Shown: one piece after another, positions 1 through 64,000 of the stretch
Layout of the letters: each line of letters starts with the position of its first letter
Numbering within the stretch: the stretch's first letter is position 1
Source: Candidatus Heimdallarchaeota archaeon
GTDB lineage: Archaea; Asgardarchaeota; Heimdallarchaeia; Hodarchaeales; Hodarchaeaceae
DNA: 64,000 nucleotides
Direction: 5' to 3'
Assembly (NCBI GenBank): GCA_020353515.1
Contig: CP070695.1
Coordinates: 2,706,155-2,770,154, forward strand
Made by a program: the position numbers and the translations under genes
The notes under the pieces: generated by a model
The model's database searches: none
What the model was told of the DNA's origin: nothing
Seen by the model: the letters and a program-made list of their open reading frames with translations, nothing else

Positions 1-10
1 TCCCCGTTCT

Positions 11-832
11 TTATTCATTCTTTTTGGCCTCTAATTGACTTTCTTTTAGCTTTATTGCTTCTTCTAGGGAAATTTCACCTGATGCAACGGTTTGTGCTAA
101 TTCTGCATCTAAAGTAATTCGATTATTTGAAAGATTACGACTCCATTTTTGAATTTCCTTAATTCGACCTTGAGGTATTGAATTTCTTACCAGGTGATTT
201 TTCAATTTTCCTGGCCTATGAGCAATAGTAATTGCAGCTGTTTCATCTGAACCAAATGGGGTAGTTGGTGCTATTTTTCTAAGACTTGAATAAGCTTCTT
301 GCACTATCTCAAGTTTAATGTTGTTAATATTTCCAAAAACGGTAAAAAGCTTATTAAAGACAACATTTGATATAGAAGTGGGTTGGTCTCCGACGCGAAT
401 AACTACTCTTTCACTGGGAAAGAGAACTATATACTCTTCTATCTTTCTAGCCAATTGGATTAATCTACTAGTTTCCGCAGCTAAAGTCATTCCATCACAA
501 ATGGCTGCTAATCCTATCTGTTTACCAGGGTCAACACCTACAATTAATAATTTAAATTTTGGTTCTTTCTTTCGGGCAATAATCCCAATAATTTTTATAA
601 CAAGAGATGGGTGAATCTGATCGAAAGGAAGGTAGAAAAATTGAGAATCATCTATGTGATTCATCGTTTCGCTAGGTGAAATGATTAAATCGAACTTTTG
701 AGTAGGAATTGGCTGATTTTGTGCATAAAATTTTACTTTGAGAGGGGAGCCTTCGAAAATTTTTGATAGCTTGTGATAATATCGCATATCATCTGTTTGA
801 ACGGCAATTCGATAGTTTACTGGCAAATCCAA
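11..832 (-). CDS. RNase H-fold (YqgF/RuvC-like) conserved archaeal protein
   Basis: 273-aa ORF with LIVGVDPGxxxGLA strand motif, VIRVGD, E and DETAA acidic residues typical of YqgF/RuvC-like folds; TTG start uncertain. Confidence 0.55.
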   Translation of the reverse strand: MDLPVNYRIAVQTDDMRYYHKLSKIFEGSPLKVKFYAQNQPIPTQKFDLIISPSETMNHIDDSQFFYLPFDQIHPSLVIKIIGIIARKKEPKFKLLIVGVDPGKQIGLAAICDGMTLAAETSRLIQLARKIEEYIVLFPSERVVIRVGDQPTSISNVVFNKLFTVFGNINNIKLEIVQEAYSSLRKIAPTTPFGSDETAAITIAHRPGKLKNHLVRNSIPQGRIKEIQKWSRNLSNNRITLDAELAQTVASGEISLEEAIKLKESQLEAKKNE

Positions 833-927
833 CCCAAATTTCAGTGAAATGATTTATAGATCCCTTTTTCACATGAGTATAATATAGATCTTTTAATGAT
901 TAATATCAAAGGATAGAAGCCCAAACA

Positions 928-1536
928 ATGGATAATCCATTACTTTCTCTTCTCCAAGGTCAGAATATCGCTGTTCAGCTATATGGTCTTCCTGGAACAT
1001 ATAAAACAGCTTTTCTACTTCAGATTATCTATAAAAGTTTAAAGGAAGGATCTAATCCGATTTATTTAATTGATACCAGTGGAAATTTCCCAATTGTACG
1101 ACTTAAGCCGATAAAACATTTATTACAAAATATAATTGTTTTTCAACCGAAAACAATTGAAGAAGAAGCGTTGTTACTTGATGATCTTAGTATTCAGCTT
1201 TCCCAAGACACAATTCTATTGCTTGATGATGTATTTAGACACACGAATCTTGAAAATAAGACCAATCTTCATCTCAATTCGTATATTTTAGCTCAAATTA
1301 AAGCAATTTCAAGAAAAGTAAAATTTCCTGTTATTCTTACTAATCAAGCACGTAGCTTTGATAACGCAATTCATCCATTCCTTCAAAATCTCACTCTCTA
1401 CTACTTAGATTGGCATTTCTTGTTTGAAAAATCACCAGATCCTAATCAAATTCGTGTAACGTTTTTTGATCAAGATCGTTTTATTTCCCAAAGAGAACAT
1501 AAAATCAGTTCTGCAGGATTCTTGTGTGACATCTGA
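928..1536 (+). CDS. radB: RadB-like RecA-family ATPase
   Basis: Short 202-aa RecA core: LYGLPGTYKT Walker A, YLIDT, LLLDD Walker B, VILTNQ; no N-terminal HhH domain. Confidence 0.7.
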   Translation: MDNPLLSLLQGQNIAVQLYGLPGTYKTAFLLQIIYKSLKEGSNPIYLIDTSGNFPIVRLKPIKHLLQNIIVFQPKTIEEEALLLDDLSIQLSQDTILLLDDVFRHTNLENKTNLHLNSYILAQIKAISRKVKFPVILTNQARSFDNAIHPFLQNLTLYYLDWHFLFEKSPDPNQIRVTFFDQDRFISQREHKISSAGFLCDI

Positions 1537-1554
1537 TTGGTTACTAAACGGTCT

Positions 1555-3333
1555 TCAAATCCTACGCACTTGTTTTAAAAATTCATGATAGGATAATTTG
1601 AAATAGATAGGGCGGCCGTGAGCACAAACACTAGAATCCTCAGCTTGAAGAAGTTCTTGAAGAAGATTCTTTGTTTGTTGAAATGATAACGTGTCTCCCG
1701 CACGATAGGATCCATGACAGGCTATTAAGTTTAAGATCGTTTTGATTTGCTCTTCAATAGCCGTTTTCGGGAGAGAATCAATTAATGATACCAAGAAATC
1801 TTTCAAATCGGATTTTATAAGAATACTTGGAATAGCGTAAACCTCAATCTCTTGTTTTTTCCCTTTAGGACTCCTAAAATCAAATCCCATAGCACTTAGA
1901 TAAGGAAGTGAGTCCATCAAAAGAATCTTTTGTTCTGGAGTAATAGAAAATCTGAAAGGTTTGAGAAAAGTTTGTGAACTCACTTTCCTTGTTTTGTACA
2001 TTTTTGTTAACTTTTCCAGATTTACTCGTTCATGTGCTGCATGAAAATCAAGAACAATAAGATCGTGGTTTGATGTATCCTCGAGAAGGAGGAATTCTTT
2101 TCCAAGAGGACCTCGATATATTAGATTAGATCCAAGAAAACTAATCATCTCTGGTCTTTCGTTAATGACCTCAAATTGGTCCTGGAGATGATTTGATAAT
2201 TCTAGGGGTTTGACTTCAGGTTGTAAATTTATTACCTGTTGTTTAATAGTTTTTTTCATGTCTGATTTTTCAAAAATTAAATTTGATTGTCTTTTTCTTT
2301 TAACGTGGGATGTCAGATGAGGGACAACAGCTTTTGTTTTGAGGCAATGATTTACAGTTGAAGTTATAGCTGTAGTCAGATCTTTTTCGTTATAGAAAAG
2401 GACTTCTCGTTTTTGAGGATGAATGTTTACATCGAAAAATATAGGATCAAGTTCAAGGAATAAAAATCCCGCAGGAAACTCTCGCTTCATTAGGTAAGAC
2501 CCATATCCCTCTTCTAAGGCTGTTTGTAGAATCTTGGAGAATATACGACGTCCATTAATGTAAAAATATTGATACTTCCTATTTCGTCTATGTTGGCCTT
2601 GCTTACTAAGATATCCATGAATTAATATGTCTTTACGTTGTATAATCCCAATGTCTATAAGGGATCCAGCTAAATCTTGACCAAGGGTTTCTTTGATCGC
2701 AGAAAGATGATTATCACTCTTTACAGTTTGAAATTCAATTTTTCCATCAATGACATATGTAAAGGAAATAATAGGATGACCTATAGCATATTGTGTAACC
2801 GTTTCATAGATATAAGATTGCTCAATAGAGGCTTTTTTCAGGAATTTTCGCCGCACGATGAAATTAAAAAATAGATCTTGAACTCGGACACGAGTTCCTG
2901 GAGAAGCCATTACTTCCTCTGAAATCTGAGGTTGATCCATGTCATTTTCAACGGAAATACGGGTAGCTAGCTCATTTTCAGCTGTTCTACTAACAATGGA
3001 GAATCTAGAGACTGACGCTATTGAATATAATGCTTCTCCCCGAAAACCCATGGTAGAAATCGATTCCAAATCCTTTTCGGAGCTAATTTTACTTGTAGCA
3101 TGCCGTTTTATAGTCAAGGGAATATCTTCTGGAAGGATTCCTGTCCCATTGTCTATTATCTCTATTAAATCCTTCCCACCGTTCTTAATTTCAATTCTAA
3201 TATCAGTAGCAGAGGCATCTATTGCATTTTCGATTAATTCCTTGACAACACTCGCAGGACGCTCAATAACCTCACCAGCAGCGATTTTGGAGACACAAAC
3301 TGGATCCAACATCTGAATTTTGGACACCATCAT
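1555..3333 (-). CDS. mutL: DNA mismatch repair endonuclease MutL
   Basis: IAAGEVIERPASVVKELIENAIDA, GFRGEAL, DVNIHP; C-terminal DFHAAHERVNLE, ACH and CAHGRP endonuclease motifs. Confidence 0.97.
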   Translation of the reverse strand: MMVSKIQMLDPVCVSKIAAGEVIERPASVVKELIENAIDASATDIRIEIKNGGKDLIEIIDNGTGILPEDIPLTIKRHATSKISSEKDLESISTMGFRGEALYSIASVSRFSIVSRTAENELATRISVENDMDQPQISEEVMASPGTRVRVQDLFFNFIVRRKFLKKASIEQSYIYETVTQYAIGHPIISFTYVIDGKIEFQTVKSDNHLSAIKETLGQDLAGSLIDIGIIQRKDILIHGYLSKQGQHRRNRKYQYFYINGRRIFSKILQTALEEGYGSYLMKREFPAGFLFLELDPIFFDVNIHPQKREVLFYNEKDLTTAITSTVNHCLKTKAVVPHLTSHVKRKRQSNLIFEKSDMKKTIKQQVINLQPEVKPLELSNHLQDQFEVINERPEMISFLGSNLIYRGPLGKEFLLLEDTSNHDLIVLDFHAAHERVNLEKLTKMYKTRKVSSQTFLKPFRFSITPEQKILLMDSLPYLSAMGFDFRSPKGKKQEIEVYAIPSILIKSDLKDFLVSLIDSLPKTAIEEQIKTILNLIACHGSYRAGDTLSFQQTKNLLQELLQAEDSSVCAHGRPIYFKLSYHEFLKQVRRI

Positions 3334-6074
3334 TTCTCCTCTATTTTCTTCTCTAATTCTCGCATATCGTTGACAATATCATCTAACTGCTGGAGTGCTT
3401 CTATTGGTGTTTTATAATTGATATCAATATCTGTGTAATTTTTTAAGAATGCTAGAATCTCAAATTTTAGATTTTTCACCTCTTCTTCAAATCGTTGTTG
3501 ATCAACGTTTTTTGAGAGAGCCTCAGCTAGAGACAATTGTCTAGGCTGAGTCCCTATTTTTTCTTTATGTTGAGGTGTTGTTGGAGAGTCAGATGTTGCT
3601 TCCAGCTCCAATAATTTCTTTTGAGCTTGAAGGATGACTTGTTTGGGAATTCCAGCCATTTTAGCTACGCTAATCCCAAATGAATGGTCAGTTGACCCCT
3701 CTTTAATTTTGTAAAGTAACACTAGCTTCCCATTTCGCACTTTAGCTGTTTGGTGATAATTTTTAACAACTGAATATTGATTTTCTAATTCGCTCAATTG
3801 GTGATAATGTGTGGCAAAAAGTGTCTTACTCTTCTTCTCTTTTGCAATATACTCTGCGATAGCCCATGCTAAGGATAAACCATCAAAAGTACTAGTTCCA
3901 CGTCCTACTTCGTCTAGAATTATCAAAGAATTTGGAGTAGAATTGTGAAGTATATGAGCAGTCTCAAGCATTTCAAGCATAAAAGTCGATTGTCCGAACG
4001 CGAGTCTATCGAACGCACCGACACGGGTGAAAATTTTATCTGTTATACCTAGCTGACAATTTTTTGCAGGCACCCATGACCCAGTTTGAGCCATTAACAC
4101 AATGAGAGCTGCTTGTCTGATAAAAACTGATTTTCCTGACATGTTGGGACCAGTTATGATATGAAGATCTCCATTCTTTAAGGAAATACTGTTAGGAACG
4201 AATCCTGTCTCTTTCTGCAGTTTTTCTACGACAGGATGACGACCATCAATGATAGAAATGATTGGTTCATTAATGAATTGAGGTTTACAGAAGTCATTTT
4301 TCATTGCTGTAAAGGTAAAACAAACCAATACATCTAATTCAGCGATTAATTCGGAATAGCTACGAATAATCCCTACTTTCTGAGAGATTTTTTCACGAAT
4401 TTCACAAAATAGTTGATATTCTAGCTCCTTAATTTTCTCATCAGCATTCAGGATTTTTTCTTCGATATTCTTTAGTTCAGGGGTAATAAAGCGTTCTGCA
4501 TTGACCAATGTTTGTCGTCTTACATATTCATGTGGAACAGCCTCTTCACCTGCGTCACGTAGCTGAGCCTTTGTAACTTCGATGTAATATCCATGAATTG
4601 AATTATATCCTAATTTAATGTTGAATGATGTCCTCTCTTGCTCCCGCTGTTCAATTTCATTCAATATTGAATCTTGATTTTTCTTTAATTCAAGCAACTG
4701 GAGTAAATCATCATTATAACTTGGTTTAATGATTTCCCCATCTCGGATTGATACTGGTGGAGATTCATGTATTCCGCTATCTATCAAACTGATAACATGT
4801 TTAAGATCTGAAACGTCAAAATTTAAGATTTTTTTGCAGATAGGACTAGTTAACTCACTTTTTTTGAAAAAAGCTAAGATTTCTAAACAAAAATTTAATG
4901 AATTTCTTAGAGAGATTAAATCTCTTGCATTTACTGAACGATACTTTATTTTAGCAACTAGCCTTTGAAAATCAGCAACATTGGAAAGTAAGTCACTAAT
5001 TTCTTCTATCAGGGCTAAATCCTGTTGAAAATCTTCTATTGCATTCAATCGGGCATTAATTTCGTTAGGATCGCGTAAAGGTTGCAATAACCACCTTCGA
5101 ATTAATCTAGCACCCATACTAGTATTGATATCAGTAAAAATGGATAATAAACTGCCTTCGATCTTTCCATCAAAAGCATTACTATTAATTTCAAGATTTC
5201 TTTGAGTATTAGAATCGAGTATTAAATGATTTCGATTATCTAGAGTTCGTAAAAACGATATATTACTTGGATAATCTTTTTTAAGCATTTTTAGATAGGA
5301 AATGATTGCCCCAGCGGCTTGTATTCCCTCAACCATAGAATCACAACCATAACCTGCCAGGGATCGAACTTCAAAATGATTCAGTAAGGTTTGAGCTGCC
5401 GTATCAAAATTGAAAAGAGTTTCATTTACAGGGTACACTACAGTCTGGGAGGTGGAGGTTATCATTTTTTCTATAGTATTTTGGAGTTTTCCTTTTTGTT
5501 GAATATCAGGAAAAATCACTTCTCGAGGATTAAAACGAGAGAATTCGTCCTGAAAATTATCAACAACATTTTCATTAAATTCTGTTACTAAAAACTCTCC
5601 AGTGGAGATATCAATAAACGATAAACCTATCGTTTGCTTTTTTTCATTAACCGTGAAACTTAAAAGAAAATTGTTTGTGTCTTTATCTAGTATCGATGTT
5701 TCAAAAACTGTTCCTGGTGTTACAACGCGTGTAACTCCTCTTTTTACAATTTTCCCTGACGGAACATCCTTAGCATCTTCTAATTGGTCTACAATCGCGA
5801 CTTTATAACCCTGATCTATCATTTTTTTTAAGTACGTATCTATTGCTTTGACAGGAACCCCTGCTAGAGGAATTCTCTCTCCACCTGCTCCCATTCCTCT
5901 TGAGGTCAGGGTAATATCGAGTGCTTTAGAGGCTATTTTTGCATCATCATTAAATGTTTCGTAAAAATCCCCTAACTGGAAAAACACAATAGTGTCTTCA
6001 TGATCCTTCTTAATACGATAATACTGTGCCATAGCTTTTGTTACTTTGCCTGATTTTCCACTCATTAGGGCCAT
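3330..6074 (-). CDS. mutS: DNA mismatch repair protein MutS (MutS1 type)
   Basis: GDFYETF mismatch-binding motif, ITGPNMSGKS, STFMLEM, DEVGRGT, FATHYHQL; 4-nt overlap with mutL. Confidence 0.97.
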   Translation of the reverse strand: MALMSGKSGKVTKAMAQYYRIKKDHEDTIVFFQLGDFYETFNDDAKIASKALDITLTSRGMGAGGERIPLAGVPVKAIDTYLKKMIDQGYKVAIVDQLEDAKDVPSGKIVKRGVTRVVTPGTVFETSILDKDTNNFLLSFTVNEKKQTIGLSFIDISTGEFLVTEFNENVVDNFQDEFSRFNPREVIFPDIQQKGKLQNTIEKMITSTSQTVVYPVNETLFNFDTAAQTLLNHFEVRSLAGYGCDSMVEGIQAAGAIISYLKMLKKDYPSNISFLRTLDNRNHLILDSNTQRNLEINSNAFDGKIEGSLLSIFTDINTSMGARLIRRWLLQPLRDPNEINARLNAIEDFQQDLALIEEISDLLSNVADFQRLVAKIKYRSVNARDLISLRNSLNFCLEILAFFKKSELTSPICKKILNFDVSDLKHVISLIDSGIHESPPVSIRDGEIIKPSYNDDLLQLLELKKNQDSILNEIEQREQERTSFNIKLGYNSIHGYYIEVTKAQLRDAGEEAVPHEYVRRQTLVNAERFITPELKNIEEKILNADEKIKELEYQLFCEIREKISQKVGIIRSYSELIAELDVLVCFTFTAMKNDFCKPQFINEPIISIIDGRHPVVEKLQKETGFVPNSISLKNGDLHIITGPNMSGKSVFIRQAALIVLMAQTGSWVPAKNCQLGITDKIFTRVGAFDRLAFGQSTFMLEMLETAHILHNSTPNSLIILDEVGRGTSTFDGLSLAWAIAEYIAKEKKSKTLFATHYHQLSELENQYSVVKNYHQTAKVRNGKLVLLYKIKEGSTDHSFGISVAKMAGIPKQVILQAQKKLLELEATSDSPTTPQHKEKIGTQPRQLSLAEALSKNVDQQRFEEEVKNLKFEILAFLKNYTDIDINYKTPIEALQQLDDIVNDMRELEKKIEEK

Positions 6075-6292
6075 TTCTCGTATTTCTTTAACTACAAGAG
6101 AAAAATTATAATCATATTTATTAAATCTTCCTCAGATTAGCAAAATCACTTAAAAACATCGATGTTCATCATTTAATAATTAGGTCAGGGTAATAAAAAT
6201 GATTCATTAGAATAAAATCAAAAGATGAATCATTCATCTTCCTTTAAAACACCTAGAAAAAAAAAGTAAGCAACATATTATTGTAGCGAATT

Positions 6293-6377
6293 GCGGGGGT
6301 CTCCCAGCCAGGTCAAAGGAGCTAGGTTCAGGTCCTAGTCGCATAGGCGTTCGTGGGTTCAAATCCCACCCCCCGCA
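6293..6377 (+). tRNA. tRNA-Leu(CAG)
   Basis: Acceptor GCGGGGG/CCCCCGC, anticodon arm CTAGG-TT CAG GT-CCTAG, long variable arm, GTGGG-TTCAAAT-CCCAC; no intron, no encoded CCA. Confidence 0.95.
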
Positions 6378-6397
6378 TGATTATTGGTTGTATGAAA

Positions 6398-6534
6398 GCC
6401 GAGGTAGCCAAGCTCGGATTAAGGCGCTAGACTCGAGTTACTATTTCATCATCCGAGATATCTAGTGTGCTTTGCACGCGTGGGTTCAAACATCACAGAA
6501 GTGAGTTCTCTGATTGGAAGTCCCACCCTCGGCG
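6398..6534 (+). tRNA. tRNA-Ser(CGA) with two introns (37/38: 6438-6459; 59/60: 6491-6520)
   Basis: Acceptor GCCGAGG/CCTCGGC; removing 22 nt gives CTAGA-CT CGA GA-TCTAG; removing 30 nt gives GTGGG-TTCAAAT-CCCAC; both junctions fold as BHB-type motifs. Confidence 0.9.
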
Positions 6535-6933
6535 TTCCTCACAGTATCATTATCAAACTTAAGGACATCTTGCCATTTCTATTTCTCCCTCTAACATGGG
6601 TGGGTGGCATTCATTGTTGGGGCTTTCTTCACAAACAAAGAATGAGTGGATTGAAGCAGAACTTTTTTCAATTCCCTTATTATCCCTATTTTTTTCTTTT
6701 TTATTTGATCACTTCAGAGATGATTCTAGTAATTTTCAAGATATCGGTAATTGTATCACAAAATAATTAAGTTAAAAGCAGAGTAGGCGTACCTTTGCAG
6801 GGTTACTAAAATAGCTCACAAGTATACCCACTCTCATCCAGAAAACAATTTGGAAATACTAGAACATCTATTTGGATTAAAGACCCTTATTAGGATGCCA
6901 AAGTACTTTTCAATAATACCTAGGTGACAATTA

Positions 6934-7803
6934 GTGGACATTGAAAATGCAATAGCAGAAATTCAAGAAAAATTTGGTGTCGTGGGACGAGACGCGTCAC
7001 TTCGTAAACTCATCCTGGGAAAGCAGGCCAGTAAGCATATCATCATTGAAGGACCAGTGGGTGTCGGAAAAACAACACTAGCTCATGCCGTTGCCGCATA
7101 CTTCGACCAGGGGTTTATACGGATTGATGGTGATGAACGCTATACTGAAAGCAAATTAGTTGGTCATTTTGAACCTCCTTTAGTAGTAGAAAAAGGTTGG
7201 ATTTGGGATGCTTTTGTTCCAGGTCCATTGACGTTAGCAATGAAAAATGGATCGATATTATTCATTAATGAAGCTAATCGATTAATAGAGGGAACTCAAA
7301 ACGTTTTACTGCCTTCTATGGATGAAGGATTACTTATTTTACCCAAACTTGGGGTTATTAAAGCTGCAGATGGTTTTCTCGTTGTTGCAACACAGAATCC
7401 AGAGTCATATATTGGTACCACAGTCCTTTCAGAAGCACTTAAAGATCGATTCGTCTGGATTAAACTAGAACATCAAGGATTCGAGGAGGAGGTCGATATT
7501 GTTGAGCAGAAAGCGGATATTGGACCAGAAGATCGGTTGATTTCTGAGACTGCTACAAAAATTACAAGAGCAACACGCAAACATCCCGATATTCGTCGTG
7601 GGTCATCAATTCGTGGAGCAATTGATCTTGCGAAAATTTTACACCTTGTAAAAAGCTTAAATCTAGAAACAGTTTCTGAAATGTCTATAATGACTCTTGC
7701 CACTAAAATTGAACTGGAAGATGGAGTCGAAAGACCAATCGAAGATGTCATACATGAAATTGTTGAAGCCATTCTTTCAGGGGACGAAGACCGTTTTTTA
7801 TAG
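6934..7803 (+). CDS. MoxR-family AAA+ ATPase
   Basis: EGPVGVGKT Walker A, LFINEANR Walker B variant, VVATQNP sensor I, LSEALKDRF Arg finger, GSSIR; GTG start with AGGTGA SD. Confidence 0.9.
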   Translation: MDIENAIAEIQEKFGVVGRDASLRKLILGKQASKHIIIEGPVGVGKTTLAHAVAAYFDQGFIRIDGDERYTESKLVGHFEPPLVVEKGWIWDAFVPGPLTLAMKNGSILFINEANRLIEGTQNVLLPSMDEGLLILPKLGVIKAADGFLVVATQNPESYIGTTVLSEALKDRFVWIKLEHQGFEEEVDIVEQKADIGPEDRLISETATKITRATRKHPDIRRGSSIRGAIDLAKILHLVKSLNLETVSEMSIMTLATKIELEDGVERPIEDVIHEIVEAILSGDEDRFL

Positions 7804-7828
7804 ATAAATCCCGAGAGTTTGCTCGGGA
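7794..7828 (+). other. Putative -1 programmed ribosomal frameshift signal (slippery heptamer plus hairpin)
   Basis: T TTT TTA (7794-7800) in phase just before the TAG of the AAA ORF; 8-nt spacer; stem TCCCGAG/CTCGGGA (7809-7815/7822-7828); the -1 frame is the vWA frame. Confidence 0.75.
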
Positions 7829-7859
7829 GTACAACAAGAACATTCGTCTGTTCGGCAGA

Positions 7860-8870
7860 TTGAAACTGGAAGATCTCGCAGAAGCAGCTATTGCTGCAGG
7901 AGATACACTTCCAAAGCTGGATAAATTAGACTTAGCAAGCATAGAGCGGTTAACTGAATCAGCGATTGAACATGAGAATCTTCCTGCCTTAATGTCTTTA
8001 GCTAAAATTAACAAATATGCTGTTTCCAACACATTAAATACTGATAGAATAGTTTCTTTAGGTCGAGTGGCTGGATCTGGGGGGGTTTATACACCTCGGC
8101 TTTATTTTGTTATGAGAGGTGTCCTTGATATCAAACGGAGAGCAATCCTGAAACGTTTAACTCGTACATCAATCTTGAAATTATCTCTCAGAATTGCTTC
8201 CGAAGGATTACGAGGAGATTTACCTGTCCGAGGAGAATACCAACCTGAAAGTGATTTTGATTTAGACGCGACGATGGACCAGTTATTAGAGAGGTATCCG
8301 ACAGGTATTCCAACCTTGAAGAGAAGTGATATCATTGGGATCGAGAGACGAGAACGGAAAAAAAATGGGGTACTCATCCTAGATGCTAGTGGTTCGATGA
8401 TGGGGGAACGGAATATTAACGCGGCGTTATCTGCCGCGGTAATGGCCTATTCAATGCGACACGATAAATTTGGAGTCATTGCATTCAATACTAAGGCATT
8501 TTTGATCAAAGGAATCAAAGATGAGCTCACTATCCAAGATATCATGGATAGAATACTCGATTTAGAAGCAGTAGGATACACCAACATTGAAGATGCCCTA
8601 AGAGAAGGGGCATTACAATTGAAGGGGCTAAAAACACGATTTAAATGGGCAATTTTGTTAACAGATGGCGCTTATAATAAGGGAGATGACCCACGCTACC
8701 TTTGCAAGAAGTTTGAGAAATTACACGTGCTGAATTTACCAGGAGGTAAAAAATGGGGAGAACGTGTCTGTAAAGACTTAGCTCGCCTTGGTGGTGGGCG
8801 CTATGTGGTCGTTAGAAGTTATCATGAAGTTCCCAGAGCCCTTATGAAGATTCTCAGGGCTCCTTGGTAG
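7860..8870 (+). CDS. vWA (MIDAS) domain protein, MoxR partner; probably expressed as the C-terminal part of a frameshift fusion
   Basis: LILDASGSM (DxSxS), GYTN, LLTDG; only a TTG at 7860 without an obvious SD; frame is open from 7767. Confidence 0.88.
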   Translation: MKLEDLAEAAIAAGDTLPKLDKLDLASIERLTESAIEHENLPALMSLAKINKYAVSNTLNTDRIVSLGRVAGSGGVYTPRLYFVMRGVLDIKRRAILKRLTRTSILKLSLRIASEGLRGDLPVRGEYQPESDFDLDATMDQLLERYPTGIPTLKRSDIIGIERRERKKNGVLILDASGSMMGERNINAALSAAVMAYSMRHDKFGVIAFNTKAFLIKGIKDELTIQDIMDRILDLEAVGYTNIEDALREGALQLKGLKTRFKWAILLTDGAYNKGDDPRYLCKKFEKLHVLNLPGGKKWGERVCKDLARLGGGRYVVVRSYHEVPRALMKILRAPW

Positions 8871-9361
8871 AAATTAAATCTTCGTTTTCCACTGAAAGTA
8901 TATTGGGATTATTTGTGAATATCGGGATAGAGAAAGCTGGAGTTCAAGCATGGTTTGTTTATCGACGTATAGATAGAATAATTCTCTATTCTCGTATTTA
9001 TTCTGCGCTAGCAGGCGACATAACACCAGAAAAAGCTGTTGCTTTCAGCGAAATTTCAACAACACTTCTTCATCAGATAAAAAGTCATTATCCTTGGATA
9101 CAGGCTGAAAAATTGCATAATATCGAACTTGACACCCATGAAATCCGAACTCTTTACGGAAAATTCGTTATGCTGGTTCTCATCGCACGACGGGGAAAAT
9201 CGGTTAAAAAAGTCTATCAGTTACACGAAAAAATGCTTTCAATTATAGAAACAGATGCGGAAGGACGTTTGGCTTCTCAAGTTCATGAACCAGAAATTCT
9301 CAGCGATATTTGGGTAAAATGCGAAGAATTATTACGTCCTTACATCATTCATTTATTCTAG
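8864..9361 (+). CDS. Hypothetical protein, longin/roadblock-like fold
   Basis: 165 aa, overlaps the vWA stop; beta-beta-alpha-beta-beta-beta-alpha-alpha pattern (IILYSRIY...IELD..EIRTLYGKFVMLVLI...LSIIE) resembling Asgard longin domains. Confidence 0.5.
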   Translation: MVEIKSSFSTESILGLFVNIGIEKAGVQAWFVYRRIDRIILYSRIYSALAGDITPEKAVAFSEISTTLLHQIKSHYPWIQAEKLHNIELDTHEIRTLYGKFVMLVLIARRGKSVKKVYQLHEKMLSIIETDAEGRLASQVHEPEILSDIWVKCEELLRPYIIHLF

Positions 9362-9373
9362 AATATGAAAATC

Positions 9374-10114
9374 TTAGATCTCCTGGTTGAGAACGTGCCG
9401 TAAACGATCAGGATAATTGGTCAGTAATCCATCTACACCTAAGTTCAATACTCGTTTCATTTCATCTGGCTCATCAGCATAAAAATAAAATACTCTAATG
9501 TCATTATCATGACATTTGTTTAAAAAGGATGTTTCAAGTGCAGAGGGACGTATTTGAGCAGTTTTCAGTTTTAACCTTGATATTATTTTGAAGTATTCAG
9601 TAGGACTCCGTTCTTTTTGTAACAGGGCATAATCTATTTCAGGATCAATTTCCTGTAACCTGCTAATATTTTCTTCATATCTAGCTGTTATCACAGTTCT
9701 ATCTTCTATCTTATGTTTCTTAATGATGCTGATTATCTCATTCTCAAACCAATTCGTGCCAGGATCGTAATACTTCAATTCGATGTTATAGTGAATATTC
9801 GTGGATGAGGTTTCCTCTAATACTTCTGGAAATGTGGGGATTCTTTCTCCTTGGTACTTTTGGTCAAACCAGCTCCCCGCATCTAATGATCTTAAATATT
9901 CAAATGTTAAATCTGGTATCCTTCCTTTTCCATTCGTTGTTCTCTCTATCCCATGACGATCATGGTAGACCACAAGCTGAGAGTCCTTTGTTGGTTGGAT
10001 ATCAAATTCTATCATGTCAGCAAAAATTAAACCCTGTTTAAAGCAAGTAATTGTGTTTTCGGGACCTAAACCTGCCCCTCCACGATGAGCAATATTCAAC
10101 ACTAATGGTTTCAC
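9374..10114 (-). CDS. Glycerophosphodiester phosphodiesterase
   Basis: IAHRG, PENT, IEFDI, VYHD, NIELK, GVDGLLTNYPD. Confidence 0.93.
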   Translation of the reverse strand: MKPLVLNIAHRGGAGLGPENTITCFKQGLIFADMIEFDIQPTKDSQLVVYHDRHGIERTTNGKGRIPDLTFEYLRSLDAGSWFDQKYQGERIPTFPEVLEETSSTNIHYNIELKYYDPGTNWFENEIISIIKKHKIEDRTVITARYEENISRLQEIDPEIDYALLQKERSPTEYFKIISRLKLKTAQIRPSALETSFLNKCHDNDIRVFYFYADEPDEMKRVLNLGVDGLLTNYPDRLRHVLNQEI

Positions 10115-10469
10115 CTAGAATATTAAAATGATCAGAATGTTAATTCATTTACGAAAACCATATGGTAAGAAATGCATTACTTAATGACCTGGTAAGAAGC
10201 TTCATATCATGTTTCATTCCCACCCCTACCTTTCCTTCTACTGGAGATTCTCTTTTAATAATAATTTTATATCTTACCATATGATATTATATATTCTCAT
10301 AACATAAATAATAATTGGTTTAAACAAAAAAGTCACAAAAATCTTAGAAAAAATTCTTTTCTTTTTCTCAAATAGAGAATAAGATCTACTTTTTAAGGAA
10401 TTAACCTTTTTTTGTCGTATTTATTTCCTTTATAAACCAATAATTTTTTTAGATTATCTAGTTCCACAT

Positions 10470-10497
10470 GTTCCATCGGAAATCAACGGGTAAGGGG
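10470..10497 (+). promoter_or_regulatory. ORB-like Orc1/Cdc6 binding box
   Basis: GTTCCATCGGAAATCAACGGGTAAGGGG matches TTCC-N3-GGAAA plus G-rich tail. Confidence 0.6.
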
Positions 10498-10602
10498 TTC
10501 CGACTTTATTCCACAAATTACATTAAATCCCAAGAAGCACAAAAGTTGTTTGTAAAAAAGAAAGATTAACGGCAATTAAATGGTAACTAATGATGAAAAA
10601 CA

Positions 10603-10896
10603 TTACGCTATTCGATAAAAAACTTTGGGTCTTCCTTTTGTTCTCCTAGGTGTTGAAAATTTTATTACAACTTTTTTTAATATCAATCTGTTTAACGCAT
10701 CATAAATAGTTGTTCTAGGAATTCCTGTTTTTTTACATAACTCCGTTCGTGTAGTGGGTTGAATTTCTGACAAGACACTCAAAACAATTCGATCTGTCTC
10801 ATTAGTTAATTCATTCTCTGGTATACTTGAATGTTTTAAATCAAAATCATCTTTTTCCTTTTTTGATGATAGAGAATTCTGAAGATATTGTGTCAT
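10603..10896 (-). CDS. TrmB-like winged-helix protein
   Basis: TTRTELCKKTGIPRTTIYDALNRL...KGRPKVFY; paralog of 12366-12662. Confidence 0.8.
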   Translation of the reverse strand: MTQYLQNSLSSKKEKDDFDLKHSSIPENELTNETDRIVLSVLSEIQPTTRTELCKKTGIPRTTIYDALNRLILKKVVIKFSTPRRTKGRPKVFYRIA

Positions 10897-11302
10897 ATCT
10901 TATCACTAGTATCTTTATATCACTGTTACTTAACCTTACAAATGGCCATATTTAAGACTTTCAGTATATCATCAATGTTAAAGATAACAAAAACACCATG
11001 AATAAGTATTTATAAAAAATATCCATTTACAAATCTAATATCGTTAAAAGAGATGATAGATTCACACACTTAGGTCCTAATGCTGAGATTAATCAATGAG
11101 CTTTTTACTCACATTGAAATAAGTCTCACATCCTTTCACAGGAAGTGTAGGTTAAAATGGTGTTAAGTGTTGTATTTTCCCTGATAAATGAACTATCCGT
11201 TATATAATAGGTGTTAATGAATTTTAATATTGATATTCGCTCTTTTAGCAAGATTCATAAACATGTTGATTAAAAAAATATTAATTCACAGTAGCTATTC
11301 TC

Positions 11303-11324
11303 ACCCCTGTATTTCCATTGGAAC
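11303..11324 (-). promoter_or_regulatory. ORB (origin recognition box) with G-string
   Basis: Reverse complement GTTCCAATGGAAATACAGGGGT, near the canonical archaeal ORB; lies in an 820-bp AT-rich intergenic region 2 kb from cdc6. Confidence 0.75.
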
Positions 11325-11717
11325 TTATGTTTGAAAATTTAGGAAATTATCTTGTTGGATTTCACATAGATAATGATCTAATATGAAAAATGTTCTTACT
11401 AAAGTGCATTAAATGTTGAAAGAAAGTAGTTTAATATTACATTAACCGATTATAGTTCAATTAACGGTATTTGATAAAAATTAAGTAGGAATTTCTTATT
11501 CACACTTTCTGATAAATCAAAGTTTATCATGAGAAAAGTTATTTACATGTTAAAGAAAAAATTCGACAAAGTCAATTGTGATAGTTATAGATATTATAGA
11601 GGTATAGATCAAACTTTATTAGAGTGAAGGTAACAAGGTTACATGTGAAAGGCCAAATATCAAAAAATAAACTTCACTATTATTCAATTTATTTAATTAA
11701 AAAGCAAGGTTTTTACT

Positions 11718-12200
11718 ATGCGTGAAACAGGATCTAAAGTTACTGCGAATAATGACAAATTTACAATATCCTTTGATAGAAAAATTAGGTTGGGTCCTTT
11801 ACACACACTTATTGAGGGGTATTTACAACTAACTAGGGATCAACAGAAACAAGTCGATTATTTATTAGAGTCCCTCTTGATGGAAAATGAAATTCATGAG
11901 GAATATTCAGAAGCAAACATTGATAGATTGGCTGTTCTTTCACTCACTGATTTGAAAACTAAAAAAGAAAGAATTCTTAACATCGTTAGGAACAGAGCTA
12001 ATCCTAATTATCTTACTGCTCGGGAGATCCAAGAATTATATCAACATTATATGAAAGAGGAAGTAGGAATCTCAACAATTCAAACAAACTTAAATCGTCT
12101 AGTAGATGCTGGATTAGTCGAACGTCAGGAAGGAGTAAATCCAATTGAGTATCGAATTAATCCTAAGAAAGCTCAAGAGATTCCAAAAGTGTTGATGTAA
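11718..12200 (+). CDS. Winged-helix DNA-binding protein (Fur/BlaI-like C-terminal wHTH)
   Basis: LTAREIQELY...GISTIQTNLNRLVDAGLVER...YRI. Confidence 0.7.
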   Translation: MRETGSKVTANNDKFTISFDRKIRLGPLHTLIEGYLQLTRDQQKQVDYLLESLLMENEIHEEYSEANIDRLAVLSLTDLKTKKERILNIVRNRANPNYLTAREIQELYQHYMKEEVGISTIQTNLNRLVDAGLVERQEGVNPIEYRINPKKAQEIPKVLM

Positions 12201-12365
12201 CAAGCATTCTCTCTCTGAACAGATTTTTTACTTATCTAGGCTTGTTTTATCTCTCCCTAATTCTTTTGGGTGGTGAGACATTTACTTTTCAGAACGTAAT
12301 TTCTAGATATTTTCGAATCTTAAATTGTTATGAGATGATAAATGATGTAGAAATGTAATTGGTGG

Positions 12366-12662
12366 ATGTTAATGTCCAATAATCAAATTCTGAAAATATC
12401 TGAAAAAAGGCAAACTTCTCCAGAATTAAAACCTGCTCCAATAAAGAAACCAGCAATAGTTCATGAGTTAGATCGTAATGTTTTGGAGATTCTAAAAAAT
12501 GAAGGTCCAATAACAAGATCAAGATTAGTAGCAATCACAGGAATAGCACGATCCACGCTATATGATAGCTTATTGCGATTAATTTTAAAAGGATATGTAG
12601 CAAGATTTTCTGAAGAACGTAGGCAAAGAGGCCGCCCAAAAATTTTTTATAAGGTAGCTTAA
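12366..12662 (+). CDS. TrmB-like winged-helix protein
   Basis: GPITRSRLVAITGIARSTLYDSLLRL...RGRPKIFY. Confidence 0.8.
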   Translation: MLMSNNQILKISEKRQTSPELKPAPIKKPAIVHELDRNVLEILKNEGPITRSRLVAITGIARSTLYDSLLRLILKGYVARFSEERRQRGRPKIFYKVA

Positions 12663-12805
12663 TCTTTTTCTTCACAAAATAACATCTAATTGCTGGTAAT
12701 TGTACTTTTTTACGAATGACTTTAGTATTCTTGATAGATTGAGCTTGAATTGAAAATAATTAATCATATGGTAAGATTTTTTTTATACTTGGAGAAAAAT
12801 CCGTT

Positions 12806-13141
12806 ATGGCCTCAGTGATAGTTAAATGGCAAAACTGTGGTAAACAAGCTTGTAGATGCAGGGAGGGGATGTTACATGGTCCTTATTTCTGGCTTGTATC
12901 GTATATTTCTAAGAAATCTGATGATAGAAGACGGGGAAAGTATTCTTGGCGATATCTAGGTAAGAATCCAATGGATGTCTGGAAAAAATTAGAAATTCTA
13001 GACGAAAGGTTTAAGGAAAAATATGATCTTCTTGATCTAAACACCAGATTAAACAAAATAGCTAAAATGAGAGAAAAAATTCCTGATGTAAAAACAACGG
13101 AACGAATTTTAACAATAGATGATGTCTTAAGAGGGAAATAA
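12806..13141 (+). CDS. DUF6788-like Cys/His putative DNA-binding protein
   Basis: CGKQACRC...HGPYFWL...GKYSWRYLGK signature. Confidence 0.65.
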   Translation: MASVIVKWQNCGKQACRCREGMLHGPYFWLVSYISKKSDDRRRGKYSWRYLGKNPMDVWKKLEILDERFKEKYDLLDLNTRLNKIAKMREKIPDVKTTERILTIDDVLRGK

Positions 13142-13240
13142 TCATTAAATAAAAGTGTAAATAACTATTTAGAATGAGGAAGGGATTATTCGGATGAAAA
13201 ACAGCAATGTAATACCATGATAACATGTTGATTTTTATGA

Positions 13241-13258
13241 TTCGAGTGGAAATACAGG
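13241..13258 (+). promoter_or_regulatory. ORB-like box immediately upstream of cdc6
   Basis: TTCGAGTGGAAATACAGG shares TGGAAATACAGG exactly with the ORB at 11303-11324. Confidence 0.55.
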
Positions 13259-13294
13259 TAATGCTATTGGAACGAACTAATTTGAACATGTCAG

Positions 13295-14539
13295 GTGAGA
13301 GGCTTACTATTGAATCAATACGATAATTCCGATGTAACTTTAGATGAGATATTCGAGGGATATCTGAAATCGCCTAAATTATTTAAACGACGCGATGTTC
13401 TTGACAGTTCTTTTGTTCCTGAAAATCTCCCCCATCGTACTGAACAAATCAAACAACTAGGATATATTTTGGCATCTGTTCTTCGTGGGGCTAAGCCTAG
13501 CAATATTTTATGCTTTGGAAAAACGGGAACGGGAAAAACAGCTGTATCTAAATATGTTTTAAACATTTTAGGCAAAAAAGCACCTCAACATGGGCTTCGA
13601 ATCGAAGTTGCTTATTTGAACTGCAATACGGTTGATACAAATTATCGGGTTTTTGCGGATTTATGTAGTACACTGGGTATTGAAGTACCCTTCACAGGTC
13701 TTGCAACAGATGAAGTCTTTACTCGGTTCAAACAAGGTTTAGATCAACGAGAATCCTTATTTATTGTTGTACTTGACGAAATAGATAGTTTGATTAAAAA
13801 ATCTGGAAATGAAACTCTCTATAATTTAACCCGAATTAATTCTGATCTAAGTCGTGCGAAAGTGAGTTTGATTGGTATATCTAACGATTTGAAATTTAAA
13901 GAATATCTGGATCCACGAGTATTATCATCACTATCAGAAGAAGAGCTTGTTTTCAAACCCTATGAAGCTCCTGAAATTACTGATATATTAGTTGAGAGAG
14001 CTGAATTAGCATTCCAAAACAAAACTTTATCTGAAGGTGTTATCAATATGATAGCAGCGATAGCTGCTCAAGAACATGGGGATGCTCGTAGAGCGATTGA
14101 CCTTTTACGTGTCTCTGCTGAGATAGCTGAGAGAGAAGGGACTGAAAAAATAAATCAGGCACATGTTAAAAAGGCACAAGGGGCAATAGAGAGAAATACT
14201 TTAACTGAGGTAATTAGTACCTTACCATTACAATCAAAAATGGTAATTCTATCCATCTATGTGTTAGAGAGAATTACTGATAATACTGAAACAGTTTCTA
14301 CTGGAGATGTCTATGAAGAATATGCACGTATATGCAAAGAGCTGGGAATGGATTCCTTAACCCAAAGGCGTGTTGGTGATCTAATTAACGAATTAGATGC
14401 TTTGGGGATAATTAGTGCCCGAGTTGTATCAAGAGGTAGACATGGCCGAACAAAAGAAATACGGTTTAGTATCCCAAAATCATTATTAGAAATGACTATA
14501 AAGGAAGATAAGATGATTTCAGGAAAGATTGCGCTATAA
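13295..14539 (+). CDS. cdc6: Orc1/Cdc6 replication initiator
   Basis: LPHRTEQI, GKTGTGKT, VLDEID, HGDARRAIDLL, C-terminal wHTH with SRGRHGRTK. Confidence 0.97.
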   Translation: MRGLLLNQYDNSDVTLDEIFEGYLKSPKLFKRRDVLDSSFVPENLPHRTEQIKQLGYILASVLRGAKPSNILCFGKTGTGKTAVSKYVLNILGKKAPQHGLRIEVAYLNCNTVDTNYRVFADLCSTLGIEVPFTGLATDEVFTRFKQGLDQRESLFIVVLDEIDSLIKKSGNETLYNLTRINSDLSRAKVSLIGISNDLKFKEYLDPRVLSSLSEEELVFKPYEAPEITDILVERAELAFQNKTLSEGVINMIAAIAAQEHGDARRAIDLLRVSAEIAEREGTEKINQAHVKKAQGAIERNTLTEVISTLPLQSKMVILSIYVLERITDNTETVSTGDVYEEYARICKELGMDSLTQRRVGDLINELDALGIISARVVSRGRHGRTKEIRFSIPKSLLEMTIKEDKMISGKIAL

Positions 14540-14570
14540 TTATTATGAAATGAGCCTTTTTTTCCCTATT

Positions 14571-16190
14571 TTAAAGAATCTTAAGATCTATCATCTCTAC
14601 ATTTCCTGAGACTGCATCAAGAATTGGAATTATTCCAAGCGATGCCTTTCCTTCTAATTGGGTTTTTTTTTGGTTGTCTCGTTGGAAAGTTCCACATGTG
14701 ATTATTTTAATCCCCTTATATTCTTCGAAATATGCATGATGTAGATGTCCAGACACAATAACGTCAGGTACCTCATCTATAACTAGATAATCTCTTTTAA
14801 AAGGAGCAAGAGGATCATATGATCCATATTCAGGATAAAGATGACGATACTCTAAAAGGTGTTTTATGGCTAATGTTGGCTTTGCATTAGGTTTTTGGAA
14901 AGATTTTTGGAAAAGCTCATAATTCCCTTGTCCGTGAAATATTAACAACTTCATTTTTTCTAGGGATAACCGGAGAGGATTGCCATGACTCGTTAAATTC
15001 GGAATTGTTAAAAGAGCTTGGCTAATCTGTCTATCAATCGCTGGTTGAGGAAGAGCTGCCTGTGTTGCGTCATGTTCTCCTGGAATAATTAAAATTTGGA
15101 TATGAGATGGAATTTCCATTAATGCTTTTGCTAAGCCTTGGTATTGAGCTTGAAGTGAATATGAGGATATTTGTTCTTTTTGGTCTGAAAATCGTCCTAC
15201 TCCATCCACAAGGTCTCCAACAATAATTATTGTCTTAATTTCTTTAGCAATATTTTTATAAATCGGATCCAGATCCTGTAAAGTTAAAAACTTGATTAAT
15301 TTTGCGAAAACACTACGTGAAAAGTATTTTGATCCAAAATGTAGATCAGCTATGAATAAAAGTTTATGTGGATTTTTAATAGGGTTAAATTGGGTAGGTG
15401 AAAATCCTGGTCTGATAATGTCTCTTCCCCAAAAAGCAGTAATATCCCCCCCTCTAAAATTTTTTGGCAAAATCCCTGATATTCCTATAACAGTATCTCG
15501 GATGATATCTCGATATTCAGGGAAACTTGGACTATCTTGGACCATCACACAATTAGTAATTATTCCACTTTTAGGATCCTCTAATTGAATAACAAACTTA
15601 TTGGTATGCAGTACCCTGGTATCTTGAACCATCCCAATGAGGATTCCACTTTTATCTTTAGGAATTTCTTCTTCTCGCATTTCACTATCTAAAATCGCAT
15701 CAGAATCGTCAAAATTCTCCATAAAAATGCTTGAAAGCTGTTCAAAGCGATTTTGAAATAATTGTCGAAAAGCTGAGAAATCTGGTTTAGCAGAAGCTTT
15801 TTCTGGAATGTCTAGTTTTACAGTTATTTGCGAAGAAGGGTGAGGAACAGTCTGAGTAAAGTCTTGTTCTATCTGAAGTTCGTCAGATTGCACTAATGAT
15901 TTATTTGTCTCTTCTTTAACCGCTCTATCAGTCTTCTCAATGGATAGCTTGGTAGATTTGCCTATTTTTACCGCATTATTCCCATTCACAGATTGAATAG
16001 ACGAATCAAGAGGCTCTAGATATTTTTCTATTAATGGTAGATTTAATACAGGAATATTTGGAGGGATTTTCATAATTTTTTCTCTGAGAGTCTTTTCAGA
16101 GATTTCTTTCTGTAGAATATGATCTAGAGCATCAGCTGCAATATTGAAATTGTACTCTAAGAAAATTCTGATTAACTTCGTTCTGTCCAA
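14571..16190 (-). CDS. DNA polymerase D small subunit DP1
   Basis: FQNRFEQL, OB fold (LEDP.SG), calcineurin-like motifs DLHFGS, GDLVDG, PGEHD, HG, GHLH, D.LVIDEVPD. Confidence 0.9.
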   Translation of the reverse strand: MDRTKLIRIFLEYNFNIAADALDHILQKEISEKTLREKIMKIPPNIPVLNLPLIEKYLEPLDSSIQSVNGNNAVKIGKSTKLSIEKTDRAVKEETNKSLVQSDELQIEQDFTQTVPHPSSQITVKLDIPEKASAKPDFSAFRQLFQNRFEQLSSIFMENFDDSDAILDSEMREEEIPKDKSGILIGMVQDTRVLHTNKFVIQLEDPKSGIITNCVMVQDSPSFPEYRDIIRDTVIGISGILPKNFRGGDITAFWGRDIIRPGFSPTQFNPIKNPHKLLFIADLHFGSKYFSRSVFAKLIKFLTLQDLDPIYKNIAKEIKTIIIVGDLVDGVGRFSDQKEQISSYSLQAQYQGLAKALMEIPSHIQILIIPGEHDATQAALPQPAIDRQISQALLTIPNLTSHGNPLRLSLEKMKLLIFHGQGNYELFQKSFQKPNAKPTLAIKHLLEYRHLYPEYGSYDPLAPFKRDYLVIDEVPDVIVSGHLHHAYFEEYKGIKIITCGTFQRDNQKKTQLEGKASLGIIPILDAVSGNVEMIDLKIL

Positions 16191-16375
16191 GCTAAAATAA
16201 ACCCCAAGAATGATTGATTAAGAGATAGATGAGGTGTTGAATTGAATTCAACGAAGTTGTCATTTCATACTATTCATTTAATGTCAGAATTGTTTTCACT
16301 AAAAAAGCTAACTTCAAAAATCCTTGATAAGATTCCCCTTTTTATGGGGAAAAGATCTTTAAAAAAGAGTTCCAT

Positions 16376-16402
16376 GTCAGAGAGTTTCATTACTTCTCTG
16401 AC
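16376..16402 (-). terminator. Hairpin just downstream of aglB
   Basis: GTCAGAGA/TCTCTGAC 8-bp inverted repeat 15 nt after the aglB stop; function inferred only. Confidence 0.3.
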
Positions 16403-16417
16403 CGAGATTTTTTAGAA

Positions 16418-18601
16418 TTATGGAGTAATGGCTGCGGGGGGGATAATATCCCATCTGATTCGCCAGATATATATCCATTTATGTGCTGTCCGATAAGCAA
16501 GCTCATAGTATTGCGAATATTCTGCATATTCTTCTGAGAATCCTTTTGTTGCAGGAGCATTTTCTGTTATAGGGGCATATGATTTGATACGCTCAAATGT
16601 TTCACTTGAAACTCCTTCTTCATCGGAGGCTCCACCACCTGTGAATAAAGACCAAAATACAGAGTCATAAAATTGGTCGATATATCCCTGGATATACTGT
16701 TGTCGTGAATCATACTTAAGGTAGTCATCTTGATCTATTTTGACGATATTACCGTTGGCCATTCCAATTCTGATAAACCAAGGAACTTTCCCCAAGTCAG
16801 AATCTAATTGCCACCACCCGTCGGAGACTAAAAGGACGAGATAGGTGACATCGTAGATTTTCGAGATTTTTAATGAGTCTCTAGGATTAAGTACTAACAT
16901 ACATCCAATATTACCTATTTTTGTTTTATTAATCGTCGCATTATCTACCAAAATGGTTGTATTTGAATTCCCACTAATCCAATATCCGTAATCCCACCAA
17001 GAGGCAACAACATCATTTGGCCCTGTATTATAATCTAACCAACTGATGGCTTCTTGCCAGTCATATCCTAGAATAACCTGTTGTCCTGTATAAACTGGAG
17101 TGGAGATAGACGGTGCTTGTGTTGACTTGGCCGCTTGGTCACTAGCGTTAACAAGAGCGAACATTGCAATGATCCCTATAAATACAAACGCTATCGCAGT
17201 TTGCTCATTTGATAATGGTTGGATGAAGCGAGTTTTTCTACGACTTAATGCGAAGCGTTCTTGAAAAGCAAGTACAAAAGGTAGAAGGGTCTGGTCAATA
17301 GCTTGTGCTGCTAGTAATGAAACTGCTGGAGCTAATATCAAAGCTAATCTTACCATAGAGCCCGCAAAATATATTGCTGTAAATCCAAATAATAATAGGA
17401 GGAAATTCCTTTCAGTTGGTTTTAGATAGAGAAAATAAATACTCAGTGGTAAAAGAAAAATCAAAACTCCTGTGTTTCTGAAAAATGTCGACCATGTTAC
17501 TATTTGATGTTCACTAACTGATTTCAAGATTGGTGTTGTATCACGATATATTGGTAGAAGCACGGTAATAAATTTTGATGCCATATTTCCTAGGACACCG
17601 GTTGTAAATAAGACAATAACTCCTATGATTGCTGCTACTGCAATAAAAGGAATAAGTGTTCTAAAACGTGCACGAATTTTACTTGTGCTATAAAATGAGT
17701 CGACATAACGATAAATCTCTGCTAGGGCTACTAGTCCAAGAACACCTAGAGTTGACAAACTATCCGTATTCAGGAGAGATTTAGCACCATTTTTTGGGAT
17801 TAATATCATAATAAAGAATCCTAGAAGAATTGATCCTCCGTATGAAAGGAATAATCTATCTGAATGTTTTCTAAGTAGTAACATAACAAATGCATGAAGT
17901 GCTAATAAGTTGAAGACATAAGTTGCGGCACCCCATGATGCTGATAGGATACCTAAGCATATACCCGCAAGCATCGTTGAACTAAGGGATCCTGTTCGAA
18001 GAGATCGTGCATAAAAATACAAAGTAAGTATAAGGAAAAGGATTCCTAGTGATTCATGATCAAAAAAGCCTACTACGGTTCGTTGTAGATGTCCAGGCGA
18101 AATTGCCAGAAATAAAGCTGCAAGAATGCCAATTTTTTTGTTTCCTAGTTCTTTTCCTAAAAAATACATTGCTACACAGGTTAGGGCTCCCATCAGAGCA
18201 GGTTGATAATAACAGATTACCATTAATGAAATATCAAGTCCCAAAAAACTGGTTAGTTGATGTATTAGGACTGCAGAAAGGGGCGTACCAATGTATTGGT
18301 TTTTTCCCCAGAAACGGCCTTCAGGGTACCAAGTTTGGGGATCTACCCAGCTAAGAAATGCTGCTAGACCATTTTCTTCTATGTACATTGCAGCACGTAG
18401 TTGTGAGTATGGATCGTTTGCAGTAAGAATAATTTCATATGCTGGTTCATGAAGAACCGCAAAAATTCTAACAAGATAAGCTAAAATGAAAATTAATACG
18501 AGTGAGGTATATAGAAGTACCATTTCTTTATTAATTGATGTAACAGCTGTATTATAGCGATTTCTGAGGTCGTTTATGATTCTATCGATGAAAACAGGCA
18601 T
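16418..18601 (-). CDS. aglB: Oligosaccharyltransferase catalytic subunit AglB/STT3
   Basis: Multi-TM protein; DPY, WYPEGR, FDHE, SVSEHQ, WWDYG, DNAT, DLGKVPWFIRI (STT3-like DK motif). Confidence 0.96.
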   Translation of the reverse strand: MPVFIDRIINDLRNRYNTAVTSINKEMVLLYTSLVLIFILAYLVRIFAVLHEPAYEIILTANDPYSQLRAAMYIEENGLAAFLSWVDPQTWYPEGRFWGKNQYIGTPLSAVLIHQLTSFLGLDISLMVICYYQPALMGALTCVAMYFLGKELGNKKIGILAALFLAISPGHLQRTVVGFFDHESLGILFLILTLYFYARSLRTGSLSSTMLAGICLGILSASWGAATYVFNLLALHAFVMLLLRKHSDRLFLSYGGSILLGFFIMILIPKNGAKSLLNTDSLSTLGVLGLVALAEIYRYVDSFYSTSKIRARFRTLIPFIAVAAIIGVIVLFTTGVLGNMASKFITVLLPIYRDTTPILKSVSEHQIVTWSTFFRNTGVLIFLLPLSIYFLYLKPTERNFLLLLFGFTAIYFAGSMVRLALILAPAVSLLAAQAIDQTLLPFVLAFQERFALSRRKTRFIQPLSNEQTAIAFVFIGIIAMFALVNASDQAAKSTQAPSISTPVYTGQQVILGYDWQEAISWLDYNTGPNDVVASWWDYGYWISGNSNTTILVDNATINKTKIGNIGCMLVLNPRDSLKISKIYDVTYLVLLVSDGWWQLDSDLGKVPWFIRIGMANGNIVKIDQDDYLKYDSRQQYIQGYIDQFYDSVFWSLFTGGGASDEEGVSSETFERIKSYAPITENAPATKGFSEEYAEYSQYYELAYRTAHKWIYIWRIRWDIIPPAAITP

Positions 18602-18771
18602 TTATCTTGTTCACCTTGGAAAATCTATAGTAGGTTGTTAAATTTCTAGTAGAAAAATGGTCGTTAATATTAAGATGGCTTGCTTGCGTCGCAAACGGCA
18701 CTCTTTTACAAGATTTTATTTGTTTAATGTAATACAATTATTTGATAGTTTAATGTTATCACCAACAATAA

Positions 18772-19119
18772 ATGGTGTCAACGATGACAAAACAACCCAT
18801 GGATGTTGATTTAGAGTTATTTGAGCTAATGTTTCCAGGAAAACTTGTCGGTAAAGCGGTTATTGATGCAAATGCCCGTATGATTGGCGTTATTCGTAAT
18901 GTTAGAATTCAAATTCCTTCTCCAACTATTAGTTTGACTATAAAAGGTCTTGATACAGAATTTACAGTGAAATCCGAAAATATTCAAGCAGTTGGTAATG
19001 TAGTACAATTGAATGTTACAATAAAACATTCAGAACCTATTGAAATCAATGATATCATTAAGTTGAGAACAGAAATACAGGAAGAGTTAATTCATTTTTT
19101 TTCCCTTCTAAAATCTTAG
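18772..19119 (+). CDS. PRC-barrel domain protein
   Basis: LVGKAVIDANARMIGVIRNV...IQAVGNVVQL. Confidence 0.75.
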   Translation: MVSTMTKQPMDVDLELFELMFPGKLVGKAVIDANARMIGVIRNVRIQIPSPTISLTIKGLDTEFTVKSENIQAVGNVVQLNVTIKHSEPIEINDIIKLRTEIQEELIHFFSLLKS

Positions 19120-19183
19120 AGAGAACTCGGATACTTTCTAGAATTCCTCTTAAGCAATTCAATAAGTAGTAATTGGGAAACAT

Positions 19184-20047
19184 ATGGTAAATTTAAATCG
19201 TTTGACATCCTGGACAAGACATTTACGGACTAGACGTGGTAATAGAATTTTCTTACAAGCTGTTAAAATGTTTAAATTCCATATGACACCATTTTCCATA
19301 TTATTACAGAGAATTTGTGAAGTTCTTGAGGAATACGATTCCAAATTTACATTTCCTCTTACAGCATCAACAGCTCAATCTAATCCTATACTAGTCAAAT
19401 GGTTGAAATCATCTCACCATGAAATTGCTATTCATGGATATAAACATGTGCGATATCCTTTTCTTTCTACTAAACACCAATTCTTAGAAATCAAAAAATC
19501 TATCCAAGTTTTTAAGGAATTAAGAATTCCCTTCCAAGGTTTTAGAGCACCATATAACCTATATTCAGAGACGACCAAGGAATTAATAAACAAATTTGGT
19601 TTTAAATGGGATGCAGGAATAGGTTTTCATCGTGATTATAGGAATGGGCACAAATTCTTTAAGATTCGGTTAAAGGATGGAAAAGAATCATCCTACACTT
19701 GTATTCCTTTATGTGAATGGTCTGATGACCGTATGATTGATAATTATAACCTCTCATCAGAAAAAATGGCGAAAATACTGATTTACCATTTAGAAAAAGC
19801 TAGAAAGGTTAATGGACTTATTATGTATGATCTTCATCCAATAAGAATTGGACAAAATCAATATATTCAAAGTTTGAGAAGGTTACTCATTCATGCAAAC
19901 AAGATTGATGCTTGGATTCCAACAATTTCAGAGGCAATAAACTACTGGTCTAAGCATCATCAGTGGAAAGACTCTGCTCCTGTCTGCTGTCTACTAACAG
20001 GAGATATTGATAATTTCACATTTTTTGATTACATAAGAAGAATTTAA
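19184..20047 (+). CDS. Polysaccharide deacetylase (NodB/CE4 family)
   Basis: HEIAIHGYKH, GFRAPY, DLHP; the acidic motif LTGDID appears near the C-terminus. Confidence 0.8.
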   Translation: MVNLNRLTSWTRHLRTRRGNRIFLQAVKMFKFHMTPFSILLQRICEVLEEYDSKFTFPLTASTAQSNPILVKWLKSSHHEIAIHGYKHVRYPFLSTKHQFLEIKKSIQVFKELRIPFQGFRAPYNLYSETTKELINKFGFKWDAGIGFHRDYRNGHKFFKIRLKDGKESSYTCIPLCEWSDDRMIDNYNLSSEKMAKILIYHLEKARKVNGLIMYDLHPIRIGQNQYIQSLRRLLIHANKIDAWIPTISEAINYWSKHHQWKDSAPVCCLLTGDIDNFTFFDYIRRI

Positions 20048-20066
20048 GTTAAATGACTGGTTTAAG

Positions 20067-20558
20067 ATGTCACATTGGTCTATAGGAATAGATATAACAG
20101 ACATAAAACGTTTTAGGGAGTACCCACTGTCAAGACATTCACGTTTCTATGACCGAGTATTTAATGAATATGAATTCAGATATTGTACTGATCATTCTGA
20201 CCCTTATCCCCATTTTGCTGGAATTTTTGCAGCAAAAGAAGCAGTATTCAAAGCAGTGGGAAAATTTTTCCCCCTTTCTTTATTTCAAATTTCCATTCAT
20301 CATGATGAAAAAGGAAGACCCACTGTTTGGCTAGAAAAAAATGATAAAATCCCTCAATTGGAAAATAAATCACAAAAAAACTTTGAGAATCTTGTTGTTC
20401 AAGTCAGTATCACACACTCCAGTGCCCTAGCTATGGCTTGGGCATTGGCATTCTTAAAAACTTCTCAAAATGACACACTAGAGGGATTAGATCGATTGAA
20501 AGGTGAATTACAGAGAGAGATTTGTAATGAGTTCGTCGAACATCGATGTACTTCGTAA
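20067..20558 (+). CDS. acpS: Holo-ACP synthase (AcpS-type 4'-phosphopantetheinyl transferase)
   Basis: IGIDI, FAAKEAVFKA, GRP, VSITHS. Confidence 0.92.
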   Translation: MSHWSIGIDITDIKRFREYPLSRHSRFYDRVFNEYEFRYCTDHSDPYPHFAGIFAAKEAVFKAVGKFFPLSLFQISIHHDEKGRPTVWLEKNDKIPQLENKSQKNFENLVVQVSITHSSALAMAWALAFLKTSQNDTLEGLDRLKGELQREICNEFVEHRCTS

Positions 20559-22383
20559 ACAAGACGAGATACTTGAACTAGTTCGTAAGGAACCAAGTCA
20601 CAGAAATTATTGGAATGTTTACAAGAGGATTGAAAGATTAGATTTTTCTAATGTTAAAATTCCCTCTGAAGAGCGTATTAGCCTTACCTTGATGAGTTCG
20701 TTCACAATTGATCCGTTAGCTATTTATCTTGATATAGATTGTCGTTTAAACGGGCTTTTACCAAAGATTTATGTTGCACCATTTAATCGTTATCATGACG
20801 AGGTTCTTAATAAAAAGAGTGGTCTTTACAAGTCTCAACCAGATGTAGTACTCTTTTTTATTAGAGTAGAATCCTTAGTAGAAGATATTTTTAGAGTTAA
20901 CTATACTCAAATGAATAAAGAACATATAGAATCAGAATTGGATCGGATCATTCATGTGATCAAGCAACCAATAACTTCAATAATTCAACAGAGTGAAGCC
21001 TTAGTCATTTTCAGCAATTTCATCATTCCAACGTTTTCTCCTTTTGGTATTCTGGATAATAAACAAAACATTGGGTTTAAGAGATTCTATCAATTATTGA
21101 ACTTAAAGCTTGAAGAGTCCTTTCGTCAGAATAACCAAGTTTTCATCTTTGATCTAAATGAAGTCGCAAGTATCTATGGTAAAGATAACTATTTGAATCA
21201 TCCAATGAATTATCGCGGTTCAATACTTTTTAATGAATCGTTCTTATCACGTATCTCTTATCGTTTAATGGGATATATAAAAGCATTGAGATCAAAAAAT
21301 CGGAAATGCATTGTCCTTGATTTAGATAACACCCTTTGGGGGGGGATTATCGGAGAGGATGGATTTAAAGGAATCAAACTCAATATAAATTATCCTGGTA
21401 ATGAATTTGTAGATTTTCAAAGAACTATTTTAAGCTTAAACAGAAGAGGTGTCATTTTAGCAATTAATAGCAAAAATAATCTCGAAGATGCTTTAGAAGT
21501 CTTCCAGAAACATCCCTACATGCAAATAAGAGAAAATAACCTTGCAGCTCATCGTATAAATTGGAATGATAAGGTTCAAAACCTTATTGAATTAGCTAAG
21601 GAGATAAACATAGGTTTAGATAGCATTGTATTCATTGATGATAATCCTGTAGAACGTGCACGTGTGCAATCATCTCTTCCAGATGTTCTCGTCATGGATA
21701 TGCCTTCTAGTCCCGCTTTATTTCGTAAAACATTAGAGGGAATGAATGATTTCGATACATTATCGCTTACGGCTGAAGATCTTCAACGTAGTGAAATGTA
21801 TTATGCAAAGCGAAAAAGACACGATCTTGAAGAACATGTTCAAACACTTGAAGAATTCATTAAATCCTTGGAAATTGTTGTAAAAATAAAGAATACAGAT
21901 AAATTTGTACTCCCACGAGTTGCTAGTCTTTTAAACCGGACTAACCAATTTAATTTGACTACTAAACGTTACACTGAGACTGAAGTTCAACAAATGCATG
22001 ATGATCCAGATAAATTTCGTCTTTATACTCTACAAGCACAAGACAAATTTGGTGATGAAGGAATAGTTGGTATTGCTATTATTGAAGTAAAATCTCCAGA
22101 ATATTGGGTTATTGATAGCTTCCTCTTGAGCTGCAGGGTGATTGGTAGAAAAATTGAAACAACATTTCTAAATAAGATAATTAAAGATGCTAAATATTAT
22201 AGTGTGGAAAAGATAGAAGCTAAGTATGTTCCAACGAAAAAAAACTCATTAGTAAATGATTTCTACCTTAATCATGGTTTTCACTTAGCGCAAGAACTGA
22301 ATGGTGGAGAAACACATTGGATACTCCACTCAACTGATTTTAATGTAGTATATCCTAATTACATTCATGTAGTTGAAGAATGA
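20527..22383 (+). CDS. FkbH-like HAD-IIIC phosphatase/glyceryl-ACP transferase
   Basis: KCIVLDLDNTLWGG, SKNN, INWNDK, FIDDNPVER, RTNQFNLTT, DKFGDEG, LLSCRV; ATG at 20527 preferred over GTG at 20503. Confidence 0.93.
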   Translation: MSSSNIDVLRKQDEILELVRKEPSHRNYWNVYKRIERLDFSNVKIPSEERISLTLMSSFTIDPLAIYLDIDCRLNGLLPKIYVAPFNRYHDEVLNKKSGLYKSQPDVVLFFIRVESLVEDIFRVNYTQMNKEHIESELDRIIHVIKQPITSIIQQSEALVIFSNFIIPTFSPFGILDNKQNIGFKRFYQLLNLKLEESFRQNNQVFIFDLNEVASIYGKDNYLNHPMNYRGSILFNESFLSRISYRLMGYIKALRSKNRKCIVLDLDNTLWGGIIGEDGFKGIKLNINYPGNEFVDFQRTILSLNRRGVILAINSKNNLEDALEVFQKHPYMQIRENNLAAHRINWNDKVQNLIELAKEINIGLDSIVFIDDNPVERARVQSSLPDVLVMDMPSSPALFRKTLEGMNDFDTLSLTAEDLQRSEMYYAKRKRHDLEEHVQTLEEFIKSLEIVVKIKNTDKFVLPRVASLLNRTNQFNLTTKRYTETEVQQMHDDPDKFRLYTLQAQDKFGDEGIVGIAIIEVKSPEYWVIDSFLLSCRVIGRKIETTFLNKIIKDAKYYSVEKIEAKYVPTKKNSLVNDFYLNHGFHLAQELNGGETHWILHSTDFNVVYPNYIHVVEE

Positions 22384-22628
22384 TGGCTGATGTGCAAGTT
22401 ATATTTGAAGATGTAATTTCTAAGATACTTTTATTAGAGAATGAGCAAATTAATGACAATGTTTCTAGAGATAATCTTGAAGAGTGGGATTCAATGACTC
22501 ATCTCGCGTTAATTTCAGAGTTAGAACAGGTTTTTGACATCATTCTCTCTGATGATGACGTTACGGAGATTAAAACAATTGGTGATATAAAAAAAACCTT
22601 GAATAAATATGAAATTAAGGTAAAATAG
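22380..22628 (+). CDS. Acyl carrier protein
   Basis: 82 aa, acidic, WDSMTHLALISELEQVFDI (Ppant serine), TIGDI; overlaps the FkbH stop. Confidence 0.92.
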   Translation: MMADVQVIFEDVISKILLLENEQINDNVSRDNLEEWDSMTHLALISELEQVFDIILSDDDVTEIKTIGDIKKTLNKYEIKVK

Positions 22629-22769
22629 TAAACCATCTATAGAGAAGCCAATTAGATAAACCAAAGACTTCTTAATCATCCTGTAATTTATTCTTAATCA
22701 ATTGAGAGAAAAAATGCTTCCATTTTGATTAAGAAAGAAAAGAATCGGGATTGTCAAAAGAAGAATAAA

Positions 22770-23177
22770 TTACTTTTCTAGAAATTCTATAAGATAGCGA
22801 GTGGGTGTCCATACAAAAGCTATTCGACGTCCATTAAAAAGTGCTGAAGGTGTAGGCTTTTGGGCAATAACAGCATGATTTTCTCTAGCTTTTTTCAGCG
22901 CGTCTTCTAGAGAGGGAACCTCAATACAGTAGTGATAAAGGCGATTATTTTGCTTCAAAATGCTATCGATAGGAGATGGTACGTCTAAAGGTTCTACTAA
23001 TTCAAGTAAACAGCTTTCAATTGGTTGTCCATTTATCGCTAGAAGTACCACCCTTACTTTCAATATTTTATCGTCAACAACAGGACTAACCTGCTTCATA
23101 CCCAGAGCTTGAATATGAAATTCTAAAGTTTTTTCTATTGAGGTTACAGCAACACCTACATGGTGTATCTTGGTCAT
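22770..23177 (-). CDS. VOC-family protein (methylmalonyl-CoA epimerase-like)
   Basis: IHHVGVAV, LELVEP, LYHYCIEV, LFNGRRIAF, LIEFLE. Confidence 0.85.
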   Translation of the reverse strand: MTKIHHVGVAVTSIEKTLEFHIQALGMKQVSPVVDDKILKVRVVLLAINGQPIESCLLELVEPLDVPSPIDSILKQNNRLYHYCIEVPSLEDALKKARENHAVIAQKPTPSALFNGRRIAFVWTPTRYLIEFLEK

Positions 23178-23185
23178 AAGCTATT

Positions 23186-23653
23186 TCATCCTTTTGGTGG
23201 TACTTTTTTAGGTCTTGGTAACTCAGAAACTACTCGTGCAGGATTACCTGCAGCGATTTTGAAGTCTGGTATATCCCGATTAACCACAGAACCAGCGGCT
23301 ATAATTGAACCTATGCCAATAGTTACTCCTGGAAGAATAATTGCCCCAGTTCCAATCCAAGCTCCTTGTTTGATGAGTACAGCTTGTGATGGTTGTTTAA
23401 ATATGTTTGTTTGGTGGTGATATGGACTTCCTCCTGAATGGGCTAAAATTGATACCATGGGGCCAACACTGACATCATCCTCAAGAGTAATCAAATGGGG
23501 AAACTCTCCATCAAAAAAAACTAAATTGGCAATATAGACTCGTTTACCAATCTTTACACCACATTTTCGCCATACACTAGCTCTAAATTGGTAAATAGGG
23601 GCAATCCAAGCAAGCATACGAAAAATTCTTCCTAAAGTTCTACCCAAGGACAC
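23186..23653 (-). CDS. Left-handed beta-helix (hexapeptide) acyltransferase
   Basis: GVKIGKRVYI, GAWIGTGAIILPGVTIG, AAGSVV, GNPARV. Confidence 0.9.
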   Translation of the reverse strand: MSLGRTLGRIFRMLAWIAPIYQFRASVWRKCGVKIGKRVYIANLVFFDGEFPHLITLEDDVSVGPMVSILAHSGGSPYHHQTNIFKQPSQAVLIKQGAWIGTGAIILPGVTIGIGSIIAAGSVVNRDIPDFKIAAGNPARVVSELPRPKKVPPKG

Positions 23654-23668
23654 TCAACAACCATTGGT

Positions 23669-24061
23669 TTATTTCTTATTCCAAGAATTTCTCTGAATTG
23701 AAGCAATTTTGATTGAAATCTCTATTAACATATCTATTATCTGTAGGATATTTTTCATTTCTTCTATCTTCTCACAGTCAGCAAGTTTTTGAGCCATAAA
23801 GTTTAATTTTCCAGTTAAAATATCTTGAACCATTTCTCGGGTTTCTGAGAAGGAGTGAGCATGTTCAATTTGCTTAGCTTCATCATCAGAACTCACGTAT
23901 ACAGCTTTTCTACCACATTTCGGACAGAATATTTTTTCACTCTTTTTAAATAAGGGAACTTTGCAGTCTGGGCAGGAATCAGCTAACATTGTTGCCCCTG
24001 AAAGCAACAGGGTGCTCATTTGCTTAATATCGGATGAAGAATTTTCTTTGTCTTTCGACAT
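23669..24061 (-). CDS. Autoantigen p27 (SSSCA1)-family Zn-ribbon protein
   Basis: LLLSGATMLADSCPDCKVPLF...FCPKC. Confidence 0.85.
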   Translation of the reverse strand: MSKDKENSSSDIKQMSTLLLSGATMLADSCPDCKVPLFKKSEKIFCPKCGRKAVYVSSDDEAKQIEHAHSFSETREMVQDILTGKLNFMAQKLADCEKIEEMKNILQIIDMLIEISIKIASIQRNSWNKK

Positions 24062-24082
24062 GTCGAGGACCTTCAATGTTGA

Positions 24083-26665
24083 TCATATTTTTATAGCTGA
24101 TGAACCATCTTTAATGATGTTTTCTTCCTTATAATTTGGTTTTGCCGTATAAATGGTTTTAATATTATGCATTTCCATTAGATCAGGAATAAATCCCTTT
24201 AGGCTTTTTGGGATAAAAATTTTGGTTAGTGGTGCTTTTAGGGAGAAGCCACGATCTTTTTTTACCTTCCAAATAAAGGAGTTAAGTTTGATTAGTTCAT
24301 ACGTACAAGAGTCTTCTACTTTCTGATCCGACCTAGCTTTCGGTAACAACTTTTGATGGATACTATTTCCGGTTTGGTATATGTTTTGGTAGATAAATTC
24401 AGTTACAAAAGGAATAATCGGTGCTAACAACTTAAGAATTCCTTCTAGGATATAATGAAGAGTATAGTGTACACTTTGTGCCTCATTCTGTTCTGATTCT
24501 TCTAGGTTGTATGCACGTGTTTTTACTAATTCAATGTAATGAGAAGCAAAAACATTCCAAACCCAGTTGTAAATATTTTCTGTAGGAATCGAAAAATCGA
24601 GTTGTGAGTAACCCTCCAAACAACGGGAAATAAGAGCGTCTAGACTCCTTAAGATCCATTGATCTGTATGATGCAATGACTTAGGAGGATTTACATTTGG
24701 AAAAGAAGAAATGAATCTCGCAATATTCCATAATTTGGTAATAAACTTAGCATTACCATCTAGTTTTATCAATGAGAAACGCATATCCGAGCCATGGCTA
24801 CCTTGTAAGCACGATGTTAATCTTAGGCAGTCTGCACCGTAATGAAGGTTTGGTCGGGCTTTTTTATTTCCAAATTTTGATGATTTTTCCATTTCTGTTA
24901 TAATTTTCCAACTATTTGGATCAGGTTTAAACATCTCTGGAGTATCTTCGGGTAAAATAGGCGGTTGTAAAAATAGAAGGGGATCAATGCTATTTCCAAG
25001 CGATTTTGACATTTTTCCTCCATATGGATCTCGCACAAGTCCAGAGATCCAAACTTGTTTGAATGCTGGCTTCTTAAAGAGATGATATGCTCTAAGAATT
25101 GAATAATATAACCAAGTTCGGACAATTTCTTTTCCTTGAGGACGGATCGAACATGGATAATTTTGTGAAAAGAATTCTTCATTTTCATCATTAAAAAAAG
25201 TATTTCCGTAATTACATACTATTAATTCTGATATTGAGGAATCGAACCAAGTATCAAAAGTTCGTTCTTCACCAATTGCGTTTTCAAGTGAGGATCCGCA
25301 ATAAAAACAATTCTGAATCGGTGATTTTTCCTTCCATGCTTCATAATAACGCGTCATTTGATCTTCTTGTGGCACATTGGCTGAATGACATTTTGGACAA
25401 TACCATATAGGAATGGATGTTCCATAAAATCTTCTACGACTAATCGCCCAATCCATTGTTATTGACTTAATCCAAGAATCAAGAATGATCTTTGAAGATT
25501 TCGGATAGAATTCCATCTGATCAGCTAGTTTTTCAAGTTCAGGGAGAATTTCTGTCTGTTGTAAGTAATACTCATCCATAGCGATTATTTCAATGGGGGT
25601 CTTTGACCTCCAACATATTGGGATTCTACGTGATGTTGGCCCTGAATCAACCAAGAATTTCTTCTCTTTTAAATCCTTCAATATTGCAATCTGTGTTTCT
25701 TCTACTGTTTTTCCACGGTATATACCTCCTACTTCATTTATACGTCCATCAGCGTTAATCATAGTACTTGGGGAAATCACCCCAAATTCTCGAAGAATTT
25801 TTACATCAGATTTATCACCATAAGCACAGATCATCATGATTCCTGATCCATATTTTGGATTAGCTTCATGATGGGCTTTAATCGGAATTTTTTTCTCAAA
25901 AATGGGAGTAATAGCATTTTTCCCTTGTAAATGGGAATATCTTTCGTCAGATGGGTGAAAAATTATCAGTTCACATGTTGGAATTAACTCTGGACGAGTT
26001 GTTGCAATGATAATAGTTTCGTCTGAGTTTTCAATATCAAATCTTATGTGGTAAAGGGTTGATTCATCGTAACGGTATTCTATCTCTGCATCAGCAATCG
26101 TAGTGCCACAATCAACACACCAATTATTTGGCCGTGTGGCTCTCAATATTTTTTCTTCATGCCATGACTTACAGAACGTACGTTGAGTGTTAAAACGATA
26201 TTCAGGAGAATCTGTTTGATAAAAAATTTCAGGAGAGCCATAAAACGTATTGCAGGATAATCCCATCCATTTCATTACCTGAATCGTATTTTCCTCTGCC
26301 TTATCTAGTTCTCTTTTACAGATTTGAAGGAATTCTTCACGATCAATCTCATGCATGGATATTCCTAGTTCCTGTTCAACCTTTACTTCTACTGGTAGAC
26401 CATTCCGATCTACGCATGCAGGAAAAATTACATTGTAACCTAACATTCTCTGGTAACGTGCTATCATATCTATCTGAGCATAATGAATAGCAAATCCTAT
26501 ATGAGCACGGCCAGAAACATAAGGAGGTGGTGTATCGATTATATAGGTGGGTTTGTCAGGATCATTACAGTATTTATAGACCCCATTTTGTGTCCAGAAC
26601 TTAATGATTTCACGTTCATTGATTGCTTTCCATCGTTTTTGTTTGAGTTTCGGTTTGAATTTCAT
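24083..26665 (-). CDS. valS: Valine--tRNA ligase
   Basis: IDTPPPY, HIGF, DWAISRRRFYG, DTWFDSS, KMSKS. Confidence 0.93.
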   Translation of the reverse strand: MKFKPKLKQKRWKAINEREIIKFWTQNGVYKYCNDPDKPTYIIDTPPPYVSGRAHIGFAIHYAQIDMIARYQRMLGYNVIFPACVDRNGLPVEVKVEQELGISMHEIDREEFLQICKRELDKAEENTIQVMKWMGLSCNTFYGSPEIFYQTDSPEYRFNTQRTFCKSWHEEKILRATRPNNWCVDCGTTIADAEIEYRYDESTLYHIRFDIENSDETIIIATTRPELIPTCELIIFHPSDERYSHLQGKNAITPIFEKKIPIKAHHEANPKYGSGIMMICAYGDKSDVKILREFGVISPSTMINADGRINEVGGIYRGKTVEETQIAILKDLKEKKFLVDSGPTSRRIPICWRSKTPIEIIAMDEYYLQQTEILPELEKLADQMEFYPKSSKIILDSWIKSITMDWAISRRRFYGTSIPIWYCPKCHSANVPQEDQMTRYYEAWKEKSPIQNCFYCGSSLENAIGEERTFDTWFDSSISELIVCNYGNTFFNDENEEFFSQNYPCSIRPQGKEIVRTWLYYSILRAYHLFKKPAFKQVWISGLVRDPYGGKMSKSLGNSIDPLLFLQPPILPEDTPEMFKPDPNSWKIITEMEKSSKFGNKKARPNLHYGADCLRLTSCLQGSHGSDMRFSLIKLDGNAKFITKLWNIARFISSFPNVNPPKSLHHTDQWILRSLDALISRCLEGYSQLDFSIPTENIYNWVWNVFASHYIELVKTRAYNLEESEQNEAQSVHYTLHYILEGILKLLAPIIPFVTEFIYQNIYQTGNSIHQKLLPKARSDQKVEDSCTYELIKLNSFIWKVKKDRGFSLKAPLTKIFIPKSLKGFIPDLMEMHNIKTIYTAKPNYKEENIIKDGSSAIKI

Positions 26666-27093
26666 TCATATATCCTCCATATGGTTTATTCTGTGCAATT
26701 CGAAAGTTACGGGCTCTGTTCGCTCAAAAACAGTAAGAATAGTTGACATATTCGAATCATAGAAATTATCAATGCAAAATGAGTTATATATTAGAATAAG
26801 AAAACAGAAACAGAAAAGTAAGCGGAGAAAATGTGATTTTCCACTAGCTGAAAATGCTAGAAGAAACAACAAAGTGATCCCAGCTGGATATCACTATTTA
26901 TCACCCATTTCAGTTAGTTTAAGGAACCCTTTTTAAACTTTGATTTAGGTACGTCATTAGTATATGTTTTCTATGAAATACAAATCTTTTCCCAGCAATG
27001 GTAGATATTAGAATAAAAAATTGATAATTAGAAATGAATAAAGCTAAATTATTGGAATCTAACCTACAATAATTTCTTTGAGAGAAAAGCTTC

Positions 27094-28179
27094 ATGACTC
27101 CCGATATTCTTGCCGAAGAACAGCTAAAATTAGAGTTAATCCGAGTTCTATCAAAATTTTTTTTGACCCAGATTGAAGAATTAGTAAGAAACCAGACGGG
27201 AGCTTTTTTTCCTGTAGAAAAAATTGAAAATGTGTCGTTAGGAAAGAGATTGGGGAGGCGAAAGGAGCTCCAATTAATGACCGTAGAAGTTGTAGATTCG
27301 TTACAAAATCGAAGGTACGATGTTGACCTTGCTTTCAAATTTCTTCCAGATCCTGAAACGGCAGCAGATGAAGGAAATGGGGCTATGTGGTTAGGGGAAG
27401 TGTTAAAAAATAATGTAAAAGTTCAAACTCCTCAGCTTTTGCATTTTTCTCACGCAAATTCTTTATTAATATATGAAGGTCTTAGAGAACCTCGTGAATT
27501 CTTTGATAGTAAACTTGATCAACCACAAAAGTTCTTTTTAGCAGGAATGGCACTACCATATATTCATGGGATCTTTAAACATAAAGTGGTTGTTGATAGA
27601 TATTTACACTTAATTTCTGGTGTTGTTAAAGGTTTAAATATAGCTTCTGGGGACAAGGATGAGCTTTTTTCGCTTTTTAAAAAAGAATTTCGTCGTATTG
27701 GATTAAGCGATGCTGGTGCAAATTGTTTTGGTGATTATCATCCAGGAAATATAATGTTTAAAGAGCAAGAATCATCAACAAGTAATACTGGAGATCTGAA
27801 AATCGATAGAACGGAAATTTTTCTGATAGATCCTGCATATTTAGATAGAGGGGGAAATGTCGATCGAGCAGAGGATATTGGTACTTTTTTTTCCAAATTC
27901 GCATATAATGATTATTTTCTTACTCAATCGTTTGATAAAACTCTATCTGATTTTGAACTCATCTGTAAAGGATATGATTACACGATCTTTCAAAATGGGA
28001 TCACCTTAGAGGAATTTTATCCTGAAGGTACCACTTTTGACTTTCATATCGCCCTTGGAATATTAATCGATACGATGTTTAAGATGAGAAATCCAAAGTT
28101 CATTAATCCCCAAGCTCGGCTTAACACAAGTTTCGAGGCAGTGTCCTATATCTTGAAAAAACATCCTTTTGAGATCTAA
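27094..28179 (+). CDS. APH/choline-kinase-like phosphotransferase
   Basis: LAFK, GDYHPGNIMF catalytic loop, FLIDP, AEDIG. Confidence 0.65.
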   Translation: MTPDILAEEQLKLELIRVLSKFFLTQIEELVRNQTGAFFPVEKIENVSLGKRLGRRKELQLMTVEVVDSLQNRRYDVDLAFKFLPDPETAADEGNGAMWLGEVLKNNVKVQTPQLLHFSHANSLLIYEGLREPREFFDSKLDQPQKFFLAGMALPYIHGIFKHKVVVDRYLHLISGVVKGLNIASGDKDELFSLFKKEFRRIGLSDAGANCFGDYHPGNIMFKEQESSTSNTGDLKIDRTEIFLIDPAYLDRGGNVDRAEDIGTFFSKFAYNDYFLTQSFDKTLSDFELICKGYDYTIFQNGITLEEFYPEGTTFDFHIALGILIDTMFKMRNPKFINPQARLNTSFEAVSYILKKHPFEI

Positions 28180-28544
28180 AAATTAAAATACAGAAGTAAA
28201 TATTTCAATTTTGAAAATGGCCTTGCAATTATATAGGAGGAGATAAAAAACAAGATAAAAGTTGTATTCAGCTATTTTGTTCAACTGATAGAGAATCTGA
28301 GCATGAAGTAATATTAGATTTAAATTCTTGCTAATTTCCTTTTAATTGCCTTTCTCGATGAGCTCACCTAATGTACGCTAAGGGAAAAAAAAACAGTTAT
28401 AATTACTGGCTTTTAAACAGTTCTTCCACTGGATTTCGCTTTAAAAGGTTACTAGTTTGCATTTAGATGGATTTAAAGAGAATTAATCCAATCCTACAAT
28501 TATATTAGCTTTTTCAAAAGGAGACAGAAGAAGGGGTTTTCATC

Positions 28545-31500
28545 ATGGAACAAATTACTAATGATGATAAATGGAAAGTCCTTAAATCAATGTATAATGA
28601 ATTTGGCCTTGTAAGACAGCACCTATATTCCTTTAACGAATTTGTAGAGACAAAATTGAATGAAATTGTTCAAGAACGGCCAAAAATCGAACCTGATATC
28701 GAGGGTTTTTATGTTAAATTGGAAGGAATTGATGTTGGAGAACCCTCAGTAAGAGAAGCTGATGGCTCAGAGCGTACTATATACCCTATGGAAGCTCGTA
28801 TAAGGAACCTAATTTACTCAGCTCCTTTAAATTTAAAAATGAGACCAGTATATGTAGATGCAGGCATTGAAAGGGAGGAAGAGGTTGTAACAGCCTACAT
28901 TGGTCGATTACCTATTATGTTAAAATCAAAATCCTGCTTATTATATAATCTAGGTCGCGATGAACTAACAAGATTGGGAGAGGATCCAGAGGATCCTGGA
29001 GGGTATTTCATCATTAACGGCTCTGAACGAGTAATTGTAACTCAAGAATACTTAGTTTCAAACAGAGTATTAGTTGACCAAGGACGTAAAGGTTCTTCTA
29101 CAACAGCAGTAGCAAAAGTATTTAGTACAGTTGCAGGTTTTCGTTCTTTGGTTTCCGTTCAACGTCGAAAAGATGGGAGATTATTAGTCAATTTTTTTAG
29201 TGTTCCAAGACCATTACCACTCACAGTTCTCATTAAAGCCTTAGGCGTAACTGTAGATCGAGATATCGCCAATTTAGTTACAGATGACCCTGAACTAATT
29301 CAAGAGTTATTACCAACTCTTCGTGAGGCTGCAGAGATAGTAGATCAAGAAGAAGCTTTAGATTTCATTGGGAAAAGAGTTGCTGTTGGTCAGACAAGAC
29401 AATATCGAATTTTACGGGCAAAACAGGTGTTAGATAACTACTTATTACCTCATGTAGGGAAGGATGAAAGTTTTCGACATCAAAAGGCTCTTTATCTTGC
29501 ACAAATGGCATTAAAAGTAATTGAACTTAACCTTGGACGTATTGAACAAGATGATAAAGATCATTACGCCAATAAACGACTTAAATTGGCTGGGGAGATG
29601 CTTACAAGTCTATTTAGGGTTGCTTTCCATTCATTATACCGAGACATTAAATATCAATTAGAAAAAGGAGCAAGAAGAGGCAAATTACCTAACTTAAGGG
29701 TTGCAATGAGAGCTGATGTTATTACTGAACGAATTCGACATGCTCTTGCTACAGGAAACTGGGTAGGAGGTAAAGCTGGAGTTTCACAGTTATTGGACCG
29801 CACAAACTACATGTCGACTTACAGCCATCTTCGCCGTGTTATAAGTCCATTAATTCGTAGTCAAGCCCATTTTGAGGCACGAGATCTACATGCAACTCAT
29901 TGGGGAAAAATTTGTCCTAACGAGACCCCAGAGGGGCCAAACTGTGGATTAGTCAAAAACCTCGCTATGCAAGCCTATATATCTATTGGGACACCTGAAC
30001 AACCCGTTCGTGATTTTATTTTTCAAAATTGCTCTGTAAAACCTGTTACAGAGGCTATAGATCATCAGGGAGTTCATATTCTTCTTAATGGGAACCTAAT
30101 TGCTACAACACGAGATCCTGAGGAAACTTTTAATTTAATTCGTGAAGCAAGAAGATCCTCTAAACTTTTTCATGAAATTAACCTTGCTTATTTTGAAGAA
30201 AACCGTGTCATTTCGATTAATACTGATGGAGGTCGAGTCCGAAGACCACTTATCATTCTAGATCATGAACTAGATGGTTCAAAAAGAGTTGCCAAACCTC
30301 GGTTAAACCTGATTCATGTTGAAAAACTGAGTAAAGGAGACATTAAGTTTTCTGATCTTCTTAAGGAAGGGATTATAGAATTTCTCGATGCAGAAGAAGA
30401 AGAAAATGCGTTTATTGCAATGACATTAGAAGAAATTCAACCAGAACATACTCATGTAGAAATTTCCCCCTCTGCAATACTCGGAATTTGTGCGTCCATT
30501 ATTCCGTATGCTGAACACAATCAATCACCTCGTAATACATATGAAGCTGGCATGACAAAGCAAGCTTTGGGATTATATGCTTCGAATTTTTATTTTCGTA
30601 CAGACAGGCGTTCACACATCTTACAAGCGCCCCAAATTCCATTAGTTGGTAGTAAATCTATGGACATTATTGGATTTAATGATCGGCCGGCAGGCCAAAA
30701 TTTTGTAGTAGCTATTTTGAGCTTTCAGGGGTACAATATTGAAGACGCAATTATTTTGAATCGGGCTAGTGTTGAAAGGGGCCTCGCCCGTAGTCATTTT
30801 TTTCGATCATACGTTGGCGAAGAGAAGAAATATCTTGGAGGACAAGAGGATCGGTTTGAGATTCCACAAAAAGGAGTACGAGGATATAGAGCAAAAGAAG
30901 TGTATCGCCATCTTAGTGAAGTTGATGGAATTATTGAACCAGAAATTGAAGTGGGTGGAGGCGATATTTTAGTAGGTCGCACATCACGACCTAGATTTCT
31001 GGAGGAATACATTGAACTAGAATCCTTAGAGTCATCAACACCTCAACGACGTGAAACAAGTCTCGCAATTCGTCATGGAGAAAAAGGAATAGTAGATGGT
31101 GTAATATTAACGGAAACATCTGAGGGGAGTACTTTAGTGAAAATAAAAGTAAGAGATCAGCGAACACCTGAATTAGGAGATAAATTCGCTTCTCGTCATG
31201 GGCAAAAAGGAATCATTGGACACATAGTACCTCAAAGGGACATGCCCTTTACTGAAAATGGAATAGTACCTGATCTTATCATAAATCCACATGCAATTCC
31301 AAGTCGAATGACATTAGGGCAAATTATCGAGTGTATGAGTGCGATTGTTGCTTGTTATGATGGAGAACAGATCGACGCCACTTTGTTTGAAGCCCCAGAT
31401 CCCGAAGATATAGCTAGTAGACTGCGTAGCTTAGGTTTTCATCCTTACGCCGAATCAGTAATGTATGATGGAATGACTGGACAGAAACTTCCTGCACGAA

Positions 31501-31919
31501 TTTTTATCGGCCCAACATATTATCAAAAATTACATCATCTTGTTGCAGACAAAATTCATGCACGAGCTAGAGGACCTATCCAAATATTAACTCGACAACC
31601 TACAGAGGGTAGAGCTCGAGAAGGGGGTTTACGATTTGGTGAAATGGAACGTGATTGCTTAATTGGTCATGGTGCAGCTCTTTTATTAAAAGAAAGATTA
31701 TTAGAAGAATCTGACAAAACAGAGATCTTCATTTGTGAAAAGTGTGGATTAATAGCAACTTGGGATCGTAAGAAAGACCAAACATATTGTAATGTCTGTG
31801 GAAACGTTGATACAGGCATTTTTAAGGTTGCAATTTCTTATGCATTCAAATTACTTCTTCAAGAGCTAATGTCTCTTACTATCAAACCCCAACTCATCTT
31901 AACTGATTCAACTCACTAA
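28545..31919 (+). CDS. rpoB: DNA-directed RNA polymerase subunit B (unsplit)
   Basis: GGYFIINGSE, CPNETPEG, GYNIEDA, GDKFASRHGQKG, GGLRFGEMERD. Confidence 0.99.
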   Translation: MEQITNDDKWKVLKSMYNEFGLVRQHLYSFNEFVETKLNEIVQERPKIEPDIEGFYVKLEGIDVGEPSVREADGSERTIYPMEARIRNLIYSAPLNLKMRPVYVDAGIEREEEVVTAYIGRLPIMLKSKSCLLYNLGRDELTRLGEDPEDPGGYFIINGSERVIVTQEYLVSNRVLVDQGRKGSSTTAVAKVFSTVAGFRSLVSVQRRKDGRLLVNFFSVPRPLPLTVLIKALGVTVDRDIANLVTDDPELIQELLPTLREAAEIVDQEEALDFIGKRVAVGQTRQYRILRAKQVLDNYLLPHVGKDESFRHQKALYLAQMALKVIELNLGRIEQDDKDHYANKRLKLAGEMLTSLFRVAFHSLYRDIKYQLEKGARRGKLPNLRVAMRADVITERIRHALATGNWVGGKAGVSQLLDRTNYMSTYSHLRRVISPLIRSQAHFEARDLHATHWGKICPNETPEGPNCGLVKNLAMQAYISIGTPEQPVRDFIFQNCSVKPVTEAIDHQGVHILLNGNLIATTRDPEETFNLIREARRSSKLFHEINLAYFEENRVISINTDGGRVRRPLIILDHELDGSKRVAKPRLNLIHVEKLSKGDIKFSDLLKEGIIEFLDAEEEENAFIAMTLEEIQPEHTHVEISPSAILGICASIIPYAEHNQSPRNTYEAGMTKQALGLYASNFYFRTDRRSHILQAPQIPLVGSKSMDIIGFNDRPAGQNFVVAILSFQGYNIEDAIILNRASVERGLARSHFFRSYVGEEKKYLGGQEDRFEIPQKGVRGYRAKEVYRHLSEVDGIIEPEIEVGGGDILVGRTSRPRFLEEYIELESLESSTPQRRETSLAIRHGEKGIVDGVILTETSEGSTLVKIKVRDQRTPELGDKFASRHGQKGIIGHIVPQRDMPFTENGIVPDLIINPHAIPSRMTLGQIIECMSAIVACYDGEQIDATLFEAPDPEDIASRLRSLGFHPYAESVMYDGMTGQKLPARIFIGPTYYQKLHHLVADKIHARARGPIQILTRQPTEGRAREGGLRFGEMERDCLIGHGAALLLKERLLEESDKTEIFICEKCGLIATWDRKKDQTYCNVCGNVDTGIFKVAISYAFKLLLQELMSLTIKPQLILTDSTH

Positions 31920-31924
31920 ATAAA

Positions 31925-32131
31925 GTGGAAAAAATGTCATTAGATAGTAGTAGAATAGGAACAGCAAGTTTCTATAAAAGAGCAATTCGAATTTTGAAGC
32001 TGGCTAAAAGACCAGATAGATCAGAAGTTTTCCTAGTCATTAAGATTACTGTTGCTGGAATGGCAATTCTTGGACTTATTGCATATGTGATTCGATTTGT
32101 ACTTGCTGCTGTATTACAACAAGAAATGTAA
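31925..32131 (+). CDS. secE: Translocon subunit SecE/Sec61-gamma
   Basis: RILKLAKRPDRSE followed by one TM helix; upstream of spt5. Confidence 0.9.
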   Translation: MEKMSLDSSRIGTASFYKRAIRILKLAKRPDRSEVFLVIKITVAGMAILGLIAYVIRFVLAAVLQQEM

Positions 32132-32160
32132 TCATCAATCCTTACAGTGTATTCTAGAAT

Positions 32161-32643
32161 GTGATCAGATTGCTTGAAAAAGTTGGGATATATTGCTTCA
32201 AGGTGAAGAAGGGACAAGAATTCAATGCAGCTGAAGCTGTTGCAAACCGTGCAGAGATTAATCAACTTGATATTAAAACAGTTTTAGTAACGGAGATACA
32301 AGGCTACATTTTTATCGAAGGAGATGTTCAAGACATTACTCGTGCTGTTGATAGTGCTCATTACATTGGAAAACAATTAGGTCGGGTTCCAGTTTCAGAA
32401 TTGGAAGGACACCTTATACCGACACCTGTAATCGAAGGGTTGAAAACAAATGATATTGTTGAGATCATTGATGGCCCATTCAAAGGTAGTCGGGCAAAAA
32501 TTTCCTCAATATACCACGCCCGAGAAGAAATTACTGTCGATCTACTTACTAGCAGTGTTACTATCCCAATTGTCCTTCATGCTGATTCAGTAAAACTTAT
32601 ACAACCCAGTGAGGAAGAACAGGACGAGGATAGTGAGTTTTAA
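32161..32643 (+). CDS. spt5: Transcription elongation factor Spt5/NusG
   Basis: GQE, GYIFIEG NGN domain; VEIIDGPFKG KOW motif. Confidence 0.93.
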   Translation: MIRLLEKVGIYCFKVKKGQEFNAAEAVANRAEINQLDIKTVLVTEIQGYIFIEGDVQDITRAVDSAHYIGKQLGRVPVSELEGHLIPTPVIEGLKTNDIVEIIDGPFKGSRAKISSIYHAREEITVDLLTSSVTIPIVLHADSVKLIQPSEEEQDEDSEF

Positions 32644-32847
32644 AATATTATTCTTAATAAGTCGAATAAACTAATTATAGAAAAAGATGTTTGATTGACT
32701 ATTAGCCATAAGTTATTGATTTCAATTAATGATAATTAACATTACTTATTAATATTAAGAAAAAAAGCCCATTTGTCGAGTATAAAGCACAGGAGTGCGT
32801 AGGCCGAAAGAAGTAACTGGGAAAAAGACAATTCAAAGGTGATCATA

Positions 32848-33747
32848 ATGGCTATATCTGTAATCCGCTCAGAAACAAGACAAAAAAGGAAGAGGGGGCA
32901 GATTGATACGATAGTTGACTTAACAGAACAGAACTCAGTTATTGGTCTGGTTAATCTAAGTGGAATAAGTTCAAAGGCCCTTCAAGGGATTCGTTCTTTA
33001 ATGCGATCTGGAGAAGTTGAAGCAATAATAAAAGTAGCTAAGAATACTATTAAAACATTAGCTCTGGAGAAAACCAATAAGAAAGATCTTGTTAAGCTTA
33101 TTCCCCATATAAACGGTTCTTGTGCCATAATTTTCACAAATACTAATCCTTTCAAGCTTCAAAAATTCCTGAATCGAAATCAAGTTCCTGCTCCTGCGAA
33201 AGCTGGTCAGATATCACCTGTTGATGTTTTTATTCCAGAAGGTCTAACAAATTTGGATCCTGGGCCTATTATAGGAGAACTCGGATCTGTTGGGTTACAA
33301 ACAAGAATTGAGAAAGGAAAGATTAGGATTTCAAAAACAGCTAAAGTTCTATCAAAAAATGATATCGTGACGGAAGCTCATGCAACAGTACTCGCTCGTT
33401 TAGGAATACAACCCTTTAAAGTAGGATTAAAGCTGAATACAGTAATAGAAAGTGGGGAGTTGATTGATGGAAGTGTTCTCGATATAGATGAGGATCAAAT
33501 TATCTCAGATTTGCAACAAGCTAGTTTAAATGCCTTGATATTAGCCGTTAATCCCAATATCGTGTATTATTCTGTCACAGCAACACCATTTCTGTTGAAA
33601 ACAGCCATTTCTCAAGCTATGGCATTATCTCTATCGTGTAATTATGTAACAGAAAAAACAGTGGATTTGATCTTGCTGAAAACTGTGAAACAAGCTGAAC
33701 TATTAAAAAAGGAAGCATTAAAAGAAAATTCAGAATTGAAGTTTTAA
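32848..33747 (+). CDS. rpl10: 50S ribosomal protein L10 (uL10/P0)
   Basis: KVAKNT, FTNTNPFKL, APAKAG, T.LDPGP, LGIQP; ATG 32848 after AGGTGA. Confidence 0.93.
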   Translation: MAISVIRSETRQKRKRGQIDTIVDLTEQNSVIGLVNLSGISSKALQGIRSLMRSGEVEAIIKVAKNTIKTLALEKTNKKDLVKLIPHINGSCAIIFTNTNPFKLQKFLNRNQVPAPAKAGQISPVDVFIPEGLTNLDPGPIIGELGSVGLQTRIEKGKIRISKTAKVLSKNDIVTEAHATVLARLGIQPFKVGLKLNTVIESGELIDGSVLDIDEDQIISDLQQASLNALILAVNPNIVYYSVTATPFLLKTAISQAMALSLSCNYVTEKTVDLILLKTVKQAELLKKEALKENSELKF

Positions 33748-33844
33748 TAAACCTAATGTAGAAGATTTGAAGCCAATAACTTTCAATACAATATTTACTT
33801 AATTATCTCTCATGAGACATTGGGGGGAATCAAAGTTTCTTACA

Positions 33845-34777
33845 CTAATTTTTTGACTTTATTAACTCATTAACATACTTTTCAGCTTGAAATAGTTCTA
33901 GATCTGTATATTTTTGGCCATTTCCAATGAAAAGAACGGGGACTCCATCAGTAGCGTAAGTTACGGATAATAAAGCTCCTCCACGAGCATCAGCGTCCAT
34001 TTTTGCAAGAATAATTCCATCTAGAGGGATTTCTTTATGAAAATCCTTTGCTTGTTCTGTTGCGTCATTTCCTGCTAAAGCGTCCACAACTAGTATCGTG
34101 TAATTTGGATTTGTGACACGATGAATCTTCTTCATTTCTTCCATTAAATCCCGATTTACAGCCATTCGGCCAGAAGTATCAATCATAACAACATCAGCAT
34201 ACTTCGCTTTTGCATGAGCAATTGCATCATAAGCTACAGCTGCAGAATCACTACCATATTTTCCTTTTATTAATTTAACACCAAGCCTATTTGCATGAAC
34301 CTCCAACTGTTCTTGTGCTCCTGAACGAAAAGTATCACTTGCAGCGAGAACTACATGGAATCCTTCTTTTTTCAATAGATAAGCTATTTTTGCTATTGTA
34401 GTTGTTTTGCCAGTGCCATTTATTCCTAGGAATAAGAGTATTAAAGGATCTTTTGAAGATATTTGAGTGGAAGACTTTTGGTGTTGGTTAATTATCTCGA
34501 CGAGATTCAAAGGTTCTTTAGGGGTAATAAGATCAAGAATGATCTCTTTTGCGAAGACAGGGATCATTTTTGAGAGATCGCTGAATCTTTTTGCACGTTT
34601 CCCGAGCATCTTATTAGTAAGTTTCTTTGAAATCTGTTTAGCTACTTTTAAGGAGACATCATTTGCTATCAATATTAATTCGAATTCTCGAACTGCTTTT
34701 CGGATATTTTTTTCATTGATTTCATACGTAGAAACTTTTCTGAGGAATTTTTCCACTCCTTTTTTTAAGGATGACAA
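33845..34777 (-). CDS. ftsY: SRP receptor FtsY (NG domain only)
   Basis: GINGTGKTTTIAK, DTFRSGA, DTSGR, AKMDADARGG. Confidence 0.96.
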   Translation of the reverse strand: MSSLKKGVEKFLRKVSTYEINEKNIRKAVREFELILIANDVSLKVAKQISKKLTNKMLGKRAKRFSDLSKMIPVFAKEIILDLITPKEPLNLVEIINQHQKSSTQISSKDPLILLFLGINGTGKTTTIAKIAYLLKKEGFHVVLAASDTFRSGAQEQLEVHANRLGVKLIKGKYGSDSAAVAYDAIAHAKAKYADVVMIDTSGRMAVNRDLMEEMKKIHRVTNPNYTILVVDALAGNDATEQAKDFHKEIPLDGIILAKMDADARGGALLSVTYATDGVPVLFIGNGQKYTDLELFQAEKYVNELIKSKN

Positions 34778-34883
34778 TCTAAAAAAAAACCTCCAAAAAT
34801 AGACCGATCTGTTTTCTTACCAATAATTCTAACCTTAAGAAAGAAATTGATTTTTGATCTCTTTTAATGAAGTGTTCTTTTCA

Positions 34884-35327
34884 TCAGAAGAACTGATATT
34901 TTTGAGCGATCTTAAGTAGTTCTTGTCTTTCTGAGTTTAATTTTTGAGACAATTGAGAGTGTTGTTCTTGGAGTTGTTTCATACTATTCTCTAAATTTTC
35001 AATTTGAGATTTATTTCGTTCCTCCGAGTCTATCAATTCTGTGTGAAGTGTAATTCCTGACCCCAAAGATATATATGTCTTATGTGGATCTTTTATCATA
35101 CAAAGAATCAGATTAGAACCACCAATTGGGATTAAAATTTCATCTCCAGGTTTTTTCGTTTTAAGCTCGTTTTGTGTTTTTATTGCGTCATTTAGAGAAT
35201 TCATAGCTCTGTAAATAAGATTTACTTGTTGTTCTATTGCAGCAATGTTTGCCTGTAACTGGTCAATATTTTCTTGAAGTTCCCTTACACGTGATATCGC
35301 TTCATTAGGTATAGTTGATCCTGACAT
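34884..35327 (-). CDS. pfdA: Prefoldin alpha subunit
   Basis: Coiled coils flanking EILIPIGG...ISLGSG; conserved position between LX and ftsY. Confidence 0.9.
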   Translation of the reverse strand: MSGSTIPNEAISRVRELQENIDQLQANIAAIEQQVNLIYRAMNSLNDAIKTQNELKTKKPGDEILIPIGGSNLILCMIKDPHKTYISLGSGITLHTELIDSEERNKSQIENLENSMKQLQEQHSQLSQKLNSERQELLKIAQKYQFF

Positions 35328-35330
35328 CCA

Positions 35331-35597
35331 TCAATCCTCATATGGAATCTTAAAATCAGTAGTTACAAGTTTTTGTACAAAGGGATCTGTAATATCTTCT
35401 TGGGAAATCTCATTAATTGAAGTGATTCGAATTTGGCCTCTTTTTAGCCGATTTCGGCTCCCAAACTCTGAAAAAAGTTTATCCTTAGCCTGTTCTTCTG
35501 TTAAAGCGCATAATTCTTTGGAAAAAGATGTCGTTTGCCGTCTTTGCTTGAAAAATCCCGAAATTCTAAAGATTTTAACAGATACTTCATTTTTCAT
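35331..35597 (-). CDS. rpl18a: 50S ribosomal protein eL20 (L18a/LX)
   Basis: IFRISG, FSKE, SEFGSRNRLKR..I.I. Confidence 0.92.
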   Translation of the reverse strand: MKNEVSVKIFRISGFFKQRRQTTSFSKELCALTEEQAKDKLFSEFGSRNRLKRGQIRITSINEISQEDITDPFVQKLVTTDFKIPYED

Positions 35598-35696
35598 GTT
35601 ATCTCTCTCTTTACTTGGATTGTGTTTTCAATTTATTTCGTTTTTTTCATTTCTTTAAATTAAATTCGTAGTTAATTCAAAATTTATTTTGATTCA

Positions 35697-36347
35697 TTAA
35701 GAGAAGCAGCGTGTTATTTCCATCGTTTCAATACCCGTTGTTTCCCGCCCAACCAATAACCCCTTAGTATTTCCAATTATTCCAGAGGCAACAAATTCAG
35801 AGCCCTTGTTAACGCTTCCTACCCCGACCTGCTGCAGATGGAGTATTTCCTTCATTTCAATTATTTCTTCTTCACTCGCAAGCGGTGTAAACAATCCTCC
35901 ATTATTTGTGACAAATGCAAGACTTCCAACTAAGTCTGAATTAGCAATTGTTCTTGCTTCTAGAGGAATATTCAAAGTGTCAGATATTGCTTTTTGTATT
36001 GGGAGGGGGACAATAGGAGAGATTAAACCACCAAAATCGTTAACAAGAACAACATTACCAAATGCAAAGAATTCCGAAGACTGGTAAATCGGAAGATCTG
36101 CTGATTTTAGTTCATTCAAAACCTCTGAACTAAGTACACTTGAAACAATGCTTCCAAAAGAATTTCCAACAGCTAAAGAACCAATGATACTATCTGAAAC
36201 TTGAGTAATTTCGACTTTCAAAGCCCTATGTACAAGATTTTGTAGATTTAATGGTGTATTGTGTGGAATAAACGCATTATTTTCTGTACATAGCATTTTG
36301 ACTCCAATATGAATACTACCAAGAAAGTCGACAAACTCAATTTCCAC
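35697..36347 (-). CDS. eif6: Translation initiation factor aIF6
   Basis: Repeated GS/GN..xxN..G units, GSVNKGS; conserved operon position. Confidence 0.92.
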   Translation of the reverse strand: MEIEFVDFLGSIHIGVKMLCTENNAFIPHNTPLNLQNLVHRALKVEITQVSDSIIGSLAVGNSFGSIVSSVLSSEVLNELKSADLPIYQSSEFFAFGNVVLVNDFGGLISPIVPLPIQKAISDTLNIPLEARTIANSDLVGSLAFVTNNGGLFTPLASEEEIIEMKEILHLQQVGVGSVNKGSEFVASGIIGNTKGLLVGRETTGIETMEITRCFS

Positions 36348-36397
36348 GGTTTTAAAACTCCCAAAAATTAATTCAAGAATAGATGAAAAGCATTATT

Positions 36398-36679
36398 TCA
36401 TCCGAGATATACTGTTACAATATCATCTTCCGTTTTTACAGCTCGAATTCGAATTTTTCTGGGGGGATTTTGAATCCCTCTAGCCCATATATACTCATTC
36501 ACTTCAGGGTCGATGATGACATCTTCACAGCGAAGATGACGTTTAATAAAAGTTCTGAGATGCCGTACCGCTCTTGGAGTTCTTTTAGGACGAGGAATCC
36601 GTCGGCCATAAATCGTTTTACCAAAAGGAATCGTATAAATCCTTTCCTCGATTATTGAATCTGCTGGAGTTTCACTCAT
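36398..36679 (-). CDS. rpl31e: 50S ribosomal protein eL31
   Basis: ERIYTIP, RAV, VNEYIWARGIQNPPRKIRIR. Confidence 0.96.
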   Translation of the reverse strand: MSETPADSIIEERIYTIPFGKTIYGRRIPRPKRTPRAVRHLRTFIKRHLRCEDVIIDPEVNEYIWARGIQNPPRKIRIRAVKTEDDIVTVYLG

Positions 36680-36696
36680 TTATTTTCCCTCTTTAT

Positions 36697-36852
36697 TTAA
36701 GGTTTTATTTTTGTAGATCGCCATCGTCGTTTTTTAGGATGAGTAGTCACTTTTCGGGATGTTTTCATAATTACCCATGTAGGAACAGTGGAATTTGAAG
36801 CTCCTTTCTTAGCAAGCCGTAATTTTTTCGCATAGGGCTTATTTCGCGCCAT
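36697..36852 (-). CDS. rpl39e: 50S ribosomal protein eL39 (not in ORF track)
   Basis: Hand translation [51 protein letters not shown] (51 aa), upstream of eL31. Confidence 0.95.
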
Positions 36853-36864
36853 CTATTTATCTCC

Positions 36865-37524
36865 TTATGTTCTCTCTAGTCTTATAGAGGGACCCATTGT
36901 GGTTTTAAAATTAACAGAATTAATTTGAACGACTCCTTTTGGTAATGTTGCTGTTAATGTTTGTAATATAGTATTAGCGTTCTCTGCTAGGGCTTTGTTG
37001 TCATGATCAGCCTTTCCGATCTTTGTATTAATTACAGGGGTTGATTTTAATCTTAATTTCACTGTACGTTTGTATCTTTCAACGAACTTATCAATTTCAA
37101 CTCTTGGAGGTATTGGTTTAGGCATTTTTCCTCTTGGACCTAGTATTTTGCCAAGGAATTTCGCAACAATAGGCATAAGTTGGGGTTCTGCCAGGAAAAA
37201 TGAGAACTGATTAGCGATCTTCTTTGCATTCTTTGGTTCTTTAGCTAATCTTTCTATTTCTTCGCGACTAAAAGTCGTTAGACCAGAGTCCTTAGATTTA
37301 GTGGCAATATCTCCTTCTGCAAAAACGGCAACACTAGATTTGCCTCCCAAATCATTTGGAACTAAGGTTTCTAAATTGATTCTGTTTGCAGGATTCTTCA
37401 AATCAATATCACGCAAGCCAATTGAGATTTCGATAGTTTCGGTAAATTTTCTTTGTTTTCTCTCATTACTTTTAGTTTTGGCCTGAGATATTGCTTCTTC
37501 CAGTTGATTTGGTGTATAGGACAT
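36865..37524 (-). CDS. rpl1: 50S ribosomal protein uL1
   Basis: RKFTETIEI, LGKILGPRGKMPKP, KTTMGP. Confidence 0.96.
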   Translation of the reverse strand: MSYTPNQLEEAISQAKTKSNERKQRKFTETIEISIGLRDIDLKNPANRINLETLVPNDLGGKSSVAVFAEGDIATKSKDSGLTTFSREEIERLAKEPKNAKKIANQFSFFLAEPQLMPIVAKFLGKILGPRGKMPKPIPPRVEIDKFVERYKRTVKLRLKSTPVINTKIGKADHDNKALAENANTILQTLTATLPKGVVQINSVNFKTTMGPSIRLERT

Positions 37525-37955
37525 GGATAATTCCCTTTTAGAGTATTATTTAGACTTCTTTGATGTTTATAATCCAATACAAGGTTTTTTAGTATAGTTT
37601 TTTGTGTGTTTTGAGATAACCAATTAATTACTGTGGGAGAATTTTTTTCCCCAATCTACCCGTCTATAATTCCTAAATGTGAAGATCCTGTCCCTCTTGT
37701 GGGAGCTAGAATCATTAGAAATGCTGTATACTGAGATACAAACCAAAATTAAGGGTGAAAATATATACTTGAGCTAGTCCCAACATTCCTCGACCGCTTT
37801 TTCTATTGACTGGCAAAAGTATAAGGATAAATAGTTTTTCAATATATGGATCAAAATTCTTAATTCATAAATAAAATCTCCACCAATTAGTTAGTTTCAG
37901 GATAAATCTTATTTTAAAATTATTATTTCAACCAACAATTAATTGTGTGAACAAA

Positions 37956-38429
37956 ATGGCTAAAACCATTGAAGCATTAGTAGACGCAGGACAAGCAAGT
38001 CCTGGTCCGCCTCTGGGACCTGCTTTAGGCCCTTTAGGTGTTAATATCAAAGCTGTCATTGATGAAATAAATAAAAAAACTCAACAGTTTAAAGGGATGA
38101 AAGTCCCTGTTAAGGTAGAGGTAGATGATTCACGAAACTTTTCTATAGAGGTAGGTGTTCCCCCTACATCTTCACTATTACTTAGGGAAGCAGGAGTGGA
38201 AAAAGGAAGTGGCACTCCAAATACTGAAAAAGTAGGAAATTTAACTTTTGATCAATGTATTAGAGTTGCCCAAATGAAACACGAATCCATGTTAGCGATA
38301 AATTTACGCTCTGCGGTGAAGGAGGTCGTAGGAACTTGTATATCAATGGGATTAACAATAGATAATGAGGATCCAAAAGTAATAATTGACTCTATCAATA
38401 AAGGAAGTTTCGATAATTTTTTTGAATAA
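37956..38429 (+). CDS. rpl11: 50S ribosomal protein uL11
   Basis: GQASPGPPLGPALGPLG, PPTSSLL, GTCISMG. Confidence 0.97.
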   Translation: MAKTIEALVDAGQASPGPPLGPALGPLGVNIKAVIDEINKKTQQFKGMKVPVKVEVDDSRNFSIEVGVPPTSSLLLREAGVEKGSGTPNTEKVGNLTFDQCIRVAQMKHESMLAINLRSAVKEVVGTCISMGLTIDNEDPKVIIDSINKGSFDNFFE

Positions 38430-38431
38430 TT

Positions 38432-39622
38432 ATGCCTAATCATTCTATTGAATCAATCGTTGGAATTCATGGTTACATTACTCCTGAATTTAATGGAACA
38501 GGCGGTAAAATCAAACAACAAAATAAGGATTTCATTGTGCGAGAAATACCTCCCAGTGGAAAGCCTATTTTCGATGGTTCAGAAATTGGTGAGGATTTAG
38601 GGGGATTATACATTCATTGTGTTCTATGGAAAAGTGGCTTCGATACTTTTAGAGCAATAAATAAGTTAGGTAGTCTTTTAAGGATTGAAGAAAAGGATTT
38701 TGGTTTTGCTGGTTTAAAGGATGCAGCTGCTGAAACCTATCAGCGAATTTCAATCTGGAACATAGATATACACCTCATAGAAAGAATAGACTTGCCTAAG
38801 ATCAGATTATTTCATCCTATTCGACAAAAATTCGCTGTTAAAATTGGTGATCTCCTTGGGAATTACTTTAAGATCAAAATTCGAGATATTCAAAGAGAAT
38901 TGAGTGAGGATGACTTGGAAAACCTGAAACGAGGTTTGGAATTAAAGGGTGTATTAAATTTTTATGGACCCCAACGTTTTGGATCAACTCGTCCCATTCT
39001 CCACATAATAGGTAAACTTCTTCTTCAAAATAGGTATTCCGAAGCGATAGATAAATATTTAGGGGCAAAAAGTCCCTTAGAGAATGAAAAGATTGTAGAA
39101 CTACGACATGAATATTCTGATACTCAATCTTATAGAGAATTAATTGACAAATTCCCTATCTCGTATAGAATTGAAAAAATGTTACTAAAGGGTTTAGACA
39201 AAAATCGTTCATCGAAAAATATCGTATTAACTCTACCGAAACAATTTTTGAGGTTAGCTATCTCATCATATCAATCTTATCTTTTCAATAGAGTTTTAAG
39301 TTATCTCAATGAATCTGACTTTCCTCTTTCTAAAAAATTGGTAATTCCTTTACCCGGATATCAGACAGTTCGAAAACAAACAAGTGAGGAAATCTGGGAA
39401 AAACTAAACACTTTCTTGGAGGAAGATGCATTGGATTATCAAAGCTTTTATCACGAAGAAGCAATGTTACGTTCAAAAGGAACCTTGAGAAATGCCATTT
39501 TATTTCCTACCCAGTTTAATTATTCTCACTTGGATATCGATTGGATAGAAGTGATATTTTGTTTACCCAAAGGTTCTTACGGAACCTCAGTTATAAGAGA
39601 GATAACTAAAACAAATATCTAA
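38432..39622 (+). CDS. truD: tRNA pseudouridine(13) synthase TruD
   Basis: DFIVRE, FAGLKD, GDLLGNYF, NFYGPQRFG, YQSYLFN, LPKGSY. Confidence 0.95.
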   Translation: MPNHSIESIVGIHGYITPEFNGTGGKIKQQNKDFIVREIPPSGKPIFDGSEIGEDLGGLYIHCVLWKSGFDTFRAINKLGSLLRIEEKDFGFAGLKDAAAETYQRISIWNIDIHLIERIDLPKIRLFHPIRQKFAVKIGDLLGNYFKIKIRDIQRELSEDDLENLKRGLELKGVLNFYGPQRFGSTRPILHIIGKLLLQNRYSEAIDKYLGAKSPLENEKIVELRHEYSDTQSYRELIDKFPISYRIEKMLLKGLDKNRSSKNIVLTLPKQFLRLAISSYQSYLFNRVLSYLNESDFPLSKKLVIPLPGYQTVRKQTSEEIWEKLNTFLEEDALDYQSFYHEEAMLRSKGTLRNAILFPTQFNYSHLDIDWIEVIFCLPKGSYGTSVIREITKTNI

Positions 39623-39637
39623 TGAGTTATGGAATAT

Positions 39638-40042
39638 TTATGGGTAAAAAATTCCATCCTCAACTTTTCCATTAAGTTCTCCCTGATTAATTAGGGTACT
39701 AATAGCTTTACCTACTGAATCGGCAGAAATTCCCGTAATTTCGATTTGATCAATAGGAGTTGGCTCTTGAACTAGATTGACTGCTTTTATCAACAACTCT
39801 TTTTTGGACATTCCAGAGCCAATCTCATCTCCCCGAATTTTTTTCAAAGAAGCCCGTACAGAAGCATTACACATTGGACAATGAAAGGAACCCATAATAG
39901 TTAAAGTAACTCGGCCCTCCTTATCAGGCATTGGACTAATCAGTTGCCATGTCTTTTCTGGAGGTGTTTCCGTAGGGTTTATTATGTGGCCACACTTTTT
40001 ACATGAAATTTTCTTTTTTCGTTTCGCACGAGGAGGGCTCAT
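39638..40042 (-). CDS. Zn-ribbon plus winged-helix protein
   Basis: CKKC...KTWQLISPMPDKEGR...CPMC; C-terminal ISTLINQGELNGKV. Confidence 0.6.
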   Translation of the reverse strand: MSPPRAKRKKKISCKKCGHIINPTETPPEKTWQLISPMPDKEGRVTLTIMGSFHCPMCNASVRASLKKIRGDEIGSGMSKKELLIKAVNLVQEPTPIDQIEITGISADSVGKAISTLINQGELNGKVEDGIFYP

Positions 40043-40090
40043 TGATTTTACCTTCTTCTTATAATTTTATTTTGTAAGATGATTTAGATA

Positions 40091-40309
40091 TTACAGATTA
40101 ATTGCTTGAATAGAGGTTTTTAGACATGCATGACAGATTTCTCCACCATAGGGTCGATCTGAATGTTTTCCACTCTTCGAAACTTTCATTGAATTTGTGT
40201 GCAATAGAGTACCACAAATCCTACAATGAGATTGGTACCTATTTTTCTTTACTTTGTGGATAAGTAACCGTCTCCCAGGACTTTTTTTCTTTCGAATATT
40301 TTTAGTCAT
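40091..40309 (-). CDS. rpl34e: 50S ribosomal protein eL34
   Basis: KSPG, CRICG..L, RPYGGEICHAC. Confidence 0.88.
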   Translation of the reverse strand: MTKNIRKKKSPGRRLLIHKVKKNRYQSHCRICGTLLHTNSMKVSKSGKHSDRPYGGEICHACLKTSIQAINL

Positions 40310-40340
40310 TTAAATTAAACACCAATTTCTTTTATTTTTT

Positions 40341-40973
40341 TCAATCAGGTTGTAATCCTGCAACTTTTCGTAAAATGGAACCAAAAGCAAGGCTGCCACC
40401 GAAATACCACCATATATAATTAGGAATAAAGACTTTATCTTCTCCCCAACCAGGTACAACAGCCATCTTTCCAAGAGCAAAAAAATTAGGGAATGGAAAA
40501 TTCTCTGGGAGAGCGAAAGGTATTACTGCAGGGATATTTCCTTCAATAAATGCACCATTTTCGACTGAAAACCTAAAAAAACCTGATAGAACTATAAAGA
40601 AAAGTATCATTGGAAGAAACATTATCATCAAAGGTTTCATGTTCATCATTGTAAGTTCGGATTGTACTTTTCTCATTCTATCAGCATTTCTCTCATATTT
40701 CAGCTTTAGTTTACTATCAGCAGTTTTTATCATTTCCATGCGCAATTTATTATATTTTTTTGTTTCTCTTGTTAATCTTCTTAGTTTATCAACATCAATC
40801 ATTTTCCTCGAAACCAATGTGGACGTTAACGATACAAGGAATGCAACAAGCAATATAAATACCGATGAGAGAGGTGGTTTTGTTGGAATGACTCCAGTTA
40901 GATCCTGTAAAATAGCCATGGGTGTTGTAATGATATCAATCAAAAAAATAAAAATATCCTGAAGAATGAACAT
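40341..40973 (-). CDS. EMC3/TMCO1 (DUF106, Oxa1 superfamily) membrane protein
   Basis: TM-coiled coil-TM, MKPLMIMFLP, WWYF; conserved position next to eL34. Confidence 0.88.
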   Translation of the reverse strand: MFILQDIFIFLIDIITTPMAILQDLTGVIPTKPPLSSVFILLVAFLVSLTSTLVSRKMIDVDKLRRLTRETKKYNKLRMEMIKTADSKLKLKYERNADRMRKVQSELTMMNMKPLMIMFLPMILFFIVLSGFFRFSVENGAFIEGNIPAVIPFALPENFPFPNFFALGKMAVVPGWGEDKVFIPNYIWWYFGGSLAFGSILRKVAGLQPD

Positions 40974-41183
40974 GATTTTTCCCTTTACAAGTACCTTGTG
41001 TTTCTCCTAAGTAATTAAAATTTTGGTTCTTCTAAGAGATACATTTTTTTGTTTGTTTTTTATTTGTCATGTAAATTCAATCTGCAATGCTTCCATTATC
41101 CTTTGGATGGAAGATTCAAATGATCTTGATTAAGAATCTTGATTCTTCATGATTGGAGAATCTGAGAGACATATGTGTTCATT

Positions 41184-42578
41184 TTAGATAGAAATTTCCT
41201 TTTTCTTAACAAAATGATCATTTAACTCCGTACGCCTTTTTAAAAAGTCATAAAAGGCCTTTTGAAAGTCTATTTCAGATGTCAGGTGAAATTGTAAAGG
41301 CTCATTTCTAGAAATAGGTTTCGTTAAGTGTCTCTGAGCACAAACTGGGATTACATATCTCATTCCTGGACGTATCTTCCTACTCCTTGATTTATAGTTA
41401 AAGTTTCTTTTTGTAGATTTATAGGAACATTTTTTACATTTTAGTCCTTTATTTTTCCCTGCAGAAGTAAGAGAGGCTCCACAGTTTGGACATTTCGGAG
41501 TTATTTTTTCACGGATCGTAACTAATTTGATAATTTGAATTTCTTCAATATTTACAGTAGTTGGAGTTTCTACTGATGCTGGTCGAACTCCTCCAAAAAC
41601 TAACACCTCATCCCCTTCCATTAATTCTCTTATTATTTTTCTAAATTGTTTTGTAGGTTCGTATGCAGCACAATCGATTGATATATTTCCTGATTTGATA
41701 GTAAAGATTACGTGACCACCAGGGAGATTGTACGGATTTTTTACTACTGACCCTCTTAGAATTACAGAATGGTGTGGTGAAATTTCGTCACCAGAAAATT
41801 GTTTAGGAAAATGTACTTGAGTATGCTGATTTGTGCGGAAGAGCATTGAGGTTTGTATTGGTTCAAAAATTTGAATCATTTTCCACATTTGAATGACTGC
41901 ATTAGATGTTTCACCTCGTATTCCACAAAAGACAGGATCAGGCCCATGGGGTGTGATCATTACTTGTTTATTTTCATAATCATAATTACTGAAAGATAAT
42001 GGAGTGTTCTTATCAGCGTTAATGACGGATATAGGGTCAATTAGACGTTCAGGTTTCTTCTCTTTTAGATCACGATAAATAATGAGTTCATAAGTGTAAT
42101 CATGTAAGAGAGTCGCTCCGATGGCAGCAGTAGCACCGATCAATCCTCTACCTTTTTTTATAAAAAAAGTGTCCGTGGGGTGCTTCTTAAGCATATTTTT
42201 TACCGATTCTAATGGAATTACTTGATAAAGAGCCTGCTTATATAGTTCTATGAAGTCTGAAGGTACTTCACCTTGAAGCAGCACAAGACCTGGATCAGTT
42301 TGGGGATCATCAACATCTGCATATTGTTTAACTCGATCAATGGCTCCATTCCAAAACTTATCCTTAAGATCTTCTGAGGCCATGAAAGAAATGGCTATAG
42401 CTCCATTTCCTCGCGTTTTATATGGGATATTTGGATTTAGACGTATTAATTTCGGAAAATCAAGTAACTCTAATGGAAGAGCTAACATGAAATCTATTAG
42501 TATCGTTGCTAAAAACGTTGTACACATACCAAAATTTGAATCGGTATCATCCACTCCGATATGCCATGTTTGTAGCAT
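41184..42578 (-). CDS. tiaS: tRNA(Ile2) agmatinylcytidine synthetase
   Basis: IGVDDTDS..GMCTT, LIRLNPNIPYKTRGNGA, PHGPDPV, TNQHT, AAYEPT, Zn ribbon, RHLTKP. Confidence 0.97.
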   Translation of the reverse strand: MLQTWHIGVDDTDSNFGMCTTFLATILIDFMLALPLELLDFPKLIRLNPNIPYKTRGNGAIAISFMASEDLKDKFWNGAIDRVKQYADVDDPQTDPGLVLLQGEVPSDFIELYKQALYQVIPLESVKNMLKKHPTDTFFIKKGRGLIGATAAIGATLLHDYTYELIIYRDLKEKKPERLIDPISVINADKNTPLSFSNYDYENKQVMITPHGPDPVFCGIRGETSNAVIQMWKMIQIFEPIQTSMLFRTNQHTQVHFPKQFSGDEISPHHSVILRGSVVKNPYNLPGGHVIFTIKSGNISIDCAAYEPTKQFRKIIRELMEGDEVLVFGGVRPASVETPTTVNIEEIQIIKLVTIREKITPKCPNCGASLTSAGKNKGLKCKKCSYKSTKRNFNYKSRSRKIRPGMRYVIPVCAQRHLTKPISRNEPLQFHLTSEIDFQKAFYDFLKRRTELNDHFVKKKEISI

Positions 42579-42599
42579 GTATCAATCATTCCATCGGTC

Positions 42600-43517
42600 T
42601 TAAAGTCGAGATAAAACCCCAGAAACCATTAAAGGTAAAACAAGAGTTACATCGGAAGGAATATCAATCCATTTTGCTTTTGTTTCTACCTTTCCCCAAG
42701 ATATTGCCTCTTTCACACTCGCTCCACTAACACCACCATGCTCAGGGCGATCCATAGTTATTTGAATTGCATACGATAATCCATTGTGCAACTGAGACCC
42801 ATTCATAATGAAGTGCTTAGGTACTCCTCCACCTAGAAACAAGGCCCCCATACGTTCTGTTTCATAAACAATCTTGGTGAATTCTGAGTGATCTTTTAGA
42901 ATATCGATGTAAAAAGGATTTGTTTGAGCAAAAAGCCAAGTTTGAACTCCTAGCATGCTATCTACAAATGAAGGGGAAAAAATCGGGACTTTTTTTAGAA
43001 AGGCGGCTCTTAGTATTGACTTTGGATCATCTACATATCGTCCAAGCTCAAATAGAAATTCTTGACTACTCATTCTTTGATCAGGAACGCTTTTGAGAAT
43101 TTTCTGGGCCAATGCTTCGAATTTAAGAAATGAATCATAAGGGATTAGCGTACTAAATATTCTACTAATTTGCATTTCATTTAGTTTTTTATCATTTAAG
43201 TGTTCTGAACCATGATAGTGAGAACCTCCAGATGTCTCCAATAAATCATGGCTGATATTAGCTCCTGTTGTGACTATACAATTCACCATATTTTTTTCAA
43301 TCATTATCCGAAGGATATTTCTCATACCTCCTGGAATTAAAGCTCCTGCAAGCCCTAAAAAGATGGTACACGCGTCGTCCTGAATCATTTGTTCTAATAG
43401 ATCTGTCGCTAAAGCAACTTTACGACATGTAAAGCCACCATTTTTCATAGTTGATAATAATTCATTAGTTGTCATATTTGGACGAATATCCACTTGTTTC
43501 ATACGATTAAACTTCAT
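42600..43517 (-). CDS. dys: Deoxyhypusine synthase
   Basis: TTGANISHD, LGGGVPKH, GGVSGA..KEAISWGK with the catalytic Lys. Confidence 0.95.
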   Translation of the reverse strand: MKFNRMKQVDIRPNMTTNELLSTMKNGGFTCRKVALATDLLEQMIQDDACTIFLGLAGALIPGGMRNILRIMIEKNMVNCIVTTGANISHDLLETSGGSHYHGSEHLNDKKLNEMQISRIFSTLIPYDSFLKFEALAQKILKSVPDQRMSSQEFLFELGRYVDDPKSILRAAFLKKVPIFSPSFVDSMLGVQTWLFAQTNPFYIDILKDHSEFTKIVYETERMGALFLGGGVPKHFIMNGSQLHNGLSYAIQITMDRPEHGGVSGASVKEAISWGKVETKAKWIDIPSDVTLVLPLMVSGVLSRL

Positions 43518-43709
43518 ATATATCGAACTCTTGACTATCTATAGCCAATATGCCTAATAATGCGAGTATTTTTCACTTGTAAGTTATTTTGATCATTCTT
43601 TTTTTAAAAGAAGTATTAAACTTTTATTTTGATTGATTCTAGATAGTCTGAAAAACCTTTATTCAGAAGCATTCATCTCATCAATTTAACTAATAAGTTG
43701 TGAAATACT

Positions 43710-44636
43710 GTGGAAAATTTAAAATTTTCATGTCATGAACCAGAAATGTTGTGTGGAATTCTTAAGCGTGAGTGGACAGATATCAAACCAAACTATCATT
43801 TTCTTGGGATACCTTTAGATATATCATCCTCTTATAGAAATGGAGCGAGACGTGGGCCAGATGTTTTGCGACAAATTCTCCGTTCAGAGAATTTCGAATG
43901 TGTAACAGAGGCGGGTGTCAGCCTCAAAGACGTTTATAGAATAAAAGACTGGGGAAATATTGGAATAATTTCTACAAATCTACGTAAGAGTCTACGATTA
44001 ATCACCGAGGGAGTTCTTGATTTAATTCAAACCAACCAGTCCTTTTTGTTATTTGGGGGTGATCATAGCTTAACAATAGGATCTGGACAGGCATTTGAAG
44101 AAGCTGACCTTCCAACATATCTCATTTATTTTGATGCTCATCTTGACTTATATGAAGAAATGATGGAATCAGATTTATCTCACGCGTGTACTTTAAGAAG
44201 GTTTTCAGAAATATCAGGGTTTCAAGGAGCTACAGTATTAGGTTATAGATTTTTCACTCCAGAACAGTTATCTTATGCTCAATATAACAATATTAAAGTA
44301 ATATCTACAAATGAGTTGGTTCAACATTCGGATTTATATCATCTCGGTTTAGAAATCACTGCTCCTTTGGTTAAAGAAAATAACCGTGTCTATATTTCAG
44401 TGGATCTAGATGTATTAGATCCAAGTCATGCTCCTGCTGTAGGAAATCCTGTTGCTGGCGGAGTATCAACGAGGCAGTTAATTTGGTTACTTACAGGTAT
44501 TTTTCATGGACTTAAGACTCAGATACACAGTTGGGATATTGTAGAATACAATCCTCTCTACGATTTTGCGGAAATCACGGCTTTTACTATCGTTAAACTC
44601 CTTCTAGAGAGTTTAGGAGCACAAGTCTATAGATAA
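43710..44636 (+). CDS. speB: Agmatinase/ureohydrolase
   Basis: GGDHS, FDAHLD, SHAC, SVDLDVLDP, DIVEYNP. Confidence 0.9.
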   Translation: MENLKFSCHEPEMLCGILKREWTDIKPNYHFLGIPLDISSSYRNGARRGPDVLRQILRSENFECVTEAGVSLKDVYRIKDWGNIGIISTNLRKSLRLITEGVLDLIQTNQSFLLFGGDHSLTIGSGQAFEEADLPTYLIYFDAHLDLYEEMMESDLSHACTLRRFSEISGFQGATVLGYRFFTPEQLSYAQYNNIKVISTNELVQHSDLYHLGLEITAPLVKENNRVYISVDLDVLDPSHAPAVGNPVAGGVSTRQLIWLLTGIFHGLKTQIHSWDIVEYNPLYDFAEITAFTIVKLLLESLGAQVYR

Positions 44637-44680
44637 ATTATTTCTAACACGAGGTTTTGGTAAGAATTTTATTGACTACA

Positions 44681-44732
44681 ATGATGAGTAATTTTTTTAA
44701 GTCAGCATTGAAGAAATCAGAAATTGTGCTGA
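44681..44732 (+). ncRNA. Possible box C/D sRNA (no target identified)
   Basis: Intergenic ATGATGA (C) ... TGAAGA (C') - 14 nt - CTGA (D), 52 nt; D' box poor. Confidence 0.35.
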
Positions 44733-44786
44733 AGGAAATCTCATAATAAAAATAAGTAAATAAAGTAGCATAATGGAGAAAGACAA

Positions 44787-46001
44787 ATGAAACATGATTC
44801 TACAGCTTTTTTAATCAAGGAAATGAATGAGATTCGCGAGGCAGGACGAGAGTGGATACACCGAGTTTTAGAAGGGCCTAGTGACACTGTATGTAATGTG
44901 GAAGGAAAAGAAGTTATTATGCTGTGTTCAAACAACTATCTTGGCCTATCTAATCATCCTAAAATGAAGGAAGCAGCTATTGAGGCTATCAAAACTCACG
45001 GTGTTGGTTCTGGTTCCGTTCGAGCAATCGCAGGTAACATGGATTTACACGAACAATGGGAGAAAAGACTTGCTGAATTTAAGGAACAGGAAGCTGCCTT
45101 TATCACATCCGCAGGATTCACTGCTAATCAAGGAGTAATTCAACAGCTTACTCCTACTGCAGATGATGTTATCTTATCTGATCGTCTAAATCATGGATCG
45201 ATAATTGATGGTGTTCGAACTACTAAAGCAAAAAGAGCAGTTTACGAACATTGTGATATGGCCTCTCTTGAAAATGAGCTTACTAAACTATCTAAAGAGA
45301 ATCCTCGGAGAATTCTAGTTATTACTGATGGGGTGTTCTCAATGGATGGGGATCATGCCCCCCTTGGAGATATCTATAAAATTTGTGAACCTTATGATAA
45401 CGCAGTTATATATGTAGATGATGCACATGGTGATGGAGTCCTTGGAAAAGATTATTCTGGAAAAGGTCTTGTAGACCATTACGGATTACAAGGTAAAGTT
45501 CATATTGAGATGGGTACGTTTTCTAAAGCTTTTGGGACTATGGGTGGTTCAGTTGTAGGTTCTCAAGAACTAATTACATGGTGTCGGAACAAAACTCGTT
45601 CTTACCTCTTATCTGCTAGTCACCCCCCTGCAACTGCAGCTGCGTCCATTAAAGCTCTCGATTTAATTGAGAAGGAAGAACCCGGTCTTGTCAAGAAACT
45701 CTGGGATAATATCGATTATTTCAAAAATCAGATAATAAAAATGGGTTATAACCATGAAATAACAAGTGCTTCAACTACTGCGATTATTCCAATTATTTTT
45801 GGGGATCCTTTGAAAGCAAAAGAAGCCTCAGATTCATTATATTCAGATTACGGCATTTTTGCCTTACCGATTGTGTTTCCAATGGTTCCTCGGGGACTTG
45901 ATCGAATCCGTGTTCAAGCTAATGCAGCACTGACAAAGGAGCAGCTGGATGAAGGACTTCGTGCTTTTGAAGAGGTAGGAAAAAAACTCAAGATTTTCTA
46001 A
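44787..46001 (+). CDS. PLP-dependent alpha-oxoamine synthase (Kbl/BioF family)
   Basis: CSNNYLGL, LNHGSIIDG, DGVFSMDGD, VDDAHG, GTFSKAFG. Confidence 0.9.
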   Translation: MKHDSTAFLIKEMNEIREAGREWIHRVLEGPSDTVCNVEGKEVIMLCSNNYLGLSNHPKMKEAAIEAIKTHGVGSGSVRAIAGNMDLHEQWEKRLAEFKEQEAAFITSAGFTANQGVIQQLTPTADDVILSDRLNHGSIIDGVRTTKAKRAVYEHCDMASLENELTKLSKENPRRILVITDGVFSMDGDHAPLGDIYKICEPYDNAVIYVDDAHGDGVLGKDYSGKGLVDHYGLQGKVHIEMGTFSKAFGTMGGSVVGSQELITWCRNKTRSYLLSASHPPATAAASIKALDLIEKEEPGLVKKLWDNIDYFKNQIIKMGYNHEITSASTTAIIPIIFGDPLKAKEASDSLYSDYGIFALPIVFPMVPRGLDRIRVQANAALTKEQLDEGLRAFEEVGKKLKIF

Positions 46002-46043
46002 AAGTATTTTAGAGGAAGACTTTTTCTTTTCCCCTCTATTATT

Positions 46044-46499
46044 TTAAAAGAACTTTAGTAGTTCTCTATTTTTTCTTTTAGCTTTCAAAATTTCAATGAC
46101 CTCCTCCAAAATATTAATAATTCTGTCTTCATACGTCTCTCCCTTGTAATGATAACTCCAGTGATTCCAATGAGGTCGTTTATGCGCTACTTTATATTTT
46201 AATCCAGTCATTTCTGTTTTATAAGAATTTGCATCTATTTTATTGACCTTCTGATCAGCAATGATATACCAATGATATTTTGTATTATTCAGTGCACCTG
46301 TGCCTGATGGTGCTTGGAGAATTCTATATTTATTACAGATAAATTCAAATTTCCACTTATCTGGTGCTATTTTTGTTTCGTTCCATTCCCCATCTTTATA
46401 ATTCCATCTATGTTTTCCCCCTACTTTCATTCCTGTATATTTTTTTCCATTATAATCTTTAAGAGCATTGTAATATTTTCTCTTTTCATCCTTTATCAT
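46044..46499 (-). CDS. Hypothetical basic, Trp/Tyr-rich protein
   Basis: 151-aa ORF, YTGMKVGGKHRWNY...YHWYIIADQ...GLKYKVAHKR; no function recognised. Confidence 0.6.
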   Translation of the reverse strand: MIKDEKRKYYNALKDYNGKKYTGMKVGGKHRWNYKDGEWNETKIAPDKWKFEFICNKYRILQAPSGTGALNNTKYHWYIIADQKVNKIDANSYKTEMTGLKYKVAHKRPHWNHWSYHYKGETYEDRIINILEEVIEILKAKRKNRELLKFF

Positions 46500-46745
46500 A
46501 AACCTACAACCTTTAGATTAAATCCTAAAAATATGTCATTTAAGAATAAAATAACTGAACTATTTATAAAACAACTTAAGACACCCAGTTGAAAGTTAAT
46601 ACTCGATTTAAATTCTCGAGAGAAAAGAAAGAGGGAATTTTATGAAGTCTGGAGTATTTATAGATATGAGATGATTAAAAATCTCATACTTCAATCAATT
46701 CAATAGATGTAAAAATAGCTATCAGCACAAAATTGAATATATTAA

Positions 46746-47174
46746 TCATTTCTTCTTGGAACCAACGTTATTCTCTCTAGATATTATTCGACGCCTGGGT
46801 TTTACTTTAACTTTGCCAGAAAATCGAAAAACTTGACCACAATCAGGACAATACCAATATTTTCGTGATGCCTCATCACCACTAGAAAACTGATAAAAAC
46901 CTTGAAAAACTGCATTAGGATGATGACATTTTTTTTTCCGTCGTTCGTCATATGTCTGAGTAAAAATTTTAGGTATTGGGGGTGGTTCGTCCTCTAAAAT
47001 GCGAGTATGATCTCGAGGAGTATGTTCTATTGGCGTACTTTCTTGAAAGATAGTGGTATCTTCAATTTCTACTTCTTTCTGACAATTTGGACAAACAAAA
47101 AAGATTTGTTGTTTTGGTCCCTTTCTCTTTGAGACAATCAATGTTCCACATTCTGTACAGAAAGGTGAGGGCAT
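46746..47174 (-). CDS. Divergent TFS/RpoM-like two-Zn-ribbon protein
   Basis: FCTECG...CPNC N-ribbon; YQFSSGDE...YCPDCG C-ribbon (compare QTRSADE). Confidence 0.75.
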   Translation of the reverse strand: MPSPFCTECGTLIVSKRKGPKQQIFFVCPNCQKEVEIEDTTIFQESTPIEHTPRDHTRILEDEPPPIPKIFTQTYDERRKKKCHHPNAVFQGFYQFSSGDEASRKYWYCPDCGQVFRFSGKVKVKPRRRIISRENNVGSKKK

Positions 47175-47453
47175 ATATATTCCACGGAATCTTAAAAAAA
47201 GTTATTCTTTGGTTTTTGTGTTTAGGATGGGGTTATTCTGTAATTCACTTTAAATTTAACCTTTGTTATCATAAAATTAGTAATGGAATAGGATATTGTT
47301 TCCAAGGAACCACTCTTCCTTGAAGGTGATTTCAAAAAGGTTTTCTCTTTCTCTTTCTTTAATAGTTAGGTGTGAATATCTAATTGTCTCAATTTTTATT
47401 CTTATTTTTTCTTCCAACGCGATTCTTCAGTTCTTAGTAACGGCGATACGAAA

Positions 47454-49421
47454 GTGAAAATTCCCTATTTTGGAAAAATAAGGTTATTCTGGTGTGATTC
47501 ATGTCATGTTCCTCTCATTCGTGAAAAATGTTCTTCATGTGAAATGAAAGGGAGAAAGGTTAAGGTTTCTCCTCCTGGTGATATCCGGCCCGCTTTTGAT
47601 GGTGATCTGAAACAAATGGTTTCAGTAGTACAATTTCAATTTGGTGATGTTGCAGCCCAAAAGTTTCAGAGTCTTATTGAGAATCAGGTGATTCTCCTAA
47701 ATAAGGTACCATATCTTGACCGCATGGATGAGATAATTATCCAGGGTGAGGTTGTTGGAGTATTTCGGTTTAATTTAATCAAAGAAAGCTTTGAGTTGCT
47801 ACCAAGACTTAACTTGGCATCACAAATATGGGATATAAAATCGACTAGGTGGGTAGCTGTTGATAAAGGAGCTAAAAAATCGATTATTAAGGGAGCTTCA
47901 GTACTTTCTCCTGGTGTTGTATATGCAGATGCACATATTTCTGTTGATGATCCTGTTTTAGTTATCTGTGAAAACAAGATAATCGCAGTAGGCCTTGCTA
48001 AGATGAATGGTCACCAAATGGGACCGAAGAATAGGGGGGTTGCTATTAAGACCAAATATCGGAAAAAAACTGAAAATATTTTAAACCCATTTCCCTCAAA
48101 ATGGAGAAGAATAATAGAAGCAAACATACAATCCTTAGAAACAATAGAAAAAGAGGCAATTGAATTCATTGAACGAACATCTGAGAGATCTAACAGGCAT
48201 TTAGTAGCATTTTCGGGAGGAAAGGATTCTCTAGTGACACTAGATCTTGTAGCACACTCCTCTGTGGACTATGAGATTATTTTTTCTGATACAGGACTAG
48301 AATATCCGGAAGTACTGGAAAATATAAAAAAAATAGAACAGAAATATCAAAAGAGGGTAATTGTGGAAAAAAATAAGTGGGATTTTTGGGAACGATTTGA
48401 ATTGTTTGGACCACCTTCAAGAAATTCCCGATGGTGCTGCAAATCAGCTAAGCTGTCTCCAATAAACGAAATACTGGAAAATTTTTTTTCTAAAGATAAA
48501 CAGATTCTTTGTTATATCGGGAAGAGAAGATATGAATCATTGGGGAGGTCTCGTGAACCTCGAGTCTCAAAAAATCCGTGGATTCCTAAACAAGTGACCG
48601 CTGCACCGATAGACAATTGGAATGCTTTTGAAGTTTTTTTGTATATCCACAAACACAAACTCACCAAATATCTAAATCCACTGTATAACCAGGGTTTTAT
48701 TCGTATAGGATGTTGGGTATGTCCAGCCTCCTCATTAAGTGACTTCGAAATTATGAAAGAATCGCATCCCGAGTTATATACTAAATTAAATCAAAAATTA
48801 CTCAAAATCCAAGATCAACAGGGATTTCCAAACCAATTCACATCATGGGGATTGTGGAGGTGGAAATACCTTCCTAAGAAGATTTTAAATCTATTAAATA
48901 AGGAAAAAGTGGCTTACAATAGTTCTAATTATTCAATTCTTTCAGACCAGAAATTATTTTTTGAATCCACAACTGAAGTTTCTCCCTGTGTTAATGGAGG
49001 TTTTTCGACCCTTTTGTCTGCAAACCAAATGTTAGATCTCTCTAGAATAAGGAAATTAATCCCCATTTTGGGTTCGGTTCAATACAATGCCGAATTGGAT
49101 ATTCTTTCAATTCAAATGAAAAATGGCCAAATAGATATCTTCAGTGATGGCTCGATTTTATTTAAGAATATTGATAAAAATTCATTAGTAAGCCAGATTT
49201 CTCCTCTCATTAAGATATTATATCGGATCACACATTGTGATGGCTGCGGGGTCTGTACTTACTCATGTCGAGAAAAGGCTCTTGTTGTTAAGTCAGGAAT
49301 TATCAACGTTCTTGAAGATCGGTGTATTCACTGTCTAGACTGTAACGATTTCTGTCCATTATTGAAATATCAAAATGAGAAATCTTTCTTAATTCCTTCC
49401 AACGGATTAAAGAGATCTTAA
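47454..49421 (+). CDS. PAPS-reductase-family protein with PUA and ferredoxin domains
   Basis: Zn ribbon, PPGDIRPAF, PUA (GASVLSPGV), FSGGKDS, RWCC, RIGCWVC, C-terminal 2x CxxCxxC. Confidence 0.88.
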   Translation: MKIPYFGKIRLFWCDSCHVPLIREKCSSCEMKGRKVKVSPPGDIRPAFDGDLKQMVSVVQFQFGDVAAQKFQSLIENQVILLNKVPYLDRMDEIIIQGEVVGVFRFNLIKESFELLPRLNLASQIWDIKSTRWVAVDKGAKKSIIKGASVLSPGVVYADAHISVDDPVLVICENKIIAVGLAKMNGHQMGPKNRGVAIKTKYRKKTENILNPFPSKWRRIIEANIQSLETIEKEAIEFIERTSERSNRHLVAFSGGKDSLVTLDLVAHSSVDYEIIFSDTGLEYPEVLENIKKIEQKYQKRVIVEKNKWDFWERFELFGPPSRNSRWCCKSAKLSPINEILENFFSKDKQILCYIGKRRYESLGRSREPRVSKNPWIPKQVTAAPIDNWNAFEVFLYIHKHKLTKYLNPLYNQGFIRIGCWVCPASSLSDFEIMKESHPELYTKLNQKLLKIQDQQGFPNQFTSWGLWRWKYLPKKILNLLNKEKVAYNSSNYSILSDQKLFFESTTEVSPCVNGGFSTLLSANQMLDLSRIRKLIPILGSVQYNAELDILSIQMKNGQIDIFSDGSILFKNIDKNSLVSQISPLIKILYRITHCDGCGVCTYSCREKALVVKSGIINVLEDRCIHCLDCNDFCPLLKYQNEKSFLIPSNGLKRS

Positions 49422-49637
49422 TATTAAAACAGTAAAGATCTAATGAAACATATTTTTTTTTACACATTCTTTAGGAATAGCGATTTTAATGTCAATTAGT
49501 AGGTAATATCACTTGTATTTTTTTCAGAGGAATCTTAAATGGAGACAAGTTCATGATTTGTATGACTCAAGATAGAGAAAAACACAAAAAAACGAGACAT
49601 CATCAACGAAATGAACGGTGTTTGGAGAATATAAGGT

Positions 49638-50180
49638 GTGAACGGTCGTAAAGAGCGAGTAATTGACGGAGCCAAATCAATTCTCTCAACAAGAGGATTT
49701 AGTGTCACTTCTGAAGTTGAAAAAGAAGAATATTATGATATTTATGGAAAAGACGCCGAAAAAAAAACCATAATTGTACGAATCCCTACAAAAGAAGTCG
49801 TTGGGGTTCGCTTATTACGTGATTATAAGGAAGAAATAGAGAAAAAAGGTTACGATCATGCTATCTTACTCGCATTGAATAAATACACTCATTATGCGAA
49901 GCGTGAAGCCAAAGCTGCTGGAATTGAAACATTCTCAATAAAATTTCCTTTCTTCAATTTGTTTAAGCATTACCTAGTTCCTCTACATGAATTTGCAACA
50001 GAAGAAGAGATTAATGAACTAGAGAAAAGATATTCGATCTTTAAACATCAATTACCAAAAATATCAGCAGAAGATCCAGCTGTACAGCTTCTAGGTGCTA
50101 AAGTGGGAGATATATTGAAAATAGTTCGTAATAGTCCCACTGCAGGCGAATTTATTATATATCGTGCTGTAGTACCCTGA
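49638..50180 (+). CDS. rpoH: RNA polymerase subunit H/Rpo5 with RPB5-like N-terminal domain
   Basis: C-terminal HYLVPLHE...QLPKI...DP...GDILKIVRNSPTAG..YR; about 100 extra N-terminal residues. Confidence 0.93.
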   Translation: MNGRKERVIDGAKSILSTRGFSVTSEVEKEEYYDIYGKDAEKKTIIVRIPTKEVVGVRLLRDYKEEIEKKGYDHAILLALNKYTHYAKREAKAAGIETFSIKFPFFNLFKHYLVPLHEFATEEEINELEKRYSIFKHQLPKISAEDPAVQLLGAKVGDILKIVRNSPTAGEFIIYRAVVP

Positions 50181-50332
50181 TTAAAAGGCTCTGAGGAGTG
50201 GTGTTGACAGTTGTGGTTCAACCTAGTACATAAAAAAGACTGGATATTGGGTAAGATTCGACCTCCAACGTCTTCAAAGCTTCTTCTGCCAACTGAAAAT
50301 GTGACTTGTGACATTCTATTCATAAAAAATGA

Positions 50333-51625
50333 GTGAACATTAAGAATGAGGAAATTTCATTGAGTAAACCAAAGATCTATTGGATTCTGATAGTCGTAGT
50401 ATTCTTTCTAACTTTACTTACGACTAACAATGCGAATTTACACGTAAAAACAGTACAAGGGGCAGTTAAGCCCACTCTTGAGTCTGAAATCGTTATAGGA
50501 ATCGATTTAAGCCATAATAATGATGTTAATTCAACAGAAATAGCGAATTTAACATCAATCCTTAATACAACTTTTACTCAACAAATTGTATTCCTCAATG
50601 AGAAATTTACTTCAGAAAGTCTATCAGACATTGATGTTTTAACTATATTGGCACCTACAACACCTTTTGATCTTGATCTAGAGGAAGCAAAGGTTGTAGA
50701 AGAATTCATAAAAGCTGGGAAGTCTTTATTGATAGCTTCTGGTTTTAGGAACCAGACAAGAGAACCACTAAACGATCTTCTAAACGTTTATGGTTTAAAA
50801 TTTAATTTTTCAAGATCTATAATATCAGAGAGAGCATTGGCAAGAAACTTTACAACCCCAAAGATTCCTTTAACGGAGAATATTTCTCAACTTATTTGTC
50901 CAAACGGACTGGGAATTTCATTTAATGAATCCAAATTAGAAAGCTATCAATCTCCTGCAATTTTATTTTATAACCCCATTTTACTTGTTAATTCAGATGA
51001 AGCCCCATCTGAGAACAATACTTTGATTTCAAGTCTAGAGTTTGAAAATGGGGCTCGAATATTGGCTATAGGATCAGCAGAAATGTTTAATAACAGTTAT
51101 ATTGAACCACTTGCCAATACTTCAAGTATTTTCTTAGATAACACAGATTTTTTTGTTAATGCAATTAAATGGTTAGGAAGAAATACAGGAATCATAAATT
51201 TCTATGATCCGTGGGTAGACTTAGATGGTCAATCCATCAATATTGGTACAATTATTAATGGAAATGTCACTTTGGTGAATTCTCAAAACCAAAGTCTTTC
51301 ACAAGTTCAACTAACGATCTCCATTGAACGAACAGGTTCCATTTTAAGCTCAAGAGGAATGCAAATTTCACCAAATAATGCTTCAAGATATTTTGGTTGG
51401 GTGAGTACCGAAGATCTAGGTTTTGGTTATTGTGATATAATTTTTATGGCAATTCACATCGGATATATGCCAATTGAATTGACAGCTGGCCGTGTATACT
51501 TAGAACCTCCATTTCCCTCACGTCAAAACCCAAATCCTGCTATAATGGGATTATTTCTGGCATCTTCTTTCCTATTCGTATCAAGCGCAATATTCATTTA
51601 CTTAAATCTAGAAAAGAAGGAATAG
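50333..51625 (+). CDS. OST48/WBP1-like type I membrane protein
   Basis: Signal/anchor; GldG/OST48-like alpha/beta domain (IDLSHN, F..AGKSLLI, LNDLL..YG, GARILAIGS.EMF, N..F...IKWL..G); beta-sandwich; C-terminal TM with short Lys tail. Confidence 0.65.
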   Translation: MNIKNEEISLSKPKIYWILIVVVFFLTLLTTNNANLHVKTVQGAVKPTLESEIVIGIDLSHNNDVNSTEIANLTSILNTTFTQQIVFLNEKFTSESLSDIDVLTILAPTTPFDLDLEEAKVVEEFIKAGKSLLIASGFRNQTREPLNDLLNVYGLKFNFSRSIISERALARNFTTPKIPLTENISQLICPNGLGISFNESKLESYQSPAILFYNPILLVNSDEAPSENNTLISSLEFENGARILAIGSAEMFNNSYIEPLANTSSIFLDNTDFFVNAIKWLGRNTGIINFYDPWVDLDGQSINIGTIINGNVTLVNSQNQSLSQVQLTISIERTGSILSSRGMQISPNNASRYFGWVSTEDLGFGYCDIIFMAIHIGYMPIELTAGRVYLEPPFPSRQNPNPAIMGLFLASSFLFVSSAIFIYLNLEKKE

Positions 51626-51657
51626 GTCTAAGAAGTTGATTTTCCGTGCGATTCAAT

Positions 51658-52038
51658 TCACGAGAGAGTAGTTAAGGTCTCTGTTGTAAGCTTATAATCT
51701 TTTGGTAAGAGAAAGATATAATCTAACTTACCTAGATTCAGCATGTCATATTCATATTGCCGAATGAATGCATTTAATCGCTGTAAAACTCGTTTAGCGT
51801 CCATTGGTTTTTTTATTCGAAATTCTTTGTAAAAAATAATAATAAGGCTTCCGTTTTCCATCTCGAGCTCAATATCATCTGTATCCCTAAACTCTCCAAT
51901 AGAGATACAGCGGATTCTATTTTTTTGTGTTTTAAATGAATGGGTGAAAGTTCCTAATACGCTTAAAATTGATGGGCACATTTTTTTTTCCAAGTAAACA
52001 TGGGTGTATTTTTCTGAAGAGGTTATTTGAAAATACAT
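51658..52038 (-). CDS. Hypothetical protein
   Basis: 126-aa ATG ORF filling an otherwise empty gap. Confidence 0.5.
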   Translation of the reverse strand: MYFQITSSEKYTHVYLEKKMCPSILSVLGTFTHSFKTQKNRIRCISIGEFRDTDDIELEMENGSLIIIFYKEFRIKKPMDAKRVLQRLNAFIRQYEYDMLNLGKLDYIFLLPKDYKLTTETLTTLS

Positions 52039-52186
52039 CTTTAACCTTTATACATCCTCGGTTTCTTCATCATAGCTTAAATTTAATCATGATATTGCGG
52101 TAATAGGTCTTGTGAATAATAAAAGGTGTCATATCAAAGAAAAGTCACAAGTGAATACACATATCTGAACACTTGATTATTGAAAG

Positions 52187-52318
52187 CGGGCCCGAAGGGA
52201 TTTGAACCCCTGACCCCTGCGTATCTGCCAGTCTTATGCTTCTGACTTTCCGCAGCGCAGTACTCTATCCAGGCTTTGCCACACATATATCTTCGTAATG
52301 TGTATAAGCCACGGGCCC
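52187..52318 (-). tRNA. tRNA-Arg(GCG) with two introns (14/15: 52275-52304; 37/38: 52223-52249)
   Basis: Spliced form GGGCCCGTGGCTTA|GCCTGGATAGAGTACTGCGCTGCGG|ACGCAGGGGTCAGGGGTTCAAATCCCTTCGGGCCCG folds into a normal cloverleaf; junctions are BHB-like. Confidence 0.9.
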
Positions 52319-52723
52319 TTGTAAGAAAAATGACCATTTACATCGCTCTTATTAATACTCTTAAAATTTTGTTGTAGTTTTACGTTCAACATTATAGAAT
52401 AAGATTCATTTCTGAACTTTCTATCAAACCCTGGAAAATCTAAGTGTTCAATCTGGTGAAATGGAAGAAATTTGGCTTCCTCATGCTTTTTAAGTCAAAA
52501 TTTATCTTTACAAGCCTAAATTTTGTTATAATAGTTAGATTCTATGAAGTCCTTCTCCTCCTATTTAAGATAAACCTGTTGAAACCTTTTCACAAATGTA
52601 GCATTACTGGTACCATTTTCCCTTCTGATATTTGTCAATATATGATTTCTCTGAAAAAATAGAGTTCTATTATGAAAAAAATTAAAAGTCACAACGACAG
52701 GGAGAATCTAACTAAATTAAAGA

Positions 52724-53107
52724 ATGATTACCAAGAGGTTAATTGATATGAAAACTCCAACATTGATTGGTACACTAATATTTGTGATCAGTCTCATGAT
52801 CGCAATCATTATCGCACTACCACCCTACCCTGAGCGTGCTTATATTGAATTATTTTTGATCTGGTTCGGTGGAATTGTTGGGGGTATAGGACTTGGGTAT
52901 GGTAATCGCGAGAGTTTTGGGTTTGATGAAGGAAATAACGCAACTATTGTTGGAGGTCTCGGCCTCGGATGGAGCATTCTTGTTTCATTTTTGATGTATT
53001 ATTATGGCCATCCTCCGATTGATAGAGTCATTATATCATTTGTTGGTTCACTTGTGGCAATCCTTGGCTTATATATGCTGGTTGTATCCACTCAAGAATC
53101 TTATTAG
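52724..53107 (+). CDS. Hypothetical 4-TM membrane protein
   Basis: Four hydrophobic Gly-rich segments. Confidence 0.6.
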   Translation: MITKRLIDMKTPTLIGTLIFVISLMIAIIIALPPYPERAYIELFLIWFGGIVGGIGLGYGNRESFGFDEGNNATIVGGLGLGWSILVSFLMYYYGHPPIDRVIISFVGSLVAILGLYMLVVSTQESY

Positions 53108-53295
53108 CTTGTTTAGATTTTTTGCCCTTTTTGCTTTCGTGTTTATTGTAGAATGTTTCTTAGCAAGAAATCTCCCGATCTTTTGGAGAGAGATATCCCA
53201 AAATACAGTGAATTCTCCCATGAACTATAATTAATAGCGATATTTGATTCTAAGAGTTCGATATTAATGAGAAACAAAATAAATAATGTTCAAGA

Positions 53296-54615
53296 TTATA
53301 TGAAACCTCTTTTTTCTAGGATATCTTGTAGTGTTTTAGTACTTTTATCATCCATACCATAAGTAATACGAGTGTTAGGTTTGTTAATGTTTATTATTCT
53401 TCGCAAATCTATTGGGGTACCAATAATAACAGTATCAGCGTCGGTATTATTGATTGTTTCTTCAAGATCTTCAATCTGTTTTGCTCCATATCCCATCGCA
53501 GGTAAAACTTGTGAAAGGTGTGGATACTTTTTGAAAGTATCATTAATGGAACGAACAGCATATGGACGAGGATCAATAATTTCTGAGGCGTGATTAGCTT
53601 TAGCTGCAACCATCCCAGCACCATATTTCATGTCTCCATGAGTCACTGTTGGGCCATCTTCAACAACCAATACCCGTTTCTCTTTGATTTTATCTGGATC
53701 TTCAACTGTAACAATACTCTTAGCTTTTATGATTTGTGCTTTTGGATTCTCAGCTTTAATGGTCTCTATTAACGTTTCAATATCCTCTGTTTTAGCGGTA
53801 TCGACTTTATTCACAATTATAACATCACTAGCTAAAAGATTTGTATGGCCAGGATAATATGTAGTTTCATGTCCAAGACGATGGGGATCAGCGACAGTGA
53901 ACCACAAGTCCGCAACATAAAAAGGAAAGTCATTATTTCCTCCATCCCAAAGAATGATATCTGCTTCTTTTTCTGCTTCGATTAAAATTTTCCCGTAATC
54001 TACTCCTGCGAATACCAAGTTTCCCGCTACAATATGAGGAGCATATTCTTCACGTTCTTCTATAGTGCATTCATGTTTATCTAAATCAATCAGATCACCA
54101 AATCGCTGGCAAATTTGTTTTCTTAAATCCCCATAAGGCATTGGATGCCGAATAACTGCGACACGTTTTCCTCGCTGTCTAAGTATTTGTCCTAATTTCC
54201 TTGTAACCTGACTCTTACCAGCTCCAGTTCTGACCGCGCATACCGCAATAACTGGCTTGTTAGACTTAATACAAGTATGTTTAATTCCCATTAACCTAAA
54301 ATCTGCCCCAATTGCAAGGATATGAGAAGCCTTCTGCATAACTTGTACATGAGAGATATCTGAATAAGACATAATTACCTGATCGGCTTCATATTGTTTA
54401 ATTAAGGAGGCTAAATCTTCTTCTGGATAAATAGGGATACCATCAGGATATAAGGATCCAGTCAACTCTTTAGGATATTTTCTTCCTGAAATATCTGGAA
54501 TTTGCGTTGCAGTAAAGGCTACCACGTCATAAATTTCATTATCACGAAAATAAGTGTTAAAATTATGGAAATCTCGTCCAGCAGCTCCTAGAATTATTGT
54601 TTTCATTCTTTTCAT
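53296..54615 (-). CDS. COG2403 P-loop protein (arginine synthetase ArcE / cyclic 2,3-diphosphoglycerate synthase family)
   Basis: ILGAAGRDFHNFN, AVRTGAGKS, RHPMPYGDL, WDGGNND, VEDGPT, LPAMGY. Confidence 0.8.
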   Translation of the reverse strand: MKRMKTIILGAAGRDFHNFNTYFRDNEIYDVVAFTATQIPDISGRKYPKELTGSLYPDGIPIYPEEDLASLIKQYEADQVIMSYSDISHVQVMQKASHILAIGADFRLMGIKHTCIKSNKPVIAVCAVRTGAGKSQVTRKLGQILRQRGKRVAVIRHPMPYGDLRKQICQRFGDLIDLDKHECTIEEREEYAPHIVAGNLVFAGVDYGKILIEAEKEADIILWDGGNNDFPFYVADLWFTVADPHRLGHETTYYPGHTNLLASDVIIVNKVDTAKTEDIETLIETIKAENPKAQIIKAKSIVTVEDPDKIKEKRVLVVEDGPTVTHGDMKYGAGMVAAKANHASEIIDPRPYAVRSINDTFKKYPHLSQVLPAMGYGAKQIEDLEETINNTDADTVIIGTPIDLRRIININKPNTRITYGMDDKSTKTLQDILEKRGFI

Positions 54616-54981
54616 TGCAGGATACCCCTAATTTTTAGTGATAGAAGGAAAAAAAGGCTGAATTTTTAAAATATTCTTTTGTAATTGCAAAAATTGATAC
54701 GAATTTAGAAAAATTCATAACAAATCGTTGTAAATTAATTTCAAAAATATATACAAGTCAAACCATTAATAACTATCCTAACAAAATTCCACTTCTTGGA
54801 CATATCCCGACCAATTCAGAGTGAAATCATCATAAAAGGTTAGAGATGGTAATTTAGTAATATCCTAACACAGCACAAATCAGTCTATATTAATTACTAA
54901 GCTTAGAGCAGGTTAAAATACAGAAAACACAAATAAAAATTTGCAAAAATCATATGTTTAGATAATTTAGAGGAAAATACG

Positions 54982-55299
54982 ATGAGTTCTGACCTTGAAG
55001 GATGGTTTAACTTCCCTAAACCCGTAAAATTGCTGGATATCTCTCTTATTGGGTATATTGTCATTTTAGTAGTTGCAACAATACTTTACTTGGCTATTCT
55101 CGACCATACCGTACAGAATTTAATGCCTATATTTCTTACAGCCATATTAGCCTTGATTACATGGAACTTTCGGACACAGTTATTAAAAACCTCAGATCCT
55201 AACATGCATAAACGGTACTTTCGTGAATGGATTGTTATTTGTATTTGCATCATTGTGTTTATTGGAGTAATTCTCATTGTTTATCCAGTAACATATTAA
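54982..55299 (+). CDS. OST2/DAD1-like 3-TM protein
   Basis: 105 aa, three TM helices; P..VKLLD, FRTQ and RYFREW align by eye with DAD1 P.RLKLLD, LRIQ and RAFADF. Confidence 0.6.
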   Translation: MSSDLEGWFNFPKPVKLLDISLIGYIVILVVATILYLAILDHTVQNLMPIFLTAILALITWNFRTQLLKTSDPNMHKRYFREWIVICICIIVFIGVILIVYPVTY

Positions 55300-55346
55300 T
55301 TAAAATTACGTTTTCTGATTAAAATTTTGAAGAAAAAAATATCTTC

Positions 55347-55418
55347 TCACTAGTGATGATGTTATCCCCGGATGAGTTGTGTTACAACTATGAACGTAAG
55401 AAGAGCCGTCTGAAGTGA
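55347..55418 (+). ncRNA. Double-guide box C/D sRNA targeting 23S rRNA PTC
   Basis: Terminal stem TCACT/AGTGA; C box GTGATGA 55353-59; guide TGTTATCCCCGG; D' ATGA; hairpin; guide GAAGAGCCG; D box CTGA 55410-13; guides are complementary to conserved 23S CCGGGGAUAACA and CGGCUCUUC. Confidence 0.9.
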
Positions 55419-55455
55419 TTCCTGAAGTTCAATTTTGAATATGAGATGAATAGAA

Positions 55456-55746
55456 ATGAAAAAGGACTTAATGGACATTTTAGCCTGTCCGATCTGTAAA
55501 AATATCGAATTAAAATTATTTGTTTTTAAAGAAGATGAGAGAGAAATTGAATCTGGTCTTATTTTTTGTTCCAAGTGTAATCGATATTATCCAATCAAGG
55601 GAACAATACCAGTCATGCTGCCAGACGATCTGAGAAAAGAAGATGAAGACTTGAAATTTCTTTCAGCTAATCAAGAGAAAATTCCGCCAAAAATTCTAAC
55701 AGAAGGAAAGCCTTTTCCTTTGTCTAACCGAAAAAAAGGAGTATAA
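55456..55746 (+). CDS. trm112: Trm112-family methyltransferase activator
   Basis: LMDILACPICK...EIESGLIFCSKCNRYYPI..TIPVMLPD. Confidence 0.92.
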   Translation: MKKDLMDILACPICKNIELKLFVFKEDEREIESGLIFCSKCNRYYPIKGTIPVMLPDDLRKEDEDLKFLSANQEKIPPKILTEGKPFPLSNRKKGV

Positions 55747-55791
55747 ATGAATTAAAAGCCTTCTTTCATTCGATAAGGAGTAAAGAGGGAA

Positions 55792-55864
55792 TAGCCCCGC
55801 TCAGATTCGAACTGAGGTCACTAGGGCCAAAGCCTAGAATGATGGTCCGCTACACTACGGGGCT
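55792..55864 (-). tRNA. tRNA-Gln(TTG)
   Basis: AGCCCCG/CGGGGCT acceptor with archaeal A1-U72, CTAGG-CT TTG GC-CCTAG, CTCAG-TTCGAAT-CTGAG. Confidence 0.95.
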
Positions 55865-56082
55865 GAAAGCGCTGCGACAACACACATCACCCTGATTGCA
55901 GATTCAGGGCAACAAACTTCACATGCACGACATTCAAAACATGAATCTGGATTTAAGACTTTTATCTTTTCTCTTTTTTCTGCAATCAGGATTTCTGCTG
56001 GACAACTACGGACACATTTCAAACAGCGAATGCAGAGGTCGTGATCGATGAGTATATGAGGAGCTATTCTTTCGCACCTCAT
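55855..56082 (-). CDS. 2[4Fe-4S] ferredoxin
   Basis: CIRCLKCVRSCP and CFECRACEVCCP; start overlaps the ribophorin I stop (ATGA); stop lies inside tRNA-Gln. Confidence 0.88.
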   Translation of the reverse strand: MRCERIAPHILIDHDLCIRCLKCVRSCPAEILIAEKREKIKVLNPDSCFECRACEVCCPESAIRVMCVVAALSAP

Positions 56083-58145
56083 TTCGTAAGGAGAGATCGT
56101 AAATCAATTAGAACCTTATCAACTTCATTATTCACCTTACGAAGCTGTTTATCGTAATTAATTTTCAGTTTTGCGTACGCGTCCTTTCCAATTCTCCCTT
56201 GAGTTTTTTTCCGTTCAAGTGATTCAATGTTTATGAGAATGTCTTCACGATTAGCTTCTGCTACCTCAATCGATCTCATAGATATTCTGTATCGTGGTCC
56301 TTCTTCTGCTAATTTCTTTGATATTGATACAATTGATCGGTCGATTCCTTGTTGTCGATTTCTCAAAATTATTCGGGTCTGTTCATACTCTCGCGCACTA
56401 ATATTCCTTGATTTCCGTTTTCGATCAAGTCTTAATATTTGTTCTCGAATAGCTGTTTTTTCTTCATAAGTTTTAACAAAATCCTTAATTAGATCCAAAG
56501 GAATTTCTTCTATAGCAATTTTCTTTCCTCTAAAACCAAAAGAAAGATTTCTCACAAATATATAGCTCAATCCTATTAGTAAAAAGAAGATACTGAGAGA
56601 AAGTGGGACTTGGACAAAATTAGATAGAGGAATATTAAACTCAACACTCAAGTAATGATTGCTTAGGGGGGTTAGATTTTCAAAACCGAGTGCCAATCCC
56701 TTTTTATCAAAAAGGCTAAGAAGGGTTCTTTCTCGAATGGAGGAATTATAGTTAGATTCTCTTGAAGTACTTGTTTCAATTCCATTGGTAATTCTAGTTA
56801 TATTGTATCTTGAACCAGATGGTAGTAAGAGAGCCCATTCAAATTTTTGAACAGTCCAATTAAAACTCAATGATAAAGGTATTTGTAATTGTACTTTCCC
56901 ACCTCCTAAGTCCTTCATGATATCGGCAACTCGTTCTCGATAAGATATATGCATGTCATATTTTTCATGTTGCTCTATTTGGACTCTTGGGGTGATTTCG
57001 ACGAGTTTTCTGTTGACTACGGGATCAGAAGATACTGATGGTGTAAGATTCCCATAATTATCTCGAAATCCAATCTTTTGAGCACTTTCGGGCAGATAAA
57101 AACTGATCTTAGGAAATGTAGGACCTCCAAGGGCTGTCGAAAGACTTGATCCTGACTTTATACCAATATTTTGGAGCTCAATTTCATAAGTAGTAGTTAC
57201 AAATCCCCATTCTGAGACGGTAACTACTGATTTTAGCTCGGTAAACTCAATTTTTGTGTTTACATTCTGGTAGTATTCAAATGAGAGATATGACGTGAAA
57301 TTTGTTCTAAGAGTAGGGATGTATGCTGGAATAAACTCTCGATTTTCGAGAGATGTTAGGTTATACCCTCCATATTCAGAATTGCTTAAGACTCGTCTAT
57401 CAATGGTTGAAAGTCCAGTTACATTCCTGAAGATCAGACCATATGTTGTATTTCCTGAAAAATCACCTTGAAAATAATCACTTGTTGGTTGAATAGACTC
57501 ATTTTTCACTCTAACATTAGTATCTTGGCCTAATTTCCATTCGAGTTCATAAGAAGTAATTGGCATAGAGAGTAACGGGAGAAAACTGAGATTAAATTGA
57601 TATGGATGGGCTGATTCTTCCAATTTAGCTCCTTCATCAAATGTTACTGCATTTGGATGATCCATCTCGATAATTATTGATACACTTTGGTTCTCCTCAA
57701 CTGAAGGAGTTTGGATAACTAATAAAACCGAATTGTTTTCCTCTAGTTGAGCTAAAACCATCGAATCTGAGTCTGTCTTATTCGGAGAAAAAATCCGCCA
57801 AAATTTGGTATCCTCAAATTCATGAGACGGAATTGTATAATTAAAGGCATCAATAGGCTGTGATGCGTAGTTATAAAGGTTGATTTCTGTCCGAGAGGTT
57901 GTATAACCATATTCATTCGCTGTGATTACACGACTAACATTTATTTGATGACTTTTGTTGGTAAACGTAGAAACATCTAAAAAATTGAGGGAATCAAAAT
58001 CAATCTGTTCTATACCATCTTGGTAGAGATTCCTAGTTATCATTGAGGATCCATGGTCAATCTTGTAATTTATTGTTACAAAGAGGGATGAAACTATCAT
58101 AACAATGAGAAAAATATTCAAGCTTGAATCAAGTTTCTTTTTCAT
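56079..58145 (-). CDS. Ribophorin I (OST1/RPN1) homolog
   Basis: N-terminal signal; two beta-rich lumenal domains with VTVSEWGFVTTTYEIELQNIG and RDNYGNL/EITPR; one TM; C-terminal helical bundle. Confidence 0.8.
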   Translation of the reverse strand: MKKKLDSSLNIFLIVMIVSSLFVTINYKIDHGSSMITRNLYQDGIEQIDFDSLNFLDVSTFTNKSHQINVSRVITANEYGYTTSRTEINLYNYASQPIDAFNYTIPSHEFEDTKFWRIFSPNKTDSDSMVLAQLEENNSVLLVIQTPSVEENQSVSIIIEMDHPNAVTFDEGAKLEESAHPYQFNLSFLPLLSMPITSYELEWKLGQDTNVRVKNESIQPTSDYFQGDFSGNTTYGLIFRNVTGLSTIDRRVLSNSEYGGYNLTSLENREFIPAYIPTLRTNFTSYLSFEYYQNVNTKIEFTELKSVVTVSEWGFVTTTYEIELQNIGIKSGSSLSTALGGPTFPKISFYLPESAQKIGFRDNYGNLTPSVSSDPVVNRKLVEITPRVQIEQHEKYDMHISYRERVADIMKDLGGGKVQLQIPLSLSFNWTVQKFEWALLLPSGSRYNITRITNGIETSTSRESNYNSSIRERTLLSLFDKKGLALGFENLTPLSNHYLSVEFNIPLSNFVQVPLSLSIFFLLIGLSYIFVRNLSFGFRGKKIAIEEIPLDLIKDFVKTYEEKTAIREQILRLDRKRKSRNISAREYEQTRIILRNRQQGIDRSIVSISKKLAEEGPRYRISMRSIEVAEANREDILINIESLERKKTQGRIGKDAYAKLKINYDKQLRKVNNEVDKVLIDLRSLLTK

Positions 58146-58699
58146 ATGTAAATGCTCCTATGGTCTGCCTTTATTACGTCTAGCACTGTTAGCGGTGACT
58201 AAAAGATGGATATTCTGATAATCCACCTAAACATGCATATTATGACTGACACGGTCTCGTTTTGCACAGTATAAAATATTTTATCTTTTCTTGTAAAACT
58301 CTACCCAATGAATAACAATATTTAAACAGTTGCATTAAGTCATCATTCGTTTTTCTTGATATGAATTTCCTAAAATATGCTTTAGATACTCAAATCTTGA
58401 ATCAAAAGTTAATAATTCAAATCATTTTAAAAAAATATCATTATGTATGTCTTAATTCAATACTTTTTAATTCTAAATGTATGATTTCATTAGTTATACT
58501 CAGTTAATTACCCATTTAAGATCAAAACACATATCTCAGAAAACTTAGAAAAATTGGATAGAGACTAAATCAATAAAAGAAGAAAACAAAGTTGATCATA
58601 CAAAGAAAGCAGCGTATTAATCTCCAGAAGATCGAATATTAAGATAAATCTGAGTTCCTATGCTTTAGTAACAATCATTTAGTATCCGAGGTACGTTAA

Positions 58700-60217
58700 A
58701 TGACATCTAGGTTTCTTCAAGCTATTCGACCGTTCATGTCAATAACTCCAGAAGTCGTCAAACCGACTCGTGAGGTTCACTTCAATGAAAAAGTAGTGTG
58801 GACTTTTGCTGCTTTGGTTATTTATTTTGTAATGGCATCTACTCCGATAATTGGAGCTCAACATGAAGGAGCTGACCCTTTTGCTTTTATGCGTACTATT
58901 ACTGCCTCAACTCAAGGATCACTAGCAGAGCTTGGAATTGGCCCGATAGTAACAGCAGGACTCATTATGCAAATTTTAGTAGGATCTAAAATTATTTCTG
59001 TTAATATGGGAGACCCTGAGGAAAGATCTCTCTATACAGGGGCGCAAAAGGTCATGTCAGTTGCAATGACAATTATTGAAGCAGCTGCATTCTTGATTGG
59101 GGGAACTTATGGAACGAACCTTGATCTTCAGACTCAACTGGCGATCATTGCTCAACTATTAGCAGCAGGTATTATCATCATCCTTCTTGATGAGATGATT
59201 CAGAAAGGTTGGGGATTAGGATCGGGTATTTCTTTGTTCATTGCGGGAGGTGTTGGATTGCAAATTTTTCAAGGATTATTCGCGGCACAGTCCTTTTTGG
59301 AGGGACCAGAACCTGGTGTAACTTCAATGAGAGGAATTGCTCTTGCATTTCTTGCCTGGACAACACGACGAGGTCCCATTGAGGCAATTGGAGCATTATT
59401 TTTCCGTTATAGCCCTGCCGAGAATGTCAATTTACCTTCCCTCTCTCTCCTTTCTGTGATAGCTACTGTAGTTGTGTTCATCATTGTGATATATTTTGAA
59501 TCAATGCGGATTGAAATTCCAATTTCATACGCCCAATACAAAGGAATTCGTTCCACTTATCCGATTAAACTACTCTACGTGTCGAATATTCCTGTCATTT
59601 TAACTTCAGCTGTTTTTGCAGATATTTACTTCATTGCTCAGATGGTTTGGAATGCAAGCGGTGGAACTGGGACATCAAATCCTCTGGCTTTGTTTTTGGG
59701 AACCTTCAGTGTTGATGAAACGTCTCAGCAATATGTCCCTGAAGGTGGCCTTGTATATTTCTTAACTCCACCTCGGTCGCTTGTTGGAGATTTCGGGGTT
59801 CTTAATCTTAGTAGGGGGTTAGAAAGCCTTATGCCCTCCTTATTTCGCGCATTAATTTATGCTATTATCCTGATTGTGCTTTCAGTTATCTTCTCAGTGA
59901 TGTGGTTAGAAACTGCAGGAATGGGCCCTCGGGATGTTGCTAGTCAATTTCTGCAATCAGGAATGCAGATGCCAGGATGGCGACGAAGTAAAAAGATTGT
60001 TGAACGTAGATTAGAAATGTATATTCCTACAATAGCGGTCATAGGTGGATTGTTCATAGGTTCTCTTGCTGCTTTTGCAGATTTCCTAGGAGCAATAGGT
60101 TCTGGAATGGGTATTCTACTCTCGGTCAGTATTATGAGGCAATATTTTGAACTGATAAGCAAGGAAAGAGTCGCAGAGATGAATCCTGCTTTACGTGGTT
60201 TCTTAGGAATAAAATAG
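58700..60217 (+). CDS. secY: Translocon subunit SecY/Sec61-alpha
   Basis: ELGIGPIVTAG, KGWGLGSGISLFI, YPIKLLYVSNIP, GSGMGILL. Confidence 0.98.
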   Translation: MTSRFLQAIRPFMSITPEVVKPTREVHFNEKVVWTFAALVIYFVMASTPIIGAQHEGADPFAFMRTITASTQGSLAELGIGPIVTAGLIMQILVGSKIISVNMGDPEERSLYTGAQKVMSVAMTIIEAAAFLIGGTYGTNLDLQTQLAIIAQLLAAGIIIILLDEMIQKGWGLGSGISLFIAGGVGLQIFQGLFAAQSFLEGPEPGVTSMRGIALAFLAWTTRRGPIEAIGALFFRYSPAENVNLPSLSLLSVIATVVVFIIVIYFESMRIEIPISYAQYKGIRSTYPIKLLYVSNIPVILTSAVFADIYFIAQMVWNASGGTGTSNPLALFLGTFSVDETSQQYVPEGGLVYFLTPPRSLVGDFGVLNLSRGLESLMPSLFRALIYAIILIVLSVIFSVMWLETAGMGPRDVASQFLQSGMQMPGWRRSKKIVERRLEMYIPTIAVIGGLFIGSLAAFADFLGAIGSGMGILLSVSIMRQYFELISKERVAEMNPALRGFLGIK

Positions 60218-60247
60218 ATTTTTATAAATGCGTTTCGATGTTTTTGT

Positions 60248-61027
60248 CTAGTTATCATTTAGATGAATCTGAATCCGATCTCCTGGAGAAATATCTAAAA
60301 TATCCGAGGCTTTTCCACCACGTAGAGCTATTTCTAAGGTATTGAAACTATTTGCTAGAAGAAAGGGATTTTTATCGGATCCTTCAAAATAACTTCGTCT
60401 AAAACTCACAATTATTTCAATTTGTGTTGTTGTCAGCAGATACTCCTTACTAAATTTCAGATTCATTGAAGCCGGGAGATTAGTAACAATATTTCCAAAA
60501 TGATCGATGAAAATCACTTCCCCCGAGGATGTTCTAGGATCCCAAAAAAATCGAAGGGGAGTTTGTAAGGTACTTTGTGAACCTAGATCTGTTAATAAAT
60601 AGGTCTGGCTAAGAATGCCAGCCGCAGGAGCGAATACATCCCGTCCATGAAACGTATACGAAGCATCATCAGGAATTGGAATTTCCACGATCGTTGCGTC
60701 CTCAAATTTAGAGAGGATGGGTGATAGAACACCATTATCTGGCCCAATGAAGTAATAATCCTTTATATGGGCTCCAATTGCTTTTCTGGAACCACCAACT
60801 CCAGGATCAACAACAATTAAGAAGATCGTATTGTGTGGAAAATATTTGTAAGATTTAAATAAAATAAATGCGCCTTGTCGTATATCATGGTTTTGAATAT
60901 GGTTGGTAAGTGAAATTATATTAACTGATGGATTTATTTGAAGTATCCGCCCTTTTATTACTCCTGTATAGGGATCATTACCAAAATCTGTCATTAAAAC
61001 GATGAGGGGAGGTTGATAGGGATTCAT
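60248..61027 (-). CDS. SAM hydroxide adenosyltransferase (DUF62, chlorinase/fluorinase family)
   Basis: LMTDFG, VVDPGVG..R, GPDNG, TFHGRDVFAP, IDHFGN. Confidence 0.93.
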   Translation of the reverse strand: MNPYQPPLIVLMTDFGNDPYTGVIKGRILQINPSVNIISLTNHIQNHDIRQGAFILFKSYKYFPHNTIFLIVVDPGVGGSRKAIGAHIKDYYFIGPDNGVLSPILSKFEDATIVEIPIPDDASYTFHGRDVFAPAAGILSQTYLLTDLGSQSTLQTPLRFFWDPRTSSGEVIFIDHFGNIVTNLPASMNLKFSKEYLLTTTQIEIIVSFRRSYFEGSDKNPFLLANSFNTLEIALRGGKASDILDISPGDRIQIHLNDN

Positions 61028-61103
61028 GCTATAACACTACCTTTTTCTACACTTCTTATGGAATATCTTGAAACTCTCTCTCTTAAAAACCTCTCTCCTT
61101 GAT

Positions 61104-62483
61104 TCAATTTTCCAACTTAACTGGATTTTTTGCTATTATTAATACTAAAATACCCAAAAAGCTCATTAAAAACAAAAATAACAAAGTGTCAACGAAATTA
61201 GAAGATTCTAATATTATCCCGATAAGTCCAAACCCTATTATAGAAATAATTAAATTGATCGTATTGTATAGTGATTCCTGTGAACTTCGTTTTTCAGAAG
61301 AAGTGATTTGATAGTACAATTGCCAATATAAACTGGTAGCTAAACCACTTAATATGATTTTTAAGAAAAATATGAAGATAATCAAACTTAGCTTGATTAG
61401 AGACGTGAAGTCCGCTATTAAAACTAATATGTAAGCCATCCATACAACTGGATAGTTTAGAATATAAAATACAATAATCCCCCTATAAGCAGATTTAATG
61501 AAAGAGGTCATTTTTCCTGATAAGCGACTGAAAATCGCAAAAATCACGTTTGAGAGAGAAATAGTTAAAGTTATGATTAAAAGAGATAGAGTTGTAAATT
61601 GAATAACAAAATCATTTTGATTAAAGGTTTGGTTAGATGAATAAATTTCATATAAGAGAGGAGAAAAGACCAAAGTATTAAACGATATTGCTGTGAAACT
61701 TAAAATTGAAAAACCAATAAAGAATGGGATAACAGATACATAATTTCTCCATAAATTGTTTAAGAGTGTTGGAAATCTAGATGAGCTAGGGTTTTGATTT
61801 TCACATGAATTTTTCACATCTTTACGGAAGACTTTTTTTTCATTTTTCGGCATGGAAATGAATTTTAAACCTAATATAACTCCCAATGCAGCAATAAGAG
61901 CTTGTATTAAGAAAAGAAATTGAGGTATAATCCGATATTGTTGAAGTAGGATTCCTCCAACGAATGTTGCTAATGCAACAATAATTGATTTAGCAAAACT
62001 GATATTTCCCATTATATTCCGAAATAATAATCCAAATTCAGAAGATTTTGGGGCAATGTTTTCCCATGAATTAAGAAACCATGAAATAAATGACCCTGAT
62101 ATGAGTGCAGAGTAAATTCCCACTAGAATTTCTAAAAGAATTAGGTGAATGGGATAAGCTGCAAAAATTAAACCAAGATAGTAGAACATCAAACAAAATA
62201 ATGCTCCGCAGAATGCCATTCTTTGTCCATAATGATCTGTTAAAATACCAAGGGGTACATCAAGGATTGCACCAGCCAACATACCAATTACAACAATGAT
62301 GCTAAAAGCGCTAAAAGAATCTAAAACCGAAAGATAATAAAGCGAGATCCATGAATAACTTAAATAAATTCCAGAAACTACAATCTGTAAGCTTAAAAAC
62401 TTTAAGCTTAAATTCTGTAATTCTTTCGGGAATGTTGATATCCCAAGAATTGAATGTATAAATGCGATCCATATCCCATCCAA
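61104..62483 (-). CDS. MFS-type transporter
   Basis: About 12 TM helices, DVPLGILTDHYGQR motif A-like. Confidence 0.8.
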   Translation of the reverse strand: MDGIWIAFIHSILGISTFPKELQNLSLKFLSLQIVVSGIYLSYSWISLYYLSVLDSFSAFSIIVVIGMLAGAILDVPLGILTDHYGQRMAFCGALFCLMFYYLGLIFAAYPIHLILLEILVGIYSALISGSFISWFLNSWENIAPKSSEFGLLFRNIMGNISFAKSIIVALATFVGGILLQQYRIIPQFLFLIQALIAALGVILGLKFISMPKNEKKVFRKDVKNSCENQNPSSSRFPTLLNNLWRNYVSVIPFFIGFSILSFTAISFNTLVFSPLLYEIYSSNQTFNQNDFVIQFTTLSLLIITLTISLSNVIFAIFSRLSGKMTSFIKSAYRGIIVFYILNYPVVWMAYILVLIADFTSLIKLSLIIFIFFLKIILSGLATSLYWQLYYQITSSEKRSSQESLYNTINLIISIIGFGLIGIILESSNFVDTLLFLFLMSFLGILVLIIAKNPVKLEN

Positions 62484-62484
62484 T

Positions 62485-63864
62485 CTAATATGTGGAAGAG
62501 ATCTTCTTAGCTATGCTTGTTACTGCACTGAAATTAACAATAGGAAACTTTTGGGAATTTATTTCCCCACCTGACATCACAATCAAGAAAGGGATTTCTC
62601 TGAAATGATTGGAATATTTTTCAACAAATTCCCCATACTTATCCCCGATAATCATTGATCGGTTTGCACATTCGAAAAGTAAACCAAATGAGGTATCAGG
62701 GGTGATTGTTTTTTTTAATGTCTCATCTAACATATCCTCAATCAATGTAGCGCTTTGATCACAAATAAATGCCTTATAATGGTGGGGATCTTTAGCATGT
62801 AATTTATTCACAACCTGATTAGGTGCAGTAACAAGAGCATGGTTAAGATTTGGATTCATTGATACAGCATAAGTGTTCTGATTATTCTCATCATCAATGA
62901 CACATAGAGGCCTAAAAGGGTGATAATAGAAGTATTTTCGAGTGTTTTCTTCTAGAACATCTTGGGTTTCAGTCATGTCAATGAGTTCTAAGAGGGCATC
63001 ACGGCCCCATTTTCCATTAGCTTTTGTTATGAATCCACCACCAATAGCACTATCGACTTCAAAGCTCTTTGTAGGCATGATTTTTGCACCAGAGTCAGTT
63101 CTACTTTCAAATCGTAATTCTGGAGAGCTGATTGACACATATGTTAATGAGTCTTTGTAAGCCTTATAATTACAAAACTGGTAGGTTTTCTCCAAGGTCA
63201 ATGGATCAGCGCCAAAGGTTCCTGTGTAGTGTATGCCTTTTTCATGAAGTTTTGTAAATAAAGGCCATGATGAGGAATAAGAAATGCCCATGCCAAGGAG
63301 ATTCATAAAAAACTCCATAAACGGTCCAGTTACAGAGGGGAGAAGAGAGAACTTCCTCCATACTCTACTATTTAAAGCAAAGAAGGGGTTCAAACCTTCT
63401 ATCTTATGATCCATTAAATTGGCCATGGCTTTAGGAAATCCGAGGCCAGGGGGACAGAAAATATGAGTAGTATTAGAACCATCTGTTTTACTGGCTTGTT
63501 TTATAGTCTTTTCACAGTTTTTGACTACTTTTCGTGTTTTAAGGCGATTACAAATCCGAAACCGTTTTATGACGTAACTTTTAGCTTTGATACCAGATAA
63601 AAGCATGATTCCTACTCCTTTTATCCCATAATCATCCTTTGTTGCCATTCCAACACCAGAACATCCTCCCAACGGAACTTCTAGGTACTTCTCTCGAATT
63701 GTAGCTAATGAATTATTATATACTTTAGCGCCCCCAGGGTGACAACCAGTGAAGTATAAAATCAAATCTGGTTTCTTTTGTAACCTAGATTCAGCTTGTC
63801 TCAAGGCTTTTATTGTGGCCTGCATTAAATCATGATTAATATTTATACCTACAGCAGCTTTCAC
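62485..63864 (-). CDS. FIST-domain protein
   Basis: PDLILYF, VPLGGCSG, LLFECANR, GGEI. Confidence 0.75.
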   Translation of the reverse strand: MKAAVGININHDLMQATIKALRQAESRLQKKPDLILYFTGCHPGGAKVYNNSLATIREKYLEVPLGGCSGVGMATKDDYGIKGVGIMLLSGIKAKSYVIKRFRICNRLKTRKVVKNCEKTIKQASKTDGSNTTHIFCPPGLGFPKAMANLMDHKIEGLNPFFALNSRVWRKFSLLPSVTGPFMEFFMNLLGMGISYSSSWPLFTKLHEKGIHYTGTFGADPLTLEKTYQFCNYKAYKDSLTYVSISSPELRFESRTDSGAKIMPTKSFEVDSAIGGGFITKANGKWGRDALLELIDMTETQDVLEENTRKYFYYHPFRPLCVIDDENNQNTYAVSMNPNLNHALVTAPNQVVNKLHAKDPHHYKAFICDQSATLIEDMLDETLKKTITPDTSFGLLFECANRSMIIGDKYGEFVEKYSNHFREIPFLIVMSGGEINSQKFPIVNFSAVTSIAKKISSTY

Positions 63865-64000
63865 TTCAGGACCTCCTTGACGAGAATAATTTTCCTCCTC
63901 AACCTAAGAGTCGTTTCTCGTCAATAATCCAACCCAATCGTTTTGCAGTTCGACTCATCTCAATTTCCATTAGCCCAGTATTCGCTTTTGAATCTAAGAG

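Follow-up and report, generated by a model that had tools for sequence, protein, structure and literature searches.

Introduction

Several systems are known in which an AAA+ ATPase acts together with a domain of the von Willebrand factor A (vWA) type, and in one of them both forms of the protein are made from a single gene. In chlD, which encodes the medium subunit of magnesium chelatase or cobalt chelatase, termination yields an AAA+-only protein and −1 frameshifting yields an AAA+-vWA protein; frameshifted chlD genes include archaeal ones, in Methanocaldococcus and Methanococcus, and fused in-frame homologs occur elsewhere (PMC3711429, PMC9227772, PMC5009743). In a related arrangement of separate proteins, the published stoichiometry is CbbQ6:CbbO1 (PMC4660213). 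A published proposal derives midasin and dynein from MoxR (PMC3495828). As for recoding in Archaea, a 2021 review names fucA1 of Saccharolobus solfataricus as the only demonstrated cellular −1 frameshift (PMC8211752).

Here we examined a locus in a 64,000-nucleotide stretch of DNA from a Candidatus Heimdallarchaeota archaeon, the whole of which is referred to as the window hereafter. The archaeon belongs to the Asgard order Hodarchaeales within the Heimdallarchaeia, the archaeal group nearest to eukaryotes. In the locus, an open reading frame (ORF) for a MoxR-type AAA+ ATPase is followed by one for a vWA protein, and the two probably constitute, on comparative sequence evidence, one gene that is expressed by programmed −1 ribosomal frameshifting into a 289-aa ATPase and a 645-aa fusion. 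Frameshifted chlD is the closest precedent.

Results

Structure of the locus

The features of the locus are as follows.

6923–6927, + strand: SD-like GGTGA, 6 nt upstream of the GTG start of the ATPase ORF
6934–7803, + strand: 0-frame ORF for the 289-aa MoxR-type AAA+ ATPase
7794–7800, + strand: slippery heptamer T_TTT_TTA, phased as X_XXY_YYZ and unchanged in all 21 loci of the genus and order
7801–7803, + strand: TAG, the 0-frame stop at which the ATPase-only product ends
7809–7828, + strand: putative stimulatory hairpin with the stem TCCCGAG/CTCGGGA (7 bp, 6-nt loop), 8 nt past the heptamer
7800–8870, + strand: −1 frame of 356 codons, encoding a linker, a helical middle domain and the vWA/MIDAS domain
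7860–7862, + strand: TTG, the sole codon of the vWA frame that could be a canonical start; it is probably a mere Leu codon
8370–8669, + strand: vWA domain with an intact MIDAS motif (VWA_2 match, aa 202–301 of P0001)

The first-pass annotation had reported an in-phase heptamer, an 8-nt spacer, a 7-bp stem and a vWA ORF in the −1 frame, and recomputation returned all of these at the same coordinates. The ATPase ORF ends with CGT (7792–7794), TTT (7795–7797), TTA (7798–7800) and TAG (7801–7803), so that the heptamer adjoins the stop codon. The spacer between the heptamer and the stem is TAGATAAA (7801–7808), the stem arms lie at 7809–7815 and 7822–7828, and the loop is AGTTTG. The vWA frame is −1 relative to the ATPase frame; it is closed by TGA at 7764–7766 and open from 7767 to 8870, with TTG 7860 as the first ATG, GTG or TTG codon. 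After the putative slip, the frame reads ATA GAT AAA, and the conceptual fusion comprises 645 aa. A phased heptamer, a structure 5–9 nt downstream and a −1 ORF devoid of a start are together the canonical arrangement for −1 frameshifting.

In Pfam, the families matched by the ATPase ORF are AAA_5 (66 bits against a cut-off of 22) and AAA_3 (51 against 27); those matched by the second ORF are VWA_2 (34.1 against 27) and VWA_CoxE (27.1 against 26.4). The Walker A motif, GPVGVGKT (7051–7074), is intact. In the Walker B region, LFINEAN (7258–7278), Asn replaces the usual Asp, and the form hhhINE instead of hhhhDE was found in the window protein and in all 19 homologs compared. The MIDAS elements are DASGS (8382–8396), the T of GYTN (8574–8585) and the D of LLTDG (8655–8669), and these motifs occur family-wide. 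The length of 289 aa agrees with that of the stand-alone ATPases NorQ and CbbQ. Among the genus loci whose ATPase 5′ end lies on the contig, an SD is conserved 5–6 nt ahead of the GTG or TTG start codon; this conserved SD serves as an internal control for what a genuine start looks like in this locus. A further ORF of 165 aa downstream (8864–9361) was considered as a third component and rejected, since it has no Pfam match and was found only in the closest relative.

Conservation of the slippery heptamer

Both T_TTT_TTA and the −1 relationship are kept in all 19 loci of the genus and in both loci of the same order, although these loci are not independent observations because the relatives share ancestry. 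The seventh position of the heptamer is A, never G, in the 21 loci. Among 1567 aligned nucleotides, the longest invariant run is the 10-nt CGTTTTTTAT (7792–7801), which covers the heptamer; the next-longest invariant runs are of 5 nt, and both stem arms are among them. When the codon usage of the ATPase was compared in 18 sequences, a single codon was used throughout in just 6 of the 202 conserved degenerate columns, and three of these six are codons 287–289, namely CGT TTT TTA. These patterns point to conservation of the heptamer signal beyond what the encoded protein needs.

Taken by itself, the heptamer is not rarer than expected; it is its conservation that exceeds chance. TTTTTTA occurs 70 times in the 64-kb window against 68 expected, and the AT-rich genome holds 333 in-phase copies, in 2326 long ORFs, which corresponds to a mild depletion (observed/expected, 0.65). 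The elements around the heptamer are freer. The 0-frame stop codon of the relatives is TAG, TAA or TGA, and in two loci (L015 and L016) it comes one codon later with the heptamer, spacer and stem unmoved. The AGGGGA at 7779–7784, which had been put forward as an SD-like 5′ stimulator, is present in the window but not conserved: its core Gly codon drifts freely at the third position among GGG, GGA, GGC and GGT in the relatives, and this part of the earlier reading was dropped.

The downstream hairpin

The window hairpin folds with −12.1 kcal/mol and a z score of −1.8, which is modest taken alone. In the genus alignment, 98.3% of the stem cells are paired, compared with 64% or less after sliding of the partner. 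The covariation within the genus amounts to one AU-to-GC compensatory pair, and the loop drifts freely. In the stem codons TCC and CGG the third position never varies, even though CGG is a rare Arg codon; part of the conservation of the stem is at the protein level, because it also encodes a conserved Ser and Arg. More distant loci differ in this region. In one (L020), the spacing is again 8 nt but the hairpin is unrelated (−29.5 kcal/mol, z = −4.7); in family f5, a hairpin of its own, with 9 bp, follows the heptamer after 7 nt and shows compensatory changes by inspection. No clear hairpin was found on folding L019. A predicted hairpin 7–8 nt downstream of the heptamer is kept, or replaced by unrelated ones, in three lineages. 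The heptamer, the hairpin and the −1 relationship, which had been expected to recur among orthologs if recoding occurs, are all retained.

The start of the vWA frame

It had also been noted that the vWA frame lacks an evident start of its own, and the comparison bears this out. In the 10 codons preceding TTG 7860 (7830–7859), the entropies at codon positions 1, 2 and 3 are 0.25, 0.00 and 1.22, respectively, and those in the 20 codons after it are 0.34, 0.04 and 1.36. The 30 nt ahead of TTG 7860 evolve, by this measure, as coding sequence. At the aligned codon the relatives have TTG, TTA, CTT, CTC, CTA or ATG, and the TTG is lost in most of them. In three loci (L003, L007 and L011), 64 conserved codons pass without a canonical start. 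There is no SD upstream of TTG 7860, nor a conserved SD for the vWA frame, unlike at the ATPase start.

Fused orthologs

A search for in-frame AAA-vWA fused orthologs spanning the junction, proposed together with the recoding reading, found many, of 598–716 aa. The closest share 61–66% identity, are 647–655 aa long and are colinear with the locus through the junction, including the IRLFG motif; the conceptual 645-aa product is colinear with the fused orthologs P0002–P0005. The DNA of these closest orthologs has neither a T-run nor a hairpin at the junction. The structure predicted for one of them, P0004, has a pLDDT of 86, and the junction falls in this model at the start of the sole disordered segment (residues 288–311), between the AAA+ module and the rest. 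From the fused orthologs it is evident that both halves function within a single chain.

Other lineages of Heimdallarchaeia

The arrangement recurs across Heimdallarchaeia: families f3 and f5 have T_TTT_TT[C/A/T] followed by a stop, with the −1 relationship. In family f4, the vWA frame is +1 and the site reads TTT TTT CGG; a +1 frameshift reading was not adopted there, since 11 of the 12 loci have an ATG 10–13 nt past the stop. Families f3, f5, f6 and f7 share a conserved ATG about 62 nt downstream with GAGG 4 nt upstream of it, and in these lineages independent initiation may operate alongside frameshifting. In L012 and L020, the stop codon is TGA and shares the sequence ATGA with an overlapping ATG, and reinitiation could occur there in addition to frameshifting.

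Alternative explanations

The same two ORFs could be two genes without any fusion, the vWA protein being started by termination-reinitiation at a codon overlapping the stop or at a non-canonical internal codon. The classic ATGA overlaps of L012 and L020 speak for this explanation, as do the ATA or ATG found at the stop overlap in 17 of the 19 genus loci and the downstream ATG with its GAGG that the distant families keep. However, the ATA at the overlap is no independent evidence, because TTA followed by TAR yields it automatically, and in L015 and L016 the overlapping codon is AGT, yet the heptamer, spacer and stem are kept. Two separate genes would also leave unexplained the synonymous invariance of CGT TTT TTA and the absence of the element from the fused orthologs, in which both halves function in one chain. 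The vWA frame lacks an SD, in contrast to the conserved one at the genuine start of the locus, TTG 7860 is mostly lost, and three loci have no canonical start at all over the 64 conserved codons. We consider this explanation improbable. A T-rich internal TATA box giving a leaderless vWA transcript was rejected as well: no start codon lies at the right distance, L015, L016 and families f3 and f5 have no TATA-like sequence yet keep the U-run, and the −1 frame is already coding ahead of any start codon.

Slippage might instead take place in transcription, with RNA polymerase adding a U within the U6 run so that part of the mRNAs encode the fusion in frame. The invariance of the T-run fits this equally well as ribosomal slippage, and the run is common to all of the split forms, including the +1 form of family f4, in which the loss of one U would fuse the frames. 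Nevertheless, six U is short for polymerase slippage, the known cellular cases being mostly of 7–9 or more. A downstream hairpin not yet transcribed cannot act on the polymerase, yet it is conserved or replaced at 7–8 nt in the three lineages, and the invariant A at the seventh position matters for tRNA re-pairing, not for the polymerase. Transcriptional slippage thus appears quite improbable. As for a decaying or mis-assembled fused gene, produced by a recent frameshift mutation or a homopolymer error, fused orthologs do exist and T-runs are error-prone; against this, T6 and the stop recur in about 20 MAGs that were assembled separately in several studies, a Logan contig, assembled independently from the probable source run, crosses the site without a gap, and both ORFs are under purifying selection with third-position drift. 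Of the four sequencing runs compared, the probable source run was the sole one to reach the junction, as a contig; the remaining DNA runs and the single metatranscriptome covered flanking parts of relatives. An assembly indel, against which the T6 run had been marked for checking, is excluded because the independent contig and the MAGs show the same T6 and stop, and the explanation as a whole is scarcely credible.

Discussion

Programmed −1 frameshifting, the recoding into a 289-aa ATPase and a fusion of about 645 aa that the first-pass annotation had suggested, agrees with every computational check that accompanied it, and sequence data could hardly give stronger comparative support. Most likely, some ribosomes slip back by one base at the U-run before the hairpin. 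Slippage itself, its efficiency, the co-assembly and stoichiometry of the products, and the cellular substrate are what we infer in the following model. Both ORFs would lie on one transcript, with translation beginning at GTG 6934 behind the conserved SD. The majority of ribosomes would terminate at TAG 7801 and release the complete 289-aa MoxR-type AAA+ module, while a fraction would pause at the hairpin, 8 nt farther on, their P site then occupied by tRNA-Phe on UUU and their A site by tRNA-Leu on UUA. The paused ribosomes would shift by −1 and read ATA GAT AAA onward, to give the 645-aa chain of AAA+ module, flexible linker, helical domain and vWA/MIDAS domain. Since both products share the same ATPase module, they would be expected to join in the same hexameric ring, with the vWA adaptor present on a part of the subunits only, and the frameshift efficiency would set the proportion of these subunits.

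A broader proposal is that Heimdallarchaeia as a class have used the frameshift since ancient times, with an efficiency tuned to rings of about five plain ATPase subunits and one vWA-bearing subunit. We regard this as conceivable but unlikely; if true, it would be a non-covalent counterpart of the midasin layout of six AAA modules to one MIDAS domain (and of CbbQ6O1). On this broader proposal, the locus would also represent the first case among Asgard archaea of a conserved cellular −1 frameshift by which a molecular machine's stoichiometry is set. A literature search, whose coverage was incomplete, found no relevant paper on frameshifting in MoxR-type/vWA or Asgard genes, which is weak evidence of novelty, and the supplements of Antonov 2013 (PMC3711429) mention no AAA_5, vWA or MoxR clusters. 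There is also a practical consequence: annotation pipelines split such loci in two and give the vWA frame an arbitrary start, and dozens of Asgard genomes are affected.

In its plan fucA1 resembles the present locus: it is an archaeal cellular gene divided between two ORFs, and their overlap contains a slippery heptamer as well as a putative stem-loop. The 0-frame product of fucA1 is, however, a non-functional 81-aa fragment, whereas it is a complete ATPase here, and the fucA1 case is confined to one species, whereas the present signal spans the genus, the order and much of the class.

Regarding the protein, the best structural matches of the P0004 model are NorQ (TM, 0.85), CbbQ (0.81–0.84) and the vWA of NorD (about 0.6), so that a MoxR-like fold is predicted, from the model of this ortholog rather than of the window protein. 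CbbQ6:CbbO1 gives a rationale for a sub-stoichiometric vWA subunit. In NorQ-NorD and CbbQ-CbbO, each a MoxR AAA+ hexamer with one vWA adaptor, the adaptor is made from its own gene and docks onto the ring, whereas here it would be covalently joined to an ATPase subunit; moreover, the identity of NorQ/CbbQ with this locus is only about 20%, and Walker B here has Asn-Glu. By sequence, the best match of the ATPase among solved structures is midasin/Rea1, an AAA+ protein of eukaryotic ribosome biogenesis (E = 7.8e-34, versus 7.8e-11 for NorQ), and the family is the nearest prokaryotic relative of the midasin and dynein modules, in an Asgard host. Midasin/Rea1 shares the order of the parts, with AAA_5 module(s), a linker and a C-terminal MIDAS domain at a ratio of six AAA to one MIDAS; its six AAA modules are in one chain, whereas each chain here has one. 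For the vWA half, the sequence search of solved structures gave no matching chain, the MIDAS domain of midasin included, and in the structure search the Rea1 MIDAS domain ranked only 49th.

The likeness to chlD is closer: one locus gives an AAA+-only and an AAA+-vWA product, and fused homologs exist in other organisms. The AAA+ family is different, being AAA_5/AAA_3 (MoxR, NorQ/CbbQ-like) here. The ATPase has no match to Pfam Mg_chelatase (PF01078) at E ≤ 0.01, and the chelatase NCBIfam models score far under their cut-offs: TIGR02031 (BchD-ChlD), 27.4 bits against 499.55; TIGR02030, 18.7 against 466.95; and TIGR02442, 27.1 against 779.45. No ORF for a chelatase large subunit (ChlH/CobN-like) was found among the flanking ORFs in 5500–11000 or beside the fused orthologs. 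The slip sites differ as well, since the published chlD sites are A_AAA_AAR or long poly-A, whereas a U-run and a hairpin adjoin the stop codon here. If the present reading is true, the chlD-type production of AAA+ alone plus AAA+-vWA would have evolved anew in a second AAA+ family, where it uses another slip signal, and this recurrence would point to a general need for a fixed motor-to-adaptor ratio.

Structure of the junction

The features of the locus on the + strand are as follows (window positions).

6934–7803, +, AAA+ ATPase ORF with a GTG start, 289 aa, 3′ end CGT TTT TTA TAG
7794–7800, +, candidate slippery heptamer T_TTT_TTA in the X_XXY_YYZ phase, adjoining the stop codon
7809–7815 (TCCCGAG) with 7822–7828 (CTCGGGA), +, hairpin with a perfect 7-bp stem and a 6-nt loop, 8 nt 3′ of the heptamer
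7767–8870, +, open −1 frame (vWA), closed on its 5′ side by TGA at 7764–7766
7860, +, TTG, first canonical start codon in the −1 frame

The ATPase ORF encodes a MoxR-type AAA+ protein (Pfam AAA_5, 66 bits; AAA_3, 51 bits; both above threshold), and the second ORF contains a vWA domain (VWA_2, 34 bits; VWA_CoxE, 27 bits) with an intact MIDAS motif. The first-pass annotation, which had proposed a programmed −1 frameshift here, was right in all details on the heptamer phase, stem, spacer, frames, first start and domains, as judged from the window sequence and Pfam. The AGGGGA that it had also suggested as an SD-like 5′ stimulator is unsupported, because the Gly codon inside it varies freely in the relatives.

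AAA+ ATPases normally have a Mg-binding Asp in Walker B. In the window this motif (7258–7278, LFINEAN) has the form hhhINE, with Asn replacing the Asp, and Asn-Glu rather than Asp-Glu was also found in 19 of 19 aligned homologs of the archaeal AAA_5-vWA family (drawn from proteins P0002–P0069); altered or regulated ATP hydrolysis may be the consequence. A 165-aa ORF (8864–9361, +) overlaps the vWA stop codon; it has no Pfam match, was found only in the closest relative, and probably does not belong to the AAA+/vWA module as a conserved gene.

Chance expectation of the signal

TTTTTTA occurs 70 times in the window (68 expected), and the in-phase T_TTT_TTA occurs 333 times in the 2326 long ORFs of the window's own genome (a single contig of 4.94 Mb). 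The window hairpin alone gave z = −1.8. By itself, the junction signal is no more than chance, and the case therefore rests on the comparison with relatives. Among the Phe-Leu codon combinations in the long ORFs, T_TTT_TTA is the most depleted (O/E 0.65; C_TTT_TTA, 1.38; T_TTC_TTA, 1.20). The most depleted in-phase Phe-Phe combination is T_TTT_TTT (O/E 0.73), and all other Phe-Leu and Phe-Phe combinations lie at 0.9–2.1. The depletion of these two is consistent with slippery sites, or T-runs in general, being selected against.

Conservation of the heptamer and the hairpin

Junctions were extracted from orthologous loci in 19 genus genomes, 2 genomes of the same order and 32 of the same class; the loci come from MAGs of several studies, built with several assemblers. 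TTTTTTA and the −1 relation, whose retention in orthologs had been named as a check, were kept in all 21 loci of the genus and order, with TAG, TAA or TGA as the stop codon. The ATPase ORF has 202 degenerate columns whose amino acid is fully conserved (18 sequences); only 6 of them use a single codon throughout, and three of the six are the final codons CGT TTT TTA. Over the 1567 nt aligned from 17 species, no invariant run is longer than the 10-nt CGTTTTTTAT (7792–7801); the remaining runs are 5 nt or shorter, and two of them are the stem arms TCCCG and CGGGA. In two loci (L015 and L016), the stop codon lies one codon farther downstream, with no change in heptamer, 8-nt spacer or stem.

Across the genus, hairpin pairing holds in 98.3% of cells; sliding the 3′ partner leaves no more than 64% paired. 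The loop varies freely. No third-position variation occurs in TCC (Ser) and CGG (Arg), both stem codons; Arg codons near the stem drift among five codons, and CGG accounts for only 7.6% of Arg codons genome-wide. One stem pair, A-U, is replaced by G-C in two distinct sequences, and two further sequences have G-U there. The expectation of a conserved hairpin with compensatory changes was thus borne out in the genus, with one compensatory pair, but not in L019, where the junction fold gave no clear hairpin. L020 belongs to a different genus and has an unrelated hairpin that is stronger (−29.5 kcal/mol, z −4.7), again 8 nt after the heptamer.

Fused orthologs

When longer relatives of the ATPase were sought, hundreds of AAA_5-vWA proteins with both domains in one chain (598–716 aa) came up; their sources are Asgard, Njordarchaeales, Bathyarchaeia, Methanomethylicia and Nitrososphaerales. 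The conceptual 645-aa frameshift product is colinear with the four closest (61–66% identity, 647–655 aa) through the junction and the IRLFG motif, so that in-frame fused orthologs, another of the proposed checks, do exist. At the junction position, both the T-run and the hairpin are missing from their DNA, which makes them a natural control tying the signal to the split arrangement. The AlphaFold model of one of them, P0004 (pLDDT 86), comprises an AAA+ module (1–290), a single disordered segment (288–311), a helical domain (314–424) and a vWA domain (431–644). The frameshift site maps to the beginning of the disordered linker, and the 0-frame product, equal in size to a stand-alone NorQ or CbbQ, would therefore be a complete ATPase.

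Mechanism and alternative explanations

These comparisons are best read as probable tandem −1 slippage on U_UUU_UUA, with the hairpin as its stimulator. Termination at the stop codon would yield ...EDRFL*, and a −1 frameshift ...EDRFL-IDKSRE...; if frameshifting were of modest efficiency, the rings would be mixed and only a few of their subunits would bear a vWA arm.

Separate initiation or reinitiation of the vWA product is quite unlikely, though it could contribute where the stop codon is TGA (L012 and L020). The ten −1-frame codons 5′ of TTG 7860 have entropies of 0.25/0.00/1.22 at codon positions 1/2/3, indistinguishable from those of the twenty codons 3′ of it (0.34/0.04/1.36), so translation in the vWA frame already covers this stretch. 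As for an independent vWA start in orthologs, none is conserved: the position of the TTG is occupied in relatives by TTG, TTA, CTT, CTC, CTA or ATG, and three loci (L003, L007 and L011) have no ATG, GTG or TTG over 64 conserved codons of the frame. In those genus loci that extend to the genuine ATPase start, GGTGA precedes its GTG or TTG by 5–6 nt. The vWA frame thus appears to have no start of its own, and separate initiation would leave the absence of any start signal, the synonymous-site conservation of the heptamer and the L015/L016 arrangement unexplained. Transcriptional slippage is compatible with the invariant T-run, but not with the conserved downstream hairpins, since a structure located 3′ of the slippage position favours ribosomal over transcriptional slippage; we regard the latter as very unlikely. 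About 20 independent assemblies, together with purifying selection on both ORFs, rule out a pseudogene or an assembly error such as an indel in the T6 run.

Wider families and further copies

More distant families of AAA+/vWA loci occur within Heimdallarchaeia. The f3 loci end GAT TTT TT[C/A/T] plus stop, and most f5 loci end T_TTT_TT[T/C/A] plus stop (one has TTT TCT), with the vWA frame at −1 in both. In f3, the ten codons 5′ of a conserved ATG also evolve as coding (entropy 0.50/0.37/1.10). Because GAGG lies 4 nt 5′ of this ATG, frameshifting and independent initiation may operate side by side there. Three f5 loci (L055, L073 and L075) have their own 9-bp hairpin 7 nt 3′ of the T-rich heptamer, and by inspection of the three genomes its arms co-vary (ACUG/CAGU, GCUG/CAGC, GCUU/GAGC); it appears to be another stimulator within this gene family, independent of the first. 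The f4 ATPase (loci including L025, L026, L029, L058, L059, L061, L063–L066 and L077) ends ...AAG TTT TTT CGG..., and the vWA frame is at +1; 11 of 12 loci have an ATG 10–13 nt after the stop codon. The vWA frame could be reached here from a start of its own, by a +1 shift at UUU CGG, or through an RNA lacking one U.

In one relative, a second, partial copy of the last ~40 vWA codons (76–78% identity, one TAA inside) sits just downstream of the intact gene (L007, G003:C24:875-1000; L035/L036). The window's genome also has two further AAA+/vWA gene pairs (L031 and L032, G000:C1:2931451-2932023 and 1767753-1768517), with ATPases 33–35% and vWA proteins 23–30% identical.

Comparison with known systems

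According to a 2021 review, fucA1 is the single demonstrated −1 frameshift in Archaea (PMC8211752). Full-text literature searches, of incomplete coverage and hence weak evidence of novelty, found no description of such frameshifting for MoxR-type or Asgard genes. Frameshifted chlD follows the same logic as the window locus (PMC3711429, PMC9227772, PMC5009743); unlike chlD, the window gene fails the chelatase family tests, and its signal is also different. By fold, the closest solved systems are NorQ-NorD and CbbQ-CbbO, and in CbbQO one vWA adaptor is bound by six ATPase subunits (PMC4660213). By sequence, the best match of the ATPase (6934–7800) among all solved structures is an AAA module of eukaryotic midasin (E 7.8e-34), with bacterial NorQ/CbbQ far behind (about 1e-10). 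Like CbbQO with its 6:1 arrangement, midasin combines six AAA modules with a single MIDAS domain.

Follow-up and report, generated by a model that had tools for sequence, protein, structure and literature searches.

A six-gene cassette in an Asgard archaeon that may encode a carrier-protein-dependent acylation pathway

On balance, we favour the reading that a six-gene cassette in the genome of a Candidatus Heimdallarchaeota archaeon (Hodarchaeales) encodes a self-contained, horizontally mobile, carrier-protein-dependent acylation system, which would place a glycerate-type acyl group on a carbohydrate-type acceptor in the cytoplasm. What we observe directly for the cassette is its gene content, its signature residues, its behaviour as a unit, its distribution and its context in other genomes. 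A literature search returned no paper describing it.

The window, that is, the whole stretch of 64,000 nucleotides that was analysed, contains the cassette at positions 19184–23653, where open reading frame calling and family profile searches confirmed the gene set and order claimed in the first-pass annotation (see the table). On the plus strand, genes for a CE4-type deacetylase, an AcpS, a long FkbH-type loader and an acyl carrier protein (ACP) follow one another, converging with those of a VOC protein and a small hexapeptide (LbH) acyltransferase, HexAT. The deacetylase and AcpS genes are separated by 19 nt, the AcpS and FkbH frames overlap, FkbH and ACP overlap by 4 nt, the convergent stop codons of ACP and VOC lie 141 nt apart, and 8 nt separate VOC from HexAT. 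The key residues claimed earlier (DLD, the SCRV Cys, the DS Ser and KEA) can all be read in the translations.

Table. Coordinates of the cassette genes and their near neighbours in the window
Feature	Position	Strand	Remarks
AglB (STT3)	16418–18601	-	STT3 match 3.3e-52; 583 bp from deacetylase
Conserved 115-aa ORF (orf115)	18772–19119		Between AglB and deacetylase
Cassette limits as insertion/deletion unit	19120–23668		Between conserved 115-aa ORF and Zn-ribbon gene
CE4/NodB-fold deacetylase-like protein, 287 aa	19184–20047	+	PF01522 (Polysacc_deac_1) 56.2 bits, 4.2e-15
AcpS-type 4'-phosphopantetheinyl transferase, 163 aa	20067–20558	+	PF01648 (ACPS) 65.2 bits, 6.5e-18; genome's sole one
Long FkbH-type protein, predicted glyceryl-S-ACP synthase	20503/20527–22383	+	626 aa from GTG 20503; 618 aa from Met 20527
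Dedicated acyl carrier protein, 82 aa	22380–22628	+	PF00550 (PP-binding) 25.4 vs cut-off 20.8
VOC-superfamily (Glyoxalase_4) protein, 135 aa, accessory sixth gene	22770–23177	-	PF13669 52.6 bits, 6.5e-14
Small left-handed beta-helix (hexapeptide) acyltransferase HexAT, 155 aa	23186–23653	-	PF00132 (Hexapep) 40.3 bits, 2e-10

The host genome is a single closed contig of 4,943,496 bp (4.94 Mb), in the whole of which there is one PP-binding match, one ACPS match and one full FkbH match, all inside the cassette; we therefore conclude that the carrier system exists for the cassette. Profile searches found no PKS, NRPS or FAS in the whole closed genome, extending the absence of PKS and NRPS claimed for the window, and the genome-wide ketoacyl-synt matches outside the cassette are two, both weak and thiolase-like (28 and 20.8 bits). 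The accompanying statement that archaea lack ACP and AcpS is too strong for the Asgard phylum, where 107 of the 301 genomes sampled have an ACPS match above cut-off. None of the six proteins has a transmembrane segment or signal-like region, and because all look soluble, acylation should be cytoplasmic.

That the six genes form one functional unit is supported by their joint gain and loss within the genus and by the recurrence of a five-gene core. Among 20 genomes surveyed in the genus, FkbH and ACPS occur together in the same 10, and neither occurs in the other 10. The cassette interrupts, as a clean indel, a housekeeping block comprising Cdc6, the PolD small subunit and AglB, followed by a Zn-ribbon gene, a tRNA synthetase and RpoB: three congeners lacking both FkbH and AcpS (G119, G130 and G102) retain Cdc6, PolD-small, AglB and orf115 beside the Zn-ribbon and aminoacyl-tRNA synthetase genes, and in the cassette-free congeners (n = 3) the two flanking genes lie about 40–65 bp apart. 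No flanking repeats longer than expected by chance were found at the cassette edges. Further afield, exactly five gene families are present at all 14 FkbH loci compared in three Asgard families, in varying order and orientation, and scanning another 80 loci with HMMs found the full set in hodarchaeal and heimdallarchaeal genomes, Bathyarchaeia, Thorarchaeota and Nitrosopumilales. Co-occurrence elsewhere, whose absence would refute the proposal according to the first-pass annotation, is found for the five-gene core, reshuffled in order, in four archaeal lineages, with VOC as a frequent sixth gene.

The FkbH-type protein comprises an FkbH_N domain, a HAD-IIIC phosphatase domain and a C-terminal Cys domain; it scores 319.6 bits on TIGR01686 (cut-off, 146.65), and its N-terminal and HAD parts match PDB 3slr (BF1531) at 1.4e-46. 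The signature residues, D273-L-D275-N-T and C544 within SCRV, are present, and the DLDNT aspartates and SCRV cysteine are invariant in eight diverse archaeal homologues. For long FkbH proteins acting in glycan pathways, a literature search found no biochemical data. AcpS exceeds the cut-offs of both TIGR00556 (69.5 against 45.35) and TIGR00516 (62.0 against 59.8), and has D9 and K57-E58-A59 in place. In the ACP, S38 of a WDSM motif is the predicted phosphopantetheine site; W36 and S38 are invariant and D37 nearly so in 26 orthologues, and all scores on NCBIfam housekeeping-ACP models fall far under cut-off.

For the deacetylase, the CE4 family match stands, but the canonical N-terminal motif-1 Asp pair is absent at its usual place, the expected TFDD site reading KFHM (residues 31–34). 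The AF2 model (pLDDT 93.2) matches the folds of 3rxz (Z 23.1) and ArnD 8t0j (Z 18.1), and 25 orthologues all retain H84, H88, R121 and P123. Because the N-terminal Asp pair is missing and a conserved GDID motif (D274 and D276) follows the last strand (268–272) at the C-terminus, the protein may be circularly permuted. CE4 pseudoenzymes are known, with BA3943 present among the fold matches, and this together with the missing motif-1 aspartates counts against a role in acceptor deacetylation. Moreover, the gene is kept even in the Nitrosopumilus cassette, where de novo synthesis of an amino sugar is apparent, and its role may therefore differ.

The VOC protein had been proposed to resemble methylmalonyl-CoA epimerase. 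It fails the cut-off of that model (TIGR03081, 51.9 against 114.95), and the nearest solved protein is a clostridial glyoxalase I (3hdp, 3e-13), ahead of human MMCE (3rmu, 2e-6), so that an assignment as methylmalonyl-CoA epimerase is not supported. Candidate metal ligands H6, E59, H82 and E131 are present, and the protein is predicted to tailor the acyl thioester. The gene adjoins the cassette in hodarchaeal, family f7, bathyarchaeial, some thorarchaeotal and some Nitrosopumilales loci, and is missing from 11 of 27 Asgard and Bathyarchaeia loci. Its presence covaries with HexAT residue 49: each of the 16 loci with VOC has Gly there, and each of the 11 without it has Ser. On the FkbH tree, each trait needs four changes, giving three to four independent pairs, all concordant; on these few events, the sign test gives p = 0.25.

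HexAT is predicted to take the acyl group from ACP. Its PDB matches include SACOL2570 (1.2e-19) and LacA (1.3e-16), and its best NCBIfam matches, all under cut-off, are WcaF-type, heptaprenylglyceryl-phosphate and galactoside O-acetyltransferases; H72 and D48 are invariant. The nearest characterised relatives use acetyl-CoA and acylate hydroxyl groups, which would fit poorly with deacetylation followed by N-acylation, and the earlier claim of N-acylation is weakened accordingly. Complex prediction for the HexAT trimer with ACP lends weak support to their interaction, with a score of 0.55 (best control, 0.00), partner pLDDT of at least 84 and at least 92% of contacts agreeing between runs. Of 80 solved complexes, 58 reach the mark applied, as do 2 of 110 mismatched pairs; with a score of 0.60 or below, only 7 of those 80 complexes reach it, along with both of the passing mismatches. 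Since solved structures of LbH–ACP complexes already exist, resemblance to them may explain the pass.

From these properties we infer the chemical steps, the acyl group, the choice between N- and O-acylation and the acceptor. AcpS would load phosphopantetheine onto Ser38 of the dedicated ACP. The FkbH-type enzyme would accept 1,3-bisphosphoglycerate, remove the 3-phosphate through its HAD domain and pass D-glycerate via Cys544 to ACP. Where present, VOC would act on the alpha-proton of the 2-hydroxyacyl thioester, C2 epimerisation being likeliest. The soluble LbH acyltransferase would then move the C3 acyl group from ACP to a cytoplasmic carbohydrate-type acceptor; this could be a nucleotide sugar or a sugar on a lipid carrier that has yet to be flipped. 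The CE4-fold enzyme would ready the acceptor, most likely by acetyl removal.

Support for a putative sugar target comes from context in other genomes only. In Nitrosopumilus, the cassette lies amid an NDP-amino-sugar cluster (2,3-dehydratase, ketoreductase-type oxidoreductase, DegT aminotransferase, GT4, GT2, nucleotidyltransferase and 4,6-dehydratase), and in Aneurinibacillus (locus L120), FkbH–ACP–VOC sits in a pseudaminic-acid island beside flagellin, a Maf-like protein, NeuB, PseH/PseG-like genes and DegT. The host, f7, Thorarchaeota and Bathyarchaeia loci are instead flanked by housekeeping genes or by genes of unrelated function, rather than by glycan genes. The sugar-acylation module first proposed is supported as to its unit behaviour, sole ACP and AcpS, intact FkbH residues and sugar loci elsewhere, but its AglB link, methylmalonyl-CoA epimerase and N-acylation are unsupported or weakened. 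It is decidedly improbable that dolichol-linked GlcNAc is de-N-acetylated, N-glyceroylated and then transferred to protein by AglB. Adjacency to AglB is seen in the host and four congeners, cytoplasmic proteins are compatible with a lipid-linked precursor before flipping, and ArnD, a CE4 enzyme of polyprenyl-phosphate sugars, is among the fold matches; however, the adjacency is confined to one genus and explained by insertion into a housekeeping block that is unchanged in cassette-free congeners, half of the genus has AglB without the cassette, and no glycan genes, STT3 included, are seen in the annotated Thorarchaeota, f7 and Bathyarchaeia flanks. The link to this N-glycosylation gene is positional only.

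A non-glycan acceptor, either a soluble metabolite (a GlcN small molecule, deacetylated and then acylated as in mycothiol or bacillithiol) or a membrane lipid (an isoprenoid glycerol head group), is unlikely. The cassette has no glycosyltransferase or flippase, and its neighbours in Asgard and Bathyarchaeia genomes are unrelated, but wherever an informative context was found, it is a sugar or flagellin-glycan cluster. The genes of the geranylgeranyl-reductase family and HMG-CoA-reductase N-terminal domain near Thorarchaeota loci would also favour it, but they are conserved in one family only and may be plain synteny; likewise the HexAT match to the heptaprenylglyceryl-phosphate O-acetyltransferase model (4.4e-18) would favour it, but scores 65 bits against a 300-bit cut-off. 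It is quite unlikely that the group transferred is other than glycerate, with VOC or another step converting glyceryl-S-ACP to lactyl or pyruvyl by elimination or catalysing a glyoxalase-like 1,2-shift. The kinship of VOC to glyoxalase I, whose product is a 2-hydroxyacyl thioester, favours such a change, as do the lactate starters supplied by FkbH-type loading domains in some polyketide pathways (bryostatin-type modules); yet the cassette has no dehydratase or ketoreductase, and since VOC-free cassettes are common, what FkbH makes must be able to serve as donor without modification. Contamination, chimeric assembly or a decaying relic has a vanishingly small probability. The gene families are typically bacterial and CheckM-type contamination of the genome is 7.4%, but this reading is already contradicted by the single closed contig, by identical archaeal flanks in several congeners (54–93% protein identity), by a G+C content of 0.33–0.35 similar to the remaining window, by intact frames and conserved catalytic residues, and by the placement of FkbH within a supported clade of Asgard and Bathyarchaeia sequences (100). 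A chimeric contig at this locus, in particular, is very unlikely.

Comparison of the favoured acylation pathway with FkbH/OzmB-type glyceryl-S-ACP synthases (methoxymalonyl-ACP, tetronate, oxazolomycin and zwittermicin pathways) reveals a common domain family, TIGR01686, with the HAD DxDxT motif, the SCR active-site cysteine and an adjoining gene for a dedicated small ACP. Unlike those systems, the cassette belongs to an archaeon whose genome lacks ketosynthase, PKS, NRPS and FkbG/I/J/K-type tailoring genes, its loader is accompanied by a CE4-fold enzyme, an LbH acyltransferase and a VOC protein, and its FkbH has the additional FkbH_N domain, as in Bacteroides BF1531. The LbH O-acetyltransferases of the WcaF, galactoside and maltose types are the closest sequence relatives of HexAT, whose invariant His72 lies in the same loop as their catalytic histidine; HexAT nevertheless scores far under all curated cut-offs (WcaF family, 68.4 against 192), is some 45 residues shorter at the N-terminus and is tied genetically to ACP, where they use acetyl-CoA.

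C. jejuni 11168 provides a documented case of a nucleotide-activated sugar with a glycerate-derived N-acyl group: 2,3-di-O-methylglyceroyl pseudaminic acid occurs on flagellin and as the CMP-sugar; these sources attribute the glyceroyl group to no FkbH enzyme (PMC3068675; bioRxiv 10.64898/2026.04.20.719630). The Aneurinibacillus island has FkbH, ACP and VOC in common with the Asgard cassette and adjoins sugar-biosynthesis genes; unlike such flagellin and surface-glycan islands, the Asgard cassette includes an AcpS, a deacetylase and an LbH transferase of its own and lies outside any sugar locus. Its logic is shared with the Nod factor (NodB/NodF/NodA) and lipid A (LpxC/LpxD) pathways, in which a sugar position freed by a deacetylase receives a new acyl group from a dedicated acyl-ACP; of their enzymes, NodB belongs to CE4 and LpxD is an LbH acyl-ACP transferase. 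The cassette deacetylase is of the PuuE/HP0310/3rxz structural type, probably permuted, and at 28.9 bits against a cut-off of 240 falls outside the NodB model; where Nod factor and lipid A receive a fatty acid, the cassette acyl group would be a C3 hydroxy acid drawn from a glycolytic intermediate.

Open reading frames, family searches and translated motifs bear out the cassette that the first-pass annotation had recognised, with its key residues, at 19184–23653, and all six of its genes are intact. They encode a CE4 deacetylase, an AcpS, an FkbH, an acyl carrier protein (ACP), a VOC (Glyoxalase_4) protein and HexAT, a small hexapeptide (LbH) acyltransferase. The gene for AglB (STT3) lies 583 bp upstream, with the conserved frame orf115 intervening. 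The possibility of a chimeric contig, which had been raised against the reading at the outset, is rejected on the basis of the closed genome (one contig, 4.94 Mb) and of the identical flanks found in congeners. Homologues at 65–83% identity carry the labels Hodarchaeota, Heimdallarchaeota or Promethearchaeota, and the G+C content is 0.33–0.38 throughout, except for a dip to 0.286 at 10–12 kb.

Features of the cassette and the reading frame preceding it, with positions in the window
Feature	Position	Strand	Matches and remarks
orf115, 115 aa	18772-19119	+	between AglB and cassette
CE4-family deacetylase-like protein	19184-20047	+	PF01522
AcpS-type phosphopantetheinyl transferase	20067-20558	+	PF01648, TIGR00556, TIGR00516
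Long FkbH-type protein	20527-22383, or GTG start at 20503	+	TIGR01686
ACP, 82 aa	22380-22628	+	PP-binding; start overlaps FkbH stop by 4 nt
VOC/Glyoxalase_4 protein	22770-23177	-	
HexAT, 155 aa	23186-23653	-	PF00132

Genome-wide, there is one full FkbH, one ACPS and one PP-binding match, and all three fall within the cassette. The absence of a ketosynthase, reported initially for the window, holds for the whole genome, in which just two weak thiolase-like matches were found. Taken together, these observations indicate that the carrier system serves the cassette alone.

Three further features of the window were recorded. A perfect 13-nt inverted repeat (22683–22695 and 22761–22773, with a 65-nt loop) in the 141 nt that separate the convergent ACP and VOC genes could be a two-way terminator hairpin. 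The genes for Cdc6/Orc1 (13295–14539) and the PolD small subunit (14571–16190) adjoin the most A+T-rich stretch, at 10–12 kb, and the segment 10000–16200 may be a replication origin region. The product of orf115 has no Pfam or NCBIfam match; it is 73–93% identical in most congeners, above most of its neighbours, and is also kept in genomes that have no cassette.

The loading enzymes and the carrier are members of their families. FkbH scores 319.6 bits against TIGR01686 (cut-off 146.65) over residues 267–595, and both HAD motif I (D273-L-D275-N-T) and C544 in SCRV, the C-terminal acyl-holding cysteine, are invariant in homologue alignment A1; it is predicted to be a glyceryl-S-ACP synthase using 1,3-bisphosphoglycerate. 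AcpS exceeds the cut-offs of PF01648 (65.2 versus 25), TIGR00556 (69.5 versus 45.35) and TIGR00516 (62.0 versus 59.8), with the conserved Mg/CoA-binding residues D9 and E58 present and K57-E58-A59 intact. The ACP belongs to the PP-binding family (25.4 against 20.8), and among 26 orthologues W36 and S38, the latter within WDSM, are invariant, while D37 is found in at least 90%. It does not belong with the housekeeping fatty-acid ACPs, the best score against those models (AcpP TIGR00517, NF002xxx) being 27.6 bits for cut-offs of 66–92.

The deacetylase has a CE4 domain (PF01522, 56.2 against 23.1) and is modelled with a pLDDT of 93.2 as a NodB-homology barrel, the nearest structures being 3rxz (Foldseek TM 0.69; VIA Z 23.1), HP0310 and PuuE-type proteins, with ArnD at Z 18.1. 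The His-His of motif 2 (H84, H88) and the Arg-x-Pro of motif 3 (R121, P123) are invariant in 25 sequences. The Asp-Asp of motif 1, which supplies the base and a metal ligand, is absent from its usual place, where KFHM aligns to TFDD, and residues 1–32 are helical in the model. In all Asgard and Bathyarchaeia orthologues a C-terminal strand leads into a conserved LLTGDIDN(F/W), which resembles the L-G-I-D-F-E-(E/D)-W found at the N-terminus of the Nitrosopumilales orthologues, whose order is conventional. The enzyme is thus probably circularly permuted, with the acidic pair shifted to the C-terminus, and GDID may substitute for motif 1. When the C-terminal piece was placed in silico ahead of the rest, scores against an HMM of the Nitrosopumilales orthologues remained unchanged, the motif lying beyond the reach of the local alignment.

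In the VOC protein, the four usual metal-ligand positions are present. The likeness to methylmalonyl-CoA epimerase proposed in the first-pass annotation does not hold at the level of the equivalog (TIGR03081, 51.9 for a cut-off of 114.95), and among solved proteins a clostridial glyoxalase I is nearer than the methylmalonyl-CoA epimerases. Both glyoxalase I and methylmalonyl-CoA epimerase take a proton from beside a thioester-type carbonyl; by analogy, action of the putative epimerase on glyceryl-S-ACP is chemically reasonable.

HexAT is a member of the LbH superfamily (PF00132, 40.3 against 27). H72 is invariant in 26 orthologues and, given a loop shift of two residues, we infer from sequence that it is equivalent to the catalytic His115 of LacA. 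The nearest relatives are O-acetyltransferases of the WcaF, galactoside and maltose types, so that N-acylation is not favoured by homology; scores against the WcaF and galactoside O-acetyltransferase models are all below cut-off (NF007797, 68.4/192; NF007076, 61.5/347; TIGR04008, 49.4/326). All 16 loci with VOC have Gly at residue 49, and all 11 that lack VOC have Ser there. On the FkbH tree, this trait and the presence of VOC need four changes each, and the 3–4 independent contrasts, all concordant, are too few for significance (p = 0.25). D48-G49 aligns at the D92-D93 loop of Escherichia coli LacA, which we take to be part of the acceptor site. Prediction of the complex of a HexAT trimer with ACP scored 0.55, against 0.00 for the best control, with a partner pLDDT of at least 84 and runs agreeing in at least 92% of contacts. 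Among 80 solved complexes, 58 reached the mark for such predictions, as did 2 of 110 mismatched pairs; at scores of 0.60 or less, just 7 of the 80 did so, along with both of those mismatches. The prediction therefore hints weakly at an interaction. Complexes of LbH proteins with ACP have already been solved, and the pass may stem from likeness to these. In Thorarchaeota (L037:5811-6689, L038:4272-5156, L040:5497-6354 and others), a second, longer hexapeptide-repeat protein of about 290 residues, sharing a BLAST cluster with HexAT, is encoded a few kilobases from the cassette.

For 20 FkbH genes of the phylum, 20-kb neighbourhoods were fetched and all their open reading frames clustered. The same type of FkbH occurs at 14 loci, the window and 13 others from its own genus, a second Asgard family (f7) and Thorarchaeota (f11). 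Exactly five families, those of the deacetylase, AcpS, FkbH, ACP and HexAT, are common to all 14; gene order and orientation vary between the three taxonomic families, which have no further gene family in common. HMMs built from the cassette proteins were used to scan 80 further loci from species-representative genomes, and the full set was found in Hod/Heimdall genomes, Bathyarchaeia, Thorarchaeota and Nitrosopumilales, four archaeal lineages in all. VOC adjoins the deacetylase in Bathyarchaeia and is present in some Thorarchaeota, while the Nitrosopumilales deacetylase is more distant and of conventional order (PF01522 + DUF3473). FkbH–ACP pairs occur in DPANN archaea and many bacteria, with AcpS, VOC or a hexapeptide protein variably present. 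A second FkbH type (about 30% identity, 610–640 residues) has different partners and lies outside the cassette system (L031:9335-12147, L043:9316-12041, L029 from genome G211 of the same genus, L032–L034 and L044). A conserved protein of about 300 residues with no Pfam match always follows it, a sulfotransferase adjoins it at one locus, and no ACP, AcpS, deacetylase or HexAT was found nearby.

Within the genus, FkbH and ACPS occur together in 10 of 20 sampled genomes and both are missing from the other 10. In three cassette-free congeners, Cdc6, PolD-small, AglB and orf115 stand beside the Zn-ribbon and aminoacyl-tRNA synthetase genes with about 40–65 bp between; since the flanks are directly joined, the block 19120–23668 represents one insertion or deletion. 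A search of the flanks for the direct or inverted repeats of a mobile element returned short matches of chance length only. A FastTree phylogeny built from 86 FkbH sequences unites the cassettes of Asgards and Bathyarchaeia in one supported clade (100), within which Bathyarchaeia group with Hod/f7 and not as a branch outside the Asgards (95). The Nitrososphaerota sequences belong to the opposite half of the tree, among DPANN and bacterial sequences. We conclude that the cassette has moved between archaeal phyla. L091 (CAYFJI010000092.1), labelled Acidiferrobacteraceae, places its FkbH inside the Nitrosopelagicus clade beside L105 (98) and is probably a mis-binned thaumarchaeal contig.

We lean towards a function in which a private AcpS/ACP/FkbH system would make a glycerate-derived acyl-ACP, the LbH transferase would hand the acyl group to a sugar-type acceptor readied by the CE4 enzyme, and VOC would be an optional tailoring step on the acyl-ACP. 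Transmembrane and signal-like segments are absent from all six proteins and there is no MBOAT-type partner, so that transfer should be cytoplasmic. That the cassette is tied specifically to AglB and the N-glycan, as first supposed, finds no support and is very unlikely. Within the window the cassette is surrounded by housekeeping genes (Cdc6/Orc1, PolD small subunit, AglB, Zn-ribbon protein, class I tRNA synthetase, RpoB, L10, FtsY); HexAT and VOC lie directly downstream of those for the tRNA synthetase and the Zn-ribbon protein and share their strand. The linkage is confined to the genus, and cassette-free congeners keep the same AglB neighbourhood. In the other Asgard and Bathyarchaeia loci the flanks differ, with TFB, TBP, Alba, a small GTPase, a tRNA methyltransferase and a transposase in f7 and Bathyarchaeia, and a geranylgeranyl-reductase-family gene, a helicase, a purple acid phosphatase and a dehydrogenase in Thorarchaeota. 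No AglB or other N-glycan gene was seen in these annotated flanks, and the adjacency is therefore genus-level synteny.

In our estimate, an acceptor other than a glycan is unlikely and a C3 acyl group other than glycerate quite unlikely. The informative gene contexts come from outside the Asgard and Bathyarchaeia loci. In one Nitrosopumilus chromosome, the cassette lies among genes for an NDP-hexose 2,3-dehydratase, a GFO/IDH/MocA oxidoreductase, a DegT aminotransferase, GT4 and GT2 glycosyltransferases, a nucleotidyltransferase and a 4,6-dehydratase. In Aneurinibacillus terranovensis, FkbH–ACP–VOC stands beside flagellin, a Maf-like protein, NeuB, PseH- and PseG-like genes, DegT and a methyltransferase, and this locus is a flagellin pseudaminic-acid island. 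A 2,3-di-O-methylglyceroyl form of pseudaminic acid has been observed as a CMP-sugar (bioRxiv 10.64898/2026.04.20.719630), so that cytoplasmic glycerate-type acylation of a nucleotide sugar is chemically documented. Those reports draw no connection with FkbH; our literature searches found no publication on the cassette and nothing relevant tying FkbH to archaea, polysaccharides, flagellin or O-antigens. A fuller version of the sugar acylation reading, doubtful as a whole, is an undescribed cytoplasmic pathway across archaeal phyla that would carry a glycolytic intermediate by way of the private carrier to D- or L-glycerate on a sugar, with VOC setting the handedness, Gly/Ser-49 of HexAT reading it and the permuted CE4 enzyme preparing the acceptor.

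ACP and its synthase have been described as missing from nearly all archaea (bioRxiv 10.1101/2024.07.05.601840). The initial statement to that effect goes too far for this phylum: 107 of the 301 genomes sampled have an ACPS match that exceeds the cut-off, counting cassette and megasynthase together. The latter is a giant protein of about 3,200–3,800 residues in many Asgard genomes of other families (f3, f4, f6, f7, f14 and f27), for example L127:10351-19845 on the minus strand (G196:C105), with similar frames in G045, G074, G213 and many others. Domains of the one annotated example, an NMO-type enoyl reductase, KS, AT, ACP, KR, PKS-type DH and an Sfp-type phosphopantetheinyl transferase, mark it, as judged from its sequence, as a type I FAS/PKS-like megasynthase that contains its own PPTase. 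The present genome lacks this protein, and in it ACP and AcpS serve one small cassette only, common by transfer to Asgard archaea, Bathyarchaeia and ammonia-oxidising archaea.

If the fuller version is correct, this would be the first ACP-dependent route of glycan or sugar acylation in archaea and a new task for FkbH beyond polyketide and non-ribosomal peptide chemistry. The predicted chemistry, if it is right, would give FkbH a role in envelope or sugar decoration apart from natural-product synthesis, explain glycerate-type acyl groups on microbial sugars, and make HexN or Hex +88 Da a simple marker for archaeal surface glycans. The presence and absence of the cassette within one genus offer natural controls. 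As a kind of system the cassette is not new: it joins FkbH loaders with a deacetylate-then-acylate logic, both of which are already known.

What the first reader, a model, noticed from the sequence alone, without database searches (positions are those of the whole stretch)
55347..55418. Unannotated box C/D sRNA guiding two peptidyl-transferase-centre methylations at eukaryote-conserved sites
Seen: complete C/D'/C'-like/D architecture with a 5-bp terminal stem and an internal AGTTGT/ACAACT hairpin. The D' guide TGTTATCCCCGG is the 12/12 complement of conserved LSU CCGGGGAUAACA, and the D guide GAAGAGCCG complements CGGCUCUUC. The D+5 rule gives Gm2446 and Cm2510 (E. coli numbering). From recall, to be verified: these correspond to yeast Gm2815 (snR38/SNORD1) and human Cm4456 (SNORD49). 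Inference: one Asgard sRNA covers two sites that eukaryotes assign to separate snoRNAs, a possible ancestral double guide. It sits directly upstream of trm112 and may be co-transcribed with it.
Basis: partly seen in the sequence, partly recalled or inferred. Interest (0 to 1): 0.75.

Follow-up and report, generated by a model that had tools for sequence, protein, structure and literature searches.

The report
Asgard dual-guide box C/D sRNA
This is a real ~72-nt box C/D guide RNA of a Hodarchaeales (Asgard) archaeon that most likely directs sugar methylation of two nucleotides in the ribosome's catalytic centre. It is an ordinary member of a known RNA class, and the same target pair is already published for Methanopyrus.

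Summary
Window 55347-55418 (+) carries a 5-bp terminal stem, C box GTGATGA, a 12-nt guide, D' ATGA, a 5-bp internal hairpin, C' ATGAACG, a 13-nt spacer and D box CTGA.

The RNA is kept in 18 of 21 same-genus genomes. The guide cores GTTATCCCCG and GAAGAGCCGT never change, while the neighbouring proteins fall to 47-57% identity.

The window's own assembly has no rRNA. The genus-type 23S pairs with both guides, placing E. coli G2446 and C2510 at the fifth position upstream of D' and D. The D' duplex has one G·U, so it is not 12/12 Watson-Crick. Guide and target co-vary in two other Asgard lineages.

The "ancestral Asgard double guide" idea is weak. Double guides are the archaeal norm. Methanopyrus kandleri sR7 (Dennis 2015 supplement) has the same two targets in the same order.

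Linkage to trm112 is tight (9-52 nt), so co-transcription is likely, but it is confined to this genus.

This scan already found orthologues in other genomes and reached the same verdict. Expression and methylation remain untested.

The parts
55347..55351 (+). 5' half of the terminal stem (TCACT)
   Evidence: Pairs with AGTGA at 55414-18. 81% of cells are paired across 18 homologues, with G·U variants.
55353..55359 (+). C box GTGATGA
   Evidence: Matches RUGAUGA. TGATGA is kept in 17 of 18 homologues.
55360..55371 (+). D' guide TGTTATCCCCGG. The invariant core is 55361-55370. C55367 is the +5 base, opposite LSU G2446.
   Evidence: Core GTTATCCCCG is invariant in 18 sequences while both flanking bases vary. 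It is complementary to genus 23S CCGGGGGUAACA with one G·U. Guide and target co-vary in G310 and G137.
55372..55375 (+). D' box ATGA
   Evidence: Homologues have ATGA, TTGA, AGGA, CAGA or CTGA. The GA is invariant.
55376..55388 (+). Internal hairpin GTTGT-GTT-ACAAC. It closes the C'/D' motif as a full K-turn rather than a K-loop.
   Evidence: Four pairs are invariant. The fifth is U-A in 13 sequences, G-C in 1, U·G in 1 and unpaired in 3. Stems also occur here in the Helarchaeota and Zod_Metabat.1055 homologues.
55390..55396 (+). C' box ATGAACG (degenerate)
   Evidence: TGA is invariant in all homologues. It lies 3 nt after the hairpin, as K-turn geometry requires (inference).
55397..55409 (+). 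D-guide spacer TAAGAAGAGCCGT. The pairing core is 55400-55408. G55405 is the +5 base, opposite LSU C2510.
   Evidence: GAAGAGCCGT is invariant. It is complementary to CGGCUCUUC in the genus 23S of G005 and G008.
55410..55413 (+). D box CTGA
   Evidence: Invariant in all homologues.
55414..55418 (+). 3' half of the terminal stem (AGTGA)
55456..55746 (+). trm112 gene, 42 nt downstream of the D box; probably co-transcribed with the sRNA
   Evidence: Pfam PF03966, 39.3 bits against a cut-off of 22. The order DAD1-like gene, sRNA, trm112 is kept across the genus. The spacing is 9-52 nt.
54982..55299 (+). Upstream neighbour: a 105-aa membrane ORF.
   Evidence: Its synteny with the sRNA is kept in the genus. 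It has no Pfam hit.

Best explanation
The region encodes a box C/D small RNA of about 72 nt. Its C/D and C'/D' motifs fold into K-turns. These would bind L7Ae and then a Nop5-fibrillarin dimer.

The two single-stranded guides pair with two strands of the large-subunit rRNA that lie 64 nt apart at the peptidyl-transferase centre. Fibrillarin would then 2'-O-methylate the nucleotide opposite the fifth guide base upstream of each box. The D' guide selects G2446 and the D guide selects C2510 (E. coli numbering).

Because both guides sit on one RNP, the RNA may also hold the two rRNA strands together during 50S assembly.

The gene lies in the leader of trm112 and is probably cut out of a shared transcript.

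Shown here: the motifs, their conservation, the complementarity, guide-target covariation, and presence of the protein genes. Inferred: RNP assembly, methylation, the chaperone role and co-transcription.
For: - Complete box architecture with 12- and 13-nt spacers.
- The RNA is found in 18 of 21 same-genus genomes with covariance model R1. The guide cores and boxes are invariant, while loops, flanks and the outermost guide bases vary.
- Neighbouring Trm112 falls to 57% identity and the DAD1-like protein to 47%.
- The genus-type 23S is G005:C44. It is 84-92% identical to 23S pieces from three other genus genomes.
- It carries both targets in the right register. The D' duplex is 11 Watson-Crick pairs plus one G·U. 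The D duplex is 9 Watson-Crick pairs. G008 also has CGGCUCUUC.
- Covariation in G310: its 23S reads CCAGGGGUAAC and its guide reads GTTACCCCTG, with U opposite A2444 and C opposite G2448.
- Covariation in G137: its 23S reads CUGGGGGUAAC and its guide reads GTTACCCCCG.
- The own genome encodes adjacent nop5 and fibrillarin genes and two L7Ae-family genes.
- In a crude own-genome scan, 78 box-plus-stem candidates were found. Only this RNA (its D' guide counted only when the G·U is allowed) and one other have guides of 9 nt or more to rRNA on both sides.
- Below-threshold Rfam hits include SNORD49 and snoR38, the eukaryotic guides for the same two sites.
- M. kandleri sR7 has the same target pair.
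Against: - There are no expression or methylation data.
- The organism's own 23S is not in the assembly.
- The D duplex is only 9 bp.
- The D' duplex needs a G·U two base pairs from the target nucleotide if this organism shares A2448G.
- The C' and D' boxes are degenerate.
- No Rfam family reaches its gathering score.
- Stem covariation is weak because the sequences are close relatives.
- The predicted fold is no more stable than shuffled sequence, z = -0.48. This is expected for this RNA class.
Confidence: 0.82

Rival explanations
1. Only the D' guide (G2446) directs methylation. The 9-bp D guide is too short to be catalytically productive and serves mainly as a second tether or rRNA-folding chaperone contact.
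For: The D duplex is exactly 9 bp and is flanked by mismatches on both sides. Reviews describe a chaperone role for double guides that bridge sites within 100 nt (PMC7994747).
Against: GAAGAGCCGT is as invariant as the D' core. The same register, with C2510 at +5, is kept in the Helarchaeota, G280 and G310 homologues and in M. kandleri sR7. Guides for the neighbouring G2509 exist in Sulfolobus, Nanoarchaeum and Methanopyrus.
Confidence: 0.12
2. The element is chiefly a cis-acting K-turn leader of the trm112 mRNA. L7Ae binding would control trm112 translation, and rRNA guiding would be secondary or absent.
For: The trm112 start codon lies 9-52 nt after the D box in all genus members. In two genomes it lies only 4 nt after the terminal stem. 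A paper listed reports that L7Ae binds K-turns in archaeal mRNA leaders (PMC5539422, abstract only).
Against: A leader K-turn would not need two invariant 9-10-nt stretches complementary to the rRNA. Homologues outside the genus have unrelated neighbours (CutA1, CorA, a QueC-like gene) yet keep both guides. Guide and target co-vary.
Confidence: 0.05
3. Chance assembly of short motifs in an AT-rich intergenic region, with no gene present.
For: The boxes are short. Rfam finds nothing above threshold. The fold is not unusually stable.
Against: Conservation pattern across 18 genomes. The joint chance of both rRNA complements is about 1e-4. The reversed control pattern gave 0 hits in 400 genomes. 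The same RNA occurs in four Asgard families.
Confidence: 0.01

Closest known systems
Methanopyrus kandleri C/D box sRNA sR7 (MKAsR7; supplement of Dennis et al. 2015, PMC4644070)
   Same: - It is a double guide with the same two targets in the same order.
- Its D' guide GGTAATCCCCGG, followed by CCGA, puts G2446 at +5.
- Its D guide CGGAGAGCCGG, followed by CGGA, puts C2510 at +5.
- This was read against the M. kandleri 23S in the same supplement.
   Different: - Its boxes are the GC-rich Methanopyrus variants (AUGACGA, CCGA, CGGA).
- It has one internal mismatch in the D' duplex and a 9-nt D'-C' spacer.
- The organism is a hyperthermophilic euryarchaeon.
- No sequence similarity exists beyond what the shared targets impose, so common descent cannot be told from convergence.
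Other archaeal guides for the same or adjacent nucleotides: NeqsR03 and IHOsR414 (G2446); Sac-sR7, NeqsR04 and MKAsR45 (G2509); TtesR140 (by my box reading, G2445)
   Same: They carry the same antisense cores (TTATCCCCG, AGAGCC) next to D or D' boxes. Nanoarchaeum 23S also has G at 2448, opposite a guide U.
   Different: They are paired with other partner guides. Some are shifted by one nucleotide. They are not Asgard.
Eukaryotic snR38 / SNORD1 / plant snoR38 (Gm2815 yeast, Gm4392 human) and U49 / SNORD49 (Cm4456 human, Cm2880 Arabidopsis)
   Same: They target the homologous nucleotides (tables in PMC8583080 and PMC11542601). The offsets to Um2552 are identical, at 106 and 42 nt. Weak Rfam alignments rest on the guide-plus-box segments.
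   Different: - The eukaryotic sites are listed under two separate snoRNA families. That eukaryotic snoRNAs are mostly single guides is my own knowledge.
- Rfam scores are far below the gathering scores: 16.8 against 37 and 16.4 against 45.
- In SNORD49 the C4456 guide sits before D', not before D (alignment).
- Any similarity is explained by the shared target, so homology is not shown.
Generic archaeal box C/D sRNAs (Omer 2000; Gaspin 2000; review PMC7994747)
   Same: - Boxes and K-turns are present.
- Guide spacers are about 12 nt and the +5 rule applies.
- The two guides target sites less than 100 nt apart in a 23S domain V hotspot.
- The gene sits in variable genomic context, often inside the untranslated region of a protein-coding gene.
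   Different: Here the D'-C' linker is a 13-14-nt hairpin that gives a full internal K-turn, instead of the usual 3-9-nt K-loop. The host is a mesophile-type, 36% GC Asgard genome in which my crude scan found very few candidate sRNAs.

Membership tests
Archaeal box C/D sRNA (2'-O-methylation guide) | C box RUGAUGA near the 5' end and D box CUGA near the 3' end, brought together by a short terminal stem | tested here: met
   GTGATGA at 55353-59, CTGA at 55410-13, and the 5-bp stem TCACT/AGTGA. All are conserved in homologues.
Archaeal box C/D sRNA (2'-O-methylation guide) | Internal D' and C' boxes able to form a second K-turn or K-loop | tested here: met
   D' is NNGA with an invariant GA. C' is NUGANNN with an invariant UGA. 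The hairpin GTTGT/ACAAC abuts the D' GA and lies 3 nt before the C' GA, which is K-turn geometry read from the sequence. Both boxes are degenerate outside the GA.
Archaeal box C/D sRNA (2'-O-methylation guide) | Guide spacers of about 12 nt between C and D' and between C' and D | tested here: met
   The spacers are 12 and 13 nt. The same lengths hold across the genus.
Archaeal box C/D sRNA (2'-O-methylation guide) | Antisense element of about 9 nt or more to rRNA or tRNA, ending next to D or D' | tested here: met
   Against same-genus 23S the D' duplex has 12 positions (11 Watson-Crick plus 1 G·U) and the D duplex is 9 bp at positions 2-10. The own 23S is not available.
Archaeal box C/D sRNA (2'-O-methylation guide) | Genome encodes L7Ae, Nop5 and fibrillarin | tested here: met
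   PF01798 at 224 bits and PF01269 at 264 bits lie adjacent at C1:1335511-1337020. PF01248 scores 93 and 53 bits.
Archaeal box C/D sRNA (2'-O-methylation guide) | Expressed as a stable small RNA, with the target nucleotides 2'-O-methylated | not testable with these tools
   No RNA-seq or modification data are available for this uncultured lineage.
Rfam SNORD49 (RF00277) and snoR38 (RF00213) | Score at or above the family's gathering threshold | tested here: not met
   16.8 bits against 37, and 16.4 bits against 45. It is not filed as a member.
Orthologue of M. kandleri sR7 (same double guide by descent) | Same target pair and guide order, plus similarity beyond what the guides and boxes impose, or a continuous phylogenetic distribution | tested here: inconclusive
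   Same pair and same order. However, an exact-pattern scan of 185,579 species genomes found the Asgard-type RNA only in Asgard genomes. That pattern required a TGATGA C box and a CTGA D box, which the published Methanopyrus RNA does not have, so such variants could not be found. Nothing outside the guides is alignable.

The most novel reading that the evidence does not exclude
The G2446 + C2510 double guide may be one ancient archaeal sRNA lineage, shared by Methanopyrus and several Asgard classes. Under this reading the archaeal ancestor of eukaryotes passed it on, and it later split into the single-guide snR38/SNORD1 and U49/SNORD49 families. That would make these two ribosomal methylations and their guides traceable across the archaeon-to-eukaryote transition.
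Probability: 0.1. Interest if true: 0.6.

Novelty: new member of a known kind. Interest (0 to 1): 0.28.

Why it matters
I found no paper in the searched library that describes Asgard box C/D sRNAs. This RNA therefore adds a well-supported example from Hodarchaeales.

It shows that two catalytic-centre methylation sites conserved in eukaryotes are probably also guided in Asgards.

Guide-target covariation at 23S positions 2444 and 2448 gives comparative evidence of function without any culture.

It does not change the picture of how these guides work or evolve. Double guides aimed at this hotspot, including this exact pair, were already known.

Tried and rejected
- **Own 23S.** Rfam LSU and conserved-motif searches found no rRNA in the 4.94-Mb scaffolded assembly, so direct pairing was not possible.
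- **First same-genus 23S (G001:C57).** It lacked the D target (it reads GTCGTCTC). It is only 71-75% identical to the genus-type 23S, so I rejected it as mis-binned. G006:C310 is bacterial.
- **More genus domain V sequences.** Only G005 (complete) and G008 (contig ends at position 2450) were recovered.
- **Rfam.** Nothing at gathering level. E-value mode gave only weak generic snoRNA hits.
- **Covariance model R1 across the class.** It found nothing outside the genus. Degenerate patterns were needed to find the Helarchaeota, G280 and G310 homologues.
- **Stem covariation.** It is too weak to be evidence.
- **Thermodynamic fold.** Uninformative, z = -0.48.
- **trm112 linkage as a conserved functional coupling.** Rejected beyond the genus.
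- **Literature on Asgard C/D sRNAs.** Nothing found in the searchable library. Absence from that library does not prove there is no publication.

Full report
**What is there**

Window 55347-55418 (+) reads as follows:
- TCACT, the 5' half of the terminal stem
- A
- GTGATGA, the C box
- TGTTATCCCCGG, the D' guide
- ATGA, the D' box
- GTTGT-GTT-ACAAC, a hairpin
- T
- ATGAACG, the C' box
- TAAGAAGAGCCGT, the D spacer
- CTGA, the D box
- AGTGA, the 3' half of the terminal stem

The D' GA is followed directly by the hairpin. The C' GA lies three bases after the hairpin. A kink-turn needs exactly this layout, so the internal motif is a full K-turn rather than the usual archaeal K-loop. This is read from the sequence and is an inference.

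The RNA lies between a 105-aa membrane ORF (54982-55299) and trm112 (55456-55746; Pfam PF03966, 39 bits). A tRNA-Gln converges at 55792-55864.

**Organism and data limits**

The window is part of a 4.94-Mb scaffolded metagenome-assembled genome with 36% GC and no rRNA genes. Record titles of the homologous loci name Candidatus Hodarchaeota, Ca. Hodarchaeum mangrovi and Heimdallarchaeota B3.

Pairing therefore had to be tested on 23S from relatives.

G005:C44 is the genus-type 23S. It is 84-92% identical to 23S pieces from G001, G016 and G008. G001:C57, at 71-75% identity, is mis-binned. G006:C310 is bacterial.

**Conservation**

BLAST and a covariance model find the RNA in 18 of 21 same-genus genomes.

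In the 18-sequence alignment these elements never change:
- the boxes
- the hairpin core GTTG/CAAC
- the guide cores GTTATCCCCG and GAAGAGCCGT

The hairpin loop, the flanks and the outermost guide bases vary freely. Over the same genomes the flanking Trm112 falls to 57% identity and the upstream protein to 47%.

Stem covariation is weak, as expected among close relatives. The fold is no more stable than shuffled sequence, which is normal for RNAs whose guides must stay single-stranded.

**Targets**

On a real E. coli 23S, CCGGGGATAACA is 2442-2453 and CGGCTC is 2507-2512.

The genus 23S reads CCGGGGGUAACA and CGGCUCUUC. G008 confirms the second sequence.

The D' guide therefore forms 11 Watson-Crick pairs plus one G·U, at position 2448. 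The D guide forms 9 Watson-Crick pairs at positions 2-10 upstream of the box.

The fifth base upstream of D' (C55367) faces G2446. The fifth base upstream of D (G55405) faces C2510.

About 0.005 and 0.02 chance matches are expected in 5.7 kb of rRNA. In a crude own-genome scan, 78 candidates had boxes and a stem. Only this RNA (its D' guide counted only when the G·U is allowed) and one other have both guides complementary to rRNA over 9 nt or more.

The genome encodes adjacent nop5 and fibrillarin genes and two L7Ae-family genes.

**Wider distribution and covariation**

Pattern scans covered 400 Asgard genomes and then 185,579 species genomes.

The same double guide turned up only in Asgards:
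- the Hodarchaeum-like genus
- Helarchaeota Hel_GB_A
- Promethearchaeota Zod_Metabat.1055
- an unnamed lineage, G310

Elsewhere in the phylum each guide occurs with a different partner:
- In f19 the 2446 guide is paired with another D guide.
- In f7 and f24 the 2510 guide sits in the D' position.

This fits the "varied pairing of guides" described for archaea (PMC7994747).

Guide and target co-vary:
- G310 23S has CCAGGGGUAAC and its guide is GTTACCCCTG. U faces A2444 and C faces G2448.
- G137 23S has CUGGGGGUAAC and its guide is GTTACCCCCG.

This is the strongest comparative evidence here that the D' guide is used on this site.

**Comparison with what is known**

Published tables give these equivalences (PMC8583080, PMC11542601):
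- Arabidopsis Gm2816 = human Gm4392 = yeast Gm2815, guided by snoR38.
- Arabidopsis Cm2880 = human Cm4456, guided by U49, with no yeast site.

The distances to the Um2552 equivalent (106 and 42 nt) are the same in E. coli, yeast, human and Arabidopsis.

The idea that Asgards show a special ancestral double guide does not hold, for four reasons:
- Most archaeal sRNAs are double guides whose targets lie within 100 nt of each other.
- The supplement of Dennis et al. 2015 lists M. kandleri sR7. Its D' guide puts G2446 at +5 and its D guide puts C2510 at +5. I read both against the M. kandleri 23S in the same file.
- Nanoarchaeum sR03 and Ignicoccus sR414 also aim at G2446. Sulfolobus sR7, Nanoarchaeum sR04 and Methanopyrus sR45 aim at G2509.
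- In SNORD49 the equivalent guide sits before D', not before D.

Common descent of the archaeal and eukaryotic guides is possible. It cannot be told apart from repeated recruitment of the same conserved rRNA sequence.

**Link to trm112**

Across the genus the trm112 start codon lies 9-52 nt after the D box. In two genomes it lies only 4 nt after the terminal stem. That is too close for a separate promoter, and a Shine-Dalgarno-like motif follows the sRNA in most genomes.

Co-transcription is therefore likely, with A/T-rich TATA-like sequences upstream of the sRNA. This is an inference.

Outside the genus the neighbours are unrelated: CutA1, peptidase M20, a QueC-like gene, CorA and hemerythrin. 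The linkage is therefore local and probably incidental. A side role for the K-turn in trm112 translation is not excluded.

**Verdict**

- The RNA is a new member of a known kind.
- Orthologues were already flagged and followed up elsewhere in this scan, with the same conclusion.
- Expression and methylation remain to be shown.

Noticed in passing
G000:C1 about 4008771-4008840 (-), outside the window: A second clear double-guide C/D sRNA. It has ATGATGA, the guide AACCTGACAAGG, ATGA, then ATGAAAT, the guide CTTATAGTTACT and CTGA. Both guides have 10-nt complements 32 nt apart in the genus 23S 5' half. My crude scan found few other convincing candidates.
   Followed up: partly
L003:1483-1569 (+) and L003:933-1019 (-) (genome G017): G017 has two copies of the sRNA. 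The copy next to trm112 has a damaged C box (GGCATTGATG). An intact inverted copy lies about 560 nt upstream, where the DAD1-like gene is missing. This suggests a local rearrangement with gene replacement.
   Followed up: no
L040:1535-1620 (G005:C44, genus-type 23S): The 23S has G at the normally conserved A2448. The same is seen in G137, G310, the g5 genus of f4, and Nanoarchaeum. It also has an insert of about 45 nt with its own hairpin in the loop of the helix between the two sRNA targets (helix 89 by my recall of the 23S map). This could be a mini-intron or an expansion segment.
   Followed up: no
L039 (G010:C12), L041 (G001:C45), L042 (G008:C8): The last ~370 nt of the 23S lies alone on large contigs. 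No upstream 23S sequence is found within 8 kb or more. This suggests a very large intron near E. coli position 2590-2600, or a split rRNA gene, in this genus.
   Followed up: no
L033, L035, L036 (Heimdallarchaeia family f3 23S): The 23S is interrupted just 5' of AACAGAG, at E. coli 2449/2450, inside the D' target sequence. By my recall this is a classic LSU intron insertion site. No homologue of the sRNA was found in these genomes.
   Followed up: no
window 55792-55864 (-) and 55855-56082 (-): The stop codon of the 75-aa ferredoxin ORF lies within the first ~10 nt of tRNA-Gln on the same strand. Another reader also noted this.
   Followed up: no
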